Source of the DNA: Promethearchaeota archaeon
Lineage (GTDB): Archaea; Asgardarchaeota; Lokiarchaeia; Sigyniarchaeales; SOKP01
Length of the DNA: 64,000 nucleotides
Direction: 5' to 3'
Assembly (NCBI GenBank): GCA_016839555.1
Contig: JAEOUA010000001.1
Span: 96,001-160,000, forward strand
Part shown: positions 1-64,000 of the stretch, one piece after another
Layout of the letters: each line of letters opens with the position of its first letter
Position numbering within the stretch: the stretch's first letter is position 1
The notes under the pieces: generated by a model
Told to the model about the DNA's origin: nothing
Seen by the model: only the letters and a program-made list of their open reading frames with translations
Databases searched by the model: none
Position numbers and translations under genes: made by a program

Positions 1-546
1 TTTTTGGGTTTCTAACCATTTATCAATTGATCTCTTTATTTGTATTTCCTCTTCTGAATTAAGTACATAGGTAACCTCTACCTCCTCATAATCTTCAATC
101 TTTTCAACATACTCCTCATCCCCATATAAAGGTTTTATAAGGAGACTTAGATTGATAATTAAAGGTTCAAGTTTCAATCTTCCAAGGGATTCCGTTAAAA
201 CATTCAGCACGATATCTTGCTGGGAGATTTTAGAATAAGTTATATATTCTTGAATAAAACGCATTATAATATTTTTAATTAGCAATTCTTCAAAATCTGC
301 TAAGGATTTTACTTCAAACTCTAAGGTTTTTTTAAGAGTGATAAACACGGATTTCATAAATAGAGGGATTTCCTTAAAAATAACAAAATGTTGGATAAAT
401 TGGTACGTGTAATCCAATAAGTTTAGTTTAAACCCTTCGGTATAGTCTCTCTCTTCAAGAATTGCTTCGAGTTCCGTATGATCCTCTGGGATAGATAAAA
501 ATTGCTTTATTTTGTTACAGCTTTCTTGAATATAAGTTGAAACCAT
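1..546 (-). CDS. Hypothetical protein, 3'-truncated by window edge
   Basis: Not in the ORF track. Open frame from ATG at 546 to the window edge, MVSTYIQESCNKIKQFLSIPEDHTELEAILEERDY... (182 codons, no stop). No recognisable motif. Confidence 0.75.
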   Translation of the reverse strand, partial: MVSTYIQESCNKIKQFLSIPEDHTELEAILEERDYTEGFKLNLLDYTYQFIQHFVIFKEIPLFMKSVFITLKKTLEFEVKSLADFEELLIKNIIMRFIQEYITYSKISQQDIVLNVLTESLGRLKLEPLIINLSLLIKPLYGDEEYVEKIEDYEEVEVTYVLNSEEEIQIKRSIDKWLETQK

Positions 547-624
547 TCTCAATAAATAAAATAATATAAATTCTTTTTAAATTTTTCTTTTCAATAGGAG
601 TTTATTTATTTGTATTTCTAATTT

Positions 625-759
625 TTATAGTATTTTAAAGCTCTGTTTTGAAAAAAGTGCTGGAGTTAATGCTTTTGAACCATTTAATTTGGATAATATT
701 AATAGCTACGCTGCTTTAATCGATGAAATTGGTACCAAATCAAATGCAGATAAATTCAA
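625..759 (-). pseudogene. C-terminal remnant of a DUF362-family paralog
   Basis: Translates LNLSAFDLVPISSIKAA*LLILSKLNGSKALTPALF..., matching the C-terminus of the adjacent ORF (TVFDLVPIPQEK...HGSTALTPL). In-frame TAG at 706-708; no N-terminal part. Confidence 0.65.
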
Positions 760-838
760 TAGTTAATTTCAAATCCATCATTAAGATTTAATTTAAATAT
801 AAAGCAATCGAAATCAATTTAATCAATGCTTTCTATTA

Positions 839-2170
839 TTATAATGGCGTTAATGCTGTAGAACCGTGCTTTTGAGCCGCATCAATGATTTCCATTATTT
901 TTTCTTGTGGAATTGGAACTAAGTCAAATACAGTCATACCTGATAATTTCAATTCTGCTTTTACTGTTTCAGCTAGATTATTGCAATCACCAGAGAAATG
1001 TACTTTCCTCTTACCGAATTCTTTCTTGAGTTTCTCGCCAACTTCATCTATAGCACAATAGCCTGCTACTAAGCCTTTAGTATATCCTTCTTCTTTTAAT
1101 TGTTCTATAAGATTATTATTGTGACCTTTTCCCATTATAATGAACCATTTCTCAGGCTTAAATTTCTCAGGATAATCATAAGCTAACATTTGCAAAGTTG
1201 CTAACGGATTATTTTGACACCCTTCTCTACATAATAATTTCGTGCCTTTCACAATTTTAACATTTTCAGGAAATTCTTGGAGTAAGTCCCACTCGTATTT
1301 TTCTTTGTAGTCCTCTAAATTTTTTCCGATAACATTGATCTTGCTTAAATCACCTTCGCCTAATCCTCTCTCGTATGCTATTTTTAAATGAGGTATCTCG
1401 TCAATTGTTAACCCAAATACTCTTGCCCCTACTACATCGACGGCTAAAGTGTCCCTTCCTCCGATTAAAATATTAAATTGCTTAACAAGGCGATCTTCAA
1501 ACGCAGTTGGTGGGTAATGCCCATGAATGGTACCCTCTGTTCCGTCAATAATAGTTATGTCTGGCTGGATATACTCATATACATCAACCAGCTTTGAATG
1601 TAAATTATAGTTATGATCTTTGCCCCGGTCTTCGTGTTGGGGAAATCCCCATTGATTCTTTATACCAAGCGTTACTCCTGCCATTGAATGAGTTTTCAGT
1701 TTCGGTAAATTTATATAGGTGATAGAATCCCTATTATTGATGATTTTTACGATCGTTGCTGGCAACCTGAAAGTCTTTAAATTGTATCCTTTTGCATCTT
1801 CTTTAACGCTTTTTTTGCCCTTGAATTCAAAGGTTTCTGTATCATTTTCATCCAGATATATGATTTTTGCGCCTTTTTTTTCACACACTTCTCTATATCC
1901 TGTCATCTCGAAAACAATTCGAGTCATATTTCCTTGAGTCGAATTTTCCATTACAATAACTTTCGCACCAATTCCTTGTAGATATTCTATTACCTTCTCT
2001 AATACTTCGGGAGAAGTATAACAATGTTTCCTGAAATCTATGCCATTAACTTTAATATAAACTTCCTTTGAGCTTTTTAAAATGGGTTCGGATTTTTCAA
2101 GATTTGAAAAAATTTCTTTAACAGCCGATTTTAACCCTTTTTTCGTATCAGAAATGTATACATCTGTCAT
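839..2170 (-). CDS. DUF362-domain putative Fe-S protein
   Basis: INLPKLKTH-x3-VTLGIKN-x2-G and D-x2-AVD-x2-GA motifs typical of DUF362; C-terminal Cys cluster (LCREGC, GYC, GDC). Confidence 0.8.
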   Translation of the reverse strand: MTDVYISDTKKGLKSAVKEIFSNLEKSEPILKSSKEVYIKVNGIDFRKHCYTSPEVLEKVIEYLQGIGAKVIVMENSTQGNMTRIVFEMTGYREVCEKKGAKIIYLDENDTETFEFKGKKSVKEDAKGYNLKTFRLPATIVKIINNRDSITYINLPKLKTHSMAGVTLGIKNQWGFPQHEDRGKDHNYNLHSKLVDVYEYIQPDITIIDGTEGTIHGHYPPTAFEDRLVKQFNILIGGRDTLAVDVVGARVFGLTIDEIPHLKIAYERGLGEGDLSKINVIGKNLEDYKEKYEWDLLQEFPENVKIVKGTKLLCREGCQNNPLATLQMLAYDYPEKFKPEKWFIIMGKGHNNNLIEQLKEEGYTKGLVAGYCAIDEVGEKLKKEFGKRKVHFSGDCNNLAETVKAELKLSGMTVFDLVPIPQEKIMEIIDAAQKHGSTALTPL

Positions 2171-2294
2171 TATTTATTCATTTCCTATCATTTTATAATT
2201 AATATTAATTAGGGATGAAATAATATAAGATTTTTGATATAATTATGATAAAGAACAATAGAAATCACAAGAGAATCTTATTTATCTATAACGA

Positions 2295-2367
2295 ATATCG
2301 AAAAGGGTAAAACTTATATTATATAATAGAAATATTATTATTTTCGATATATTTTTATTCGATATAT
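2295..2367 (+). promoter_or_regulatory. Putative PadR operator/promoter (TTCGATAT repeats flanking a TATA-like box)
   Basis: ATATCGAAAA (2295-2304) is the inverted copy of TTTTCGATAT (2341-2350). TTCGATATAT is repeated directly at 2343 and 2358. A purine-rich BRE-like run and CTTATATT lie between the inverted copies. Confidence 0.45.
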
Positions 2368-2434
2368 ACCTATCAAATTATAGAAAAATTGAAATTTATA
2401 TCAATTGAATTGAATTATTGCTTATTTTAAGCTT

Positions 2435-3016
2435 ATGACTCAGAGACTCAACAAAACAGCAGAAAAATTGGGAGAACAGATGAAAAAAGGGTTTATTAGT
2501 CATCTAATCCTCCTTGTTTTAAATAATAAACCTTTCCATGGCTATAAAATTATTCAAGAAATCGATAATCGCACTTTGGGGATGTGGAATCCCTCTACTT
2601 CTACTATTTATCATATATTGGAATTATTAGAAAAGAAAGAATTGATAGAATGCATTGAGAAGCAATCCGAAGGGAGACAAAAAAAGGTTTATGCGATTAC
2701 GGAAAAAGGAAGAAGTGCTTTAAAATTGCTAATTAATATATATAAAAATATGCAAGAAACGATGAAACGGATGATTCTTTCAAGTATTAGCCTAACTGAA
2801 GAAATAGATGAAAAAAAAGTTGAATACTTTTTACCACATGATCTTCATTTATTAAATATCAAGGAACTGGGTCCTCTGGATGATCAATTGCGTTCGTTAA
2901 AAATGAAAAAAATAATGATCACAGAACGCTTAAAACAGCTTAAGAGAGCAATAAGGCAAATTGATATTGAAATTGATCGGTTATCGATTAAATTAAAGAA
3001 TCAGGAGAATAAATAA
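2435..3016 (+). CDS. PadR-family transcriptional regulator
   Basis: HGYKIIQEI...PSTSTIYHIL..LEKKELI...KKVYAITEKG winged-HTH signature; C-terminal coiled coil. Confidence 0.9.
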   Translation: MTQRLNKTAEKLGEQMKKGFISHLILLVLNNKPFHGYKIIQEIDNRTLGMWNPSTSTIYHILELLEKKELIECIEKQSEGRQKKVYAITEKGRSALKLLINIYKNMQETMKRMILSSISLTEEIDEKKVEYFLPHDLHLLNIKELGPLDDQLRSLKMKKIMITERLKQLKRAIRQIDIEIDRLSIKLKNQENK

Positions 3017-3019
3017 AAA

Positions 3020-4354
3020 ATGACTGAAAATATTATTGAAGTTAACAATTTAACTAAAATCTATGATGAAGGAGACGTACTCGCAGTTGATGATATAAGT
3101 TTGAATCTCAAAAAAGGAGAGATTTTTGCACTGTTAGGTCCCAATGGTGCCGGAAAAACAACCACTATTTCTATGCTTGCAACATTATTAAAGCCAACAA
3201 AAGGAACAGCTATAGTGAATTCTTATAATATTGAAGAGGAACCTGATAAGGTCAGAAAAAGTATCGGTGTTGTTTTTCAAGAACCTTCTCTTGACGGCGA
3301 CATGAAAGGGTGGGAGAATTTAGAACTTCATGCTATTTTGTATGGGATGTCTAAAAGTGAAAGAAGACAAAAAATAAAAGAAGTGTTAAAACTTGTTGAT
3401 TTGGATGATAAGGCGGAAATGTATGCAAAGAATTATTCTGGTGGAATGAAACGTCGATTAGAGATTGCAAGGGGATTAATTCACAATCCTCAAGTCTTAT
3501 TTTTAGATGAACCCACCTTAGGGTTAGATCCACAAACCAGGCGTAAAATCTGGGAAAAAATCAAGGAACTGAATGAAAGGCTTAATATGACGATCTTAAT
3601 TACGACCCATTATATGGAGGAAGCTGATGTGCTTGCCGATAGAATATGTATTATGGATCATGGCAAAATTATTGCCTTGGATACTTCGGAGAATTTGAAA
3701 CATAAATTATCGGGAGATATCATAGAGATTGCTTTAGATGAAATTAAAGATTTTTCCATCATCCATCGGATGATTTCAGAATTGAAAAAAATTACTGGGA
3801 TAAAAGATGTGAAATTTGGGGCTAAAGGCGAAGGAGGTATGGAAGACTTTGACTTTAAAATGCCTCAAGGCATGAAAGGTGTTAACCCTCAAATGATACA
3901 GCTAAGAATGCAAGAAATAATGTCTGATCCTAAAAAATTTGTAAGAGCTACTAAGAAATTTCCTATGGCTAATAATTTCTTTTCGAGAGCACCACTTCAT
4001 GCTAAAGAGCGCATTGCGAATCTTTTTAAAGACAATACGGAATTATTAAACGAATTACCTAAGAATATGAAAGAAACGATTTTAAAAATACACTCAGGTG
4101 AATATAAAGAAGAACAGAAAATGGGAGAACCTCTTTTGACAATTTCATGTGAAAATGGAGGGGAACAGCTCCCTGAGATTATTCAAAAAACTATTGCTTT
4201 TAATAATATAAAAATTAAATCAGTAGAGATGCATAATCCCACTTTAGAAGATGTTTTCTTGTTTTACACTGGTAGAGAAATTCGGGAGGAATCTTCCAAT
4301 AGAGTTAATGGAGTTAAAAAATTAATACAAATGAGACAGTTGAGGCGAGAATAG
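3020..4354 (+). CDS. ABC transporter ATP-binding protein (DrrA-like) with internal insertion
   Basis: Walker A GPNGAGKT, signature YSGGMKRR, Walker B LFLDEP, H-loop TTHYM, terminal PTLEDVFLFYTG. Confidence 0.93.
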   Translation: MTENIIEVNNLTKIYDEGDVLAVDDISLNLKKGEIFALLGPNGAGKTTTISMLATLLKPTKGTAIVNSYNIEEEPDKVRKSIGVVFQEPSLDGDMKGWENLELHAILYGMSKSERRQKIKEVLKLVDLDDKAEMYAKNYSGGMKRRLEIARGLIHNPQVLFLDEPTLGLDPQTRRKIWEKIKELNERLNMTILITTHYMEEADVLADRICIMDHGKIIALDTSENLKHKLSGDIIEIALDEIKDFSIIHRMISELKKITGIKDVKFGAKGEGGMEDFDFKMPQGMKGVNPQMIQLRMQEIMSDPKKFVRATKKFPMANNFFSRAPLHAKERIANLFKDNTELLNELPKNMKETILKIHSGEYKEEQKMGEPLLTISCENGGEQLPEIIQKTIAFNNIKIKSVEMHNPTLEDVFLFYTGREIREESSNRVNGVKKLIQMRQLRRE

Positions 4355-5166
4355 TGAGTAGAACAGTAAGTAGTTTTGTAAAAATTGAAGGAAAAATGAG
4401 ATGGGAAGCCATTTGGATATTATCTAAACGAGAATTATTAGCGTTTGCAAGAAATAAAACTAGAATTATTACATCCATCGCTCAAGGACTATTATTCTTA
4501 TTTATATTTAGTGGGGGCTTTTTTTCATTGGATATTGAAATAGAAGGAGTGTCAATAACTCCAACAGCCTTTGTTGCAACTGGAATAATAGCGATGGCAA
4601 TCTTATTTAGCGGAGTGTTCGGTGGATTAGGAATTATTCGAGATCGGATGTTTGGGTTTATGCGAGAACTTCTTGTGTCGCCTATAAGTCGGAGAACTCT
4701 GATGACGGGTAAAACTCTAGGTGTAGCTTTACAAAGCTTGGTACAATGTTTAGTAATGGCTGTTATTAGTATCTCAATGGGATTTTTTGGGTATGATCTC
4801 AGTTTAATTTGGAGAACACTTCTCTTAATGCCTGTCGCATTACTCTTTAGTATGGGAGTTGTAGGTATTGGATTAACCATCAGCACTCGCTTAACAGATT
4901 TTCAGAGCTTTGGTCTAATTCAAACTTTTTTAATTATGCCTATGTTCTGGCTCTCAGGTGCGCTGTTTGCGTTTAATAATGTTCCAACAGTTATGCAGGT
5001 ACTAATGATGATAAATCCCATTTCTTATGGAGTTGATATCTTTAGATTTATAATTTTGGGAGTTTCATTCTTTCCGTTCTGGTTGGATTTATTAGTTCTT
5101 GTACTATTTGGTGCTATATTAATAGTAATCGGAGCCAAAAGTTTTTCAAAAATGGAGATTTCATAA
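4354..5166 (+). CDS. ABC-2 type exporter permease
   Basis: About six hydrophobic helices, RELLVSPISR and LSGALF...INPISYGVD motifs; its start overlaps the ATPase stop codon. Confidence 0.9.
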   Translation: MSRTVSSFVKIEGKMRWEAIWILSKRELLAFARNKTRIITSIAQGLLFLFIFSGGFFSLDIEIEGVSITPTAFVATGIIAMAILFSGVFGGLGIIRDRMFGFMRELLVSPISRRTLMTGKTLGVALQSLVQCLVMAVISISMGFFGYDLSLIWRTLLLMPVALLFSMGVVGIGLTISTRLTDFQSFGLIQTFLIMPMFWLSGALFAFNNVPTVMQVLMMINPISYGVDIFRFIILGVSFFPFWLDLLVLVLFGAILIVIGAKSFSKMEIS

Positions 5167-5396
5167 GCTAACTTTAAGAATAAGTTAAAACTTTTTTTCA
5201 TTTTCTTTATTTTGATAGCTCTTATCTTTATATAAATTTTTGAATTTTTTATTCTATTATAATATCATATAAGCCGAAATTAGTATATACCTTAGTACTA
5301 TGTTATATGAATAAATTATGTGAATCTATTTCATTTTCTGGCTTTCAGATGAAGATTTTGAATTAATTTATTTAAATTCATTTATTTATATTATTA

Positions 5397-7364
5397 ATGG
5401 ACTTAAGAAAGAATAGACCGATAATAATAGATTTTGAGCCAATATCTCGAAGAATTACTCTCACATCTCTGAAAAAGACATTATATGAAATATTGACAGA
5501 TCTTAATATTAAAATTAGATCCGAATGTGGGGGTAAAGGAACGTGCGGAAATTGTAGGATTAAGATACAAGAGGGTCAAAAATTTTTTCAAGCTCCCACA
5601 TCTGCTGAAGAAACTTTATTAAATGAGAAGCAACTCAGAGATGGATGGCGTTTAGCCTGTCAAACAACTATAAATAACGCAATGGAAGAAAAACTTCTTC
5701 AGAACACCCCTCCTCAAATCAAAATATTTCTTCCTGAAGATACTTTAGTTGAGGATTTTAAAATTCTTACCTCTGGCGCAGCAAAAGAGGTAGAACTAAA
5801 TCCCTCAGTAAAGAAAGTTTTTTTAAAGGTAAAAAAGCCAACATTAGAAAAGCCTGTTCCTGATGTAGAGAGGCTGATGGAGGAACTTTTCCAGATTAGA
5901 AACGATTTAACTTATCCAATCCAGATTGAATATGATTTATTAAAAGAATTACCTCATTTATTAAGGACAAATAATTCTGAAATAACTTTAACTATTTGGA
6001 ACGACGAAAAGATCATAGATTTAGAGCCCAATAATAAGGTTTCAAATAATTTTGGAATTGCGTTTGATATAGGGACAACCACAATAGTTGGGTATTTGAT
6101 TAATTTAAATAATCATAAAATCTATTCTGTCCATTCGAAATTAAACCCTCAAACGGCCTATGGAGAAGATCTTATCACTAGAATCACGTATATAAAAACC
6201 CATAAAGATGGTCTTCAAAAACTTCAGAATTTAGTCTTAGAGGCTCTAAATGAAATAATTAAGAAAACATGTGATGAGTCGAAAATTGATTCTTCTCAAT
6301 TATATGAAGCAACTATTGTGGGCAATTCTGTAATGCATCATATTTTTTTAGGATTAGACCCTGTGAATATTGGGTTAAGTCCTTATGTACCTATTGTCCA
6401 ACAAGGATTAAATATAGAGTCTAGAAATGTGAATTTAGATATTGCTAAGCATGGAAATATTTATACTCTTCCTTTAATCGCGGGATTTGTTGGTGCAGAC
6501 ACGATGGGTGTTATTCTCTCTTCTGAAATTTATAAAGAAGATAAATTATCATTGGCAATTGATATAGGCACTAATGGAGAAATTATTGTGGGCAATAAGG
6601 AATTATTAATTACAGGGAGTTGTGCGGCAGGTTCTGCTTTAGAAGGCGCTCATATAAAATATGGAATGAGAGCTGCTGGAGGCTCAATTGATTCTGTAAA
6701 AATTAATAAAAAAACTTTAAAACCAACTTATACTACAATTAAAAGAAAAAAGCCAATTGGTATATGTGGTTCAGGATTAATAGATGCTGTTGCTGAAATG
6801 TTGAGAGTAAAAATCTTAACCAGGAGTGGAAATTTCAATAAAGACCTTCTAGACCATGAAAGAATCATCATAAAAGATAAAAATAAAGAATTCATTCTTG
6901 CGTTTGAAGATGAAACTTTTTTAGATACTCCAATCACTCTATCTCTTGATGATATACGTCAGATTCAAATGGCTAAAGCTGCTTTTTATTCTGGAATGCG
7001 TATAATTCTTGATCATCTCAAAACTTCATTTGATAGAGATTTTGATATTGAGCAAATATTTTTAGCCGGTGCGTTTGGAAATTATATCGATAAAGAAAAT
7101 GCACGCTTCATAGGAATGATTCCAGATATTAAATCTGAAAAAATTTATCAAATTGGAAATGCTGCTGGGATTGGAGCACAATATTGTTTACTTAATAAAG
7201 AATTTAGAAAAAAAGCGAAAGATCTTTTACGGGATATTCAATATGTGGAAATTGCGGTCAAAAAGAGATTTCATAGAGAATATGCTGAAGCACTATATTT
7301 CCCCCATATGAATCTTGATTTCTTTCCAAGCTTAAAAATTTATAAAGAAATACCTAAACGGTAG
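5397..7364 (+). CDS. ASKHA-type reductive activator of corrinoid proteins (RACo/DUF4445) with N-terminal [2Fe-2S] domain
   Basis: CGGKGTCGNC...RLACQ ferredoxin motif; DIGTTT, GFVGAD, DIGTNGE, GICGSG, LAGAFG and GNAAG motifs. Confidence 0.9.
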   Translation: MDLRKNRPIIIDFEPISRRITLTSLKKTLYEILTDLNIKIRSECGGKGTCGNCRIKIQEGQKFFQAPTSAEETLLNEKQLRDGWRLACQTTINNAMEEKLLQNTPPQIKIFLPEDTLVEDFKILTSGAAKEVELNPSVKKVFLKVKKPTLEKPVPDVERLMEELFQIRNDLTYPIQIEYDLLKELPHLLRTNNSEITLTIWNDEKIIDLEPNNKVSNNFGIAFDIGTTTIVGYLINLNNHKIYSVHSKLNPQTAYGEDLITRITYIKTHKDGLQKLQNLVLEALNEIIKKTCDESKIDSSQLYEATIVGNSVMHHIFLGLDPVNIGLSPYVPIVQQGLNIESRNVNLDIAKHGNIYTLPLIAGFVGADTMGVILSSEIYKEDKLSLAIDIGTNGEIIVGNKELLITGSCAAGSALEGAHIKYGMRAAGGSIDSVKINKKTLKPTYTTIKRKKPIGICGSGLIDAVAEMLRVKILTRSGNFNKDLLDHERIIIKDKNKEFILAFEDETFLDTPITLSLDDIRQIQMAKAAFYSGMRIILDHLKTSFDRDFDIEQIFLAGAFGNYIDKENARFIGMIPDIKSEKIYQIGNAAGIGAQYCLLNKEFRKKAKDLLRDIQYVEIAVKKRFHREYAEALYFPHMNLDFFPSLKIYKEIPKR

Positions 7365-7433
7365 GTAAATAAAAAATTAATATATTTTTATCAATATTAG
7401 TATGAAAGTAAAATTTAGATTTAATAAAGTTCT

Positions 7434-8210
7434 ATGCCGTCCCTAAAATTTAATAATAAAACAATTTATTATTTAATTAATAGACCAACCAATTTCAAAA
7501 AAGATGATAAAGCAGTTATTTTTATTCATGGATCGGGGGAGCATTCATTTATTTGGCAGCAACAAATTGAGGAAATAGATTTTAATATCCCATTAATCGC
7601 TTTAGATCTACCCTCACATGGAAAATCATCCAAATTTGAGCAGCTCTCTTTAGATTTATATGTAGAATCAATTAAAGAATTACAAAAGGAATTAAATATA
7701 GAAAAAGTAATTCTATGTGGGCATTCCTTAGGTGGTGCGATTGCTCAAACCTATTATTTTAAATACCCAGAAGATGTCATTGGTTTAATTCTCATGTCAA
7801 CTGGAGCAAAACTTCGAGTATTAAATGAAATTTTAAATAATACTAAAAATAATTTTAACCAATATTTAAAACAAATACCAATAGGATCTTTTCATCGAAA
7901 AACTTTAAAAAAAGTCATCTCAGAATATGTAAAAGAAATAGCGAAAATTAACCCAATAGTAGTTCATAGAGACTTTCAAATATGTCATAATTTTAATGTA
8001 ATGGATAAACTAGATTCTATTGAAGTTCCTTGTCTCATTATAGTTGGAAAAGCTGATATATTAACTCCCGTTAAATATCATAAATATTTTAATAAACATA
8101 TCAGATATTCAGAATTGCATATTATTGAAAATGCGGGTCATTCTGTAATGATTGAAAAACCAGTTGAAGTTAATAAATTCATTGAGGAATTTCTCCAAAG
8201 GTTTGACTAG
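7434..8210 (+). CDS. Alpha/beta hydrolase
   Basis: FIHGSG oxyanion motif, GHSLGG nucleophile elbow, G-x2-D and AGH catalytic His. Confidence 0.9.
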   Translation: MPSLKFNNKTIYYLINRPTNFKKDDKAVIFIHGSGEHSFIWQQQIEEIDFNIPLIALDLPSHGKSSKFEQLSLDLYVESIKELQKELNIEKVILCGHSLGGAIAQTYYFKYPEDVIGLILMSTGAKLRVLNEILNNTKNNFNQYLKQIPIGSFHRKTLKKVISEYVKEIAKINPIVVHRDFQICHNFNVMDKLDSIEVPCLIIVGKADILTPVKYHKYFNKHIRYSELHIIENAGHSVMIEKPVEVNKFIEEFLQRFD

Positions 8211-8231
8211 AATGGAAAAGAAAACAAGAGA

Positions 8232-9035
8232 ATGATGAGAGAATATACTTATGGACCATTTCAATCAAGGAGATTAGGGCTCTCATTAGGTATAAATATT
8301 TTACCCGAACATGTTGTTTGTACATATAATTGTGTATATTGTGAAATCGGTCCAAAATCCAGGGATAGTTTAGTTTCTCCTGAACATAGAGTAAAATTGC
8401 CAGTAAAATCGCGTTTTAGAAAGGAATTAATCTCAGTTTCAAAATTTTTTCCACATCTTGATAGTATGAGTTTTTCTGGATACTTTGGTGAACCAACCTT
8501 AAATATGTATTTATTAGATTTCTTTAATATTGCGAAAGATGTAAGAAATAATAGAGAATGGAATGCGAAAAAGCCCAAATTGACCATTTTTACCAATTCC
8601 AGCACGTTATATAAAAAGAAGATACGAGATATTGTTGGAAGATTTGATTTAATCTTAGCAAAATTAGATGTAGCAAGCGATGAAGAGTTTATAAGAACAA
8701 ATCGTCCACATAAAGATGTTCCCTCAATTAGTGAAATAATTACTTCAATTCAAGAGCTAAGGAATGAAATGAATAGTAATAATAAATTAGCTATACAATG
8801 CTTAATCTATCAATCAAATAGAGAAAAGTTTGAATCAAATGATAATCCGAAAAATATAGAAAATTTAGCTAACGCAATAAAAAAAATAAAGCCTCATTAC
8901 GTTCAATTATATTCTATAGCTCGAATTCCGGCTGAATATTATGTGTTTGCTATAGATAATGCAAGAAAGCAGGAAATTATTAATAAATTTAAAGAAATTA
9001 TTAATGATAATTCGATCAAAATAGATTATTATTAA
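8232..9035 (+). CDS. Radical SAM protein
   Basis: YGP-x2-SRRLGLSLGIN followed by CTYNCVYC (CxxxCxxC) and GEPTL. Confidence 0.88.
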   Translation: MMREYTYGPFQSRRLGLSLGINILPEHVVCTYNCVYCEIGPKSRDSLVSPEHRVKLPVKSRFRKELISVSKFFPHLDSMSFSGYFGEPTLNMYLLDFFNIAKDVRNNREWNAKKPKLTIFTNSSTLYKKKIRDIVGRFDLILAKLDVASDEEFIRTNRPHKDVPSISEIITSIQELRNEMNSNNKLAIQCLIYQSNREKFESNDNPKNIENLANAIKKIKPHYVQLYSIARIPAEYYVFAIDNARKQEIINKFKEIINDNSIKIDYY

Positions 9036-9130
9036 TCATTAATTCTGAGTTTTAATAATTTTAATTTTATAAAAGCTACTATTTAAATTAACTTAAAATT
9101 GAAAATTCATATATAGCTGAAATTTATATC

Positions 9131-10147
9131 ATGATAGAAAAATATATAGCAGGTTCAGATGTAGGAGGGACGTGGATTCGAGTAGCACTTAGTCCTTTAA
9201 CCCTAGAAAAAGATTCCATTCAAATCAAACAGGTTAAAACTAAAAAAGAAAATAAATATTCTATTAGTTCGCAAATATGTCAAATATTATCTGAATTAAT
9301 AGATGAATCCAATATTAAAAGACACCAACTATTGGGGTTTGGTTTAGCATCTGCTGGACCGTTAGATCTTAAAAAAGGTACATCATTTAATAGTCCAAAC
9401 TTAGGTTTCAAAGAAGTACCCTTAAAAGAACCCATAGAAAAAGAATTTCCTGATATCCCCTTTTACTTAATAAATGATTGTAATGCTGCTGTATTGGGTA
9501 TTCATTATTTTGAAGCAACAGAAGAAGAAAAGGATAATTTAGTATATATTACGATGTCGACTGGAATTGGGGGAGGTGTAATTTGTAATGGATATTTGGT
9601 TTTGGGAAAGGATGGAAATGCCGCAGAAATTGGACATAGTAAAGTTGCCCCAAAAAGTAATTACAAATGTGGTTGTGGAGCATATGGCTGCTGGGAGTCA
9701 ATTAGCTCGGGCACCGCTGTTAGAAAACGAACATTAGATGCTTTAAAAAATTCCGAATCTAATGCGGAAATATTATTGGAATTAATTAATAATGATAAAT
9801 CAAAAATTGGAGCAAAAGAAGTTTTCGAAGCAGCGCGAAAAGGAGATATATTATCCCGTGAAATCATTGATGAATGTGTGTTTTATAATAAAGTAGGAGT
9901 TGGTTTGATAAATGATCATTTTGATTGTAAAGCCATCTATTTTGGAGGAGCAATGATGAATGACCAAGATCTCCTCTTTGTTCCGTTACAAAAACAATTC
10001 CAAACAGAATCCATCGAATTTACAATAAATAAACCTCCAGAATTGAAAATTACTCAATATAGGAGCGAGATTGGAATTATGGGCGCCTTGGCATTGGTGA
10101 AATATAAAGTAGAAAATAACTCGGTAGTGAGTACTTATAATTTTTAA
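9131..10147 (+). CDS. ROK-family sugar kinase (glucokinase-like)
   Basis: DVGGT, NDCNAA, STGIGGG, EIGH and CGCG-x2-GCWE motifs. Confidence 0.92.
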   Translation: MIEKYIAGSDVGGTWIRVALSPLTLEKDSIQIKQVKTKKENKYSISSQICQILSELIDESNIKRHQLLGFGLASAGPLDLKKGTSFNSPNLGFKEVPLKEPIEKEFPDIPFYLINDCNAAVLGIHYFEATEEEKDNLVYITMSTGIGGGVICNGYLVLGKDGNAAEIGHSKVAPKSNYKCGCGAYGCWESISSGTAVRKRTLDALKNSESNAEILLELINNDKSKIGAKEVFEAARKGDILSREIIDECVFYNKVGVGLINDHFDCKAIYFGGAMMNDQDLLFVPLQKQFQTESIEFTINKPPELKITQYRSEIGIMGALALVKYKVENNSVVSTYNF

Positions 10148-10353
10148 ATAAATGATTGTTTATTTCCACATCACTATTAATTATCGTAATTTACCTTAAA
10201 TAAAAACCTTTTAATTATTTAATTTAAAAAAATCTTAAAAAAATAATTTGTTACTTTTATAAGGAATATCACTATATTCTTTTTTGAGTAGATTTTAAAT
10301 TTTAATACCATAAAAATTTGATATTTAAGATATAATTATATAGTAGATCTGAT

Positions 10354-10596
10354 ATGACTGAGATTAAACTTAAAATACCAAAAAATTTGCTTAAAAAAAT
10401 GAAAAAACACCCGGAGATTAAATGGGAAACAATTGCTCAATCAGCTTTAGAACGTTATATTGAAAAAATTGAAATTACTGAGAATCTTACATCAAGTAGC
10501 AAATTGACTATAGATGATATTAATGAAATAAGTAACGAAATCACTAAAAGAAGTTGGCAACGACATAAAGAATATCTTGAAAAATTAAAACAATGA
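10354..10596 (+). CDS. Putative RHH-type antitoxin (VapB-like)
   Basis: Small protein with N-terminal strand-helix-helix pattern; ATGA overlap with the downstream PIN gene. Confidence 0.65.
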   Translation: MTEIKLKIPKNLLKKMKKHPEIKWETIAQSALERYIEKIEITENLTSSSKLTIDDINEISNEITKRSWQRHKEYLEKLKQ

Positions 10597-11057
10597 AGCT
10601 TATTATTGATACAAATGTATTAATCTCCGGCTTATTGAAAGATTCAATAACTAGAGAACTGCTTCTTAATGAATCATTTGAATTTTATTTTCCTGAAATC
10701 GTCATGCTTGAAGTAAAAAAATACCTTCCTTATATTATTCAAAAATCAGGGCTAACTGAGAAAGATATAAAAAAACTTCTAAATATTTTATTTGAGAATT
10801 TAAATTTAGTTCCTATTAATGAATATGAAATAAACATAGATAAAGCTTAGAAGATTATGGGTAAAATCGATGAGAAGGATACCCCTTTCATAGCTCTTGC
10901 TTTATCAATTGAAAACGATGGTATATGGTTTAATGATAAACATTTTGATATGCAAAAGAAAATTAAAGTCTATAAAACTATTGATATCATTAATCTTTTA
11001 GAGAATAAAACTGATAAAGCACTTAGAAATTCTGATAAAAATCATGAAAATTATTAA
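10593..11057 (+). pseudogene. PIN-domain (VapC-like) toxin interrupted by an in-frame TAG
   Basis: IIDTNVLIS...E...NIDKA*KIMGKIDEKDTPFIALAL...WFNDKHF. The two ORF-track pieces (10593-10850, 10857-11057) are in the same frame, separated only by TAG AAG ATT. Confidence 0.85.
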
Positions 11058-11320
11058 AGCAAGGGAAAGTTTGAGTGAGGGAAATGATTTTTCTTAACTC
11101 AAGATCCTCCTCATTCCGAGCATCGGTCGGTTGGGTCAGATTGATCATCAAAATCAAAATTTCCCTCTAATATTATAAAATTCTGTTCTAAATTAACTTG
11201 ACTATCATTATTTTTAATAATAATTTTTTATTGCAAATTCCTTTTCACTTTCGCGAGATTATAATCAATGGAGTTCATGTTTGAGTTAATAAATGAAAAT
11301 CAAATGTTTCACTATGTAAT

Positions 11321-11632
11321 TTAGTTTCGTTTTATCCCTTCTTGAATAGTTTTCCATATTACTTCAAGATTAACACCAAAATAACCATGTATTAATTTAT
11401 CTCTAATAGCCGCCATCTCTTGCCATGGAATAGACTTGTTTTTATTTTTTATACGAGGTGGAATCTTTTTTGCTGCTTCACCGATAATTTCAAAACATCG
11501 AACTACAGCATAATTGGTCTTATCATCAGAAAAAAATTTGTCATAACTCATACCTTTTGTAAACTTTTTTATTTTTGTAATAGAATCAAGAATATCGTTA
11601 AGAAAATCAATGAATTCACGTTTAGAACTCAA
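11321..11632 (-). CDS. HepT-like HEPN ribonuclease toxin (DUF86), C-terminus apparently truncated
   Basis: AVVRCFEIIGEA, IPWQEMAAIRDKLIHGY (Rx4H). Ends abruptly at IWKTIQEGIKRN without the usual last helix. Confidence 0.85.
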   Translation of the reverse strand: MSSKREFIDFLNDILDSITKIKKFTKGMSYDKFFSDDKTNYAVVRCFEIIGEAAKKIPPRIKNKNKSIPWQEMAAIRDKLIHGYFGVNLEVIWKTIQEGIKRN

Positions 11633-11973
11633 ATCTCTACAACCTCGCTTAAAATATGCTAACTTATCTCAGGTCTTAATGCATCTTTCATCACTAAGTC
11701 TACTTTAAGATTAAGGACGTCACTAAGATATTTTTCAAGGCGAATAAATTGAAATAATGTTGGGGTTTCATTAAAACTCACTAGAATATCTAAATCACTG
11801 CCCTGTTTTTCTTCGCCTTTAATATAAGAGCCGAAAATCCCAAAATATTGAATGTGATACCTTTTCCTTAAAGAAGGTAATTCCTTTTCTAAAATTTCTA
11901 TAATATTTTGAAGAGAAGGTGGTTTATTTAATTGCTCTTCCATCTTTTTAAGAGTTTGTTTATTAAATTCCAC
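11629..11973 (-). pseudogene. MntA-like minimal nucleotidyltransferase antitoxin with in-frame TAG 10 codons before its natural end
   Basis: FGSY...SDLDILV...KVDLVMKDALRPEIS*HILSEVVEI-TGA. TAG at 11659-11661; the downstream TGA (11629-11631) overlaps the HepT TTG start, as expected for a coupled pair. Confidence 0.8.
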
Positions 11974-12278
11974 TTGGGAGGATCTATACTATTAAAGAAT
12001 AATTTTGCGTAATTTATAATATTTTAATGTTTAAATAAATTTTTAGGTAAATGGCAGCTAAGGTTTTAAGTATAGGAAAAATTAAGCAAATTAATTTTTA
12101 GTTTTTTCCCTTATCAAATTGTTTTTTCTCGATTAAAAGATTGAGAATTAATCAGATAATATTAGAATTATCAAAAATTTTATTTTGGATAATATATATT
12201 TTATAATATTAAAATATTAAGAGAAAAATATTATTTTAGTTATACATTCCTAAAACATCCAAATATACGGTATAAAAA

Positions 12279-12452
12279 ATGAAATGTGAATGTCCTGCCT
12301 GTTATTTTGTATTTGAAATGGATGATGACACAATAGTGGGAGAGGTAGTACCTTGTCCCGATTGTGGAGTCGATCTTGAAGTTATGGAAATTGAAAATGG
12401 AAAGGTAACAGCTCAAATAGCAGAAATTGCGGAAGAGGATTGGGGAGAATAA
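12279..12452 (+). CDS. lysW: Amino-group carrier protein LysW
   Basis: Not in the ORF track (57 aa). MKCECPACYFVFEMDDDTIVGEVVPCPDCGVDLEV...AEEDWGE: two CxxC Zn knuckles and the diagnostic C-terminal EDWGE. Confidence 0.95.
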   Translation: MKCECPACYFVFEMDDDTIVGEVVPCPDCGVDLEVMEIENGKVTAQIAEIAEEDWGE

Positions 12453-12687
12453 CTTTCAAAACCTTAATTTTTAGATAAAAATATTCTAAGCTTGAAACTT
12501 TCCTAATTTCTTCTAAATTTTATTCTTTTTTGCAAGATAAATATAAATATTATAATATTTGAATTTTCTAATTTTAAATTATTGAAAAAATTCTTTTAGA
12601 TTTGAAATATAAAAAATTAGGTATTGAGTTTTTATGTAATTCTTTATTATTTTAAAAAGATAAAGATAACTAAAGGAAGAAACAAAA

Positions 12688-13263
12688 ATGGATCGAACAG
12701 AAAAACTTACAAGAGAAACAAAAGAAACAAAAGTAACTGTAGAATTAAATTTGGATGGTTCTGGCAAAAATGATATAGATATCGGCTATAAATTTATGAA
12801 TCATATGCTTACATTATTTTCTCGACATGGAAATATCGATTTAAATATCAAAGCTTCAGGAGATTTAACTCATCATGTAATTGAAGACGTCGGAATTACT
12901 CTTGGACAATGTATTTTAAAAGCTTTAGGAGATAAAAAAGGGATAAATCGATATGGATCGGCGCTCATCCCAATGGATGAATCCTTGGCTCGTTGTGCTA
13001 TTGATTTCTGTGGGAGAAAAGCACTGATCCTCGATTTAAAACTGAATGAGGAGTGTAATATAGAAGATGTTGCGGTAGAAGATATAAAACATTTTTTTAA
13101 TTCTTTTGCCGAGAACGCGAAGATGAATTTACATTTAGAAGTATTATATGGCTCAAATGATCATCATAAGACAGAAGCAGCTTTTAAAGCATTAGCAAGA
13201 TCAATAAAGCAAGCAAAAACTATTGTGTCTGATGAGATTCCCTCCACCAAAGGTATATTATAA
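12688..13263 (+). CDS. hisB: Imidazoleglycerol-phosphate dehydratase
   Basis: RETKET, HML, HHVIEDVG, PMDESL, NDHHKTEAAFKA, IPSTKG. Confidence 0.97.
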   Translation: MDRTEKLTRETKETKVTVELNLDGSGKNDIDIGYKFMNHMLTLFSRHGNIDLNIKASGDLTHHVIEDVGITLGQCILKALGDKKGINRYGSALIPMDESLARCAIDFCGRKALILDLKLNEECNIEDVAVEDIKHFFNSFAENAKMNLHLEVLYGSNDHHKTEAAFKALARSIKQAKTIVSDEIPSTKGIL

Positions 13264-13340
13264 TTTTATTTTATTATTATTTTTCTATAGAACATATTTT
13301 TATTAAAAGATATATCAGACAATATGGTATTTCATAAAAA

Positions 13341-16300
13341 ATGAATATTAATAAGGACTTACAATTAACTTATATTTCTTCTATATATTGGAATAATGAA
13401 ATAAGTGACTTTTCTTTAATTTCTAGTTCTAAAAAAATACCCTCAGATGCGAGCTTTTTTTTAATTTGGATTCCTTTTCAAGATTCCTTGGAGTATTTAG
13501 AAGAAAATATGAAAAAGAACTTTAAGGAGATACCCATAGATAAATTAATCTCTTGTTCTATTAATTTAGTCCTTCCAACTCTAAACGATTCTGGATTTGA
13601 AAATGTATTTCATATAAGGAAAGTTTATGGAAAAATATTACCTATCTTACCAGCTAGTAAATTTCTCAATAAACTAGAAATTTTTGAGAATGAAGACACT
13701 CCTGAATCTTCCAGATTTCTGAGTGATTCAATTATAACTTGGGCTTTATTAACTAAACTTATCTTCGAATTAATAAGCAGAGGGAGCTTTGTACCTGATT
13801 TAGATAAATCATCAGAAAGATTTTATAACGGCCATTGGCGCATAATACTGGAAGATCAATATGATAATGAACGATTTCAAAAAATTTTACATAATTGTCC
13901 TTGGACAGCTCATAATCTTCCAGAAACACTAAAACTAAAAAATAATAATTCATCACCACAACAAAAGTATATTGTTGAGGAATTATGGCATCCTTCATAT
14001 ATATTTTCTGAATATATGGATACTATTGGGGATTTATTAATAAGATCAATATTAATTAAAAATAATTTTCAAACCTTTAATGAATTCTATAATACTGAAA
14101 TACTTAAGGAAAAGAATAGAGAAGTAAATTTGAACTGGGATTATAAATTTTTGAAATCTTTATTAAAAAAAGACACTCGCTTTCATATACAACAATTTCA
14201 TGAAACAATTGTACCAAAATTAATTAAGAATTGGTTAAATATTTCAAGAATATCCACCCTTCGATATGGAATTAAGATTGTTTTGCAATTAGAGTTACCC
14301 AACGACAACCAAGAAGAATGGCCGCTAAATCTTTATATTGCCTTTCAAAACTCACAAAATCTTATTTTATTAAAAGACTTTTTAAAAGGAGAGAGCAACT
14401 TAGATTTAGAAGTTATGGACTTCTTTGAAACTAAGGAAGAATTAATGGAACTAATCTTAAGAAGCTTAGGAAAAATTGTTAAGATATATCCTCCCATAAA
14501 AAAGGCTCTGGATGGTTCCTATCCGAAAGAATTGAAGCTATCATCTTCAGAAGTAATGAATTTTCTTTCTTATCCTAAAGATATATTAATCCAGAGTGGA
14601 TTTAATGTGATTTTACCGGAAGTATTTAAAAAAGGAGGAAAACAAAGATTATCGGCAATAATGATTATTTATTCAGAAGAGGAATTAGAAGAGAAGAAAA
14701 TATCAACATCTTCTATTGCTCCTATGTTTCAATTAAACGATATGTTGAATTTTCGATGGGAGGGAGAACTTGGTGATAAACAATTAGATAAAGAACAATT
14801 TGAAAAACTTATTGATGCCAATCAACCTCTCATTAATATAAAAGGAGAATGGGTCTTAGTGGATCAACAAGATCTTGAGAATATACACAAAATTTTTAAT
14901 TCATCAGCAGAAGTTGGAAACTATACTAAACCTCAAGGAACTATTAAATATCTAGATGCTCTAAAATTAGGTTTATCTAAAGAAGTAGAAGTAGGTACCA
15001 CCGGGATTAATTATAAAGTAATTATAAAGGGACATTTTGAAGAAATTATAAATAAGATAAAAACAATAGAAAAATTTGAAGAAATTTCCATACCAGCTTC
15101 ATTTAATGGAATATTAAGAGAATATCAAAAAGTAGGTTTAACATGGATGGCAAATCTATGTGAATTAAATTTTGGAATGTGCCTTGCAGATGATATGGGT
15201 CTCGGAAAGACCATTCAAGTTATTGCCTTATTGCTGCATTTTAAACAAAAATACCCCCAAAATTTAAATAGTGTTTTAATAATATGCCCTACTTCAGTTT
15301 TATATAATTGGAAAAAAGAAATAAACCGATTTGGACCAGATCTCGATGTGATTTTTCATCATGGACCAGAAAGAGTAAAAAAACTTTCAAAAATCTCTAA
15401 ATATGTCAAATCTCATCGAATAATCCTGACCACTTTTGGTACAATAAGAAATGATGTTGATTTATTAAAGACAATACAATTTACAGGAATTATCGTGGAT
15501 GAATCGCAGAATATGAAAAACTATGAAGCTCAACAAACCCAAGCCATCTATAAATTACAGAGTAACTATCGAATATGTTTGAGTGGAACACCAATAGAAA
15601 ATCGATTAATGGAATTATGGACATTATTCGAGTTTTTAAACCCAGGGCTCTTAGGAGATCAAAAAAAATTCCGAGATAATTTTGTAATTCCCATAGAAAG
15701 ATTCCATAATCAAGACGCGACAGAAAAACTTAAAAAAATCATATCACCCTTTATTCTAAGAAGAGAAAAAAGCGATAAATCCATAATAAAGGATTTGCCG
15801 GAAAAAAATGAAATGAAAATTTATATTGAGTTAAGTGAAATGCAATATGAACTTTATAAAAAATTAGTTCAGGAGACTTTAAAACAATTCGAAAGTACGC
15901 ATGCTGATAAAAAAAATAAAAGTATGTATATATTAACCCTGTTGACAAAACTGAAACAAATTTGCAATCATCCCTTCCAATTTTTACATAAATCAATTTC
16001 TATCGAAGAATTATCAGAAAATTTTGAAAACTTCGTCTCAATGTCTCCAAAATTAGAAAGACTATTAGAAATGATCGATGAAGTTATCAGTAAAGGGGAA
16101 AAAGCGATCATTTTTACTCAATTTACTCAAATGGGAAATATCCTTAAAAAAGTTTTGAGTTATAAATATAATTTTCCCATACTTTATTTTCATGGAAGTG
16201 TTACTGCCGATAAGAGAAAAGAAATAGTGGATGAATTTCAATCTGAAAAACCAAATACTCCGCCCCTCTTAATTTTGTCTCTTCGAGCAGGAGGTTTAGG

Positions 16301-16571
16301 TCTTAATTTAACAGCAGCAACTACGGTATTTCATTACGATAGATGGTGGAATCCTGCTGTAGAAAAGCAAGCAACAGATAGAGCATACCGAATCGGTCAA
16401 ACAGAAAGCGTAAATGTGTATAAATTCATTATGGCAGATACTATTGAGGAGAAAATAGATAAACTTATTGAAGAGAAAAAAGAGTTAGCTGATATGGTTA
16501 TAGCTACTGGAGAGTCATGGATTTCAGAATTAAATGACGAAAAAATTAAGGAATTAATTTCATTAGAATAA
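13341..16571 (+). CDS. SNF2-family (SSO1653-like) helicase/ATPase
   Basis: LREYQ, LADDMGLGKT, DESQ, SGTPIEN, LSLRAGGLGLNL, DRWWNP, QATDRAYRIGQ. Confidence 0.95.
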   Translation: MNINKDLQLTYISSIYWNNEISDFSLISSSKKIPSDASFFLIWIPFQDSLEYLEENMKKNFKEIPIDKLISCSINLVLPTLNDSGFENVFHIRKVYGKILPILPASKFLNKLEIFENEDTPESSRFLSDSIITWALLTKLIFELISRGSFVPDLDKSSERFYNGHWRIILEDQYDNERFQKILHNCPWTAHNLPETLKLKNNNSSPQQKYIVEELWHPSYIFSEYMDTIGDLLIRSILIKNNFQTFNEFYNTEILKEKNREVNLNWDYKFLKSLLKKDTRFHIQQFHETIVPKLIKNWLNISRISTLRYGIKIVLQLELPNDNQEEWPLNLYIAFQNSQNLILLKDFLKGESNLDLEVMDFFETKEELMELILRSLGKIVKIYPPIKKALDGSYPKELKLSSSEVMNFLSYPKDILIQSGFNVILPEVFKKGGKQRLSAIMIIYSEEELEEKKISTSSIAPMFQLNDMLNFRWEGELGDKQLDKEQFEKLIDANQPLINIKGEWVLVDQQDLENIHKIFNSSAEVGNYTKPQGTIKYLDALKLGLSKEVEVGTTGINYKVIIKGHFEEIINKIKTIEKFEEISIPASFNGILREYQKVGLTWMANLCELNFGMCLADDMGLGKTIQVIALLLHFKQKYPQNLNSVLIICPTSVLYNWKKEINRFGPDLDVIFHHGPERVKKLSKISKYVKSHRIILTTFGTIRNDVDLLKTIQFTGIIVDESQNMKNYEAQQTQAIYKLQSNYRICLSGTPIENRLMELWTLFEFLNPGLLGDQKKFRDNFVIPIERFHNQDATEKLKKIISPFILRREKSDKSIIKDLPEKNEMKIYIELSEMQYELYKKLVQETLKQFESTHADKKNKSMYILTLLTKLKQICNHPFQFLHKSISIEELSENFENFVSMSPKLERLLEMIDEVISKGEKAIIFTQFTQMGNILKKVLSYKYNFPILYFHGSVTADKRKEIVDEFQSEKPNTPPLLILSLRAGGLGLNLTAATTVFHYDRWWNPAVEKQATDRAYRIGQTESVNVYKFIMADTIEEKIDKLIEEKKELADMVIATGESWISELNDEKIKELISLE

Positions 16572-16600
16572 AAATTTCAAATTGTTAATAATTAGAAAAA

Positions 16601-17521
16601 ATGAACGAAAAAAGAGATTATAGAAAGCTATCAGATAGAAATTATTATCCTAAGATGGATAAACGAAAAAAACATGAAGAAGTAAAGCAAATTAAAGAAG
16701 ATTTAATTAATTATGCGAAAACTTCTTGGGGAAAAAAGTGGATCCATTCCATCTTAAAAATAGGTCGTCCTTATAGGATGCGTCGAGCGATGAAATATGC
16801 AGAAGATGAAGAGAGAATTAGTAATTTAGTAATAAAAAAAGGAGAAATTTTTTCATTAGTTCAAGGGACAGCTCCCACCCCATATCGAGTAAGAATTTTC
16901 TTTAAACCAATTCCTGAGAAGGCATGGCAAGAAATTGAAAAGGAGATCTCCAAAAATCTACTTAATTTAATCCATTTGTTAGAAGGTAATTTATCCGACG
17001 AAATTATTGAAATTTTTGAGAAAAAAAATTATTCTCTATTTTATGATATTTCAGAAGGATTTAATGCGAGATGTTCTTGTCCAGATCAAGCTATACCTTG
17101 TAAACATATTGCTGCTACTATACTTTATGTTTCTAGAGTTGTGGACTATAATCCATTAATTCTCTTAAAACTTAAAGGAAAAAAGAAAAAAGAATTATTG
17201 TCAGAACTAAATATCGGCAGAAATATTGCGATAGAGCCAGCTGATAAGGCATCTAATAAGCAAATGATTAGCAAGAAAACCTCATATTACTCGTTTAATG
17301 TACCTAAAATATCAACAAAAGAGATTAAGATTCAAAAATCCTTAAGGGACGATATAAAAGATATTAATTTTCAATTTAGCAAACCAGGTAAGGTTATAGA
17401 AACATTAGAAAATTTAGGCTTGCCACCGAATTTAGAAAATCCCAGAGCTTTTGCTATTGTTCTTGATAAAATTTATAGAACTATAACAACTGAAGCATAT
17501 AAAATATCACTCTCAAAATAG
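16601..17521 (+). CDS. SWIM zinc-finger protein, partner of the SNF2 ATPase
   Basis: CSCPD-x3-PCKHIAA; VQGT..TPYRV; typical adjacency to this SNF2 subfamily. Confidence 0.9.
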   Translation: MNEKRDYRKLSDRNYYPKMDKRKKHEEVKQIKEDLINYAKTSWGKKWIHSILKIGRPYRMRRAMKYAEDEERISNLVIKKGEIFSLVQGTAPTPYRVRIFFKPIPEKAWQEIEKEISKNLLNLIHLLEGNLSDEIIEIFEKKNYSLFYDISEGFNARCSCPDQAIPCKHIAATILYVSRVVDYNPLILLKLKGKKKKELLSELNIGRNIAIEPADKASNKQMISKKTSYYSFNVPKISTKEIKIQKSLRDDIKDINFQFSKPGKVIETLENLGLPPNLENPRAFAIVLDKIYRTITTEAYKISLSK

Positions 17522-17538
17522 AAAATTTCCCTAAAAAT

Positions 17539-17700
17539 TTAATAGTCTGGTCTATCCTTCTTTCTTGATTGTAAATTCTGAAGTATTTTATCCCATTTAT
17601 TTGCTAATTCCTTATTTCCAGCTTCTTTAACATATAAAATTGAGCGATTTAAGATTTTCATAATTTTTTCTTCAGAGGGCGAAAAATTTCTTTCTTCCAT
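17539..17700 (-). CDS. Small hypothetical protein (53 aa)
   Basis: Not in the ORF track. MEERNFSPSEEKIMKILNRSILYVKEAGNKELANKWDKILQNLQSRKKDRPDY fills the intergenic gap with protein-like composition. Confidence 0.55.
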   Translation of the reverse strand: MEERNFSPSEEKIMKILNRSILYVKEAGNKELANKWDKILQNLQSRKKDRPDY

Positions 17701-17847
17701 ATTATAGACTCTTCATTATCTTAAAAAAAAAGGAATATATTATTGAGATATTAGTGTTTGAATTATTTTCATATTATATATAAACTTAATAATTATGATA
17801 ATTATATTTACAATAAAGACTAAAAACTGAATTCAAGTTAAACAAAA

Positions 17848-18804
17848 ATGGAAAACTTGCTGAATAATTTATTAGAAAACTACATGGAGATCATAGATGA
17901 CATTTTAGCAGTAGCGATTGTTGATAAAAATGGATTAATAATCACTTCTAAGAAACGAGAGAGCTCAGAAAAAGGTTCAGACCAAGTGATAGGAGTGATC
18001 TCTGCGGTACTTGAAGGTTATATAGACCGCCTTAAAAAAGAATTTGATACTAAAAGCACCTTTTTTAATATTACAGAGACCGGTGACAAGAAGTTTACAT
18101 TCTGTTCAAAAGGTCAAAATACCATTTTAGCAACTATTTCAGAATTGGAAACCTCTAATACAGAATTAAGGGTTCTCTCAGAATACGTAGCAGGTCAGAT
18201 CGAATTATTAATTGAAGGGAAAGAAAACTTCACTATAAAAATACCTCATATTATCCAAGTACTCTCAAAAACACGTAGCGGAAAGTTTCCTGAGGGAGAA
18301 TATTCGGTAAAATTAATAATTACCGGTGATTCTAAAGTTGGAAAGACGAGTTTAGTAAGAAGGTTTGTAGAAAATAAGTTTAATGAGGAATATATAACAA
18401 CCATGGGAGTTGATATTACAAAACATGTAGTAAACATTGATGATCGAGCAGAAATCAATTTTATCATTTGGGACATTGGTGGACAAAATTTTACACCATA
18501 TAGAACCAAATTTTATAACGGAGCTAATTGTGCGATGATTATTATTGATAGAACCCGTCAAAAGACTTTAGAAACTATTGAAGGATGGTATAATGATATA
18601 AAAGAATCTGTAAAAAAAGAAATTCCCATTGTTATAGTTGCCAATAAAAGCGATCTTGTTAATGAAATTGAATTAGAAGAAAAAGAGATAAAGCAACAAG
18701 CGGATAAATTTGGATTTAATTTTATCATCAGCTCAGCTAAGACGGGCGAAAACGTATCTACAGCATTTTTATATATGGGCTATAAATTTTTGGAAAATTT
18801 ATAA
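17848..18804 (+). CDS. Roadblock/LC7 domain fused to a Rab/Ras-like small GTPase
   Basis: N-terminal AVAIVDKNGLIITS...VISAV roadblock pattern; G1 GDSKVGKT, G2 TMGVD, G3 WDIGGQ, G4 NKSD, G5 SAKTG. Confidence 0.9.
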   Translation: MENLLNNLLENYMEIIDDILAVAIVDKNGLIITSKKRESSEKGSDQVIGVISAVLEGYIDRLKKEFDTKSTFFNITETGDKKFTFCSKGQNTILATISELETSNTELRVLSEYVAGQIELLIEGKENFTIKIPHIIQVLSKTRSGKFPEGEYSVKLIITGDSKVGKTSLVRRFVENKFNEEYITTMGVDITKHVVNIDDRAEINFIIWDIGGQNFTPYRTKFYNGANCAMIIIDRTRQKTLETIEGWYNDIKESVKKEIPIVIVANKSDLVNEIELEEKEIKQQADKFGFNFIISSAKTGENVSTAFLYMGYKFLENL

Positions 18805-18976
18805 TCATATACTTTTTGAATTATGTATTAAAACATGTTTATTGTATTTTTTTAAAAAAATTATTTTAAAAGCGAATAATTTATTATTATTAAAAATAAG
18901 GAGGTTTGAGTTAACAATAGTACTTAAAGTACAATTCAATGATGTATTAGCGACTTGAGATGCACAAGGATACTTA

Positions 18977-19840
18977 ATGGGGTTCTCTATTAAAGAATTG
19001 ACTTATAAAAATAAATATCTGTTGTTTCTTACAGAACAAGAATATGCAGGACCTTGGTTTAGTTTTAAACTATATGGAGAAAACGTGGGAACAATTCCTG
19101 TGATCCTTAAAAATATTGAACCGACTCCAATTTATAAATTGGTAAATAGCAAGAAAGGCACATTTGTAGATCGGATAACTCTTGATTTTGATATCAAAGA
19201 ATATTTAAAAAAACTTATCAAGGATGGAAAAATTGATTCGATAGAATTTACTAGAGAAGAGCTCTATATCAGATTATTTATTGATGTATTTAATAAACCA
19301 AAAGTGCCTTACATAAACACGTTTTTTACCTTTAAAAATATATCGGATTATGATTTAATAGATTTCAATATTTATTTTGTATTCGATTTTGATATAAATG
19401 GATTAGAAGGATTTGACAATGACTTATCAGGATATGATAAAGATAATGATATTTTATACCAATATGACAACACAAATCTACATGGTGGATTTTCTCCAAT
19501 CTCTAAATCTACAAATTTCGAAACATGTCTTACAAAAGATTTTGAAATTAATGAAAATCATTTAAATTTATCAAATACTCTATATGAAGAGCCTGGAGAA
19601 ATTTTATCAGCCTTACAGATTGAATTCAAGACATTACAACCAGAACAGACTTTTCAAACAGCATTAACTGTATCAGGAGGATTAAACAAACAAGAATTAA
19701 TTGAAAATATTCGAGATGGAAAGTCAAATGCTATCAAATTTCTAAACCAAGTAAATAGAAATGTCAAATCAAAACAGAGAAATCTCCAAGAACTGGCATT
19801 TGTGTCATTAAATCTTCAAGAAGCAAAAGACTGCGATTAA
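18977..19840 (+). CDS. Hypothetical beta-rich protein
   Basis: 287-aa ORF with alternating aromatic/hydrophobic strands (YFVFDFDI, ILYQYD); no family recognised. Confidence 0.7.
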   Translation: MGFSIKELTYKNKYLLFLTEQEYAGPWFSFKLYGENVGTIPVILKNIEPTPIYKLVNSKKGTFVDRITLDFDIKEYLKKLIKDGKIDSIEFTREELYIRLFIDVFNKPKVPYINTFFTFKNISDYDLIDFNIYFVFDFDINGLEGFDNDLSGYDKDNDILYQYDNTNLHGGFSPISKSTNFETCLTKDFEINENHLNLSNTLYEEPGEILSALQIEFKTLQPEQTFQTALTVSGGLNKQELIENIRDGKSNAIKFLNQVNRNVKSKQRNLQELAFVSLNLQEAKDCD

Positions 19841-20045
19841 TAAAAATGATGATTCAAATAAAAAAAGCCAGAGATGGGCATTTATTTGATGAATACCTTG
19901 CAAGAGGAAGTATTAATCAAATCGAATTTATCTACTTTTAATTATTTTAAGCATATTTGTAAAAATTATCAAAAGTTTTATATTCTATTGAAGTTCTTAA
20001 TTTTATATAAAAAACAATATAGAAGAAAAATATTATTTTGCTTTT

Positions 20046-20972
20046 ATGGAAAATAGCGATTTAAAGGTCTTTAAACTTCTTTACTCTGGAGAAATAAAAG
20101 AACAAACGCTGGAAAGCGGAAACTTAGTAGATATTTTTTCTAATTTTAGCGTCTTAGCTTTTTATATCGGTAAAAATAAACGTTTATATACTTGGATAGG
20201 CGAAGATGCATCTAGAACCTTAAAAAATTATATTGTAAATATGCGACAAGCTTTTTCAGAAGAATATCCTTATATGAGAGTATTGAGATATATAACAGAG
20301 GATTCTATTGAATCTATGAGTGAGAATGATGAATTTTTCTCAGATATTGGGATTTTAAAAGAAAATATCGTTAAACATTTAGAATTGGAAAAAAGTAAGT
20401 ATGAAGAAGAACTTCAAACCAAAATAAATAATCTCAAAGAGGAAGCAGATTCGTTTTTTGAAAATGAAAACTTCGAAAAGGCTATTGAAATTTCAAAAAC
20501 GATAATTGAGCTTGCAAAAGAAACACAAGATAAAAAATTGATAGAGGATCAGGAAGCATTTATATCTGAAGCAGAAGCAAGAATGAAAGCAAAATTTATA
20601 TTAACAGAAATTAGAGAAGAAAGTAAAAAAATTAAAAAAAGATATTTAGAAGCAAAAAAGAATAATATACAGATTAAAGCATTATATAATTATGTTCAAA
20701 CATTTAAGAAAAATTATGAGCAATATCTTACTTTGCCTGCCTTAGAAACTATACAGAGATTAATTTTAAATGTGGAAGAACTATGGTCTGAATATTTTTC
20801 TAAAATAAAGAAACAAGACCAAATAGAAGAAGATATGGAAATAATCAATTCTCTTAGGGAAAAAGGTAAGGATAAATTGAATAAGGGATCTTTATCGGAA
20901 GCTCATAAATATTTTGAAAAAATAACGGTTAAAATTAATAAACTTTTAAAAAAGACTAGTGAGAATATATGA
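20046..20972 (+). CDS. Gelsolin-like domain plus TPR/MIT-like helical protein
   Basis: N-terminal VLAFY...RLYTWIGEDAS...ENDEFF gelsolin-like pattern; helical unit KINNLKEEADSFFENENFEKAIEISKTIIELA. Confidence 0.65.
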   Translation: MENSDLKVFKLLYSGEIKEQTLESGNLVDIFSNFSVLAFYIGKNKRLYTWIGEDASRTLKNYIVNMRQAFSEEYPYMRVLRYITEDSIESMSENDEFFSDIGILKENIVKHLELEKSKYEEELQTKINNLKEEADSFFENENFEKAIEISKTIIELAKETQDKKLIEDQEAFISEAEARMKAKFILTEIREESKKIKKRYLEAKKNNIQIKALYNYVQTFKKNYEQYLTLPALETIQRLILNVEELWSEYFSKIKKQDQIEEDMEIINSLREKGKDKLNKGSLSEAHKYFEKITVKINKLLKKTSENI

Positions 20973-23449
20973 GTGAAAAATTGGATGATATTTTTAAGGA
21001 ATTTGAAGATGTCTTTTTAGGTAGAGAAAATGAGATAAAAAAATTCCTCTTAAAATATAAAAAAGATGCCTTTATAAAGCAAGATGTTATCAATGTAGAA
21101 AGAATTGATGCCACGTATAGGCTTGAGACCTCAGGATATAGAAAGAATTTATCTATGTGGCAAAATTTTTATAAAAATCTTATTGTTAGCGTATGCATGG
21201 AAATTAAGCGCAAACAAAGACGTTTTGATTACAAATTCTTTTTTACTGAAGAAAAACTTGATTCAGAACTATTAGAAAAAGTAGAAGAGATTATTAAAGA
21301 AGTAAATAAATTAAAAGCTAGGGCAAAATTTTCAGAAGCGTTAGAGAAAATAGATTTAATAGAAGAAATGGTAGCTGATACACAAGATAAATATTTTAAT
21401 GCACAATTGAGGAATCTACGCCAAGAAATTAAAATTGCTGAAGAAGATTATAATAAAAAATTACAAAGAATAAAAAACTTAGAGTCTGCATTAGAAGAAG
21501 AGAGGCAAAAGCAAAATTATGATAAGGCATTAGATATTTGTGAAGAAATTGTAATCATTGCAGAATCAATCAATCAAAAACAAGTACAAAAAAAATATGA
21601 AGATCTAATTCAAGAATTAACTAGAGAAAAAATTAAAGGACAAATTAATAAATTAAATGAAAAAGCTGAGGAAGCCAGAAAATCCAAAAAGTTCAAAATA
21701 GCAATAGATTTATATAATCAAATTATAAAGCTAGCAGAGTCTGCTGGATTAACTGAAGAAAAGGAGAAATATACTAAAAAAATAGAAGAGACTAATCGTG
21801 AACTAATTAAAAAAGAAATTAATGAATTAGAACAAAAAGTTGATAAAAATAGAAAAGCAGGAAGACGTTTTGTTGCGATATCTAATTGTAATGAAATCAT
21901 TGAGCTTGCAGAGTCAATCAATTTAACTGAGATTAAAGAAAAAACTCTTCAAAAAATCGATGAAATTAAAAAAGAAATGGATCAAGTAAGAAAAAGAGAA
22001 GAAATTGAAAATAAAATCGCTATGTTGGAGAAGGAATTTGCAGAGAGTAAAAAAAATGAAAATTATGAAGAATCTTTAGAAATTACTTTAGAAATTATTG
22101 AATTAGCTAGTTCCATTGATGATAAAGAAACTTGGAAAAAATATACCCAAATAAAAGATGAAATAATAACAAAATTAGAAGAAAAAGAGAAGTCAAAACA
22201 ACAAGAAATTATTGAAGATAAAATAAGAGACTTAGAAGCACAAATAGAAGAAAATCGAAAATCAAATAATCTTGAAAATATTATTATACTTTCAAATACA
22301 ATAATAGAACTCAGTGATTCGATTGAAAGGGATGATATTAAAAAACAATATCAAGAATTGATAGAAAAAATCAAAAAAGAACTCGAGCAAAAGAGAAAGA
22401 AAGAACAAACTGAAGATATTAAACATAAAAAAATATCTGAGCTCCAAAAGATTATTAATGAAAGAGTCCAAAAAAAGGAAAAGGAGCAAGAAGAATTATT
22501 TAATAATGCTAAAAAATTCGAGGATATGATTCAGCTAGAGGAAAATGTCATGCTTATCATTGAGGAATATTCCGTTGATGAGATTATAGGAGATATTTCT
22601 GATGATATAAATCAGATAATAGAAAAATTAAATATTTTACTTAATGAGCATAGAGTCGAAATAAAGGAAAATATTAAAAGTGAATCGGTTTTAATCAGCG
22701 CATCAGGAGAAATTATAGAGTTAGATGATGAAATTAAAGTGGAAAAAGTGGAAGAGGAAGAAGAAACAATATTTAATGTTACATCGGGGTTTGAAAATCC
22801 ATTTGATGATATGATTGAAGAAGCAATTATTACGGATTTAATTCCATATAATTTCGCAATCAATAATGTAGAATTTAATGGAGAGGAAGTTAAAGAATTA
22901 AATAACACACTTTTATTAAAAGATGGGCTCGAAGTGAAATGGCAATTAAAAAATATTAATAAAAATGAACGCGTTGATATTAAATATGATTTAAGAAAGA
23001 GAATATCACGAACAATTCTATTTTTACTCGAAGATCAAGTTAAAATTTTTAAAACTCATTCAAAAATTAAAGAGTCTATACCAAAAGTAGAGGGTCTTTA
23101 CGATGCTAAAATGCCTTTTAAGAATTCCTATGATAAAGCTTTAAATGGATTAGTAATAGAAGATATTATTCCACTTTATTATGTTCATACTATACGAGAA
23201 CCCACTGTATATTTACCTCAAGAGAACGAAACAAATCAAGGAAGTATGGTAAAATGGAATATCGGAAAATTAGAACCTACTAAAATTAAGTACCATTATA
23301 AATTATTAGAGTTGTATAAATTAGAAGAATTAAAAGCTTTAATATATAAATTAGATAAAGAAGGGTTTGCAGCTCTTAAAAAAGATGAAATAATTGAATC
23401 ACTAAAAAAATATAATGAAATCACCAAGATATTGAAAGACTTTATCTAA
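20969..23449 (+). CDS. Large helical-repeat protein with two C-terminal beta-sandwich-like domains
   Basis: About six ~60-aa three-helix repeats; C-terminal I-x-D-x-IP...V-x-W-x-[LI] motif occurs twice. ATGA overlap with the upstream gene. Confidence 0.7.
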   Translation: MSEKLDDIFKEFEDVFLGRENEIKKFLLKYKKDAFIKQDVINVERIDATYRLETSGYRKNLSMWQNFYKNLIVSVCMEIKRKQRRFDYKFFFTEEKLDSELLEKVEEIIKEVNKLKARAKFSEALEKIDLIEEMVADTQDKYFNAQLRNLRQEIKIAEEDYNKKLQRIKNLESALEEERQKQNYDKALDICEEIVIIAESINQKQVQKKYEDLIQELTREKIKGQINKLNEKAEEARKSKKFKIAIDLYNQIIKLAESAGLTEEKEKYTKKIEETNRELIKKEINELEQKVDKNRKAGRRFVAISNCNEIIELAESINLTEIKEKTLQKIDEIKKEMDQVRKREEIENKIAMLEKEFAESKKNENYEESLEITLEIIELASSIDDKETWKKYTQIKDEIITKLEEKEKSKQQEIIEDKIRDLEAQIEENRKSNNLENIIILSNTIIELSDSIERDDIKKQYQELIEKIKKELEQKRKKEQTEDIKHKKISELQKIINERVQKKEKEQEELFNNAKKFEDMIQLEENVMLIIEEYSVDEIIGDISDDINQIIEKLNILLNEHRVEIKENIKSESVLISASGEIIELDDEIKVEKVEEEEETIFNVTSGFENPFDDMIEEAIITDLIPYNFAINNVEFNGEEVKELNNTLLLKDGLEVKWQLKNINKNERVDIKYDLRKRISRTILFLLEDQVKIFKTHSKIKESIPKVEGLYDAKMPFKNSYDKALNGLVIEDIIPLYYVHTIREPTVYLPQENETNQGSMVKWNIGKLEPTKIKYHYKLLELYKLEELKALIYKLDKEGFAALKKDEIIESLKKYNEITKILKDFI
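21272..22410 (+). repeat. Six degenerate ~58-69 aa protein repeats
   Basis: Consensus IxxLExxxExxRKxxNYxxAIxIxxEIIELAESIxxxExxxKYxxxIxEI, visible in the translation. Confidence 0.7.
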
Positions 23450-23485
23450 GATAGAAACCTTGCTTTGTTTAAATATTCTCTATTT

Positions 23486-23962
23486 TTATCCTCTTAAAGT
23501 AGCTATGATTGTTTTTTCATCCAATAAAAAATCTATCGCATCATTAGGATTGGTAAAAATGACATCCGCATTCATTAAACTTTTCCCACTTGCTCCCTCA
23601 CTTCCTATTATTAGAATTCCCAAAGCTGCATTTTTAAGCATTAACATGTCATTATTGCCATTACCAATTGCTATTGTATTTTCTTTTCCCAATTTTAATA
23701 ATTCTTTATTTTTTGCTTCTGCATCTGTTTGATTTCCTGTATTTATTCTAATATATTTAGAATCTAATTTCTTAGCCAATTCATTTAAATTACCACGCGT
23801 ATCTGATGATATCAGAAAAATATTATAGTGCCGTTTTAAAGCTCTAAATTTTTCTATTAATTTATTTGAGATTTTTCCATTAAATTGTAGGGTGCCATTG
23901 ATATCAAAAATGATGTTGCTTATTTCAAGTAAACCAAAATGAGGAATATTAACTTTCTTCAT
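23486..23962 (-). CDS. HAD hydrolase (soluble P-type ATPase-like)
   Basis: FDINGTL, SSDTRG, AIGNGNND...AALG, EGAS. Confidence 0.85.
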   Translation of the reverse strand: MKKVNIPHFGLLEISNIIFDINGTLQFNGKISNKLIEKFRALKRHYNIFLISSDTRGNLNELAKKLDSKYIRINTGNQTDAEAKNKELLKLGKENTIAIGNGNNDMLMLKNAALGILIIGSEGASGKSLMNADVIFTNPNDAIDFLLDEKTIIATLRG

Positions 23963-24024
23963 ATATTTTCAAGTTTTCTATAATTAATTAAATTTTAATA
24001 TTGGTTATTTTTAATAACATTGTA

Positions 24025-25542
24025 ATGTCTAAAAAACAAAAAATAAATCAAGTAATATTATTAATTATTGATGATGTAAAATCTTCACAATTCTTTGAAT
24101 TATTAGATGGGGGAAAGCTTCCCAATTTTAAAGAATTAATAGAAAATGGATCTTTCTGCAAAGATTGCATAACTTCCTTTCCGAGTGTAACATTTCCTTG
24201 CTATCCTAATATCATTACTGGAGCATATTCGGGATATTATCTAAAAGAAGGAAGCGGAATTCCATCTTATCATTGGGTTGCCCGAACAGACCCTCCCTCT
24301 ATAAAGAAAAAACTACCATTTATACGAAACTACTCAATCGGTACTCATATATTTAAAATAGGTTCCGATTTGGGGGATAATGTGAAGACTATTTTTGAAC
24401 AGGCAGGCGAAGGAAACTTTCTCAGTTCTTTAAATATCGTATATCGCGGCTCTTATATTGTACCTCCCACAACATTTAATACGGAGAATGTTTTCAAAAA
24501 TATCGAAAAGGCGTTTATCCAGCCCGAAAAATTTTTCGAAATAAGGGAAGTTCCCAAGATAACAGTAGGATATATTCCTAAAACGGACGAGTTATTGCAT
24601 GATTTTGGATTTGATCATCCAGACTATATAAATGAGATATTGAAATGTGATAAATATTTTGGTTCTCTCATTAATGTTTTAAAAAAAGGGGGATATTATG
24701 ATTCAACCGCATTATGTATAATCTCTGATCATGGAAACTATAAAGTTAAAAACCTCTATGATCTTGAACCTTTTTTCGAAAGAAAAGGACTTATTCCTTA
24801 TAATCCTAAAAAAAAAAGGGGCGATTTTGATGCTAATTTTGGTTCTATAGGTCATTTTAATTTTCCAGGTGATACATGGCATCATCATCCAACAATAAAC
24901 CAAATGAAAAATTTTTCTCCAAGTGGGAAAAGTAATAAATTGAATTTATTTGAAACGCTTTGGGAGATTCCGGGAGTTAAATTAATGTATTATAGGGATG
25001 ATGAAAATACGCCAGAACGAGGTAAAATTTATATCAAAGAAAAAAGTGAAAAAGATGGAAAATTAAGAGAAGGATTAATTGAGTATAGAGGATTCGGAAA
25101 GGAATTAGAGACTAAATATACTTTTTATGATGAACATGAAATATATGGTTATGAAAAAAGTGAAAAATCTGCAACATTACTTGATAATAATTTTCATAAT
25201 ATAGAGGATTGGCTTTCTGGGACGTATAATATTGATTTTCCAATGGTTAGTGATCAAATTTCACGCTATTTTAAAAATCCTCGTTGTTGCGATATTTTAA
25301 TATCCACTAAAGGAGAATATGGGTTTAATTATGAGCATGGGGAAACTAAAAACGAACATGTCTATTCACATGATATTGGATTAAAGAAATCTATGACTGT
25401 ACCGATGATAATAGGAGGGTCACAAAATATTCCTCAAACTGAATTGACCTACTGTAAAACAACTGATATTGTTCCTACTCTTTTAAATCTGTTAGGAATT
25501 ACACCACATAAGAGCGTGATTGGAAAAAATCTCTTTAAATAA
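24025..25542 (+). CDS. Alkaline phosphatase superfamily (nucleotide pyrophosphatase/phosphodiesterase-like)
   Basis: IIDD, FPSVTFP (Thr nucleophile), DELLH, SDHG, HD, DIVPT. The ATG at 24025 is preferred over the TTG at 24001. Confidence 0.85.
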   Translation: MSKKQKINQVILLIIDDVKSSQFFELLDGGKLPNFKELIENGSFCKDCITSFPSVTFPCYPNIITGAYSGYYLKEGSGIPSYHWVARTDPPSIKKKLPFIRNYSIGTHIFKIGSDLGDNVKTIFEQAGEGNFLSSLNIVYRGSYIVPPTTFNTENVFKNIEKAFIQPEKFFEIREVPKITVGYIPKTDELLHDFGFDHPDYINEILKCDKYFGSLINVLKKGGYYDSTALCIISDHGNYKVKNLYDLEPFFERKGLIPYNPKKKRGDFDANFGSIGHFNFPGDTWHHHPTINQMKNFSPSGKSNKLNLFETLWEIPGVKLMYYRDDENTPERGKIYIKEKSEKDGKLREGLIEYRGFGKELETKYTFYDEHEIYGYEKSEKSATLLDNNFHNIEDWLSGTYNIDFPMVSDQISRYFKNPRCCDILISTKGEYGFNYEHGETKNEHVYSHDIGLKKSMTVPMIIGGSQNIPQTELTYCKTTDIVPTLLNLLGITPHKSVIGKNLFK

Positions 25543-25616
25543 ATGGATAAAGCTTTATTCTAGATTTTTTAATAAAAACTATTTTAAATAACATTCATTT
25601 TACAAATTGAGAAAAA

Positions 25617-26075
25617 ATGGAAAAAGATCGTAGAAAAACTATATTTTCTGAAGAAGAAAAGAAATTAATCCAATCATTAAAACAAGAACTTAGGTTGATG
25701 GGAATACCCCGAAATGAATGGGCGAGTTATATTCAACAAGAGCTTACTTATCATAGAAATAAGAAAAATCGAAAATCACCTTTGAAAAAGGAATTGGGAG
25801 TTTTAGGCTTCTTTAAAAAAATCTGGGATAAGATAATTAGCTTCTTTTTTAAATCAGCAATAAAGAGATTTACAAAAGATGGAGATTTTATTGAACAATT
25901 TCAAAAATATCTTGAAGAACCCTACCAATTTTCTGAAGAAGAAAAAAAAATTGTGGAGATGTTAAATCCTCAAGTATATTTTAACAATGTTAGCGATTTA
26001 GGGAAAGGAAGAGGAACATTTAAGAAAAAAGGAGAAGAAACAATAGTAGACTTTGATGATGAGATGACTGATTGA
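25617..26075 (+). CDS. Hypothetical protein
   Basis: 152-aa ORF with an amphipathic helix GFFKKIWDKIISFFF; no family recognised. Confidence 0.65.
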   Translation: MEKDRRKTIFSEEEKKLIQSLKQELRLMGIPRNEWASYIQQELTYHRNKKNRKSPLKKELGVLGFFKKIWDKIISFFFKSAIKRFTKDGDFIEQFQKYLEEPYQFSEEEKKIVEMLNPQVYFNNVSDLGKGRGTFKKKGEETIVDFDDEMTD

Positions 26076-26345
26076 ATTCTATTTTTTTTTTATTTAATTT
26101 TATCTAAACTTCATAAAGAAAAAATAATGAATTTTTAATAATTTTAATTGACATCAAGTTTAACTTAAATTTCATAAAACATTTAAAATTTCTAAATTAT
26201 ATCTTTCTATTAATTATAATGATTAGATATACTTTTAATTTAAGAATTATAAAATTATCAAAATCCAAAAAACTTTTTATGTGAAAACATTTTTTTTCCT
26301 AAAAATTTAATATATATCTAACATAATCAACTGAGCTAAAAGAAA

Positions 26346-27650
26346 ATGCAGATTGATTCTTTAGTAGAGCAATCGAATAATAATATAAAGGTTATTAATA
26401 AAATAAAAACAAAAAATTACATATCTTGGATAGATATAATGAGGGGGATTGGTATTATAATTATTATCTTCCATCATGTGGGATTAAATGTTTTTCTAGG
26501 GTCAGGGGCTTTATCATATGAGTTTTACGATAATATCCTTTATTATTCAGTAATACCTGTTTTTATTTTTTTATCAGGATATACTATGTATATTAATTAT
26601 AATGAAATTAGTAATTATAAAACATATTTCAAAAAAAAATTTAAATATATAATTCCCAATTATCTTATATGGGGAATTCCCACCTGCTTTTTTTTCTTAC
26701 TATTTACGTTATCTTCTAATTTAGATTTTATTTCCTTATTAATAACTACTGTTTTAAGTGTATTAACAGGAAATATATGGATAATTTATTTTATTTATGT
26801 TATAATTCAGCTCTATATTATCTATCCCTTGATATTAAAGATAATAAATAGAATAAAAAAACCATTTATTTATTTTATAATTTATATCTTATTACTTTTA
26901 ATTATCTTCATCATCTCGATCTATTTAATTGATGTGGCATCACTTTCGAAACTTGCTTTAAAGATTCCACTAAATCAACAGGCAAATTTGAATTTATATA
27001 TTTTAAGATATACTCCAATATCAGTTACTTATCTAGAATATCTTTCAATTTTTATTTTTGGTATATTATGCGCTAAATATAAAAGTAATATTTCAAATTT
27101 GAAGCACCATAAAGCAATAATAGTTTTATTGGTTCCCATCTTTATCTTGCTTTACTTTACTGTGAGTGGATATCACGTAAATCCTGTAATGTGGACATCA
27201 TCCTCCCAACCAGTAAAGATATACCCGAAATTCGAAGAATATTTTGGATGCTTCCTAAATATTATAGCACAACTCATCTACCTTTTTATGATATATTCAT
27301 TTTTTTCCAAAATAAAATTCTCTAGTAATACGATTGAAAAAGAAAATATTGAAAGAAGAAAAGTTAATGAAAAAAGTATAAAATTGAAATTTAAGAGATT
27401 AAATAATAAAATAAAATTAATTCTATGGAAAGTAGGAATATATTCAGCAGGTATCTATTATATGCATTTTTTTACTCTATACTTTTTCTTATCAATTCAA
27501 AATCTAATATTGTCCAAATTAATCCCAAATCTTTATATTCTATTTTTAATAAGATTTTTCGGGTTATTGTTTCTTATAGCTATATCCTATCTATTAGTTA
27601 ATTATTTAAGTAAAAATATAAAGAGGTCAAGATATATAATCGGTGTTTGA
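26346..27650 (+). CDS. Acyltransferase family 3 membrane protein
   Basis: WIDIMRGIGI-x4-FHH, IPVFIFLSGY, YS-x-GIYYMH; about 10 TM segments. Confidence 0.85.
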   Translation: MQIDSLVEQSNNNIKVINKIKTKNYISWIDIMRGIGIIIIIFHHVGLNVFLGSGALSYEFYDNILYYSVIPVFIFLSGYTMYINYNEISNYKTYFKKKFKYIIPNYLIWGIPTCFFFLLFTLSSNLDFISLLITTVLSVLTGNIWIIYFIYVIIQLYIIYPLILKIINRIKKPFIYFIIYILLLLIIFIISIYLIDVASLSKLALKIPLNQQANLNLYILRYTPISVTYLEYLSIFIFGILCAKYKSNISNLKHHKAIIVLLVPIFILLYFTVSGYHVNPVMWTSSSQPVKIYPKFEEYFGCFLNIIAQLIYLFMIYSFFSKIKFSSNTIEKENIERRKVNEKSIKLKFKRLNNKIKLILWKVGIYSAGIYYMHFFTLYFFLSIQNLILSKLIPNLYILFLIRFFGLLFLIAISYLLVNYLSKNIKRSRYIIGV

Positions 27651-27730
27651 AATAATCACTATAATTATTTATGAAAGATTCTATTTTATGAATTTTTTAA
27701 ATTTAAATTAAAAAAAAACCATTTTTAATA

Positions 27731-30529
27731 ATGAAGTCTAATAAAATTGTTTTGGTTCCAGAAACTCATTGGGATAGAGAATGGTATCTTCCTTTTCAAG
27801 AATTTCGAGCAAGACTAGTTATTATGATGGATAAATTATTAAACATCTTAAAAAACGATCCTGATTATGCAAACTTTACTTTTGATGGACAAACGATACC
27901 TATTGAAGATTATTTAGAAGTTAGACCAGATAAAGAAGAAGAAATTAAAAATTATGTCCAAGAAAATCGTCTTTCAATAGGTCCATTCTATGTCTTAGCA
28001 GATGAATTTCTGGTTAGTGGTGAATCTCTAATAAGAAATTTAATGATTGGACATCAAATTGCAAGAGATTATGGTCGGGTGATGAAAGCTGGCTACATTC
28101 CGGATCCTTTTGGTCATTGCGCTCAATTACCTCAGATCTTGAAGGGTTTTGAAATTCCTTCTGTATTATTCTGGAGAGGATTTGGTAATGAATTTGAGGA
28201 AAATAATTTGAATATGGAATTTAACTGGGAATCTCCTGGAAAGGCAGCTACTCTCTTGGCTATTCATCTAATTTCAAGCTATGGGTCTCTTGCTGATCTT
28301 AAAACCAAGAAAGTAAATGGAACTTATAAAAGGGCATTGCGTAGCATTAGACGAATAGTATCGCAATTAGAAAAGTATACTGCTACACCTATTATTCTAC
28401 TTAATAATGGTTCTGATCATGATGAAGCACAACCAGAAATACCAGAGATTATCCAACAATGGAATAAAAAAAATCCTGATAAAAAAATAGTGCAACGGGA
28501 TTTTGAATATTATATAGATAAGGTGCTTGAATATAATCCTAAATTAAATACATATCAGGGAGAACTAAGGGGTGGAAGATATGCTCATCTTCTTTCCGGT
28601 GTATTTTCAGCTAGGATGTGGATTAAACAAAGAAATACTAAAATCCAATATCTTTATGAGACGTATGCAGAGCCTTTAAGTGCCATAACATGGGTATTAG
28701 ATAATAAAGGAGAATTTGATTATCCATCTGATTATATTCAAACGGGATTGAAATGGTTAATCAAGAATCATCCTCATGATAGTATATGTGGATGTTCTAT
28801 TGACCAAGTACATGAGGAAATGAAAACAAGATTTGATTGGGCAGAACAAATAGGCAAAGAAATTATTAAAAATTCTGTAGGTTATTTGAGTAGCTTAATT
28901 CAAACCTCAACTGACAATAAAGATTTAATACCATTAATTGTATATAATCCTTTACCTTGGAAAAGAAAAGATGTGGTAATTTTTAATGCAATAACTCCAT
29001 CAAAAAATAAAAGTCACTTTCCTACCAATTTTACTTTAATTGATTATAAAGGGAAGGAAATAAAATACCAAGGATATTTAATAGTAGAAGAGCCAAGATA
29101 TGACCAAGAATCCAATATTAGTGGAACATTTACCTTTTTAGCAGAAGTTCCCGCTTGTGGATATAAAAGGTATTATATTAATCCAAATCAAAACCCATCC
29201 TATTTAAATGAAAAAGAAAATGAGTTGACCTCGAATTCAAATGAAAATTCTATAGAAAATGAATTTTATAAGATAAAAATTAATAATGAAGGAAATATTA
29301 AAGTTTTAGATAAAGAGACAGGAACTTGGTATAATCAAATATGCTTTTTCGAAGATAAAGGTGATTGGGGAGATGAATATGATTTTTCCGGGCCAAATGA
29401 TAATCAAATAGATATAGAATTTACATCTGATAACGCGATTATTTTAAAGGTTTCTAAATTACTTGATGGACCAATTTATAAGTCAATTACCCTAAAAAAT
29501 AATTTAAAACTACCCATTTCTCTAACCGAAAATAGAGAAAGAAGAGAAGACATTTTTATAGATAATAATATTGAAGTTAACATTTCTCTTTATCAAGGGA
29601 TTAAAAGAATTGATTTTAAGATTAATGTTGAAAATAATAGCAAAGATCATAGATTAAGGGTATTATTTCCTTCTAATATTAAAACTGATAAAATGTATGC
29701 TGATGGACATTTTTATATAATACCCAGGCAAATTGAATTGCCAAGTGGAAAAAATTGGGTTCAGCAACCTCTTCCTACAAATCATCAAAAGGATTTTGTT
29801 TCCATTTCAGATAATAAGAGATGTTTTTCTGTTATTAACAAGGGGCTTCCCGAATATGAAGCAATTAAAAATGGGGATGGCACTATTACATTGGCTATCA
29901 CATTATTAAGGTGCGTTGAATGGCTTTCAAGAGATGATTTTAAAACTCGAAATTCTCACGCAGGTCCTCAATTAAGAACTCCTGGAGCACAATGTTTAGG
30001 AAATCATACTTTCGAACTCTCCTTAGTAATAGAAGGAGCAAAAACCAATTGGTTGGATGCAAAAATTCATCTAAAAGGGAAAGAGTTTAATAATTCATTA
30101 ATGCCAGTATTTCCATCCATGATTAATTCTGATCTGAGATTGATGGATAAAATAGTTCTTAATCCAACAGGAATATTATCCTTATATCTGGAATCCAGCA
30201 AAATGGAAAGAAAACCTTTTTTGCCCCCAATATTAAGTTTTATTGAAATAGATAATAAAGCGGTTTTAATAAGCGCCTTGAAAAAGGCGGAAAATAGTAA
30301 TAGTTTGATCCTCAGAGTTTATAATATATCTGATAAAAAACAAGACACATCTCTAACGTTGTGTGACTCAATTAAGGTAAGTAATGTTTCAATAGTAAAT
30401 TTCTTGGAAGAAACTCCTAAGCATCATATTAAAGCAAATGTAGAAAAAAAGACCAATCACCAAATAAAGCTTAATCTAGGACCACACGTGATTGCAACAT
30501 TAAAAATTGATTTCGAATTTATAACATGA
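27731..30529 (+). CDS. GH38 alpha-mannosidase / mannosylglycerate hydrolase-like
   Basis: THWDREWY, FDGQT, DEFLVSGESLIRN, PDPFGH, GSDH, HDSICGCS. Confidence 0.92.
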   Translation: MKSNKIVLVPETHWDREWYLPFQEFRARLVIMMDKLLNILKNDPDYANFTFDGQTIPIEDYLEVRPDKEEEIKNYVQENRLSIGPFYVLADEFLVSGESLIRNLMIGHQIARDYGRVMKAGYIPDPFGHCAQLPQILKGFEIPSVLFWRGFGNEFEENNLNMEFNWESPGKAATLLAIHLISSYGSLADLKTKKVNGTYKRALRSIRRIVSQLEKYTATPIILLNNGSDHDEAQPEIPEIIQQWNKKNPDKKIVQRDFEYYIDKVLEYNPKLNTYQGELRGGRYAHLLSGVFSARMWIKQRNTKIQYLYETYAEPLSAITWVLDNKGEFDYPSDYIQTGLKWLIKNHPHDSICGCSIDQVHEEMKTRFDWAEQIGKEIIKNSVGYLSSLIQTSTDNKDLIPLIVYNPLPWKRKDVVIFNAITPSKNKSHFPTNFTLIDYKGKEIKYQGYLIVEEPRYDQESNISGTFTFLAEVPACGYKRYYINPNQNPSYLNEKENELTSNSNENSIENEFYKIKINNEGNIKVLDKETGTWYNQICFFEDKGDWGDEYDFSGPNDNQIDIEFTSDNAIILKVSKLLDGPIYKSITLKNNLKLPISLTENRERREDIFIDNNIEVNISLYQGIKRIDFKINVENNSKDHRLRVLFPSNIKTDKMYADGHFYIIPRQIELPSGKNWVQQPLPTNHQKDFVSISDNKRCFSVINKGLPEYEAIKNGDGTITLAITLLRCVEWLSRDDFKTRNSHAGPQLRTPGAQCLGNHTFELSLVIEGAKTNWLDAKIHLKGKEFNNSLMPVFPSMINSDLRLMDKIVLNPTGILSLYLESSKMERKPFLPPILSFIEIDNKAVLISALKKAENSNSLILRVYNISDKKQDTSLTLCDSIKVSNVSIVNFLEETPKHHIKANVEKKTNHQIKLNLGPHVIATLKIDFEFIT

Positions 30530-30682
30530 TTCCCAATGATTAGAGTATTTAATTTTCAATGTCATGAAAATGTCTAATAGACCTTAAATGTTTAATTAAT
30601 CCATAAAGCGATTAGTTATCATGGTAAGGATCTTCAAATTTTAATTAAATGATTGCTTTAATAATCTAAGGTGAATTAAAAT

Positions 30683-31753
30683 ATGAATTTCATGGAATAC
30701 GGAAAATTATATATTTCAAAAATAAACGAAATGATAAAGGACTTCTTTGTAAGAAAAATTAACTCCATTCAAAATGCCTTTCTTAAGAATTATTATTCTG
30801 AATTAAAAGATTATTTTTTAGCTGGTGGGAAAAGAATACGTCCATTATTGTGTATCGCCGCCTATAATGCCTTTACTAAGGAAAAAAGTGATATGATTTT
30901 AGTCCCTTCTGTAGGAACGGAATTTTTGCATAATGCGTCATTAGTACATGATGATATTATAGATCGTGATCAATATAGAAGGGGTGAATTGGCATTTCAT
31001 TATCGATATCAAGAATATTATAGTAGATATGACTTAAAAAAGATGTCTAAAGAGGAATTTGGCAATTCTATTGGAATAATAGGAGGAGATTCCGCATTTT
31101 TTATTGGATTGGAACCTTATTTGTATAATCAGTTTGATAATAAACTAAATCTTGAAGCTATCAGCCTTTATAAACAAGCTTTTATTGAAATTTCTAATGG
31201 TGTTTTAATAGAAACCGAAATGCAAACAAGCAAACGAGATATTTCTATGGATGAATATATAGAGATGGTATCTCTGAAAACAGGAGCACTCTTAGAAAAA
31301 TCAATTTTAATAGGGGCTAGTTACGCCCAAGCAGAGGAACCTCATAAAAAATTATTAAGTATTTATGGGATGAATTTAGGAATAATTTTTCAAATTAAGG
31401 ATGACATTCTTGGGACATTTGGAGATGAAGAAAAGACTGGAAAACCTGCAGACAGTGATATAAAAGAAGGGAAAAAAACATGCCTATTCATAGAAGCTTT
31501 AAACAAATTGGATAAAAACTCTAAACAAACTTTGTCCCAAATCATGGAAAAAGATCATATTTCTGATGAAGATGTAAACATTGTAAAAGAATTATATTCT
31601 CAAGCAGACGTGGTTTCTTCTTGTAAAAAGTTGGCGAATTCATATTATCAAGAAGCAAAACAGTCATTAAATTCTTTAAAATCTATAATAAACGAAGAAG
31701 AAGCAGAATTATTTGATAGTCTGCTTACCTTTGTAGCAGAAAGAGAATTTTAA
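30683..31753 (+). CDS. trans-Polyprenyl diphosphate synthase (GGPPS-like)
   Basis: GGKRIRP, FARM HDDIID-x4-RRG, KTG, FQIKDDILG, GK-x3-SDIKEGKKT. Confidence 0.93.
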   Translation: MNFMEYGKLYISKINEMIKDFFVRKINSIQNAFLKNYYSELKDYFLAGGKRIRPLLCIAAYNAFTKEKSDMILVPSVGTEFLHNASLVHDDIIDRDQYRRGELAFHYRYQEYYSRYDLKKMSKEEFGNSIGIIGGDSAFFIGLEPYLYNQFDNKLNLEAISLYKQAFIEISNGVLIETEMQTSKRDISMDEYIEMVSLKTGALLEKSILIGASYAQAEEPHKKLLSIYGMNLGIIFQIKDDILGTFGDEEKTGKPADSDIKEGKKTCLFIEALNKLDKNSKQTLSQIMEKDHISDEDVNIVKELYSQADVVSSCKKLANSYYQEAKQSLNSLKSIINEEEAELFDSLLTFVAEREF

Positions 31754-31777
31754 TCTCCATTTTTACTGAAATTTATT

Positions 31778-32572
31778 ATGAAAAAGCCAAATTTTGATTC
31801 AGATTCTATAAAGGGAGTTTTTTTTGATCTTTATGGAACCCTTTTTATTTATGATAACATGGAAGCGGCATGGGAAGATTGGATAACCATATTTTACCAA
31901 AAGTTAAAAAATAATGGACTTAAAATGAATATGGAGCAGTTTCGCTCAAAAACCGATGGATTTTTCTCACTTCCAGAACCAAAACAAAAAGAACAAGATC
32001 TCTCAATTTTTCAATGTCGAGTTAAACGATATACTAATGAATTAGGATTAGCACTGACTAATAAAAAAATAAAAAAACTATCCGAAGCTTGTCTTAATGC
32101 ATGGCAAAAATATGTATTAATAGACCCTAATGTGGCTCCATTACTTAAAGAGTTACAGAAATTCAAAAAATTAGCGTTAATTTCTAAATTTGATCACCCG
32201 CCTCATTTATACAATATTCTAAGAACAAATGAAATATTAGATTATTTTGATTATATAGTTATTTCTGGAGAAGTAGGTATTAAAAAACCAAATCCAGAGA
32301 TCTTTTCTTTCGCACTCAAAGAGTTAAACCTTTCTCCCTCTGAGGTTATTTATATTGGAGATGCCCCTGAAGACATTCACGCCGCTCAATCTGCCAATAT
32401 AATTCCCATTATAATAAAAAGGAAAAATCTAGAACATTATTCACTCCAAACTGATTTTAAAAATAATGGCTACTCTCCTAATTTAAATTTACCAAATTAT
32501 CAGAATGCATTTCATATTAATGCTTTAACAGATCTTTATGAGATTTTTAAGCTCAATAGATATAAAAGTTAG
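31778..32572 (+). CDS. HAD-IA hydrolase
   Basis: FDLYGTL, KKPNPEIF, YIGDAPEDI. Confidence 0.88.
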   Translation: MKKPNFDSDSIKGVFFDLYGTLFIYDNMEAAWEDWITIFYQKLKNNGLKMNMEQFRSKTDGFFSLPEPKQKEQDLSIFQCRVKRYTNELGLALTNKKIKKLSEACLNAWQKYVLIDPNVAPLLKELQKFKKLALISKFDHPPHLYNILRTNEILDYFDYIVISGEVGIKKPNPEIFSFALKELNLSPSEVIYIGDAPEDIHAAQSANIIPIIIKRKNLEHYSLQTDFKNNGYSPNLNLPNYQNAFHINALTDLYEIFKLNRYKS

Positions 32573-33296
32573 GAAATGCAATCCTCATCGGAAATCCCTT
32601 CATATCAAATTCATAAGACTTGGGAAAGAAATTTAAAGCAGATTTTCCTTTAGAAGCAGAAACTGCCAAGACCCATGCATCTAAAACATCATCAATTGCC
32701 AAATCATTTCTCTTGAAATTATTTTTAGCAAAATCTAAAGGATTTTTTTTGAAATTATTAAAAGAATTTAGAAGGGTGAATCTTTGTTCTATGCCTTTTT
32801 GAGTTTTTTTATAAAATCCCAATGGTTTCTTATTTTTTAAAGCAGTAAAACAAACTTCAGGATGGCTTTCAATTATTATATCAGAAGCTTGATGATCTTT
32901 TTTAAGAAGTGTATCCACTTCTTTGATTTTAGACATAATATTATAAGTTTGCTTCGATAGTCCTTTTCCGGTTAATTCTCTGTTAATATTATTAGCTTCT
33001 TGGTATGAAGAAGCATCTAAAGCTTTCCTACAAGGAGTTGGAAATATTGAAGAGGATCTTTTTTTAGTTAAATATATACGAGCAGCCGTATCGCACAACC
33101 TTGCTTTAGCACCTTCAGATCTTAACCCAATTGGTATATCTATAAGGATTAATTTAGAATCATAATATTTTTTCCATAAAGAGTTTATATTTCTAAAAAT
33201 TTCTATATTCCATTGTTTCTGATTAAGGATAAAACTCACCCAACCATAAGAACAAGAATCAATGCCTAAATAAGTATTATCCGTCATAATTTTCAT
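32553..33296 (-). CDS. DUF429 family putative RNase H-fold nuclease
   Basis: GIDSCSYGW, IDIPIGL, ESHPEVCF, DDVLDA. Confidence 0.85.
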   Translation of the reverse strand: MKIMTDNTYLGIDSCSYGWVSFILNQKQWNIEIFRNINSLWKKYYDSKLILIDIPIGLRSEGAKARLCDTAARIYLTKKRSSSIFPTPCRKALDASSYQEANNINRELTGKGLSKQTYNIMSKIKEVDTLLKKDHQASDIIIESHPEVCFTALKNKKPLGFYKKTQKGIEQRFTLLNSFNNFKKNPLDFAKNNFKRNDLAIDDVLDAWVLAVSASKGKSALNFFPKSYEFDMKGFPMRIAFPNFYIY

Positions 33297-33320
33297 ACAA
33301 AATAAAAGATATAAAGTGTT

Positions 33321-34778
33321 TTAATTTTGCTGTGAATGAACAGGTGCGGGGATTCGCCCTCGCCTGTTAATAAATCTCTCACATGATACGTTTTTTACCG
33401 GCATGACTACAGATTCACCCAATAATCCACCAAACTTAACCTCTTCACCTACATTCTTTCCAATGACAGGTATTATTCTTACTCCCATTGTTTTATTATT
33501 AATCATCCCAATTGCCATTGCGTCAGCAATAATTCCAGAAATGGCAGTGGGAAAGGTTGAACCTGGAATACAAATCATATCTAATCCTACAGAACAAACA
33601 GAAGTCATCGCTTCAAGTTTCTCTATTGTTAAAATCCCCTTACGAGCTGCATCTGTCATTATTTTGTCTTCACTAACAGGAATAAACGCCCCAGATAAAC
33701 CTCCTACATAAGAGGATGCCATTAACCCTCCTTTTTTAACGGCGTCTGTTAATAATGCTAATGCAGCGGTAGTTCCTGGACATCCGGTAGTTTCTAATCC
33801 CATGTCTTCTAAAATACCTGCCACGCTGTCAAATGGTCTAGTTGTTGGAGCTAATGATAAATCTACTATACCAAAAGGTACATCCAACCTTTTTGAAGCT
33901 TCCTGAGCTACTAACTGCCCCATTCTTGTGATTTTAAATGCTGTTTTCTTTATTCTTTCTGCTAATTGTTCAAAATCAGAATTTTCCTCATTTTTCACCA
34001 CATTTCTAATAACTCCTGGTCCTGATACTCCCACATTGATACAAGATTCTGCTTCTCCGATTCCATGGAATCCTCCAGCCATAAATGGATTATCTTCGAC
34101 TGCATTGGCAAATACAATTAATTTAGCGCATCCTATTGAATTTTTATTTTGAGTTTTTTTTGCTATTTTATGAATAATATCTCCCATCATTTTTACAGCA
34201 TTCATATTCATCCCAGATCGAGTTGAAGCTACATTTACAGAACCGCACACTCTTTCTGTTGATGATAATACTGCTGGTAAACTTTTAATTACACAGAAAT
34301 CCGCACGCGTAAACCCTTTATGAACCAATGCTGAATAACCTCCTAAATAATCTATATTTACTTCTTTAGCGGCTTTATCAAGACTCTTAGCGATTTCTAA
34401 ACAGCAATTAATAATATCTTCTGATAATTCGTATGTTGATAATTGATTTTTATTATGTAAAGGGTTATTAAGAGCATTAATATATTCGAATGAAATTTCT
34501 TGTATAGATTTTAAATTTCCTAATATTAATGAAATTGGTGTAATCGTGATTCTCCTATTGATAATTGGAATACCAAAATCATCTTCAATAGAACTTGCCA
34601 CCTTGGATAAATTTTTTGCAAATGAGATTATTTTGTTTTCAATATTCTCTTTTATCTCATCCAAATTAGGAGAAGCACAATCTAATAAATTAATACCCAT
34701 TGTGATAGTTCTAACATCAAGCCCTTGTTCTTTTATCATTAATCTAGTTTCTAGAACCTCTTCAGGTGTAAAAGACAT
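33321..34778 (-). CDS. PFL/UPF0210 (DUF711) family protein
   Basis: DVRTITMGI, NAVEDNPFMAG, GVSGPG, DLSLAP, MTSVCSVGLDM, RIPAP. Confidence 0.92.
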   Translation of the reverse strand: MSFTPEEVLETRLMIKEQGLDVRTITMGINLLDCASPNLDEIKENIENKIISFAKNLSKVASSIEDDFGIPIINRRITITPISLILGNLKSIQEISFEYINALNNPLHNKNQLSTYELSEDIINCCLEIAKSLDKAAKEVNIDYLGGYSALVHKGFTRADFCVIKSLPAVLSSTERVCGSVNVASTRSGMNMNAVKMMGDIIHKIAKKTQNKNSIGCAKLIVFANAVEDNPFMAGGFHGIGEAESCINVGVSGPGVIRNVVKNEENSDFEQLAERIKKTAFKITRMGQLVAQEASKRLDVPFGIVDLSLAPTTRPFDSVAGILEDMGLETTGCPGTTAALALLTDAVKKGGLMASSYVGGLSGAFIPVSEDKIMTDAARKGILTIEKLEAMTSVCSVGLDMICIPGSTFPTAISGIIADAMAIGMINNKTMGVRIIPVIGKNVGEEVKFGGLLGESVVMPVKNVSCERFINRRGRIPAPVHSQQN

Positions 34779-34792
34779 ATACGATCACTCCC

Positions 34793-35062
34793 TTAAATTC
34801 TATGCATTATACGAAAGACATCCTCATGTTGAATTGAAATGAAAACTCCAATTTCATCACCCGCCTTTTGAAGATCTTCATTAACTTCTTTTAAGATCGA
34901 ATTGCTTGTTTCAAAATCTACAACCATTATCATAGTAAAGAATTCTTTCGCATAAGATTGAGATATATCAGTTATATTAACATTATGTTGAGCTAGAATT
35001 GTTGAAACTGTTGCAACAATTCCGGGTTTATCCAATCCAATTACACTAACGATTGCTTTCAT
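34793..35062 (-). CDS. ACT-domain protein (UPF0237)
   Basis: VIGLDKPGIVA, NITDISQ, QHEDVFRIMHRI; canonical partner of DUF711. Confidence 0.92.
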   Translation of the reverse strand: MKAIVSVIGLDKPGIVATVSTILAQHNVNITDISQSYAKEFFTMIMVVDFETSNSILKEVNEDLQKAGDEIGVFISIQHEDVFRIMHRI

Positions 35063-35333
35063 TTTAATAACAACAAATTTTTATTAATATTATAAATTCA
35101 TTCGAAGTTTATCAGCTTTATGGTCTAAAAAATAGTATTAGTTAGAATTAATTAGAAATTGAGATTAATTTCTTATATCATGTTATTTATTAAATTTTAA
35201 ATATTGAATTTAGGGATTTCATAGAATAAAATGATAATTAGGAATGAATTTTAAATATTTTTGCCCTCCTTTAATAATTCTAATTCTTTTTCCGATAAAA
35301 AACCTTTAAACTTAATTATATCTTCTATTTTTG

Positions 35334-35882
35334 CTAAGAGTTCGGTGTTAGTTTTAGCATCTGATAATTTCTTTTAAGCTTATTAATTCTATTTTGAATT
35401 TCCATAATTTTATCTTTATTTGAAAATAACTCCTTTTTAACTTGGATATTATCATCTATTTTCTGAGTTAAATCAACTCTTAATTGATCTAATTCCTTAT
35501 TTCTATCATCTATTATTTTATTTATTTCTAACATTTTCTGTTGTAATTCAATATCGGTTTTTTTGATGTTTTTTAATTTTTCTAATTTATTTCGAAGTTC
35601 TGTCAATTCTTTATTGGTTTCTTCATTTTCTTTGTCTAATAGATCAATTATTTTCCCTTTATTTGAAAGTTCTGCTAATAATTCCTTTAAAAAACTCTCG
35701 GAATTGGCTAATTTTATTTTGGTATCTATGATTATTGCTTCTTCATTTTCAATGGTTCTCCTTAATTCCAGAACTCGTCGTTCAAGAACATTACTTTTAG
35801 CTTTTAGATCTAAAAGATAAGTTCCTTTTACCTTTTGTTTTGACTCAGGCTTCTCTTCTGCTTTATTCCAATCAATAGACAT
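35334..35882 (-). CDS. Hypothetical coiled-coil protein
   Basis: Heptad-rich, charged 182-aa ORF. Confidence 0.7.
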   Translation of the reverse strand: MSIDWNKAEEKPESKQKVKGTYLLDLKAKSNVLERRVLELRRTIENEEAIIIDTKIKLANSESFLKELLAELSNKGKIIDLLDKENEETNKELTELRNKLEKLKNIKKTDIELQQKMLEINKIIDDRNKELDQLRVDLTQKIDDNIQVKKELFSNKDKIMEIQNRINKLKRNYQMLKLTPNS

Positions 35883-36064
35883 TTTTTATAATTCCAAGTT
35901 TATTAACTAAAAAATATTTAGGCAAATTAAATTAATTTAAAAAGATTTGAACAAATGCCTATAAATAAACTTATATCTAAGATATAATATATATAAGTTT
36001 AAAATCTTATTAAATTGTTTATTAAAATACATAATATGCTGTATATAATTAAATGTGATGTACA

Positions 36065-36616
36065 TTGCTAATTGTTGCAATAACGGGTGCTTCTGGAATA
36101 GCAATTACCGTTAAAATGTTGGAAATCCTCAAATCTAAAAATATAGAAACCGAGTTAATTATATCAAAAGCCGCGACAAAAATTATAAAAGCAGAAACAA
36201 ATTTTGATGTTTCCGAAATTTATGAGCTTGCCACAAGATATTTTGATATAAATGATTTATCTGCTCCACCAGCAAGCGGATCCCACAAATTTGATAAAAT
36301 GATAATAATCCCCTGTTCCATGAAAACACTTTCCGCAATTGCTCATGGATATGCTGATAATCTAATAACAAGAGCTGCTGATGTTGCAATGAAAGAAAAG
36401 AGAAAACTTATACTTGCAGTTAGAGAAAGTCCCTTTAATGCTATTCATTTAGAGAATATGCTCAAATTGGCGAAATTGGGGGTTATTATTGCACCTCCAA
36501 TTCCTTCTTATTATATAAAACCTAAAAATGTTGATGAGTTAATAAATCAAACTGCCGGACGTTATCTAGACTTATTAGATATAGCATATGAAATTAAACG
36601 ATGGGGAAATAAATAA
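36065..36616 (+). CDS. ubiX: Flavin prenyltransferase UbiX
   Basis: AITGASG, PASGS, PCSMKTLS, TRAADV, KEKR, RESP, HLENM. Confidence 0.95.
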   Translation: MLIVAITGASGIAITVKMLEILKSKNIETELIISKAATKIIKAETNFDVSEIYELATRYFDINDLSAPPASGSHKFDKMIIIPCSMKTLSAIAHGYADNLITRAADVAMKEKRKLILAVRESPFNAIHLENMLKLAKLGVIIAPPIPSYYIKPKNVDELINQTAGRYLDLLDIAYEIKRWGNK

Positions 36617-36702
36617 AAAAAAAATTGAAACTGCCTTCTTTAATTCATAGTTAAATTCTTTAAAGAGAGCAATTGTTATTAATTAATAGGAAGAATTTTT
36701 AA

Positions 36703-37974
36703 ATGGAGTGCATAACTGTGAGATCTTTTTTACAAAAACTTGAAGTAAATAACTATGAAAAAACTATAGAAAGTGATCAATTAGCTAAAATTATTAAGGA
36801 AAATGGAGAAAGACCTACTAAATTTAAAATGAACTCCTTTAAATTTCCAATAGTGTCTGGATTAATCAATAATAGAGAAAAAATAGCTTTAGCTTTAGGA
36901 ATTGATAAAACTAAAATTATCTCTTTTATGATAGAAAAGCTAAATAATCTAAAAAAATGCAATTTAACTAAAAATGCACCTTTTTTAGAGAATAAAATTA
37001 ATCTTTCGCCAGAATTACATATAGATCAATTCTTACCAGTAATAGATTTCTACATGGGAAAAGGGTATACAACCTCAAGCATTGTTATCTGTGATTTCCC
37101 TGGAGAACAAAGGCAAAATGCATCTTTTCATAGAATGCTGTATCTTGGAGATAATAAATTTTCTATTAGAATTGTGGCACAAAGACATTTAGATAAAGCC
37201 TATGTAAACGCTATCGAAAATAATAGAGATTTAAAAGTGGCAGTTATTTTTGGGGTGCATCCCGCGATTGAAATTGCGGCAGCTTCTTCAGCACCTAATA
37301 TGGATGAGTTGGAATTAGCTTCCGCCATTTTAGATGGATTAGATGTGTGTCAACTTTCTAATGGAATCAATGTTCCTAGTAATTCTGAGTTCGTGATTGA
37401 AGGAAGAATAACAAAAAATCTTGCCCCCGAAGGTCCTTTTGTCGATTTAACGGGAACTGCAGATAAAATTAGGCAGCAACCTATTTTAGAAGCGGATACG
37501 CTATATTTTAGAGATGATCCTATTTTTAGAACAATTTTACCGGGTGGAAAAGAACATAGAATGTTAATGGGAGTTACTCAGGAGCCAAGAATCTATAAAG
37601 GAATTCAAAATACAATTCCCACTGTTAAAAACGTGATTTTAACACAAGGAGGCTGCTCTTGGCTCCATGCAGTTGTTCAAATCAAGAAACGAACTGAGGG
37701 AGATCCTAAAAATGCTATTATGGCAGCATTAGCTTCTCACCCAAGCTTGAAACGCGTTATTATTGTAGATGATGATATAGATATTGATGACTCCGATGAT
37801 ATTGAATGGGCAATAGCCACAAGAGTTCAGCCAAATAAAGATATTATATTTATTCCAAATGCAAAAGGGTCTTCTCTCGATCCATCATCTGATGATAGTA
37901 TTACTTGTAAATGGGGCATAGATGCTACAAAGCCGCTTAAGAATAATGAATCATTTAATAAGGTTGAATTTTAA
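36703..37974 (+). CDS. UbiD-family decarboxylase, likely anhydromevalonate-phosphate decarboxylase
   Basis: NASFHR, EGPFVDLTG, VDDDID, EWAIATR, SSLDPS, GIDATKP. The specific function is inferred from the AcnX/MVK/IPK context. Confidence 0.85.
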   Translation: MECITVRSFLQKLEVNNYEKTIESDQLAKIIKENGERPTKFKMNSFKFPIVSGLINNREKIALALGIDKTKIISFMIEKLNNLKKCNLTKNAPFLENKINLSPELHIDQFLPVIDFYMGKGYTTSSIVICDFPGEQRQNASFHRMLYLGDNKFSIRIVAQRHLDKAYVNAIENNRDLKVAVIFGVHPAIEIAAASSAPNMDELELASAILDGLDVCQLSNGINVPSNSEFVIEGRITKNLAPEGPFVDLTGTADKIRQQPILEADTLYFRDDPIFRTILPGGKEHRMLMGVTQEPRIYKGIQNTIPTVKNVILTQGGCSWLHAVVQIKKRTEGDPKNAIMAALASHPSLKRVIIVDDDIDIDDSDDIEWAIATRVQPNKDIIFIPNAKGSSLDPSSDDSITCKWGIDATKPLKNNESFNKVEF

Positions 37975-39104
37975 TGTATCTCACTAAGGATGAAGAAGCG
38001 ATTCTAAATGGAGAACTTGGCGAAATAAAAGCTAAAGCTATGAGAATTTTAGCAACTTTAGGTGATATTTTTGATGCAGATAAATTAATTCCCATTGAGT
38101 CAGCTCAAATTGCCGGAGTATCATATAAAACAATTGGAGATGCGGGTTTAGAGTTTCTCGAAGATTGGTCAAACACAAAGGTAATCATCGAAAGTAGAAT
38201 GAACCCTGCGGGGATGGATTTGAAAAACTGGAGAGAAATGGGAATTAGTGAAACTTTTGCTGAAAAACAATTAAGAATTATTAAAGCATTAACTTCCATG
38301 GGCGTAAAAGAAAGCTGTTCATGTACACCATATCATGCGGGATTAGTACCCAAAAAAGGCTCTCACATTGCTTGGTCTGAATCCTCTGCTGTAGTTTATG
38401 CTAATTCTGTTCTCGGAGCTATGACCAATCGAGAAGGTGGGCCTAGCGCGCTTTCTGCAGCTTTAATAGGTAAAACACCAAATTATGGACTTCATTTGAA
38501 AAAGAACCGAATTTCTGAAGTAGTTTTTGATATTAATTTCGAATTATCTGATTTAGATTATTCATTATTAGGGTATTATATTGGATCAATAGCAAAAAAT
38601 AAAATTCCTGCAATTATTGGTATTAAACACGCATCCAATTTACAATTAAAAGCACTTGGAGCTGGTGCGGCTGCTGGAGGAGGAGTTGCGATGTTTATGA
38701 TTGAAAATCTTACACCTGAATATGAAATTATAAAAAATCCTGAAAAAATTACTGTGGAATATGATGAATTAGTAAAAATTCAAGAACAATTTTGCACTTG
38801 CGAGCATCCTGATATTATTACTTTTGGATGTCCTCATTGTTCCTATGAAGAGATTATAGATATTTTTGATAAAGTAAAAACTGAGCAAGAAATATGGATT
38901 TGTACCTCCAGAGAAGTCAAGGAAAGATTTCAAAAAATACCAAATAACATAAAGCTTTTTTGTGATACATGTATGGTAGTGGCTCCTATTGAAGAAATCG
39001 GAATAACCTGTTTGGCAACAGACTCCACTAAATGTGCACATTATTCTCAAAATTTATCCAATCTTAAAACCTTAATTAAATCCCGTGAGGAACTTATATC
39101 ATGA
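37974..39104 (+). CDS. Aconitase X catalytic subunit, likely phosphomevalonate dehydratase large subunit
   Basis: QIAGVSYKTIG, CSCTPY, AWSESSA, TNREGGP, GCPHCS, DTCMVVAP. Confidence 0.9.
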   Translation: MYLTKDEEAILNGELGEIKAKAMRILATLGDIFDADKLIPIESAQIAGVSYKTIGDAGLEFLEDWSNTKVIIESRMNPAGMDLKNWREMGISETFAEKQLRIIKALTSMGVKESCSCTPYHAGLVPKKGSHIAWSESSAVVYANSVLGAMTNREGGPSALSAALIGKTPNYGLHLKKNRISEVVFDINFELSDLDYSLLGYYIGSIAKNKIPAIIGIKHASNLQLKALGAGAAAGGGVAMFMIENLTPEYEIIKNPEKITVEYDELVKIQEQFCTCEHPDIITFGCPHCSYEEIIDIFDKVKTEQEIWICTSREVKERFQKIPNNIKLFCDTCMVVAPIEEIGITCLATDSTKCAHYSQNLSNLKTLIKSREELIS

Positions 39105-39487
39105 GAATCAATGGTAATAAAATCGTTCCCGGGATTGTAAAAGCATTTTCTATTGTCAGTGAAAAACCGATTTCTTTTCTTGGTGATATAGATCCAAAAA
39201 AAGGAGTTATTATTGATAAATACAATCCCTTAAAAGGCGAATCCATAGTAAATAAATGTTTGATTTTTCCTTATGGAAAAGGCTCTACCGTTGGCTCCTA
39301 TATTATTTATCAGTTATATAAAAATAATAAAGCTCCAGCTGCCATAATAAATAAAAAAGCAGAAGCAATTATCGCAGTCGGGGCTATTATCTCTGATATT
39401 CCTATGATAGATGGGATCCCCATTGAAAAAATCCCTAACAATACAGAAATCCTCGTGAATGCCAATGAAGGATATGTAGAATTTTAA
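39101..39487 (+). CDS. AcnX swiveling-domain subunit (DUF126), phosphomevalonate dehydratase small subunit
   Basis: ISFLGDIDP, GKGSTVGSY, APAAII; ATGA overlap with the large subunit. Confidence 0.9.
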   Translation: MRINGNKIVPGIVKAFSIVSEKPISFLGDIDPKKGVIIDKYNPLKGESIVNKCLIFPYGKGSTVGSYIIYQLYKNNKAPAAIINKKAEAIIAVGAIISDIPMIDGIPIEKIPNNTEILVNANEGYVEF

Positions 39488-39511
39488 TAAAAAACAATCA
39501 TTACATAAACT

Positions 39512-40129
39512 ATGGAAACATTATTAAAGCGATTTAACCAAATATCAGGTGGAGTATTTGGAATTATATCGCTCGTAATTATGAGTATCATGGGAATCCT
39601 TTCATATAAATATTATCCTTCCCAAGAGTTCAAGCTGTTTTTATATGTTGTTAGTGAATTAGGAGCGGGGCAAGGTGCTATCTTTTTCAATGGAGGGTTA
39701 ATAATATCTGGTGTCTTTTTAATTCCTTTCTTTTTAAAGCTAAATACATATTTAGGTAAAGATCAGTCACAACGTTTACGTATAATATTGTTAATTTTAG
39801 GATTAATCTCTAGTTGTTCATATTTACTTTTAGGATTCTTTCCAATTAATATTATAATTCACATGTTTTTAGTATTTAATATTTTCTTCATCGGAATGAT
39901 AAATATAGTGATTTTAAATGTTCTTATTGCTAAAAACGATAAAATTCTTGATAAATTCTTGATAATATTTGGTTTAATATATGGAATCTCCGTCTTTTTA
40001 TACTTCTTCACACTACTTTTTTATTATACAATCCATTCCATATTTGAATGGTTTATGATTATCTTTTTTTCATTATGGATATTTTCTCATTCAATCTATT
40101 TAATAATCCAAAATAGCAGGTTTAATTGA
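39512..40129 (+). CDS. DUF998-like membrane protein
   Basis: VSELG-x4-A-x2-FNGG, GFFP-x5-H, FEW; about 5 TM helices. Confidence 0.65.
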   Translation: METLLKRFNQISGGVFGIISLVIMSIMGILSYKYYPSQEFKLFLYVVSELGAGQGAIFFNGGLIISGVFLIPFFLKLNTYLGKDQSQRLRIILLILGLISSCSYLLLGFFPINIIIHMFLVFNIFFIGMINIVILNVLIAKNDKILDKFLIIFGLIYGISVFLYFFTLLFYYTIHSIFEWFMIIFFSLWIFSHSIYLIIQNSRFN

Positions 40130-40218
40130 TTATATCTATATTGAATAATAAAAATTAAGCAACAATCTCATCATATTTTCATTAAAACAAAATATTTTGA
40201 ATATTTACTTCTATTAAA

Positions 40219-40602
40219 TCATTCATTTTTATTAGTTGAATCAATTGCTTGTTCAATAAAATAAAGCAATTCCACCATTTCAAAAGGTTTATTGATAAAA
40301 GCATAAGCACTCATAGATATTACTTCATATTTAACTATACAATCAGCACTTGCAAAAATAACTTTAGTTTTATTATTAATTTCCAAAATTTTTTTCATAG
40401 CATCTATTCCACTAATTCCGGGCATTCGATGGTCCATTATAATTATTGACGGTTTTTTAATGGAGCTTTTATATTTTAATATTGCATCTTGACCATTATA
40501 AGCAAGTTCAATCTCGTTTAATCCCTTTTGCTCCAAGAACATTTTATATAATGCTAAAAGGTCTTGATCATCATCAACAATAAGAATCTTTGGTTTAATC
40601 AT
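40219..40602 (-). CDS. Single-domain response regulator (receiver)
   Basis: ILIVDDD, MDHRMP-x2-SG, FASA, NKPF. Confidence 0.92.
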   Translation of the reverse strand: MIKPKILIVDDDQDLLALYKMFLEQKGLNEIELAYNGQDAILKYKSSIKKPSIIIMDHRMPGISGIDAMKKILEINNKTKVIFASADCIVKYEVISMSAYAFINKPFEMVELLYFIEQAIDSTNKNE

Positions 40603-40885
40603 TAAAGCTATCTATACCTACTAATTAATGTAATTTTATATGCTATTTACCTAAACCTTAATTCCTTATTTATAATGTATTAACAATTTTTAAATATATT
40701 CATTATATTTCAAAGATCATTTAATTAAAAGCAATATATAGCATATTTATAACTCTTAGAAAGGAAAATTATTCTATAATGAAAAAGAGTAATTTATTTT
40801 TATAATATTCTAAAAAAGAAAGCTTATAATTGAATTACGAAGAAAAAAATCATTTTATTTGATTTTATTTCTATAAAATTTCTTT

Positions 40886-41704
40886 CTATGATGGAATTTT
40901 AATATTTGTACATTTCAACTTTTCATTGTTAAGCGCTTTAAAAATATTTCCTTCTACTAATCCATTTATAATTTGAACTGGAATATTTAAAGTGCAAATT
41001 GATTTAATATTGTCAAGCTTTCCTTTAATTCCACCTGTTACATCTATTTTTTTTCCCAAATTAGCTAAAGGAAGACTCCCTATGTCATTACAATTTATTT
41101 CTTCTACTACTTCTATTTTATCTTTAGATTTGTTATAGAGGTAAATACCATCCTCTTCAAACGCAAAAATAACTTTGTTTATATTAAATTCTTTCAAATT
41201 TTGACATAATAAAAGAATTATTTTATCCCCAGAAAGTATTGAGAAATTTCCATCCAAACTGAAAATTATATCTCCATAAACTACTGGTAGAATACCTAAT
41301 TTAAGACATTGCTTAATAGCATCTAGATTGCAAAAGACTTCTCCATTATTATTAATAAAAATTGAAGATGTTTGGATAGAAAGAGTGGGTATTTTCTGCT
41401 CTAAAAATTTCTGAATTATATAGGAATTTAATTGGACCATTACTTCATGAGTTTTAGACAATCCAAAAATTTGATTTTCAATAGAATTTTTTCTGCCTCT
41501 ACTGATTTCATATTCTTGAGCGATAGGATGTCCAAATGACCCTCCTCCATGAACTATTATTAGTTTTTTATTACTTCTAATTATTTCATTGATAGAATTC
41601 TGAATAATTTCTTTTCTTAATGAAAAGGGTTCATTTTTTGAAGTTATTAAACTTCCTCCTAGCTTTAATATCATAATATCTTCATTTTTTTTCACAAATA
41701 ACAC
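40886..41704 (-). CDS. Isopentenyl phosphate kinase
   Basis: KLGGSLIT, VHGGGSFGH, YGD, SGD, DVTGGIKGK. Confidence 0.93.
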   Translation of the reverse strand: MLFVKKNEDIMILKLGGSLITSKNEPFSLRKEIIQNSINEIIRSNKKLIIVHGGGSFGHPIAQEYEISRGRKNSIENQIFGLSKTHEVMVQLNSYIIQKFLEQKIPTLSIQTSSIFINNNGEVFCNLDAIKQCLKLGILPVVYGDIIFSLDGNFSILSGDKIILLLCQNLKEFNINKVIFAFEEDGIYLYNKSKDKIEVVEEINCNDIGSLPLANLGKKIDVTGGIKGKLDNIKSICTLNIPVQIINGLVEGNIFKALNNEKLKCTNIKIPS

Positions 41705-42653
41705 CTAGTTTATCATTTTTCGCTATAAAACTTTTATATCCTTTAGCTTTAAGTATAGAAGAAATTTTCTCTAAGTCTTTTCTCTTTCCTAATGTGATTA
41801 CACATCCACCTAGTCCCGCACCTGTTAATTTAGAACCAAATGCACCATTTTTCAAGGATATATTAATAATTTCAGAGATTTGTTCGTTAGAAACTTGGAG
41901 ATTTGATAAATATTTTTGATTAAGATTCATTAATTTTCCGATTTCTTGGATATTATTTCTAGTTAATTCAACTTTTGCTTTTTTAGTAATTTTTCCAATT
42001 TGTTTTAAGAATTGTTCCGTTTGTTTAGAATTTATTTCTTTTAAATGTCTTATTCGGTTGATGGCTTCTTTTGTATTATGCTCAATGTTGGTATAGGTAA
42101 TTAAAAATAAAAATTCTTGTGGTATCTTAACATAATCAAATTTTCCATTTTCAAAATATATAGCATTTCCAAACGTACAAATAGTATTATCTATGCCACT
42201 TGGGCTTCCGTGAACTATTTTTTCCAGCTCATACGCTAAGGAATTAATTTCTTCTTTTTTTAAATTTAATTCATAATAACAATTTAAAGCATTGATTAAT
42301 GAAACAGCGATCGAAGCGGAAGAACCTAAGCCCGCACTTGGGAAAAGATTGCTTATTATTTTTATTTCAACGTTTTCTATCTGCACACCATAATCTTTCT
42401 GGAAATTGTAAAAACATTCTGATATTTGGTTATATTTGGAGGAAAATTTTTGGCTTAAAGTTTTAATATTATTTGCTTCGAAAACTTGATCATAATTATA
42501 TAAAATAATCTTAATTTTGTTTTCTTCGATTTCATTAATTCGACATTCTGAATTTACTGATATAGCCATTGCTATAGCAGGAAATCCATAAACAACAGCA
42601 TGCTCACCAAATAAAATACTTTTCCCAGGTGCAATTGAAATAACAGATCTCAC
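41682..42653 (-). CDS. mvk: Mevalonate kinase
   Basis: APGK-x-ILFGEHAVVYG, GLGSSAS, HGSPSGID, KLTGAGLGG. Confidence 0.95.
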   Translation of the reverse strand: MRSVISIAPGKSILFGEHAVVYGFPAIAMAISVNSECRINEIEENKIKIILYNYDQVFEANNIKTLSQKFSSKYNQISECFYNFQKDYGVQIENVEIKIISNLFPSAGLGSSASIAVSLINALNCYYELNLKKEEINSLAYELEKIVHGSPSGIDNTICTFGNAIYFENGKFDYVKIPQEFLFLITYTNIEHNTKEAINRIRHLKEINSKQTEQFLKQIGKITKKAKVELTRNNIQEIGKLMNLNQKYLSNLQVSNEQISEIINISLKNGAFGSKLTGAGLGGCVITLGKRKDLEKISSILKAKGYKSFIAKNDKLGVICEKK

Positions 42654-42847
42654 TTATTACTTTCACTTTTTATTTTCTAATTCATCCAATATTTCTTTAT
42701 CTATATTAATGAAATAATTTAAATAAAAAGAGATAATTGATGTATTCTAAAAAAAATTAATGAAAGATATTATTTAGAAACTAAAGAATTGTTAACCAAG
42801 TTAATAGAGATCTTAACTAAGGAAGCTAATTCTTACCTTAACTTGAG

Positions 42848-44473
42848 TTAAGATAAGGGAGCAATGGTCTTTATATAATATGGAGACCAATTAAGTAATC
42901 CTTTTTCCGCAAGGTCATCATCGCTAATCTTCACTCTTCTAATACAATATTCTAATGTATTATCCTTTAGCACATTATTCTCTACTCTTACTAATCCCTT
43001 ATTTAAATAACGTAAATCATATGAGCTAAGATGAATTGGATTAGATATCAATCGTGCATATAACGGGAAAAATCTTTCATGAAATCCAGAATGTCCTTGT
43101 GGACAATGATCTAAACCATCAATGTCAGGGATAATACAGCCCTCATCGCAAAAATTCAATATAAATCCTCTATTTTCATTTAATTCATGCGGTGTGATTT
43201 TCCCAATAGCAAAATCAGGTATAGATTTACCCTCTTTTATTAATTCATATTCTTGTATACTTTTTTTCTGCTTATAAGTGATATATTCACTGATTTTTGG
43301 ACTTTTTTCAACAATTTTACGGAATCCACTTTTTAATTTAAGTAATCCAGCAATTGCTGTAGCGCCAGAACCATAGGATCCAAAGTAAATGGTATCATTT
43401 TCATTAGCATAATCCTCGATAATAAATTGTATTTGAGACCACAATGCAGCATTATACATATTTCCAAAATGCATAGGAACAGAAAGGTGTGGTAGTATCT
43501 TTGCTTTTATGTTAGACATTACCCAATTCGAAAGATTTTCCAATTTTTGTGAGGATAATCCCCTCTCCTTAAGATTAAAATAGATATATTCTGGAACGAC
43601 GATAATATCTTGCAAAAATATATCTAGTTTTTTAAAAATAGAATCTGTTAAGGATTTCTGCTTTGTTTTTAATAAATTACTTATATTGTTAATCCATCGT
43701 TTTTGGATAATTTGTCTCATACATTTTATCGGTAATTTAGAGAATGGAGCATGGAATGCATAGTAGTCTGCGTAAAATTCTCCAATATTTTCTATTAGAT
43801 TATCATAAGCGTCTAATTGTAATTTTAAATAACTATCGACTGAATAATGGCCAAAAACCTGGGCATTTTCTTCATTTGCAGGTCTCCAAAAATCATTTAC
43901 GTTTCCAGAAACTATACCAAATTTCTTACTAAATCTTGCAATTCTAGGATTTCTTGAAATGACTAAGGCTACAGCACCAGAACCTTGTGTTGGCTCACTA
44001 GGACTCCACAATGGATAAGATGAAATGTCGGCGCTAATCACTAAAGCCTTATTAATTACATCTTTTTCTATTAACCCAATCGCATTTAAGGTAGCTAATG
44101 TGCCTCCCGCACAGGCATTATAAATATCTTGTGTTAAGCAATTAGGCGAAACATTAAGTAATTGAGCAAATATATTCGAAACGGATTTCACAGCATAAGT
44201 TATTGTTTCAGTTCCTACAAATATTGCATCGATCTCTTTCGGGTTAATATCACCTCTAATTAACGCATTGTATCCGGCTTTAAGCCCAATCGAAATAATA
44301 TCCTCATCCGCCTCAGGCAGACGCATCTCCTTTAATAGTAATCCTTTTCTATATTTATCAGGATCCACATTTCTCTTTTTGGCTAATTCCTCTAAATTTA
44401 CATAATATCTTGGAGCATGAAATCCTATACTATCTATGCCGATGTCTGTAAATAAGAAGTCGTTGCTTATCAT
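42848..44473 (-). CDS. Hydroxymethylglutaryl-CoA synthase with internal insertion and C-terminal extension
   Basis: VGTET (Glu), YNACAGGT (Cys), EPTQGSGA, DFWRP, FHAPF (His), GNMY, SYGSG. At 541 aa it is much longer than a core HMGS. Confidence 0.9.
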   Translation of the reverse strand: MISNDFLFTDIGIDSIGFHAPRYYVNLEELAKKRNVDPDKYRKGLLLKEMRLPEADEDIISIGLKAGYNALIRGDINPKEIDAIFVGTETITYAVKSVSNIFAQLLNVSPNCLTQDIYNACAGGTLATLNAIGLIEKDVINKALVISADISSYPLWSPSEPTQGSGAVALVISRNPRIARFSKKFGIVSGNVNDFWRPANEENAQVFGHYSVDSYLKLQLDAYDNLIENIGEFYADYYAFHAPFSKLPIKCMRQIIQKRWINNISNLLKTKQKSLTDSIFKKLDIFLQDIIVVPEYIYFNLKERGLSSQKLENLSNWVMSNIKAKILPHLSVPMHFGNMYNAALWSQIQFIIEDYANENDTIYFGSYGSGATAIAGLLKLKSGFRKIVEKSPKISEYITYKQKKSIQEYELIKEGKSIPDFAIGKITPHELNENRGFILNFCDEGCIIPDIDGLDHCPQGHSGFHERFFPLYARLISNPIHLSSYDLRYLNKGLVRVENNVLKDNTLEYCIRRVKISDDDLAEKGLLNWSPYYIKTIAPLS

Positions 44474-44965
44474 ATTATATCAGCTCTCTTCTGTACAAAT
44501 GTTTGATTTTACAAATTTTAAAGAATAATTAAGATTCTTTTTTTTTACTTAATCAAACATTTTATTAAAAGTTAATCTATTGAATCTAGCTTCATATTTA
44601 ACTCTTTGCTTGAAGAAGAGCTTTATGACGATTCATAATGTTATAATTAGTGATTCTTTCATATTGTTAAAGATCTGTAAAATAAAACTTTATACTTTTT
44701 ATTTTAATTTTTATATATAATGGCTTTTATATGAAAACCAAAAAATAACACAGAAAAGTATGAAAAAGTAAAAATAAAAGTTCTAAAAACAAATATTTTA
44801 TTAATTAAATTAGGATAATAACTCTGTAGGAAAGCAGTATTTATTTTTCTTCTAATAGTATATCTTTAAATTCCTTAATTAATTTGTTTTAATAATATTA
44901 AAATTATTATTAGTATTTTCCTTTTTAAAATTAATATTTATTTATCTAGATAAAATGTTGAATAA

Positions 44966-45703
44966 ATGTTGAACAAATTACAAGAACTCAAAAATACTGT
45001 AAGTGACAAATTACCAAAACATGTGGGGATAATCCCCGATGGAAATCGACGATGGGCAAGGAATCATAACATAGATATTAAAATAGGCCATATCACCGGA
45101 TATAAAACTTTAAAAGATATATTATATAGCTTCTTCGATGCAGGCATAAAATATTTAACCGTATATGCACTCTCTTTGGAAAATGCCATGAAAAGAAGTA
45201 AAGAGGAGCTAGCCTATATCTATAAAATCATTATAAAAGCGATTGAGACGATAATGAGTGAAGAAATCGTAGTTAAAGAAGAAGTGCGATTTCGAATTTT
45301 AGGACGATTAGAATTATTACCTCCTGAAGTAAAAGCGAAAGTCGACGAGATGCATGAATTCACAAAAAATTTTAATAAAAACTTTGTGAATATATTGATT
45401 ATGTATGATGGGCAAGCGGAAATAGCAGATGGAATAAAAGAAATCATCAGAAATGGTGTAAAACCAGAGGAAGTTAATCGGAAACTAATTAAAAATTATC
45501 TTTATACGAAAAATACCCCAGAAGTAGATTTTATCATACGCACAGGGATGGAAGATGGTGCTCGAATAAGTGGGTTTATGCTATGGGATGCCTCATACGC
45601 AGAATTTAAATTTCGAAATGAATATTGGCCTGAATATTCAGCAGATCTGCTGGTTCAAGATTTAAAGGAATATATTAGTCGCAATAGAAGAAAGGGAAAA
45701 TAA
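44966..45703 (+). CDS. uppS: cis-Prenyltransferase (UppS family)
   Basis: HVGIIPDGNRRWAR, YALSLEN, IRTG...RISGFMLW, C-terminal RRKGK. Confidence 0.93.
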   Translation: MLNKLQELKNTVSDKLPKHVGIIPDGNRRWARNHNIDIKIGHITGYKTLKDILYSFFDAGIKYLTVYALSLENAMKRSKEELAYIYKIIIKAIETIMSEEIVVKEEVRFRILGRLELLPPEVKAKVDEMHEFTKNFNKNFVNILIMYDGQAEIADGIKEIIRNGVKPEEVNRKLIKNYLYTKNTPEVDFIIRTGMEDGARISGFMLWDASYAEFKFRNEYWPEYSADLLVQDLKEYISRNRRKGK

Positions 45704-46033
45704 TAATTAGTAGATATCTTAATTTCTCATTAATTTTACTTATTATAAAGGATTTCACTTTAGATTTTCTGCAAAGTGAAGAAAATATTATCGTAAAATT
45801 TTTTAATCTTAATTTAATTCTCTACTCTTAACTAATCAAATATATTTTGATTATCCAATAAATTCTAGATTTAAGTTTTTTTTAGAGATCTTAGAATAAA
45901 ATTTAAATAAAGACTTAATTTTGTCTGTTTGATTGATTAAAATGACGCAGGAAAAAGAAAAAATCTTCACGAGAAACATAACAATAGAAATAATATACTA
46001 GAAAAAAAAACCGATGGAATTGAGGTGAATAAT

Positions 46034-46849
46034 ATGGGAAAACAAATACCAGAAGGAGAACCTCTGGAAGAAGATCAATTACCAGAAAAAATTCAAGAAT
46101 TGCAAAACGAATTAAAAGAAAAATCAGAAACCATTACAGATTTACAGAATCAACTAGATACTATTATATCTTCTAATTATGAATTAAAAAAAACTATAAA
46201 TAAGCTTAAGGAAGAAATAGAAGAAAAAGATTCAAAATTTTCAGAATTTGAGGAGGTAATTGAGGAAAAAAATTCCCAACTCTCTGAATTCAAGGAAGAA
46301 ATTGAGCAGAAAGATTTAAAACTGAAGGAGGCGGAAAAAGCACTTGAGGAGCGAAAGTCTAAACTTTCTGAATTTGAAGGAATAATTGATGGAAAGAACT
46401 CCCAACTCTCTGAAATTCAAAAACAGTTAGAACAAAAGGACTTACAATTAACCGAATTGAAGAATGAGAAAGAGCAAAGTATTATAAACCTCTCTGAATT
46501 GCAAGATGCTCTAGATAATAAAAAATTAAAATTATCAGAATTAGATGAAGAAATAGTGCGAAAAAATGCAAAATTAATAACTCTCGAGGAACTTCTTAAT
46601 CAAAAAACCCAGGAAAATAAGGATTTAACTAAAAAGATGCAAGAATTAAAAAAATATAACGAGATCTATTTAGATACTATAGCAGAACTAAAAATTTCAA
46701 TAAAAAAGCTTAACCAAAAATCTCAGGCTGAAATTGAATCTCAAAAAGAAAACCAGAATCAAATTATAGAACTTAAAAAGGAATTAAAAGTTATAAGAAG
46801 AGAAAGAGACCATTATAAGGAAATTATTAAAGAAAAAGATTTGCTTTAA
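46034..46849 (+). CDS. Long coiled-coil protein
   Basis: Continuous heptads. SD-like GAGGTGA upstream of ATG 46034 (the track uses GTG 46025). Confidence 0.75.
   Translation: MGKQIPEGEPLEEDQLPEKIQELQNELKEKSETITDLQNQLDTIISSNYELKKTINKLKEEIEEKDSKFSEFEEVIEEKNSQLSEFKEEIEQKDLKLKEAEKALEERKSKLSEFEGIIDGKNSQLSEIQKQLEQKDLQLTELKNEKEQSIINLSELQDALDNKKLKLSELDEEIVRKNAKLITLEELLNQKTQENKDLTKKMQELKKYNEIYLDTIAELKISIKKLNQKSQAEIESQKENQNQIIELKKELKVIRRERDHYKEIIKEKDLL
46220..46471 (+). repeat. Intragenic 126-bp (3x14 aa) tandem duplication
   Basis: AA(T/C)TCCCAACTCTCTGAA at 46271 and 46397 (126 bp apart); EEKNSQLSEF..EQKDL vs DGKNSQLSEI..EQKDL. Confidence 0.75.
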
Positions 46850-46903
46850 AGTAATAAGAAAAAATATTACTTATAAATTTACTTTATTTTTGAAGATAAG
46901 ATA

Positions 46904-47626
46904 TTATTGCTTTATAAATTTATTTTGAATCAATTTAGGCATTAAAAATCCGATATAAAAACAAATCGCACTGGTGATAAGGATGCTTTTCGTTATGAGT
47001 ATAGTAATTGGGGTAACCTGCATGATAACTTCCACTACGGACCCCGCTCCATAAAATATAAAGGCAACAAGAAGAAATCTTCCCATTAATTTGACCCTAG
47101 GGACTTCTGATTTCATGGCTTTTCGTGAAAATAAAATCCCTGTTATTATAGCATATATTACAGCGCAAAAGAGATATATAACCATGAATGGACCAAATCT
47201 TAATTGAAATGGGGCAACTTGATATCCGAGCATATCGATGTTCGTGAAGAGGAATGCAATTAGAAGGGTTTCAGCAAGTACTAATGTAATTAAAACTATT
47301 AAAATTAGCCATTTTCTGTTCTCTGTCATTAAAAAGTCTGCAACAGCAATGGTCCAGCACATGATGAAAAATGGAATCGGAACGTAACCAATAAAAAATG
47401 TTTGGATCAAGGACAATTTCTCACCTATAATCAGTACCATAAAAAACGTGATAGAATCCGGAATCCATGGATTAACAAGCCCAATCCAACTTAATCCTAC
47501 AAGTAGTAATTGTTTTTTCTTATAGTTGAAGTAATTGGAGAGGATTTTCAATGCCACGATGAATGAAATAACTATTAATATCGTACTCATTAGTCCTTGA
47601 AATAATTCAACAGGTTCGAAAATCAT
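46904..47626 (-). CDS. Hypothetical ~7-TM membrane protein
   Basis: Seven hydrophobic segments, terminal YIGFLMP; no soluble domain. Confidence 0.75.
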   Translation of the reverse strand: MIFEPVELFQGLMSTILIVISFIVALKILSNYFNYKKKQLLLVGLSWIGLVNPWIPDSITFFMVLIIGEKLSLIQTFFIGYVPIPFFIMCWTIAVADFLMTENRKWLILIVLITLVLAETLLIAFLFTNIDMLGYQVAPFQLRFGPFMVIYLFCAVIYAIITGILFSRKAMKSEVPRVKLMGRFLLVAFIFYGAGSVVEVIMQVTPITILITKSILITSAICFYIGFLMPKLIQNKFIKQ

Positions 47627-48278
47627 TTATTATTCACTCTAATTATATTAAATCTTTAAATAATTCTTATACTAGATTATTATTCTCTTTAAAAAAACCC
47701 TCTGTTTTCTAAATTCTTCCAATTTTTAGTTTAAGACAAAAATAGGAAAAGAGCTTATTTAAATTTATCCTTTTTTCTAACTTTCTTATCACTCATAGAA
47801 ACCAAATAAAACCTTGAAATAATACAAAATAAAAAGAAATATTCTTCTTTTAAAACTTTAGATTCCCCACCAAGTTGACATCATATCTGTCTGCAATGTT
47901 TTTTTTCGAAATTTTACGAGAACTTACCAGTTTTTTATTAGTAAGATATTTAATAACATCTTTATTAATTTAAAATATTTTTTTTTAATTAAACCAGAAT
48001 TATAAAAAAAAATGGCAAAAATAATGTTTTCTATAAAAACCTATTTTTAATAAGAAATTTAAATAAAATCTAAGATTCTATTTTCCCATTTCTCCTACGG
48101 AATTTAGGAATTTCAAAAAGAATAATTTATATAGATAAAATGATATTTTAATATAGAAGGAGTTATATTTGAAATAAATATCTTTTAAGTATTATTAATT
48201 ATTATTAAATTAAAATTAAAATAATTAAATGAGTAGTGAATAAAAATTTCGATTGATACTAAAAGTTTCGATAGAATA

Positions 48279-48701
48279 TTGAGTAAGATAATAAAATCGG
48301 AAAGCGGTATTAAGAAAGTAATTTTAGTTGACAGAACAGGATTAACGATCGCAAGCGTATCAAAGTTTTCATATTTCCCTGCCGATGTTGACGGCATTGG
48401 AGCCATAGCCAGTGCTGTGTTTTGTGCCTCGGAAGAACAGGGTAAAAATCTAGAGCTGGGCGCATTAGATATTGTAACCTCTGAATTTTTGGGTGGAAAA
48501 ATTTTTGCAGCAAGCTGCGGCCCAAAAGGAGTATTATGTTTAATTTCTGATCCAGATATTAATATCGGATTAATTAGGCTCATTTTAAAAAGATCTGGTG
48601 ACGAATTAAAGGAGATTTTAGATGAATTCTTATCAGAAGTTCCAGAAGCTGCAGATTCTGGCTTAGATCTTAGCGATCTGGACGAATTAACCCCAGAATA
48701 A
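48279..48701 (+). CDS. Roadblock/LC7 (MglB/LAMTOR-like) protein with acidic tail
   Basis: VILVDRTGLTIAS...IGAIASAVF...INIGLIRLIL; tail DSGLDLSDLDELTPE. The start may lie further upstream. Confidence 0.9.
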   Translation: MSKIIKSESGIKKVILVDRTGLTIASVSKFSYFPADVDGIGAIASAVFCASEEQGKNLELGALDIVTSEFLGGKIFAASCGPKGVLCLISDPDINIGLIRLILKRSGDELKEILDEFLSEVPEAADSGLDLSDLDELTPE

Positions 48702-48847
48702 TTCTACTTTTTTTATCTCCTTTTCAACTATTTCCCTTTTAAACTTCCCTTATTCTAAATTAATTAAGATTTTTCTATAATTTAATTTTTAAATTTGTAT
48801 TAATTGATGTATAAATATAAAAATTATATTAATATTATTGATTTACT

Positions 48848-49651
48848 ATGAATTTAGGTCTTGAAAATAAGATTGCGTTAGTCTTAGCCTCGAGCAATGG
48901 AATAGGATTGGCTTGTGCTAATTCTTTTTATCAAGAAGGAGCAAATGTGATGATTTGTAGTCGCTCTGAAGAGAATTTAAAAGCGGCGAAGGCACAGATT
49001 TTAAAAACTAAATCCATTAGTACTAATAACATAGTAGAATGGACTGTAGCAGATTTAATGGATGAAGATGACATAAAAAACCTTGTTAACAAAACAATGG
49101 AGAAATTTGGAAGAATAGACGTATTAGTCCATAATGCTGGAGGTCCACCTTCAAAACCAATCAGCAATGTTTCGGAGGAAGAATGGGTTAATTCGATCCA
49201 GTTAAATCTTAAATCATTTATCACTATATCGAAGTTAATTATTCCCATAATGCAAAAGCAAAGAGGGGGAGTAATTATTGCCCTTACCTCGGTTTCTGTT
49301 AAACAACCTTTAGAAAACTTAGTCTTGTCAAACACCACACGTTTAGGTGTAGTGGGGTTTGCAAAAACACTTTCAAATGAATATGCGAATGCAAATATAA
49401 GAGTAAATGTCGTATGTCCTGGTCCTACACTTACCAATAGGATGATAGAAATAATTCAAAGTAATATGAAGCAAATGAATAAATCAGAGGAGGAAATTAA
49501 GAAACAATGGACTAATCAAATTCCTATGGGTAGAATGGGCAAACCAGAAGAAATATCCAATTTAGTAACCTTTTTAGCCTCCGATAAAGCTAGCTTTATT
49601 ACTGGGACAACGATTCAAGTTGACGGGGGGTTTGTAGATGGAACATTTTAA
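48848..49651 (+). CDS. Short-chain dehydrogenase/reductase
   Basis: ASSNGIG, NAGGP, SNTTR (in place of YxxxK), VNVVCPG, ITG-x-TIQVDGG. Confidence 0.92.
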   Translation: MNLGLENKIALVLASSNGIGLACANSFYQEGANVMICSRSEENLKAAKAQILKTKSISTNNIVEWTVADLMDEDDIKNLVNKTMEKFGRIDVLVHNAGGPPSKPISNVSEEEWVNSIQLNLKSFITISKLIIPIMQKQRGGVIIALTSVSVKQPLENLVLSNTTRLGVVGFAKTLSNEYANANIRVNVVCPGPTLTNRMIEIIQSNMKQMNKSEEEIKKQWTNQIPMGRMGKPEEISNLVTFLASDKASFITGTTIQVDGGFVDGTF

Positions 49652-49672
49652 AAAAAGAACAAAAATTAATAA

Positions 49673-50740
49673 TTAAAATAACTGGGGATTAGTAATTCCC
49701 ATATATTTATCAATAACCTCAAAAATCTCTTCCTTGCTGCCTATATATCCAAATAATTGATGTGTCGCACTGCTTTGCGATTTTTTATTTATTGTTTGAA
49801 ATTTATTTAGTTGTAATTCAATTTCTCCAAATTGTAGAGATTCTTTCTGTGGAGATTCAGAATTATAGGATTGGATTACACCGATCTCAGATTCAGGGTG
49901 ATCACGGGCTATATCAAAACAATCATTTTGAGTTTTAGGCACATCATCGGATAATTTAACTAAGAATCCATATTCTTCTTGATTGGGAATTTTAAGAACA
50001 TACCCAATTCTTGCATTCTTTGAGAAATCAATGTCTTCTGGACGAATGGCAAGCTTATATATTTCTTTCACATCAATTTTAAAGCCTACATAATTTTTAT
50101 CAATAAAAAGACGGTCTTTAGGTATGGCTCGAAAGTAATATAAAGGTTTAGGGTTAGTTTTTATAGGGATAATGACAGTCCCAGGATTTTCTGCACCACC
50201 ACTAATTACGGTCGCTAAACTCCATCCATTAATGTGTTGATCTGATTTATTTATTGTGCAAGTGTCTATATATTGAATTCCACAATATTCCATCCCAGTA
50301 AAGATTGGTTCTTTAATTAATTGTATCTTTCTTGTGATATCTCCTTCATATTTCTCTTTGTTCATCTGATTTGTTATAGATAATGTTGTGTAAAGGGTGC
50401 AGCTAGTAGATGATTGTTCCCTTATATTATAATTAGCAGGATCTAATCCAGCAGGACAGAACCATCCTTCCCAAGACTCTGGATCTTTATAGAAAAATTT
50501 TCTTTCAGGACTTAGCCAATATCGATCGCCTCCAATTTCGAAACGATTATTTTTGATAATATTTCTTAACTCTGGATTTATCCATAGAAGACTAAGAAAT
50601 TTCGTCTTTGGAAAGATGCCTAAAGGTCTTCCGCCATATTCAGAAATTATTGTGGAACCCATATTATTCGAGCTTAATTCTAAATAATTGACTATTCCAT
50701 TGAGCGTAGATTTTAAATTTTCTTTAGTATAATAATTCAT
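49673..50740 (-). CDS. Conserved hypothetical protein (DUF6786-like)
   Basis: GGRPLG...LLWIN...GGDRYWLSPE and IQSYN...FGEIE motifs. Confidence 0.55.
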   Translation of the reverse strand: MNYYTKENLKSTLNGIVNYLELSSNNMGSTIISEYGGRPLGIFPKTKFLSLLWINPELRNIIKNNRFEIGGDRYWLSPERKFFYKDPESWEGWFCPAGLDPANYNIREQSSTSCTLYTTLSITNQMNKEKYEGDITRKIQLIKEPIFTGMEYCGIQYIDTCTINKSDQHINGWSLATVISGGAENPGTVIIPIKTNPKPLYYFRAIPKDRLFIDKNYVGFKIDVKEIYKLAIRPEDIDFSKNARIGYVLKIPNQEEYGFLVKLSDDVPKTQNDCFDIARDHPESEIGVIQSYNSESPQKESLQFGEIELQLNKFQTINKKSQSSATHQLFGYIGSKEEIFEVIDKYMGITNPQLF

Positions 50741-50811
50741 ATATAGTAGTAAGAAGAATAATAATTTGAATTTTTAATTCTTTTAAACTAATAAGAAAAT
50801 CTTTATTATAA

Positions 50812-52110
50812 CTATAATCGCTTTTTTCTTATCTGAGATCGATATAAATCCATGTGTTTACGTAAATAATTGCGCTTTTTGATAATGCTTAAATCTGTTT
50901 CTTCTAAAATATTTTCCATAAATGATCTAAACTGTTCTAGATCAAAATTTAAAGAAAATAACTCTTCTATACTTAAATCTTGGAGGTATTTGATTTTTCT
51001 CTTAATATTTTCAAAAATTTTACTCTCTATATTAGGTGATGTTTCCCCAACTTTCTGTTTTTTTAATTTATTAAAATTTAGCAACTCATCAAAAATAAAA
51101 ATCATAAGATCTGTAATAATCGGTGTTAAATCATAAACCCATGCAACACCATCTAATTTTTTATTATTATTTATCTCTTCAATTTTTTTTAAACGTATTG
51201 AAATGAGTTCTTTCAATTCCTCTTTATTACATATATCTCTAAAATCTTGGAGAAAACTCTCGAAAAGATTTTCTGTTAAGAAGTTTAATAAGTTTAGATC
51301 AAAATCCTTATAAGTATAGATTTTGCCAAATTTAAAATAAGAATTTAGTAGATGTATAGACGCTTTTTCAATTTCTTTAGGATTTGGCTTTTTTTTATTT
51401 ATAAAATATGTTTTTAGAGTCTTTTCTAAGAAGGAGAAGCTAAATTGAACCTCTTCCGTTTCTTTAGTATTAGCTTCTTTTATCTCAGAAATACCTATCG
51501 TAACTTTTACATCTCTTCTTGATTTTATTATTCTTTGATAATCTTTCTTGATTATCTCTTTTAGCCCTATTCTTAATATAAAAATATTACTCGGATTATT
51601 ATTAATAAAAATATCTGGAGGAATTTCTTCCTTACATTCTTTTAATATCTTTAAAAAATCAAAACTCTCATTTTCATAATCATAAAAAAATATTTTATAA
51701 ATAACGGCAAAAATATATTTTGGAAAATTTTTTTTTATTATCCCTCTAAGAAATTTGTCATAATCAATAAAAAAACGAGAAATCGAGTCATCAATCGCCA
51801 GGTTTATATTTTCTCCAGGATATTCTTGTAAAATAATATATCTTTTATATTCCAGTCTAATCTTTTGTGCTCGAATCCATTCAAAAATAAAATCAAGAAG
51901 ATTAATTCCTAAAAAATCCTTTTTCTGAAAAAATTTAAGAATTTTTTGAATTTCTGATTCAGAAGTTCCAATTGATTGACTCACTAAAAATTTTGCTGCT
52001 ATCTCGATTTCGGATAACTCTTGATATGATTTTTTAATTCTTTCATAAAAATCATTCAATCGACCTTCTTCTAATTTATAAATTTCACTCAAATAAGTAT
52101 CTTCTGTCAT
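50812..52110 (-). CDS. Hypothetical protein
   Basis: 432-aa helical-looking ORF; no motif recognised. Confidence 0.7.
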   Translation of the reverse strand: MTEDTYLSEIYKLEEGRLNDFYERIKKSYQELSEIEIAAKFLVSQSIGTSESEIQKILKFFQKKDFLGINLLDFIFEWIRAQKIRLEYKRYIILQEYPGENINLAIDDSISRFFIDYDKFLRGIIKKNFPKYIFAVIYKIFFYDYENESFDFLKILKECKEEIPPDIFINNNPSNIFILRIGLKEIIKKDYQRIIKSRRDVKVTIGISEIKEANTKETEEVQFSFSFLEKTLKTYFINKKKPNPKEIEKASIHLLNSYFKFGKIYTYKDFDLNLLNFLTENLFESFLQDFRDICNKEELKELISIRLKKIEEINNNKKLDGVAWVYDLTPIITDLMIFIFDELLNFNKLKKQKVGETSPNIESKIFENIKRKIKYLQDLSIEELFSLNFDLEQFRSFMENILEETDLSIIKKRNYLRKHMDLYRSQIRKKRL

Positions 52111-52124
52111 TTATTTTTTTTTAA

Positions 52125-53186
52125 TTAATTAGGTTTATCCAAATTAATTTTAATGTTATTTAAATCTTCATCTGATGATATATACCATTTATAGAAACTA
52201 AATTTAGAATTAAAATCCCTCACAGAATTACTAATGTCTTTATTTTTATCTAAATATGTTCTAAGCTTTTTTCGAAAGATAGAGATATTTTTTGATTCTT
52301 TAATATATTTATCTTTAGCTGGTATTAAAATAGCTCCTATGCTCTTTTTATGTGAATTGACTATTGCATACTCCTCAATATACATTACTTTTTTAGTTTT
52401 AAAACTCAGATTAATAGTTCTAAGATTTGGAACTATACCTTGAATATTAAATAATTGCAAGGTATCTTTTATTAATTCTTCATAATAAATGGGTAATGTG
52501 GAAATAATATAATATGAAGGAATTTCTAAACAAATATCTTCACACAATGAATCATCTTTCTCAAATGTATAAAAGATAGAATTTTTTTTAGACTCCTCAA
52601 TATCATTTGATATCAACCCAACACAAAAAAATTTTTGATGCTCAGTTAGATATACTTTTCTGGCAGAACCTAAGTTATATTCCAGTAAATTAACACCTCT
52701 CATTAATTCCTTATTGATGAATTTTAACCTATTAAAATTATGCTTTTTTATTCTTTCATTATAATATTGACCTTGAACTATACTCGGGTGGATATATTTT
52801 GTCAATTTTTCATATAAGGGCTTAATGTCTTCAGTATGAGGTGTACTAATAAATGCTGAAAGATATGTCATTTCCCCATTCATAGAGGGCAAATTAGAAT
52901 TTAATGAAAAAAAAGACTGAAGTTGATCCGCTTTTGAAGTTTCTGTTTGTTTTAAATAAAGAATTGCCTCCACAAAATCGATTCTCCAACTTTCAGATAT
53001 ATTTTCCGCATCTGTCATATATACAGGACCCAAGAATTTGAAAGGAAGTATCTCTAACTCAATCTTTTTAACTTCAGAGATCGGTTTAAAATGATGAATA
53101 TGTTTAAAAATGAGATTGTTCTCATCAGAATAAAATAAGCCTGTTAATCCTGATTTATTTAAATAGTTATTATTCATATTTACCAT
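52125..53186 (-). CDS. Hypothetical protein
   Basis: 353-aa ORF ending 14 bp upstream of the previous gene; no motif recognised. Confidence 0.7.
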   Translation of the reverse strand: MVNMNNNYLNKSGLTGLFYSDENNLIFKHIHHFKPISEVKKIELEILPFKFLGPVYMTDAENISESWRIDFVEAILYLKQTETSKADQLQSFFSLNSNLPSMNGEMTYLSAFISTPHTEDIKPLYEKLTKYIHPSIVQGQYYNERIKKHNFNRLKFINKELMRGVNLLEYNLGSARKVYLTEHQKFFCVGLISNDIEESKKNSIFYTFEKDDSLCEDICLEIPSYYIISTLPIYYEELIKDTLQLFNIQGIVPNLRTINLSFKTKKVMYIEEYAIVNSHKKSIGAILIPAKDKYIKESKNISIFRKKLRTYLDKNKDISNSVRDFNSKFSFYKWYISSDEDLNNIKINLDKPN

Positions 53187-53513
53187 AATATCTTTATATC
53201 CACTTCCCTTAATTCCTAAGGTAAAATAAATAGAGCTTATTATTTAAAAAATAATAGTAATTAAAATTTATCCTAATTCTCTACTATTGTATTATGATTT
53301 ATTTCTATTTATACTTATACTTTTCAAAAGATTCTTCCGAAATTAAGGATGCTCCTTCTTAGAGATTTGTCAAATATAACTCATGAGCACAACAGAACTC
53401 CATTAAGAATAATCATTAATAATATAGGATTTTGAAAAAATATGATAATATTAATCTAGAAGTACAATAATTATTAAAACTTTAAAAACTATAAAAATAA
53501 TAAAAAAAAATTA

Positions 53514-54191
53514 ATGATTGAAATGATTCAATTTATTTTCCTTATATTTTTCTTATTCTTTACGAGTTTACATATTATCATAATTGCATTAAAAAAATCA
53601 AAATTAGAGCCTATCATAGTTGTTATTTTTCCATTTTTGATTTTATATTATCTTTTTGGGGCCCCCCTTTCAGAGGTCGATTGGTTAATCGTTTTTGGCC
53701 TCATATGCGGGTTGCTCGCAAATTTATTTTTCGTGTCTCATGAAAATGAGAGTATGTTTCTTAATGGAATTATAGTGCGTCTTGTGGGAAATTTTTTCTA
53801 TATTCTTTCTTTTACTCAGTCATTTATCAATTTTTCCGGATTTCATTTATGGAAATTATTTTTATTAATTCCAGGAGTTATTATAATTCTATTTACTTAT
53901 ATAAGAATAAAGGGAGAAATGCAGCTGATGCAATTAGCGATGATAATTTATATGGGGGTTATAATGGTTATGTATGTATGCTCAGTATTGAGATTACCTT
54001 CTTCAGCAGGATTAGATTATTGGCTGGTATGGATAGGCACCACTATTTATATGATATCTTCTGGAATAATCGCAATAGACACGTTAGATGAGAAAATACC
54101 ATTTACTGGGGTATATATTTTGTCAACTTACTTTTTAGCGCTGTTTTTGATAGTTCAAGGATACATATTTTATGGAATATCTTCGATTTAA
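53514..54191 (+). CDS. YhhN/lysoplasmalogenase-like membrane protein, degenerate
   Basis: Collinear with the next ORF but lacks its conserved KP, GD, H and SD residues. Confidence 0.7.
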   Translation: MIEMIQFIFLIFFLFFTSLHIIIIALKKSKLEPIIVVIFPFLILYYLFGAPLSEVDWLIVFGLICGLLANLFFVSHENESMFLNGIIVRLVGNFFYILSFTQSFINFSGFHLWKLFLLIPGVIIILFTYIRIKGEMQLMQLAMIIYMGVIMVMYVCSVLRLPSSAGLDYWLVWIGTTIYMISSGIIAIDTLDEKIPFTGVYILSTYFLALFLIVQGYIFYGISSI

Positions 54192-54298
54192 TTTTATTTT
54201 TTAATGTTGCTTAAGGTGTATTTAAATATTATAAGGTCTTATTTAAGATATTATCTGAATTTGATAGAATAAATTAAGATAACTATGGATGATTTTAA

Positions 54299-54964
54299 AT
54301 GATTCAATATATCTTTTTGGCACTCTTTTTTATTGTGTATACTGTGCATGTTTTTAATGAAATAATTGATAAAAAGACAATCCGCTATATCACTAAACCC
54401 CTACTTATGCCGCTTATTATTCTATATTACATTTTTGGAGTAGGATTTCAATCTATATATTGGCTTTTGATAATAGCTCTAGTGTTCGGGTGGTTAGGAG
54501 ACATATTTTTAATGTTGGGTCATGAAGGAAACTGGTTTATGCTAGGACTTGGCTCATTCTTAATTGGACATATTTTCTATATTATCCTTTATCTCCTTAT
54601 CAATGAAAATATTCTCATGTTTCCTCTTTGGGGCTTATTGTTATTGATTCCCTTAATTTTTCTTGCACTTTTCTTTTACTTGAGAATTCATGGCAAAATG
54701 GAAGAACTAACTATTCCAACAATAATTTACATCATTACTATATTCTCAATGAGCGTATGTGCATCATTATTATTGTCAACTTTCAATCTTATTTCATTTC
54801 TATTCGTATATCTAGGGCCTATATTGTTCATGATTTCTGATGGAATGATTGCATTAAATAAATTCAATAAGCCTATACAAGATAGTGGGGTTTATATAAT
54901 GTTCACCTATGGATTGGCCCAATTCTTTATTGCTCAAGGAATTTTATTATCTCAAATCTTATAA
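54299..54964 (+). CDS. Lysoplasmalogenase (YhhN/TMEM86 family)
   Basis: TKPLLMP, WLGDIFL, F-x-LGLGSFLIGHIFY, FMISD, TYGLAQ. Confidence 0.9.
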   Translation: MIQYIFLALFFIVYTVHVFNEIIDKKTIRYITKPLLMPLIILYYIFGVGFQSIYWLLIIALVFGWLGDIFLMLGHEGNWFMLGLGSFLIGHIFYIILYLLINENILMFPLWGLLLLIPLIFLALFFYLRIHGKMEELTIPTIIYIITIFSMSVCASLLLSTFNLISFLFVYLGPILFMISDGMIALNKFNKPIQDSGVYIMFTYGLAQFFIAQGILLSQIL

Positions 54965-55224
54965 CTCTTTTTTTTATTTTTTAATGAACCCTAATTAAAT
55001 AGTTACGAAAGAAATAGACTAATTTAAAACATATATAGTAATTTTTAGAGTTGTTAAAATCGAGAAAGGATATATTTTCATGGCTCTATATTGATAATAT
55101 AGAATACTAAAGTTTAATTGATTCAACTAATTTATAAATAATACAATAATAGTAAAAATTGGAAGATACAAAGAAACTTTAAATAAATACTGCAAAAATA
55201 TAAAAATTCAAACTGATCCCAAAA

Positions 55225-55437
55225 ATGCTTGAAGAAGATGAAAAATTATATGAAGAAATAGAACAGATGACAATTTTTGTTAGAATCTCTGCACCACATA
55301 AATATAAGCAGAAGCATGATTCCCAAAAAATTCTAAATACGTTAAAGGAGCGATTAGAATTCTTAGAAACCCTCCAAGAAGAAATAAATACATTAGAAGC
55401 ACAAATACAAGATTTAAAAGTGTCTAAGAAAACCTAA
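55225..55437 (+). CDS. Small hypothetical coiled-coil protein (possibly 5'-truncated)
   Basis: 70-aa ORF with a C-terminal heptad pattern. Confidence 0.45.
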   Translation: MLEEDEKLYEEIEQMTIFVRISAPHKYKQKHDSQKILNTLKERLEFLETLQEEINTLEAQIQDLKVSKKT

Positions 55438-55494
55438 GTGCTAAAATATTCTATTATTTTTAAAAATCCTTAATATACATTATATTCAAATTAA

Positions 55495-55597
55495 GCCTCT
55501 GTAGCTCAGTCGGTAGAGCGTTGCCTTGGTAATATCTGAGATTACTCTCAGATAAGCAATTAGGCAAAGGTCGCGGGATCATGTCCCGCCAGGGGCT
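55495..55597 (+). tRNA. tRNA-Thr(GGU) with 30-nt intron at 37/38 (55532-55561)
   Basis: Acceptor GCCTCTG/CAGGGGC plus U73; D-arm GCTC/GAGC; anticodon stem TTGCC/GGCAA with GGT at 55528-55530; intron hairpin ATCTGAGA/TCTCAGAT; T-stem GCGGG/CCCGC. Confidence 0.92.
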
Positions 55598-55636
55598 CTC
55601 TTTTATTAAATCTATAGAGAATATATTCAATATGAA

Positions 55637-56395
55637 TTATATTTCCAATTTTATTAAATCTTTTCCGATTATAATATCATTTTTAAATATATTTTCTGCT
55701 TGTTGTTTCATTATAGGAATTTGATTTTCAAAAACCGGTGAAATATGAACTAATATGAGTTTTTTAGAATTAGATTTTTTTGCAATCGTCGCTGCATCAG
55801 AAGAAGTACAATGACCATGTTTATGAGCAAATCGCTGAAGTTTATCCGGAAAAGTAGCCTCACATATTAGTATATCTGAGCCTTTTGCTAAATTTATAAT
55901 CTTTTGATTTGGTTTTGTATCGCCTGTATATGTTATGACCGACTTACTATCTTTAATTCGATATGCATAGGCGGGAAATATATGCTCTACTTTTATTGAT
56001 CTGATGGTATAATTAGTGTTTATCTCTTGAATTTTTTCCGAATCTTCCAATTCAGTATATTGAATTCTAAGACTTCCCAATTTTTCTGGAGTATGAGCAA
56101 GTTTCAATATTAATTTGATAGTGTTTTCAGTATTTGGAGGACCTATAATTTGCAATTTTTTTGATATCCCACTAATCCAATAATACCAAATAAGGGAGAT
56201 AATTCCCATAAAATGATCATTATGTAAATGAGTTAGACAAATGATTTCGATAGAATCAATCACTCCTAACTGTTGTAGTTTCTGAGTAGTTCCTTCTCCA
56301 CAATCCAGCAATAAATCATCATTAATAAGGAATGCGGGATACGACCTTGATTTCGAAATGATGGAGCCTGATGTTCCGATTAATATTAACCTCAT
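55637..56395 (-). CDS. rnz: Ribonuclease Z (MBL fold)
   Basis: IGTSG, DCGEGT, THLHNDH, YTGDT, EATF, HCT, LVHISP; lies between two tRNA genes. Confidence 0.8.
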   Translation of the reverse strand: MRLILIGTSGSIISKSRSYPAFLINDDLLLDCGEGTTQKLQQLGVIDSIEIICLTHLHNDHFMGIISLIWYYWISGISKKLQIIGPPNTENTIKLILKLAHTPEKLGSLRIQYTELEDSEKIQEINTNYTIRSIKVEHIFPAYAYRIKDSKSVITYTGDTKPNQKIINLAKGSDILICEATFPDKLQRFAHKHGHCTSSDAATIAKKSNSKKLILVHISPVFENQIPIMKQQAENIFKNDIIIGKDLIKLEI

Positions 56396-56544
56396 TTTAA
56401 GTTCAGATAATAATTTAAGAAACGTTCTCTCTACTTTAAGAAAATTAAGATATAACTTATTTTTAACTGATTATCTTAATTTGAGATATAAAATTATTAA
56501 AAGAAATTAATAAATAAAATATAAAAAAAAATATCAAAAAAAAA

Positions 56545-56892
56545 TTAAATAAAAGATTTTTTCGACTTCCAAGTTAATATTATTACACCTATTCCAAAAC
56601 TAGTTAGTAGTAGGAATATGCCATAACCGGGAATTTGTTCTGACGAGGTGGATGGAAGAAACAGAGGGAATGAAAAGGCATTTGTGGTACCGGGTTGAAT
56701 CGATAACACAGTCGCATAGATACCATATCCACTGAGGTCTTGTAAATTACTTTCCCATGTAACGGCGAAAGTATTGTTGGAGAGTGCGCATATGGAAGGA
56801 TGCTATTGATTGTTTGTCCAATATTTGTTCACCCGAAATTCCGCTGTGATTTTTTTTAAATTATGTTTAACGATATTTTCAAATCCTATCAC
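56545..56892 (-). pseudogene. Remnant of a surface protein with Loki-CTERM-type sorting signal
   Basis: Not in the ORF track. (M)IGFENIVKHNLKKITAEFRVNKYWTNNQ*HPSICALSNNTFAVTWESNLQDLSGYGIYA...EQIPGYGIFLLLTSFGIGVIILTWKSKKSFI; TAG at 56803-56805. Confidence 0.7.
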
Positions 56893-57045
56893 AAATTACA
56901 TAATTTATATTTTATTTAGCATTAACTTTTAATAATCAGTGTAATTCTAAACCTATTTTAAGTTATGATTAAATAGTATAAAATAATAAAAAATAAGAAT
57001 AATCTTTCTTAATCTAAAATAGAGGTTTAGTATAATAATACCTGA

Positions 57046-57175
57046 GCCGGCGTGGCTTAGCTGGTTATAAAGCGCCTTCAAGCTTGGCTACAGCGCCAGA
57101 CTCATAATCCTACTGAAATAATGGGTCAGACTGGATGTAATCTGGAGGTCGTGGGCTCGTATCCCACCGCCGGCA
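57046..57175 (+). tRNA. tRNA-Met(CAU), elongator-type, with two introns (22/23: 57069-57091; 37/38: 57107-57139)
   Basis: Acceptor GCCGGCG/CGCCGGC plus A73; anticodon stem CCAGA/TCTGG with CAT at 57103-57105. Removing both inserts gives a 74-nt cloverleaf GCCGGCGTGGCTTAGCTGGTTATAGCGCCAGACTCATAATCTGG... Confidence 0.9.
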
Positions 57176-57200
57176 TTTTTTTATTTCAATCATTTTTCTT
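57176..57200 (+). terminator. Oligo-T tract after tRNA-Met
   Basis: TTTTTTT immediately after the discriminator base, followed by further T runs. Confidence 0.4.
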
Positions 57201-57288
57201 GCTTTTTTATCCAAATATTTATCTTATTTAGAATAATAAATGTCAAATAAGAAAATCTAATTAAAAACAAATGCTTTCTAATTGAGCA

Positions 57289-57573
57289 TTAAAGTTCTTT
57301 AGAAAAATGAGAATTTTCTGTGGATGGTCCATAATCATTTGAGACTCCCTTGATTTGAATGATTTGTTTCACAAAATGAACTCTCTCAAATACATAGGCA
57401 GTTTTCCAAATAAAATAAGTTTTAATCTTTCTCGCTTGGATATCAGTTAACCATTTTTTATAGCATTTTTTTGAGCAAAACCATAATGCATCCTCGGAAA
57501 GTGCTACATTATGATGAACAACCTTTCGAATATTTTTTCTGGAAACAAGCTGCTTACAATATTCACAATACAT
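57289..57573 (-). CDS. Small TRASH/MYM-like zinc-finger protein
   Basis: CEYC...WFCSKKC. Confidence 0.6.
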   Translation of the reverse strand: MYCEYCKQLVSRKNIRKVVHHNVALSEDALWFCSKKCYKKWLTDIQARKIKTYFIWKTAYVFERVHFVKQIIQIKGVSNDYGPSTENSHFSKEL

Positions 57574-57755
57574 CCTAAATTTTAACTTATTATACAGATT
57601 TTTTAGTGACTTAATATATCATTTTGCAAACTTATATAAACAAAAAATATTTATGAAAGTTCATCTGCATTTCATATTTAAAAAATCGCATTAGAGTCTT
57701 TTTTCTTTGTAAAAGTAGCATTAATTTTTAAAAAAATAAGGAATGTGCCAAAAAA

Positions 57756-58574
57756 TCAGTTTTTTTGATTATTTTTTACGATCGTGCCACCCGCTCTTTT
57801 TTCAGCTTTTTTTTTAAATTTTAATTGAAATCCAGGTGTGTAATTCATGTATTTTGGAATTGGATATCTTAGTCCTGCTTTATGAGTTGCTTCTAATCCT
57901 TCTAAAACGAGATTTATTTTATCATTAGGGATTGAAATTAAGAGTTCGTTATCTTCCGCCCCACCCCATACACGATCTCCATTTCCTAGAATTATTAATT
58001 GAGGTTCTTTAAGTTGAAATGGTTTGATTACGCCCTCATGGCAAGATCCCATTCTTCCAGCAGCACTAAATGACATAACGCCCCCTTTCATATATAAATA
58101 TGCTTGAATAAAGCGCATAGCCTGCGCTGGATTGCAATAAATTTGAATAACATCAGGGATGATTTTCGTTCTTGTTAATGGGGATATTACCAAACCAATA
58201 TATCCTTTAGGAAGTATATACAAACACTTATCTAATTTTTTCGAAGTCTCAAAATCCTTTGAATAGAGTCCTATATTAAATTGATGCCCCCATTTAGCTG
58301 TTTCCTCTGAAATTAAATCCCAAGAATAAACAATTCTCGCTAATTTACATGCGATATCTTCTTCTGTTATCGCTATAGTCCAACCATAAGATCTTGCCAT
58401 TCGAAAATTTTGACACACGAAATTTTGTAATTTTAAATCTCTTTTTGGTCTTTTTGCGGTTTTAGGAATTTCTGATTCATTTTGTATTAATTTTATGGCA
58501 AGAGGAAAAGTTTCGGGTCTAATATATTTCTCTATTTTTTTTCCATATTCTTTATAAATATTTAATTTTTCCAT
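57756..58574 (-). CDS. DUF169 family protein
   Basis: PLAIKL, FVCQ-x4-AR, IAC, PDVI-x2-YCNPAQAM, SC, GDRVWGG..D.EL. Confidence 0.85.
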   Translation of the reverse strand: MEKLNIYKEYGKKIEKYIRPETFPLAIKLIQNESEIPKTAKRPKRDLKLQNFVCQNFRMARSYGWTIAITEEDIACKLARIVYSWDLISEETAKWGHQFNIGLYSKDFETSKKLDKCLYILPKGYIGLVISPLTRTKIIPDVIQIYCNPAQAMRFIQAYLYMKGGVMSFSAAGRMGSCHEGVIKPFQLKEPQLIILGNGDRVWGGAEDNELLISIPNDKINLVLEGLEATHKAGLRYPIPKYMNYTPGFQLKFKKKAEKRAGGTIVKNNQKN

Positions 58575-58634
58575 TGGAGATATAATTTTAATTATTCTTT
58601 TAATGAAAATAGGTGAATTTTATATTAAAAAGAA

Positions 58635-60212
58635 TTGCTTATTATATTTATGGAACGATTAAATTCCGAAAAAATTTCTTCCGAACAAATGGCAATATTA
58701 GATAATAATGCTGAGTGGCTTGGACTTCCAAAAGGGTATCTTATGGAATGCGCTGGTTATTCTTTTGCGACTGAAATTGTTAAGCGATATGATTTAAATG
58801 AAAATTCAAAAGTTTTAATATTCTGTGGAACGGGAAATAACGGTGGGGATGGTTTTGTTGTTGCTCGCCATTTGTCTTCATTCCATGTTAAATCAAAAGT
58901 TATATTATTAGGAAATCCAATGAAAATCAGAAGTGAGGAAGCAAATTTAAACTGGAATATTATTTCGAATTCTTTAACCTACATGATTGAAACTTCAATT
59001 ATTAATGACTCCACAGATATAGTTAATCTTGGAATATTAATTGACAAAGAACGCCCCGATTATAAATTAATTATTGATGGGTTATTAGGTACAGGTATTA
59101 GAGGAAAAGTCAGAGAACCGGTTGCAACTGCTATAGATTTTATAAATGAAGTGCGAACGCACCAAAAAATTCCCGTAGCGTCTATTGATGTTCCTTCTGG
59201 ACTAGATCCCGATACGGGAGAAGCTGCTGATAAAGCAGTGAAAGCAGATTTGGTAATAACTTTTCATAGAAATAAAAAGGGAATGAAAGTTGATAATGAA
59301 TATATTTCCGAGATTATAGTAAAACCAATTGGCATCCCCACAGAAGCGAAATTATTTCTGGGCAGAGGAGATTTTCTTAACGCATTAAAATATCGAAAGA
59401 AAGATTTTCATAAAGGACAATTTGGGAGGATGCTTGTTATTGGAGGATCTAAAAACTATTCGGGCGCTCCTGCCTTTTCTTCTCTAACAGGAATTAAATT
59501 TGGGCTTGATTTAGTAATAACCTATACTCCTCAAGTAATTGCTGATGTATTAAGATCATATTCTCCAAACATGATTGTACGTTCATATAAAGGAGATTGG
59601 TTAAATATGGATTCATTTGAAGAAATTGCATGGTTAATTGATTGGGCAAATGCGATCCTAATTGGTCCTGGAATGGGAGAAAAACCAGAGACAGAGGAAT
59701 TATTAGTTAATCTCTTAAAAAAGATTAAGGCAGAGCAAAAAAGTTTTGTACTTGATGCTGATGCGCTTAAATTAGTAAAAAATCATTTAAATTTATTAAA
59801 AGGGCAATCATGCATTTTAACTCCTCATGAAGGAGAGTTTAAAATAATGACAGAGATAGATCTTCCCCCATATGAGCAGATCAAAAAAAGAGGAAATAAA
59901 ATTTCTGAAATTGCAAAAGATTTAGAATTAACACTTTTAGTGAAAGGTCCTTATGATTATATAACCAATGGAACGATTCTAAAAATAAATAGAACCGGAT
60001 GTCCTGAAATGGCAGTAGGAGGAACAGGTGATGTTCTAGCTGGGTTGTGTAGTGCCTTTTTAGCTACGGAAAATTCTCCATATTTGTCTGCTTGTTCCGC
60101 AGCCTTTCTAAATGGTTATCTTGGAGAATATTGTAAGGAAAAAATAGGACCTAGATTCAATGCATTAGACATGGTTTATAATCTTAATGATGCAATTCTA
60201 AAGCTAAGATAA
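58635..60212 (+). CDS. nnr: Bifunctional NAD(P)H-hydrate epimerase/dehydratase
   Basis: LMECAG, GNNGGDG, DGLLGTG, DVPSG (YjeF-N); HKG, GGS-x2-YSGA, GPGMG, DADA, TPHEGEF, GGTGDVLAG (YjeF-C). Confidence 0.95.
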   Translation: MLIIFMERLNSEKISSEQMAILDNNAEWLGLPKGYLMECAGYSFATEIVKRYDLNENSKVLIFCGTGNNGGDGFVVARHLSSFHVKSKVILLGNPMKIRSEEANLNWNIISNSLTYMIETSIINDSTDIVNLGILIDKERPDYKLIIDGLLGTGIRGKVREPVATAIDFINEVRTHQKIPVASIDVPSGLDPDTGEAADKAVKADLVITFHRNKKGMKVDNEYISEIIVKPIGIPTEAKLFLGRGDFLNALKYRKKDFHKGQFGRMLVIGGSKNYSGAPAFSSLTGIKFGLDLVITYTPQVIADVLRSYSPNMIVRSYKGDWLNMDSFEEIAWLIDWANAILIGPGMGEKPETEELLVNLLKKIKAEQKSFVLDADALKLVKNHLNLLKGQSCILTPHEGEFKIMTEIDLPPYEQIKKRGNKISEIAKDLELTLLVKGPYDYITNGTILKINRTGCPEMAVGGTGDVLAGLCSAFLATENSPYLSACSAAFLNGYLGEYCKEKIGPRFNALDMVYNLNDAILKLR

Positions 60213-60378
60213 TTTTTCTTTTTACTACATTTTTAATCTAAGAGTATATTATTGATTTAAGTATTAAGGATACTTTTTTATATTAGAAGTCTATTATTTA
60301 TTTATTAGAGTTTTTATAATTTTATCATTTTAAAATAGAATATATTAATATTAAGTATTAAGAATAAAATTCAAGAAA

Positions 60379-61176
60379 ATGCAGGTATTTAAGATAAATG
60401 ACGATGGAACAACCACAGAACTAAAATCTAAAGGTCCAGTAAAAGATATTCTAGAAGAATCAGAATGTTATGTGCTTGTTGCAGACGGAATAAAAAAAGT
60501 ATATCTCTGGAAAGGACAGCAAAGTAGCGTTCGAAAAAAATTCATTGGTGCAAAAAGATCTCAGGAAATACGAGGACAAGTTGGCATGCATTACGCAGTC
60601 ACACCATTAGATCAAGGGGATGAGGATCTTGAATTTATTAAGCTTATTGGAGGCAAAACTACCGAAGGAATAGCTAAGGGTATTGATGAAAGCGACTTGG
60701 ATGAAAGGGCTACTGCTCCTATATCGAAATCTTCCTCTCCGCCAAGGATTAGCAGCTCCGGCGGAAATCAAGGACCTTTATACAGAGGAGCAGGATCTAT
60801 GCAAACCTTCACTGCAGATCAAACACAAATAGATTTTGAGAAAATTATGGAAAAATTAGACGAATCTGAATTGCCTCCTGGATTTGAAAGAGAATTAATT
60901 ATCATAGGCAACCATGCATATTCCGTAGTTGAAAAGGTCCAAACATTTTTAGGCAAAAAGCAAGTGGAAAAAGTGATGGAAAAAGTAGGAACTATCCCAG
61001 AGGGAATATTTTTTGCAAAGGATTATACACCAAGAATTTTCTCTGAAAATGGAAAAATAATGGCAATTGAATTTTTAAAACAAGTAGGGGGCGGTGCTAA
61101 TCCTTCGAAACAAATAAATAGAAAAAAAACGCTTGATGATCAAATAAAAAGCCAACTCATCAAGAAAAAGAAATAA
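60379..61176 (+). CDS. Asgard gelsolin-domain protein with additional C-terminal domain
   Basis: L-x-ESECYVLV...KVYLWKG-x2-SSVRKKF-x-GA...DQGDED-x-EF gelsolin fold; S/P/G-rich linker; second domain LPPGFERELIIIG. Confidence 0.85.
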   Translation: MQVFKINDDGTTTELKSKGPVKDILEESECYVLVADGIKKVYLWKGQQSSVRKKFIGAKRSQEIRGQVGMHYAVTPLDQGDEDLEFIKLIGGKTTEGIAKGIDESDLDERATAPISKSSSPPRISSSGGNQGPLYRGAGSMQTFTADQTQIDFEKIMEKLDESELPPGFERELIIIGNHAYSVVEKVQTFLGKKQVEKVMEKVGTIPEGIFFAKDYTPRIFSENGKIMAIEFLKQVGGGANPSKQINRKKTLDDQIKSQLIKKKK

Positions 61177-61195
61177 ATGATCTGTGAGGTTCATT

Positions 61196-61585
61196 ATGTC
61201 TTTAACACCTGAAGAAGCAGAAGGCTTATCGAAGTTTTTAGGGAGTATCACAGAGCATTCTGAATTAGAGGCATTAGCATTAATTACTCGTGAGGGGTTG
61301 AGATTAGCTTTTTCTTCTGTACCTGGATATAATATTGATCCCGATTTATTTTCAAGCTTAAGTGCAGTGGTAGTCCAGTCGAGCACTGATGCCATTTCTA
61401 CTTTAGGTTATCATGACATGCTTGAAACCATTATACGCGGTGAAAATGCTTTCATTATCTTGAGTGATGCCGGAAGATTTTTATTAATGGGAGCTAGCCG
61501 CAAAATAGAAGACCTCGGGAAAATCGTATCAGTATTTCGCTATTATTCCGGTGAGATTCGTAAAAGATATCCTAAAATCGAATAA
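61196..61585 (+). CDS. Roadblock/LC7 protein
   Basis: EALALITREGL...DLFSSLSAVV...IIRGENAFIIL...DLG. ATG 61196 follows SD-like GTGAGGT (the track starts at 61184). Confidence 0.85.
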   Translation: MSLTPEEAEGLSKFLGSITEHSELEALALITREGLRLAFSSVPGYNIDPDLFSSLSAVVVQSSTDAISTLGYHDMLETIIRGENAFIILSDAGRFLLMGASRKIEDLGKIVSVFRYYSGEIRKRYPKIE

Positions 61586-61824
61586 GCTCTAAAAATTACT
61601 CATATTTATCTAATTCTTAGAATATTATAATATTTTTTATTTAACTTCATCATTTTGCTTTATAAATAATATAGATCTGAGTTTCTTAATAAAATTCAAG
61701 AGAAATATAGAGCATAAATTTTTATCATCTTAAGCTTTTCATATATTCTCTTATGGAAGAGATTTATATTTACGTACTTCATTAATATTTATAACAGATA
61801 ATTATTAATCATTATTGATAATCA

Positions 61825-62226
61825 ATGAAAGATGTGAGGATTGTTACATTTGATAATCGAGGACGTTTAGTGGTACCTAAAATAATACGAAAAAGCCTTG
61901 GATTAACAGAAGATACCCAATTAATGATGGTTGCCGATTCAGAAAGTAAAGAAATTCGGATCACTCCCGTAGCATTTGATTCAAGACAAAAACCCATAAA
62001 ATTAAAAATTAAAATTCAGGATGCACCAGGGAGCTTAGCAAAAATTGCTTCCACGTTCGGAAAATTAGGGATATCTTTAATGTATGGTGAATCTGCTGTG
62101 TTGGAGAAAGATAAAACAGCTATATGGACCGTTATCAGCCCTACTCCAAATATTTCTTTAGAGGAACTTAAAGAAAAGTTGATGAAAGAAGGAGGGGCGA
62201 TTGATATAGAAATAATATCACTTTAA
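61825..62226 (+). CDS. AbrB/SpoVT DNA-binding domain fused to ACT domain
   Basis: FDNRGRLVVPKIIRKSLGL (AbrB) followed by DAPGSLAKIA (ACT). Confidence 0.85.
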   Translation: MKDVRIVTFDNRGRLVVPKIIRKSLGLTEDTQLMMVADSESKEIRITPVAFDSRQKPIKLKIKIQDAPGSLAKIASTFGKLGISLMYGESAVLEKDKTAIWTVISPTPNISLEELKEKLMKEGGAIDIEIISL

Positions 62227-62308
62227 TTAATAAGAATATTAGATAAACAAATTTATAAGAAGTTTTCTTTTTAATTATAATAATAATTTATATATTTTGT
62301 TGAGAATT

Positions 62309-62992
62309 ATGCCAAAAAAGAAAGAACAAAAAGAAGAGAGGGAATATTCATTAGAGGAAGCATTAAAATCCTCTCAAAAAACGGGAAGTGACTTACAGAA
62401 TTTTTTAAGTGCTTTATCTAAAGGAAAAGGATTTTATCAAGGAATTCAAAAACCAGAAGAAAAAAAAGAGCAAGAAAAAACAGATCCTCAGTTATCATAT
62501 GATGGAGAACCTTCTAAAAAGGCAGCAGAGGATTATATTATAGAGGATATTTCTATTTCAGAAAAAAAAACTAAAAGTGTTAAAAAGGAAGTAGATATTT
62601 CAAAAGAGGCAAAAGAGACAAAAAAAGATGAGGAATTACAAAAAATATCTATTTACAAGAAATTAAATGAATTTTTCCAGCAAGTCTTTGAAAATTATGA
62701 GATAAGATATAATAGATGGGAAGATTCTATAAATGCTTTAGTTTCTGTGTTACGAAAAATGAGAAAAGTCACCAAAGATAATACTCAACAATTAGTATCT
62801 GGTATTAAAAATATCTATGGGGAGATTAAAACAAATTTAGAGCAATTTAAAATAAAGCGGGATGAAATGGAGAAGGTTTCCGGTGTAAATATTGAAGAAA
62901 TGTCGAGAGAGTTCAAAAAATTGATTGGATTAATGAGCATCCAATTAAAGGAATATCAATTACGCAAATTAACAGATGAATTATTTTATTAG
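62309..62992 (+). CDS. Hypothetical charged/coiled-coil protein
   Basis: Low-complexity K/E-rich N-terminal half, helical C-terminal half. ATG 62309 preferred (track 62297). Confidence 0.7.
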   Translation: MPKKKEQKEEREYSLEEALKSSQKTGSDLQNFLSALSKGKGFYQGIQKPEEKKEQEKTDPQLSYDGEPSKKAAEDYIIEDISISEKKTKSVKKEVDISKEAKETKKDEELQKISIYKKLNEFFQQVFENYEIRYNRWEDSINALVSVLRKMRKVTKDNTQQLVSGIKNIYGEIKTNLEQFKIKRDEMEKVSGVNIEEMSREFKKLIGLMSIQLKEYQLRKLTDELFY

Positions 62993-63076
62993 CTTTTATT
63001 CTACATTTCATTATATTAATATCTTAATTATATTTATTATTTCATTTCGTTTTTATATAACTATTATATATTAAAA

Positions 63077-64000
63077 ATGTCCTATGGAACTTCTAAATAT
63101 AGTAGAGCGCTTATTTTAGATATCGGAAGCAGTAATTTTCGAATGGGATGGGCGGGCTCAGATGACCCTGAAATTATAGAGTCTTTTATCTATGCTCGGA
63201 CTACAAATTTTCAATTTCAATCGGAATTTATTGATGGCTTTAAAGAAATTTTTTCTAATAAAATAGAGAATGATTATCTATTCGGAAGCGAAGCTTTAAG
63301 TTATCAAGGGATTTTAAAGCTAGAAGATCTTAACAGAGAAGAGAATCCAAATATTTTTATTAAATATTTTCTTCATCAATATCAGAAGCTAAACATTCCT
63401 TCTGAATTCCGATTTAAACAACATATAATTTTAATCGATCCATTTTTAATGAGTGATTTAGAAAAAGACAAATATAAAAAAATATTTTTTGAGCGTTTAA
63501 AATTTCCTTCATTATTATTTCTTCCTTCTGATATGGCAATACTCACGACGTTAAATAAAGTCGATGGAGTTATTGTCAATATAGGTGCAAAAAATACTTA
63601 TATATCTTCAGTTTATCATGGATTTACCGATTCAATGGCAAAAGATAGTGTTCCTATTGGTGGTCGAGAATTAACTAACTATTTTTTAAATATGATTTTG
63701 ACGGGGAAAGGAGCTAATAAAAATTTCTTTTTTGATTTTTGGATGGCTAAAAAAATAAAAGAAGAAATGGCATTATGTGTTTTACATCCAAAACAAGAAA
63801 GAAATAAAATTCAAGAAGATTTTATTGAATACGATAAAATAATACATTTACCAAATAAATATAGTTTTAAAATTAATTTTGAAAGGTTTATGTTAGTTGA
63901 ACCTCTATTTAACCCCCAATTAATCCATATTGACCATAGAAATATTATTGAAAGTATTGTAAAGACCGTTAAATTTTGGGAAAGAGAACAGAGACCTGAA
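63077..64000 (+). CDS. Actin-related protein (divergent), 3'-truncated by window edge
   Basis: Not in the ORF track. Open for 308 codons: ALILDIGSSNFRMGWAG..DP (phosphate-1), FGSEA, GVIVNIG..NT (phosphate-2), IGGRELTNY, KKIKEE, ERFMLVEPLFNP. Confidence 0.9.
   Translation, partial: MSYGTSKYSRALILDIGSSNFRMGWAGSDDPEIIESFIYARTTNFQFQSEFIDGFKEIFSNKIENDYLFGSEALSYQGILKLEDLNREENPNIFIKYFLHQYQKLNIPSEFRFKQHIILIDPFLMSDLEKDKYKKIFFERLKFPSLLFLPSDMAILTTLNKVDGVIVNIGAKNTYISSVYHGFTDSMAKDSVPIGGRELTNYFLNMILTGKGANKNFFFDFWMAKKIKEEMALCVLHPKQERNKIQEDFIEYDKIIHLPNKYSFKINFERFMLVEPLFNPQLIHIDHRNIIESIVKTVKFWEREQRPE

Follow-up and report, generated by a model that had tools for sequence, protein, structure and literature searches.

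Whether four consecutive genes on the + strand of a marine-sediment Lokiarchaeial (Promethearchaeota) genome form one system coupling a small GTPase to actin is the question raised by a 5.6-kb block in the window, the 64,000-nucleotide stretch of DNA that was analysed. The first-pass annotation had proposed such a system, and its four open reading frames (g1 to g4) were all present at the positions claimed. Comparison of gene order across genomes showed that the four-gene order was not conserved, and the block is probably made up of two independent two-gene modules, each conserved separately, module A (g1 and g2) and module B (g3 and g4), which would have become adjacent within one lineage of a Lokiarchaeial genus. 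The proposal was borne out in the gelsolin fold of the g3 head and in the belonging together of g3 and g4; the single GTPase-actin system did not hold.

In g1 (17848-18804, + strand, 318 aa), a roadblock/LC7 domain (aa 1-140, nt 17848-18267) precedes, in one chain, a Rab-like G domain (aa ~150-318), which matched Pfam Ras across aa 155-310 (E 2.2e-38) and has intact G1-G5 motifs (GDSKVGKT, aa 160-167; DIGGQ, aa 209-213; NKSD, aa 266-269; SAK, aa 296-298) and no C-terminal Cys. The best PDB match of the G domain was Thorarchaeota Rab (7ezb, 2.5e-30), followed by Rab1/Sec4/Rab8. The N-domain of g1 itself scored under the Pfam Robl_LC7 cut-off (17.6 vs 23 bits), and the assignment was made through its orthologues, whose N-domains matched Robl_LC7 in 19 of 19 cases at E <= 0.1 (best 2.4e-8), matched the LAMTOR3/MP1-type family as well in 15 of 19, and as a profile retrieved the Robl_LC7 protein 7f8m_A at E 3.9e-5. 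With the Ras match and the intact G motifs, these matches uphold the earlier description of g1 as a roadblock-GTPase.

g2 was annotated as a 287-aa protein (18977-19840, + strand, ATG start at 18977), a model that is very probably too short. Judged from sequence, its true CDS would span 18917-19840 (+ strand, 307 codons), beginning at an ATA codon at 18917, 60 nt upstream of the annotated ATG, and including an in-frame UGA at codon 14 (TGA, 18956-18958, + strand), upstream of the annotated start, as the putative selenocysteine (Sec) codon. A Shine-Dalgarno sequence, AAGGAGGT (18898-18905, + strand), lies 11 nt 5′ of the inferred ATA start, and a GGAGG-type motif occurs at the equivalent site in nearly all of the 21 g2 loci. 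TGA was found at the Sec codon in 18 of these 21 loci, with conserved residues flanking it on both sides; L033 and L034 read CITU, and G038 reads CKWU; the three distant loci carried Cys (CxxC) instead, together with an ATG at codon -20, which L039 also has. Phe stands at the position of the annotated Met in L033 and L034. The family is characterised by the N-terminal (C)xxU motif, an invariant acidic DFDING...DND...YQYD motif (DFDING at 19385-19402, + strand) and an invariant C-terminal Cys (19832-19834, + strand), and g2 matched no Pfam or NCBIfam family.

The 3′ UTR of g2 contains a SECIS-like element that conforms to the type II eSECIS-like pattern (about 19846-19895, + strand), with a predicted fold comprising an AUGA core (19849-19852), an upper stem of 8-9 bp (19854-19862 with 19881-19889) and a 3′ UGA (19890-19892), as well as an A-rich bulge and a ministem. 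The element was present in all 18 TGA-bearing g2 loci and in none of the three Cys-bearing loci, and agrees with the model put forward by Huang et al. 2024 (PMC11227280). Its consensus helix of 8 bp showed one compensatory change (A-U to U-A), covariation support being thin because the helix is almost invariant, and a search of Rfam gave no match. In the same genome, a SepSecS gene (E 3e-116) adjoins a tRNA with a UCA anticodon, for which ARAGORN gave no call. From the conserved TGA, the Cys of the distant homologues, the lack of Met in two loci, the SECIS-like element, and the SepSecS and UCA tRNA genes, g2 is very probably a selenoprotein, its UGA decoded via a eukaryote-like 3′ UTR SECIS. 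Parts of both gaps among the first three genes, earlier put at ~170-200 bp, are explained by the further upstream start of g2 and by the SECIS-like element in its 3′ UTR: the g1-g2 gap is 172 nt as annotated and falls outside that range, at 112 nt, with the revised start, and the g2-g3 gap is 205 nt, of which ~50 nt are SECIS-like, much as claimed. Neither the selenoprotein status of g2 nor the 3′ UTR SECIS had appeared in the first-pass annotation.

g1 was followed by g2, adjacent and co-directional, in 20 of 20 g2 neighbourhoods (10 genera, 2 families), which were our own choice out of 47 matches and, as they come from related genomes, are not independent samples. The adjacency persisted where identity dropped to 23-26% for g2 and 41-45% for g1. 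No g1 orthologue was found near g2 in family f4 (G041, G043), and in G038 the g1 orthologue lay 1.8 kb from g2 in divergent orientation. g2 would be a dedicated partner (effector or regulator) of the g1 GTPase, with its Sec site probably serving redox-active or metal-binding chemistry.

The first gene of module B, g3 (20046-20972, + strand, 308 aa), consists of a gelsolin-fold head (aa 1-~105, nt 20046-20360, including an invariant W50-x-G52) and a TPR-like helical half (aa ~113-308, weak TPR matches). The head did not match Pfam Gelsolin, even at E <= 1. The best PDB match of its profile was Thorarchaeota ProGel (7c2f_B, E 5.9e-4), a Foldseek search with the AF2 model of g3 (pLDDT 82.8) returned gelsolin domains as all of its top matches (ProGel, E 5.9e-6), and comparison by VIA placed ProGel (Z 11.1, rmsd 2.0 Å, 88 residues) among three tied best structural matches (Z 11.1-11.2), so that profile, Foldseek and VIA all support the earlier reading of the g3 head as gelsolin-like. 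Across the wider head family, W50 alone is invariant, and a few other residues are nearly so. The host genome encodes several actin-family proteins (best E 4e-134), the presumed ligand of g3.

The second gene, g4 (20969-23449, + strand, 826 aa), encodes the B-type partner, in which a conserved head-2 (aa 1-110, nt 20969-21298), different from the g3 head, precedes five to six tandem TPR-like repeats of ~58-66 aa each (aa 173-482, nt 21485-22414), as expected of the 826-aa repeat protein described earlier, and a conserved C-module of ~300 aa (aa ~527-826, nt 22547-23446) with beta domains, a terminal helical hairpin and two D[LI]IP...W...Y motifs (22835 and 23162, + strand). The helical repeats matched the TPR proteins SGT2 and PP5 (E 3e-4 to 2e-3). 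In the AF2 model of g4 (pLDDT 74.6), the second beta domain of the C-module was modelled poorly, and fold comparison of the C-module gave no convincing structural relative. The C-module had not been set apart in the first-pass annotation.

g3 and g4 overlap by 4 nt (ATGA) and have a repeat in common (BLASTP E 1e-5 for one unit; hhalign of the g3 profile against a gelsolin-free g4-type profile, probability 94.4%, E 9.3e-8, 153 columns), both as previously noted. In 62 retrieved proteins, the g3 head and the g4 C-module were found within one chain, running from gelsolin head through repeats to C-module. A gelsolin-headed gene was directly followed by a head-2 gene at 8 loci in 4 genera (-4 to 16 nt at those junctions that were measured), and short gelsolin-headed ORFs (302-361 aa) had a co-directional helical partner directly downstream in 10 of 10 checked. 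A tree of C-modules, a quick version and not a finished careful search, grouped them by head type and placed g4 within the head-2 clade (SH-aLRT 97). The overlap, the common repeat, the single-chain proteins and the tandem arrangement in four genera argue that g3 and g4 belong together, and the two probably represent a Lokiarchaeia-specific family in its two-gene form. They would be co-translated and held together by their related helical repeats, and the g3 head would bind Lokiactin and the g4 C-module a further target, which would make the pair an actin-linked scaffold. The pair probably acts on the archaeal actin skeleton.

Two other readings of g3 and g4 were weighed. The repeats common to the two genes make them partly paralogous, and they could be tandem paralogues that act independently, with adjacency and overlap due to duplication and compact packing. 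The occurrence of headless and single-chain family forms, and of a second head-2 gene (C7:25805-26131) with no gelsolin-headed match elsewhere in the genome with this query, would agree with this; it is nevertheless unlikely, since the gelsolin-headed gene comes first and its partner second, with tight junctions, in four genera despite ~45-50% identity, a helical partner lies downstream of all ten short gelsolin-headed ORFs checked, and the presence of both end domains on one chain is a Rosetta-stone argument for one function. It is possible, if on the unlikely side, that g3 and g4 are paired but that the head binds no actin. In that case the pair would serve another client as an adaptor of TPR type or a chaperone-like scaffold, and the head would be a protein-binding domain of general use, as the gelsolin-like domain is in Sec23/24. 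The absence of a Pfam Gelsolin match, the single invariant residue W50 with a few nearly invariant ones, the likeness of the helical part to the TPR co-chaperone domains of SGT2 and PP5, and the inclusion of Sec23a, as not shown to bind actin, in the gelsolin-fold alignment of Akil et al. 2020 (PMC7444086) all fit such a role; against it, the top profile match and joint-best structural match is ProGel, solved with actin, and Thorarchaeota 1DGelX, a protein that in vitro severs filaments of actin (PMC7444086), has the same gelsolin-then-helical layout.

A single system of g1 to g4, with the roadblock-GTPase controlling the gelsolin/scaffold pair via g2 and so coupling signalling to actin and membrane remodelling, is very unlikely. 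In its favour, g1 to g4 are adjacent and co-directional in G000, G005 and G001, and co-immunoprecipitation of Lokiactin in L. ossiferum enriched gelsolin homologues and an ARF GTPase together (PMC13716822), which makes GTPase-actin cross-talk plausible in Asgard archaea generally. However, these three genomes, all of the same genus, are the only ones in which g3-g4 lie between g2 and a HAD gene, whereas in G006 (same genus), G014 and G024 the HAD gene directly follows g2; gelsolin-head/head-2 pairs sit on other contigs in G014 and G024, as do gelsolin-head/partner pairs in most genomes. No fusion or co-occurrence ties g1 or g2 to g3 or g4, T5 and T7 runs lie downstream of g1, and the SECIS-like element stands between g2 and g3. 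Nothing ties the function of module A to that of module B. Within module A, the TGA 5′ of g2 could be a genuine stop, with the conserved frame and the 3′ hairpin forming a leader peptide or regulatory element, a view consistent with the non-canonical ATA start, the lack of Rfam and ARAGORN calls for the SECIS and the tRNA, and the status of Sec decoding as a prediction. It is hardly credible, since residue conservation runs through the TGA, homologues without the 3′ element carry Cys at its position, Met is missing at the "annotated" start in L033 and L034, ATG occurs at codon -20 in L039 and the three Cys forms, the 3′ element agrees with the type II eSECIS-like model published for Asgard archaea, and the genome encodes SepSecS and the UCA-anticodon tRNA.

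Of the two modules thus preferred, module A was compared with known GTPase and selenoprotein systems. g1 has the domain order of the Asgard RB-GTPases, roadblock N-terminal to small-GTPase domain, catalogued in MK-D1 (Tran et al. 2024, PMC10933270), and its best G-domain match is Thor-Rab, the structure of which (7ezb) has been solved (Tran et al. 2024, PMC10933270). MK-D1 GTPase genes generally lie outside operons with regulators (Tran et al. 2024, PMC10933270), whereas the gene downstream of g1 is the same in 10 genera, and its product, very probably a selenoprotein, is neither a roadblock, longin nor TRAPP protein. A roadblock domain is combined with a Ras-superfamily G domain in MglA-MglB and Rag-Ragulator as in g1, but in g1 it is fused N-terminally, opposite to the Rag order, and the G domain is Rab-like and not MglA- or Rag-like. 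The eSECIS-like elements in the 3′ UTRs of Asgard selenoprotein genes combine an upper stem, A-rich bulge and ministem with an AUGA_GA core (Huang et al. 2024, PMC11227280), the type II form being that of most selD genes; g2 has a like type II element, with Sec machinery of archaeal/eukaryotic type. g2 lies outside five widespread families of that study, SelD, FrhA/VhuU, HdrA, FrhD/VhuD and Prx-like, to which the study adds two more. Its search covered known selenoprotein families only and so could not have found g2, where Sec belongs to a (C)xxU motif at codon 14, before the start annotated in databases.

For module B, the g3 head aligns with ProGel (7c2f chain B, with rabbit actin) in the L-Y-x-W-x-G strand and the C-terminal E-P-x-x-F region, at an identity of only 18-24%; ProGel is a stand-alone protein of 94 residues, in which a conserved Asp (F-I-D) precedes the W-x-G strand, a position taken by Tyr in the g3 family. 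Thorarchaeota 1DGelX carries a single gelsolin/cofilin-type domain at its N-terminus and then a helical "domain X", for which a coiled coil is predicted, and in vitro it nucleates and severs actin filaments without calcium control (Akil et al. 2020, PMC7444086). g3 is likewise laid out in two parts, and differs from 1DGelX in that its head has diverged too far to match Pfam Gelsolin, its helical half consists of a TPR-like repeat that is common to the overlapping partner gene g4, and its family also occurs as a single chain of ~766 aa with a beta-rich C-module.

Four plus-strand open reading frames, g1 (17848-18804), g2 (18977-19840 as annotated), g3 (20046-20972) and g4 (20969-23449), were found exactly where the first-pass annotation had placed them, in sequence of ~26-32% GC content and with T5 and T7 runs 3' of g1; the source names of the homologues were Promethearchaeota archaeon or Lokiarchaeota archaeon. 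The window corresponds to G000:C4:96001-160000 in a genome of 3.7 Mb and 12 contigs, and its DNA is represented in three DNA runs from one marine-sediment metagenome study. The first-pass annotation had joined the four into one possible system coupling a small GTPase to actin regulation, but the gene order was not conserved beyond close relatives, with g3-g4 lying between g2 and a downstream HAD gene solely in the source genome (G000), G005 and G001. The HAD gene directly follows g2 in G006 (same genus), G014 and G024, and in the latter two, pairs of a gelsolin-headed gene and a gene carrying head-2, the N-terminal domain of g4, were located on other contigs. Because the g3-g4 insertion is limited to three genomes, and the two pairs are conserved separately, the four-gene system was rejected; the GTPase-to-actin locus is a lineage-specific juxtaposition, and a four-gene model is therefore not worth effort. 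The block comprises two separate synteny units, g1 with g2 (GTPase and selenoprotein) and g3 with g4 (gelsolin head and repeat scaffold).

For the first unit, g1 was followed by g2, adjacent and in the same direction, in all 20 of the g2 neighbourhoods retrieved, which span 10 genera and 2 families, and this adjacency persisted down to 23-26% g2 identity, with looser pairing solely in more distant families. A gene pair encoding a SNF2 helicase and a SWIM zinc-finger protein lies upstream of g1 (window 13341-17521, +). Since 8 of 20 other genomes have the same pair 5' of g1 (G005, G006, G002, G020, G028, G014, G008 and G024), SNF2-SWIM-g1-g2 is an old neighbourhood, and the ancestral arrangement is SNF2-SWIM-g1-g2-HAD.

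The annotated g2 gene model was corrected to 18917-19840, starting at an ATA codon preceded by the Shine-Dalgarno sequence AAGGAGGT (18898-18905, +). The upstream frame runs for 20 codons from this ATA to the annotated ATG, and its sole interruption is a TGA (18956-18958), predicted to be read as Sec. TGA occupies this codon in 18 of 21 loci, with conserved residues on either side; the three most distant homologues carry Cys there, within a CxxC motif and with no TGA, and have an ordinary ATG 20 codons 5' of the annotated start position, as does locus L039 at codon -20. At loci L033 and L034 the Sec site reads CITU, and the short gene model is inapplicable to them because Phe replaces the annotated Met; the CxxU motif is shared by these two loci and the G038 homologue. 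Judged by these sequence signals, g2 is very probably a selenoprotein, with the Sec recoding signals borne out at this locus, and public databases truncate it.

The 3' UTR of g2 contains a conserved element that combines an AUGA core and a stem of 8-9 bp with an A-rich bulge, a variable ministem and UGA on the 3' side; this element fits the type II eSECIS-like model as outlined in Huang et al. 2024 (PMC11227280). Such a SECIS-like element was present in 18 of 18 TGA loci and absent from 3 of 3 Cys loci; covariation was thin, amounting to one compensatory pair, and Rfam at permissive thresholds did not find a SECIS in window 17500-23700. In most loci of the SECIS-region alignment (A6), a short hairpin of high GC content (such as CCUUGCAAGAGG) lies immediately 3' of the SECIS core (window 19896-19920), and in several of them flanking ATCC...GGATTT sequences could pair as a lower helix. 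Elsewhere in the source genome, at locus L040 (G000:C5:400755-402331, -), SepSecS was identified at 400755-401912 (E 3.3e-116), adjoined by a tRNA-Sec-like gene with a UCA anticodon in a CUUCAAA anticodon loop and a long variable arm, scoring 45.3 bits against the tRNA-Sec model, just below the 47-bit Rfam cut-off; ARAGORN called no tRNA in L040. Pfam SelB-wing_2 gave no match and was also silent in the M. jannaschii control, the model being bacteria-specific and uninformative here. The search outlined in Huang et al. 2024 (PMC11227280) was restricted to homologues of known selenoprotein families, and the five widespread families named in that outline include nothing resembling g2.

The g2 protein is strongly conserved: its homologues make up >400 clusters, with 68-93% identity for the top 120 of those listed. 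Pfam and NCBIfam gave nothing significant for it, and a profile search against the PDB gave no sequence relative, the best match, NSA2 (E 0.011 over 57 residues), being judged chance. An acidic motif, DFDING...DND...YQYD, is invariant, and a Cys lies 0-3 residues from the C-terminus in all homologues, even at 25% identity (protein alignment A3; window 19832-19834). This residue could act as the resolving Cys of the N-terminal Sec, or as a site for lipidation or for a metal; the partner GTPase g1 has no prenylation-type C-terminal Cys in its last 10 residues, and ends in ...YKFLENL. In G038, a distant g2 homologue (CKWU, with TGA) makes up the N-terminal domain in a protein of ~700 aa (locus L044, G038:C22 2044-4215, -) that carries a vWA domain at its C-terminus (PF00092, 32 bits); some stretches of this ORF read as X due to masked bases. 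The g1 orthologue of G038 is encoded on the opposite strand at a distance of 1.8 kb, with HypD between.

The G domain of g1 is Rab-like (Pfam Ras, 2.2e-38), with complete G1-G5 motifs including the catalytic Gln (GDSKVGKT, YITTMG, DIGGQ, NKSD and SAK), and a PDB search returned the Thorarchaeota Rab 7ezb as nearest solved relative (2.5e-30), followed by Rab1, Sec4 and Rab8. RB-GTPase fusions in Asgard archaea have previously been catalogued, and genome layout seldom helps to pair GTPases with partners (Tran et al. 2024, PMC10933270). The window's own N-domain scored 17.6 bits against Robl_LC7 (PF03259), below the 23-bit cut-off; orthologue N-domains matched Robl_LC7 in 19 of 19 cases (best 2.4e-8), with 15 of 19 also matching the LAMTOR3/MP1-type family, and a profile of these domains retrieved the Robl_LC7 protein 7f8m_A at 3.9e-5, identifying g1 as a roadblock-Rab-like GTPase.

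Small GTPases number in the dozens in Asgard archaea, which also have several gelsolins, and to our knowledge a partner is known for almost none of these proteins. The conserved adjacency suggests that the RB-Rab GTPase g1 has g2 as its dedicated partner; redox or metal chemistry is suggested by the (C)xxU centre of g2 and by the Cys near its C-terminus, and the vWA fusion points to a g2 domain that may act in protein-protein assemblies. It is a tentative and on balance unlikely reading that g1 with g2 is an ancient switch module found across the order, where a selenol/thiol centre, comprising the N-terminal (C)xxU and the invariant C-terminal Cys, would sense redox state or relay it to or from the small GTPase. 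If true, g2 would be the first selenoprotein to serve a Ras-superfamily GTPase as dedicated partner, and an Asgard GTPase would gain a named partner. The pairing of one roadblock-Rab GTPase with a selenoprotein, kept together across an order, is a testable partnership, and gives the g2 selenoprotein family a genomic context in the form of a fixed GTPase neighbour.

For the second unit, the gelsolin homology fold, a central beta sheet between one long and one short helix, was identified in the N-terminal ~105 residues of g3, as the first-pass annotation had suggested on sequence grounds. The g3 protein has 8 close clusters only, and its head family comprised 62 representatives among 1.8 billion proteins. 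The AF2 model of the head (pLDDT 82.8, pTM 0.75) was searched with Foldseek, in which all listed matches at E <= 1e-3 were gelsolin-family domains, with ProGel first (E 5.9e-6), and with VIA, which returned 110 chains at Z >= 8, including villin D6, adseverin and ProGel at Z 11.1-11.2 (villin D6: Z 11.2, rmsd 3.1, 101 aligned; ProGel: Z 11.1, rmsd 2.0 Å, all 88 ProGel residues). At the profile level, a 45-sequence head profile matched the gelsolin-like 7c2f_B (ProGel; E 5.9e-4) and, at E 0.16, Lokiarchaeota 2DGel, and MPK1_gelsolin_C matched weakly in 3 of 45 head-family members (0.018). Pfam Gelsolin (PF00626) gave no match to g3 at E <= 0.1, or at E <= 1 in a genome-wide scan, and none to the 45 family members; this model, blind to the g3 head, does detect true gelsolins elsewhere in G000. 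W50 is invariant and G52 nearly so in the head family, both are invariant among close orthologues, and they align with L-W-R-G of ProGel, the upstream Asp position being Tyr40 in the family; 'DWG' has been described as a gelsolin motif (Akil et al. 2020, PMC7444086). G000 has several actin genes. Within the window, a weak Pfam Gelsolin match (17.6 bits, below cut-off) lies in a 273-aa frame at 60451-60609 (+; G000:C4:156451-156609), and an actin-family gene (398-aa frame, PF00022 at 1e-17 and 3e-24) runs from ~63101 past the window end (63101-64000, +), possibly marking a gelsolin-actin neighbourhood ~40 kb away from the g1-g4 block.

The g4 protein consists of the conserved head-2 (aa 1-110), 5-6 tandem repeats of ~58-66 aa each (aa 173-482), and a C-terminal module of ~300 aa (C-module); Pfam and NCBIfam gave nothing significant for g3 or g4. 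The repeat period exceeds that of the canonical 34-aa TPR; a helical-repeat profile produced weak matches to TPR proteins (SGT2, 2.9e-4; PP5, 1.7e-3), and TPR_2 matched weakly in 6 of the 45 members of the g3 head family (best 0.0014). Among 156 retrieved proteins of 472-1260 aa, the best 120 match the C-module at 44-100% identity. In the AF2 model of the C-module (pLDDT 74.6), the first beta domain is well defined, the second is modelled poorly (pLDDT < 55), and a helical hairpin forms the end. A fold search with this model gave no convincing structural relative (Foldseek best, E 8e-3, TM ~0.15); in a comparison with the adaptor mu-homology or Ig-like beta-sandwich, the best beta-domain match was AP-4 mu4 4mdr_A (Z 6.4, rmsd 3.6, 86 aligned, rank 46). 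A second head-2 paralogue was found at G000:C7:25805-26131 (-), in a 933-aa frame and 63% identical over the head; since the g3 query matched no other gelsolin-headed protein across G000, no gelsolin-headed gene precedes it. Lone head-2 copies of this kind were also present in G005, G003 and G001.

Both the ATGA overlap of g3 and g4 and their common repeat, reported in the first-pass annotation, were confirmed, a gelsolin-free profile of the g4 type aligning with the helical half of g3 over ~2.5 of its repeat units (hhalign probability 94.4%, E 9.3e-8). In 62 retrieved proteins, typically ~766 aa long, a single chain bears both the head of g3 and the C-module of g4, and the C-module proteins comprise 61 with a gelsolin head and 67 without. 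Two other readings of g4 were considered. A degenerate gelsolin domain at its N-terminus was dropped, as the gelsolin-head HMM found nothing on g4. An origin as the detached C-terminal half of a single-chain protein was also rejected: in a quick maximum-likelihood tree, C-modules grouped by head type (0 of 500 label shuffles clustered as well), with g4 in the head-2 clade (SH-aLRT 97), and g4 has its own conserved head and a separate C-module clade, so that it is a distinct paralogue of the B type. A head-2 gene lies directly 3' of a gelsolin-headed gene in 8 loci from 4 genera, with junctions of -4, 10 and 16 nt where measured, and in other genera (G021, G034, G020 and G049) a second C-module gene comes after a gelsolin-headed gene of the single-chain form. 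In one genus (G019:C30, G007:C9, G026:C65 and G032:C80), a gelsolin-headed gene (330-361 aa) precedes a 382-388-aa helical partner; as neither carries the C-module, the pair persists without it.

Good comparative evidence argues that g3 and g4 serve one function, and they probably form one complex. The two proteins would be co-translated and may associate via their related helical repeats, with the g3 head predicted to bind Lokiactin and the C-module some target. The gelsolin-headed g3 and its scaffold partner, backed by single-chain fusions, are a second testable partnership.

As kinds, RB-GTPases and the gelsolins and SECIS elements of Asgard archaea were known already. Added here are the order-wide g1-g2 pairing, the fusion evidence linking g3 to g4, the three scaffold-family classes (gelsolin head, head-2 and headless) and the rejection of the four-gene model. 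Among known systems, the layout of g3 resembles that of Thorarchaeota 1DGelX, in which a gelsolin domain is followed by a helical region, and which severs actin in vitro (PMC7444086).
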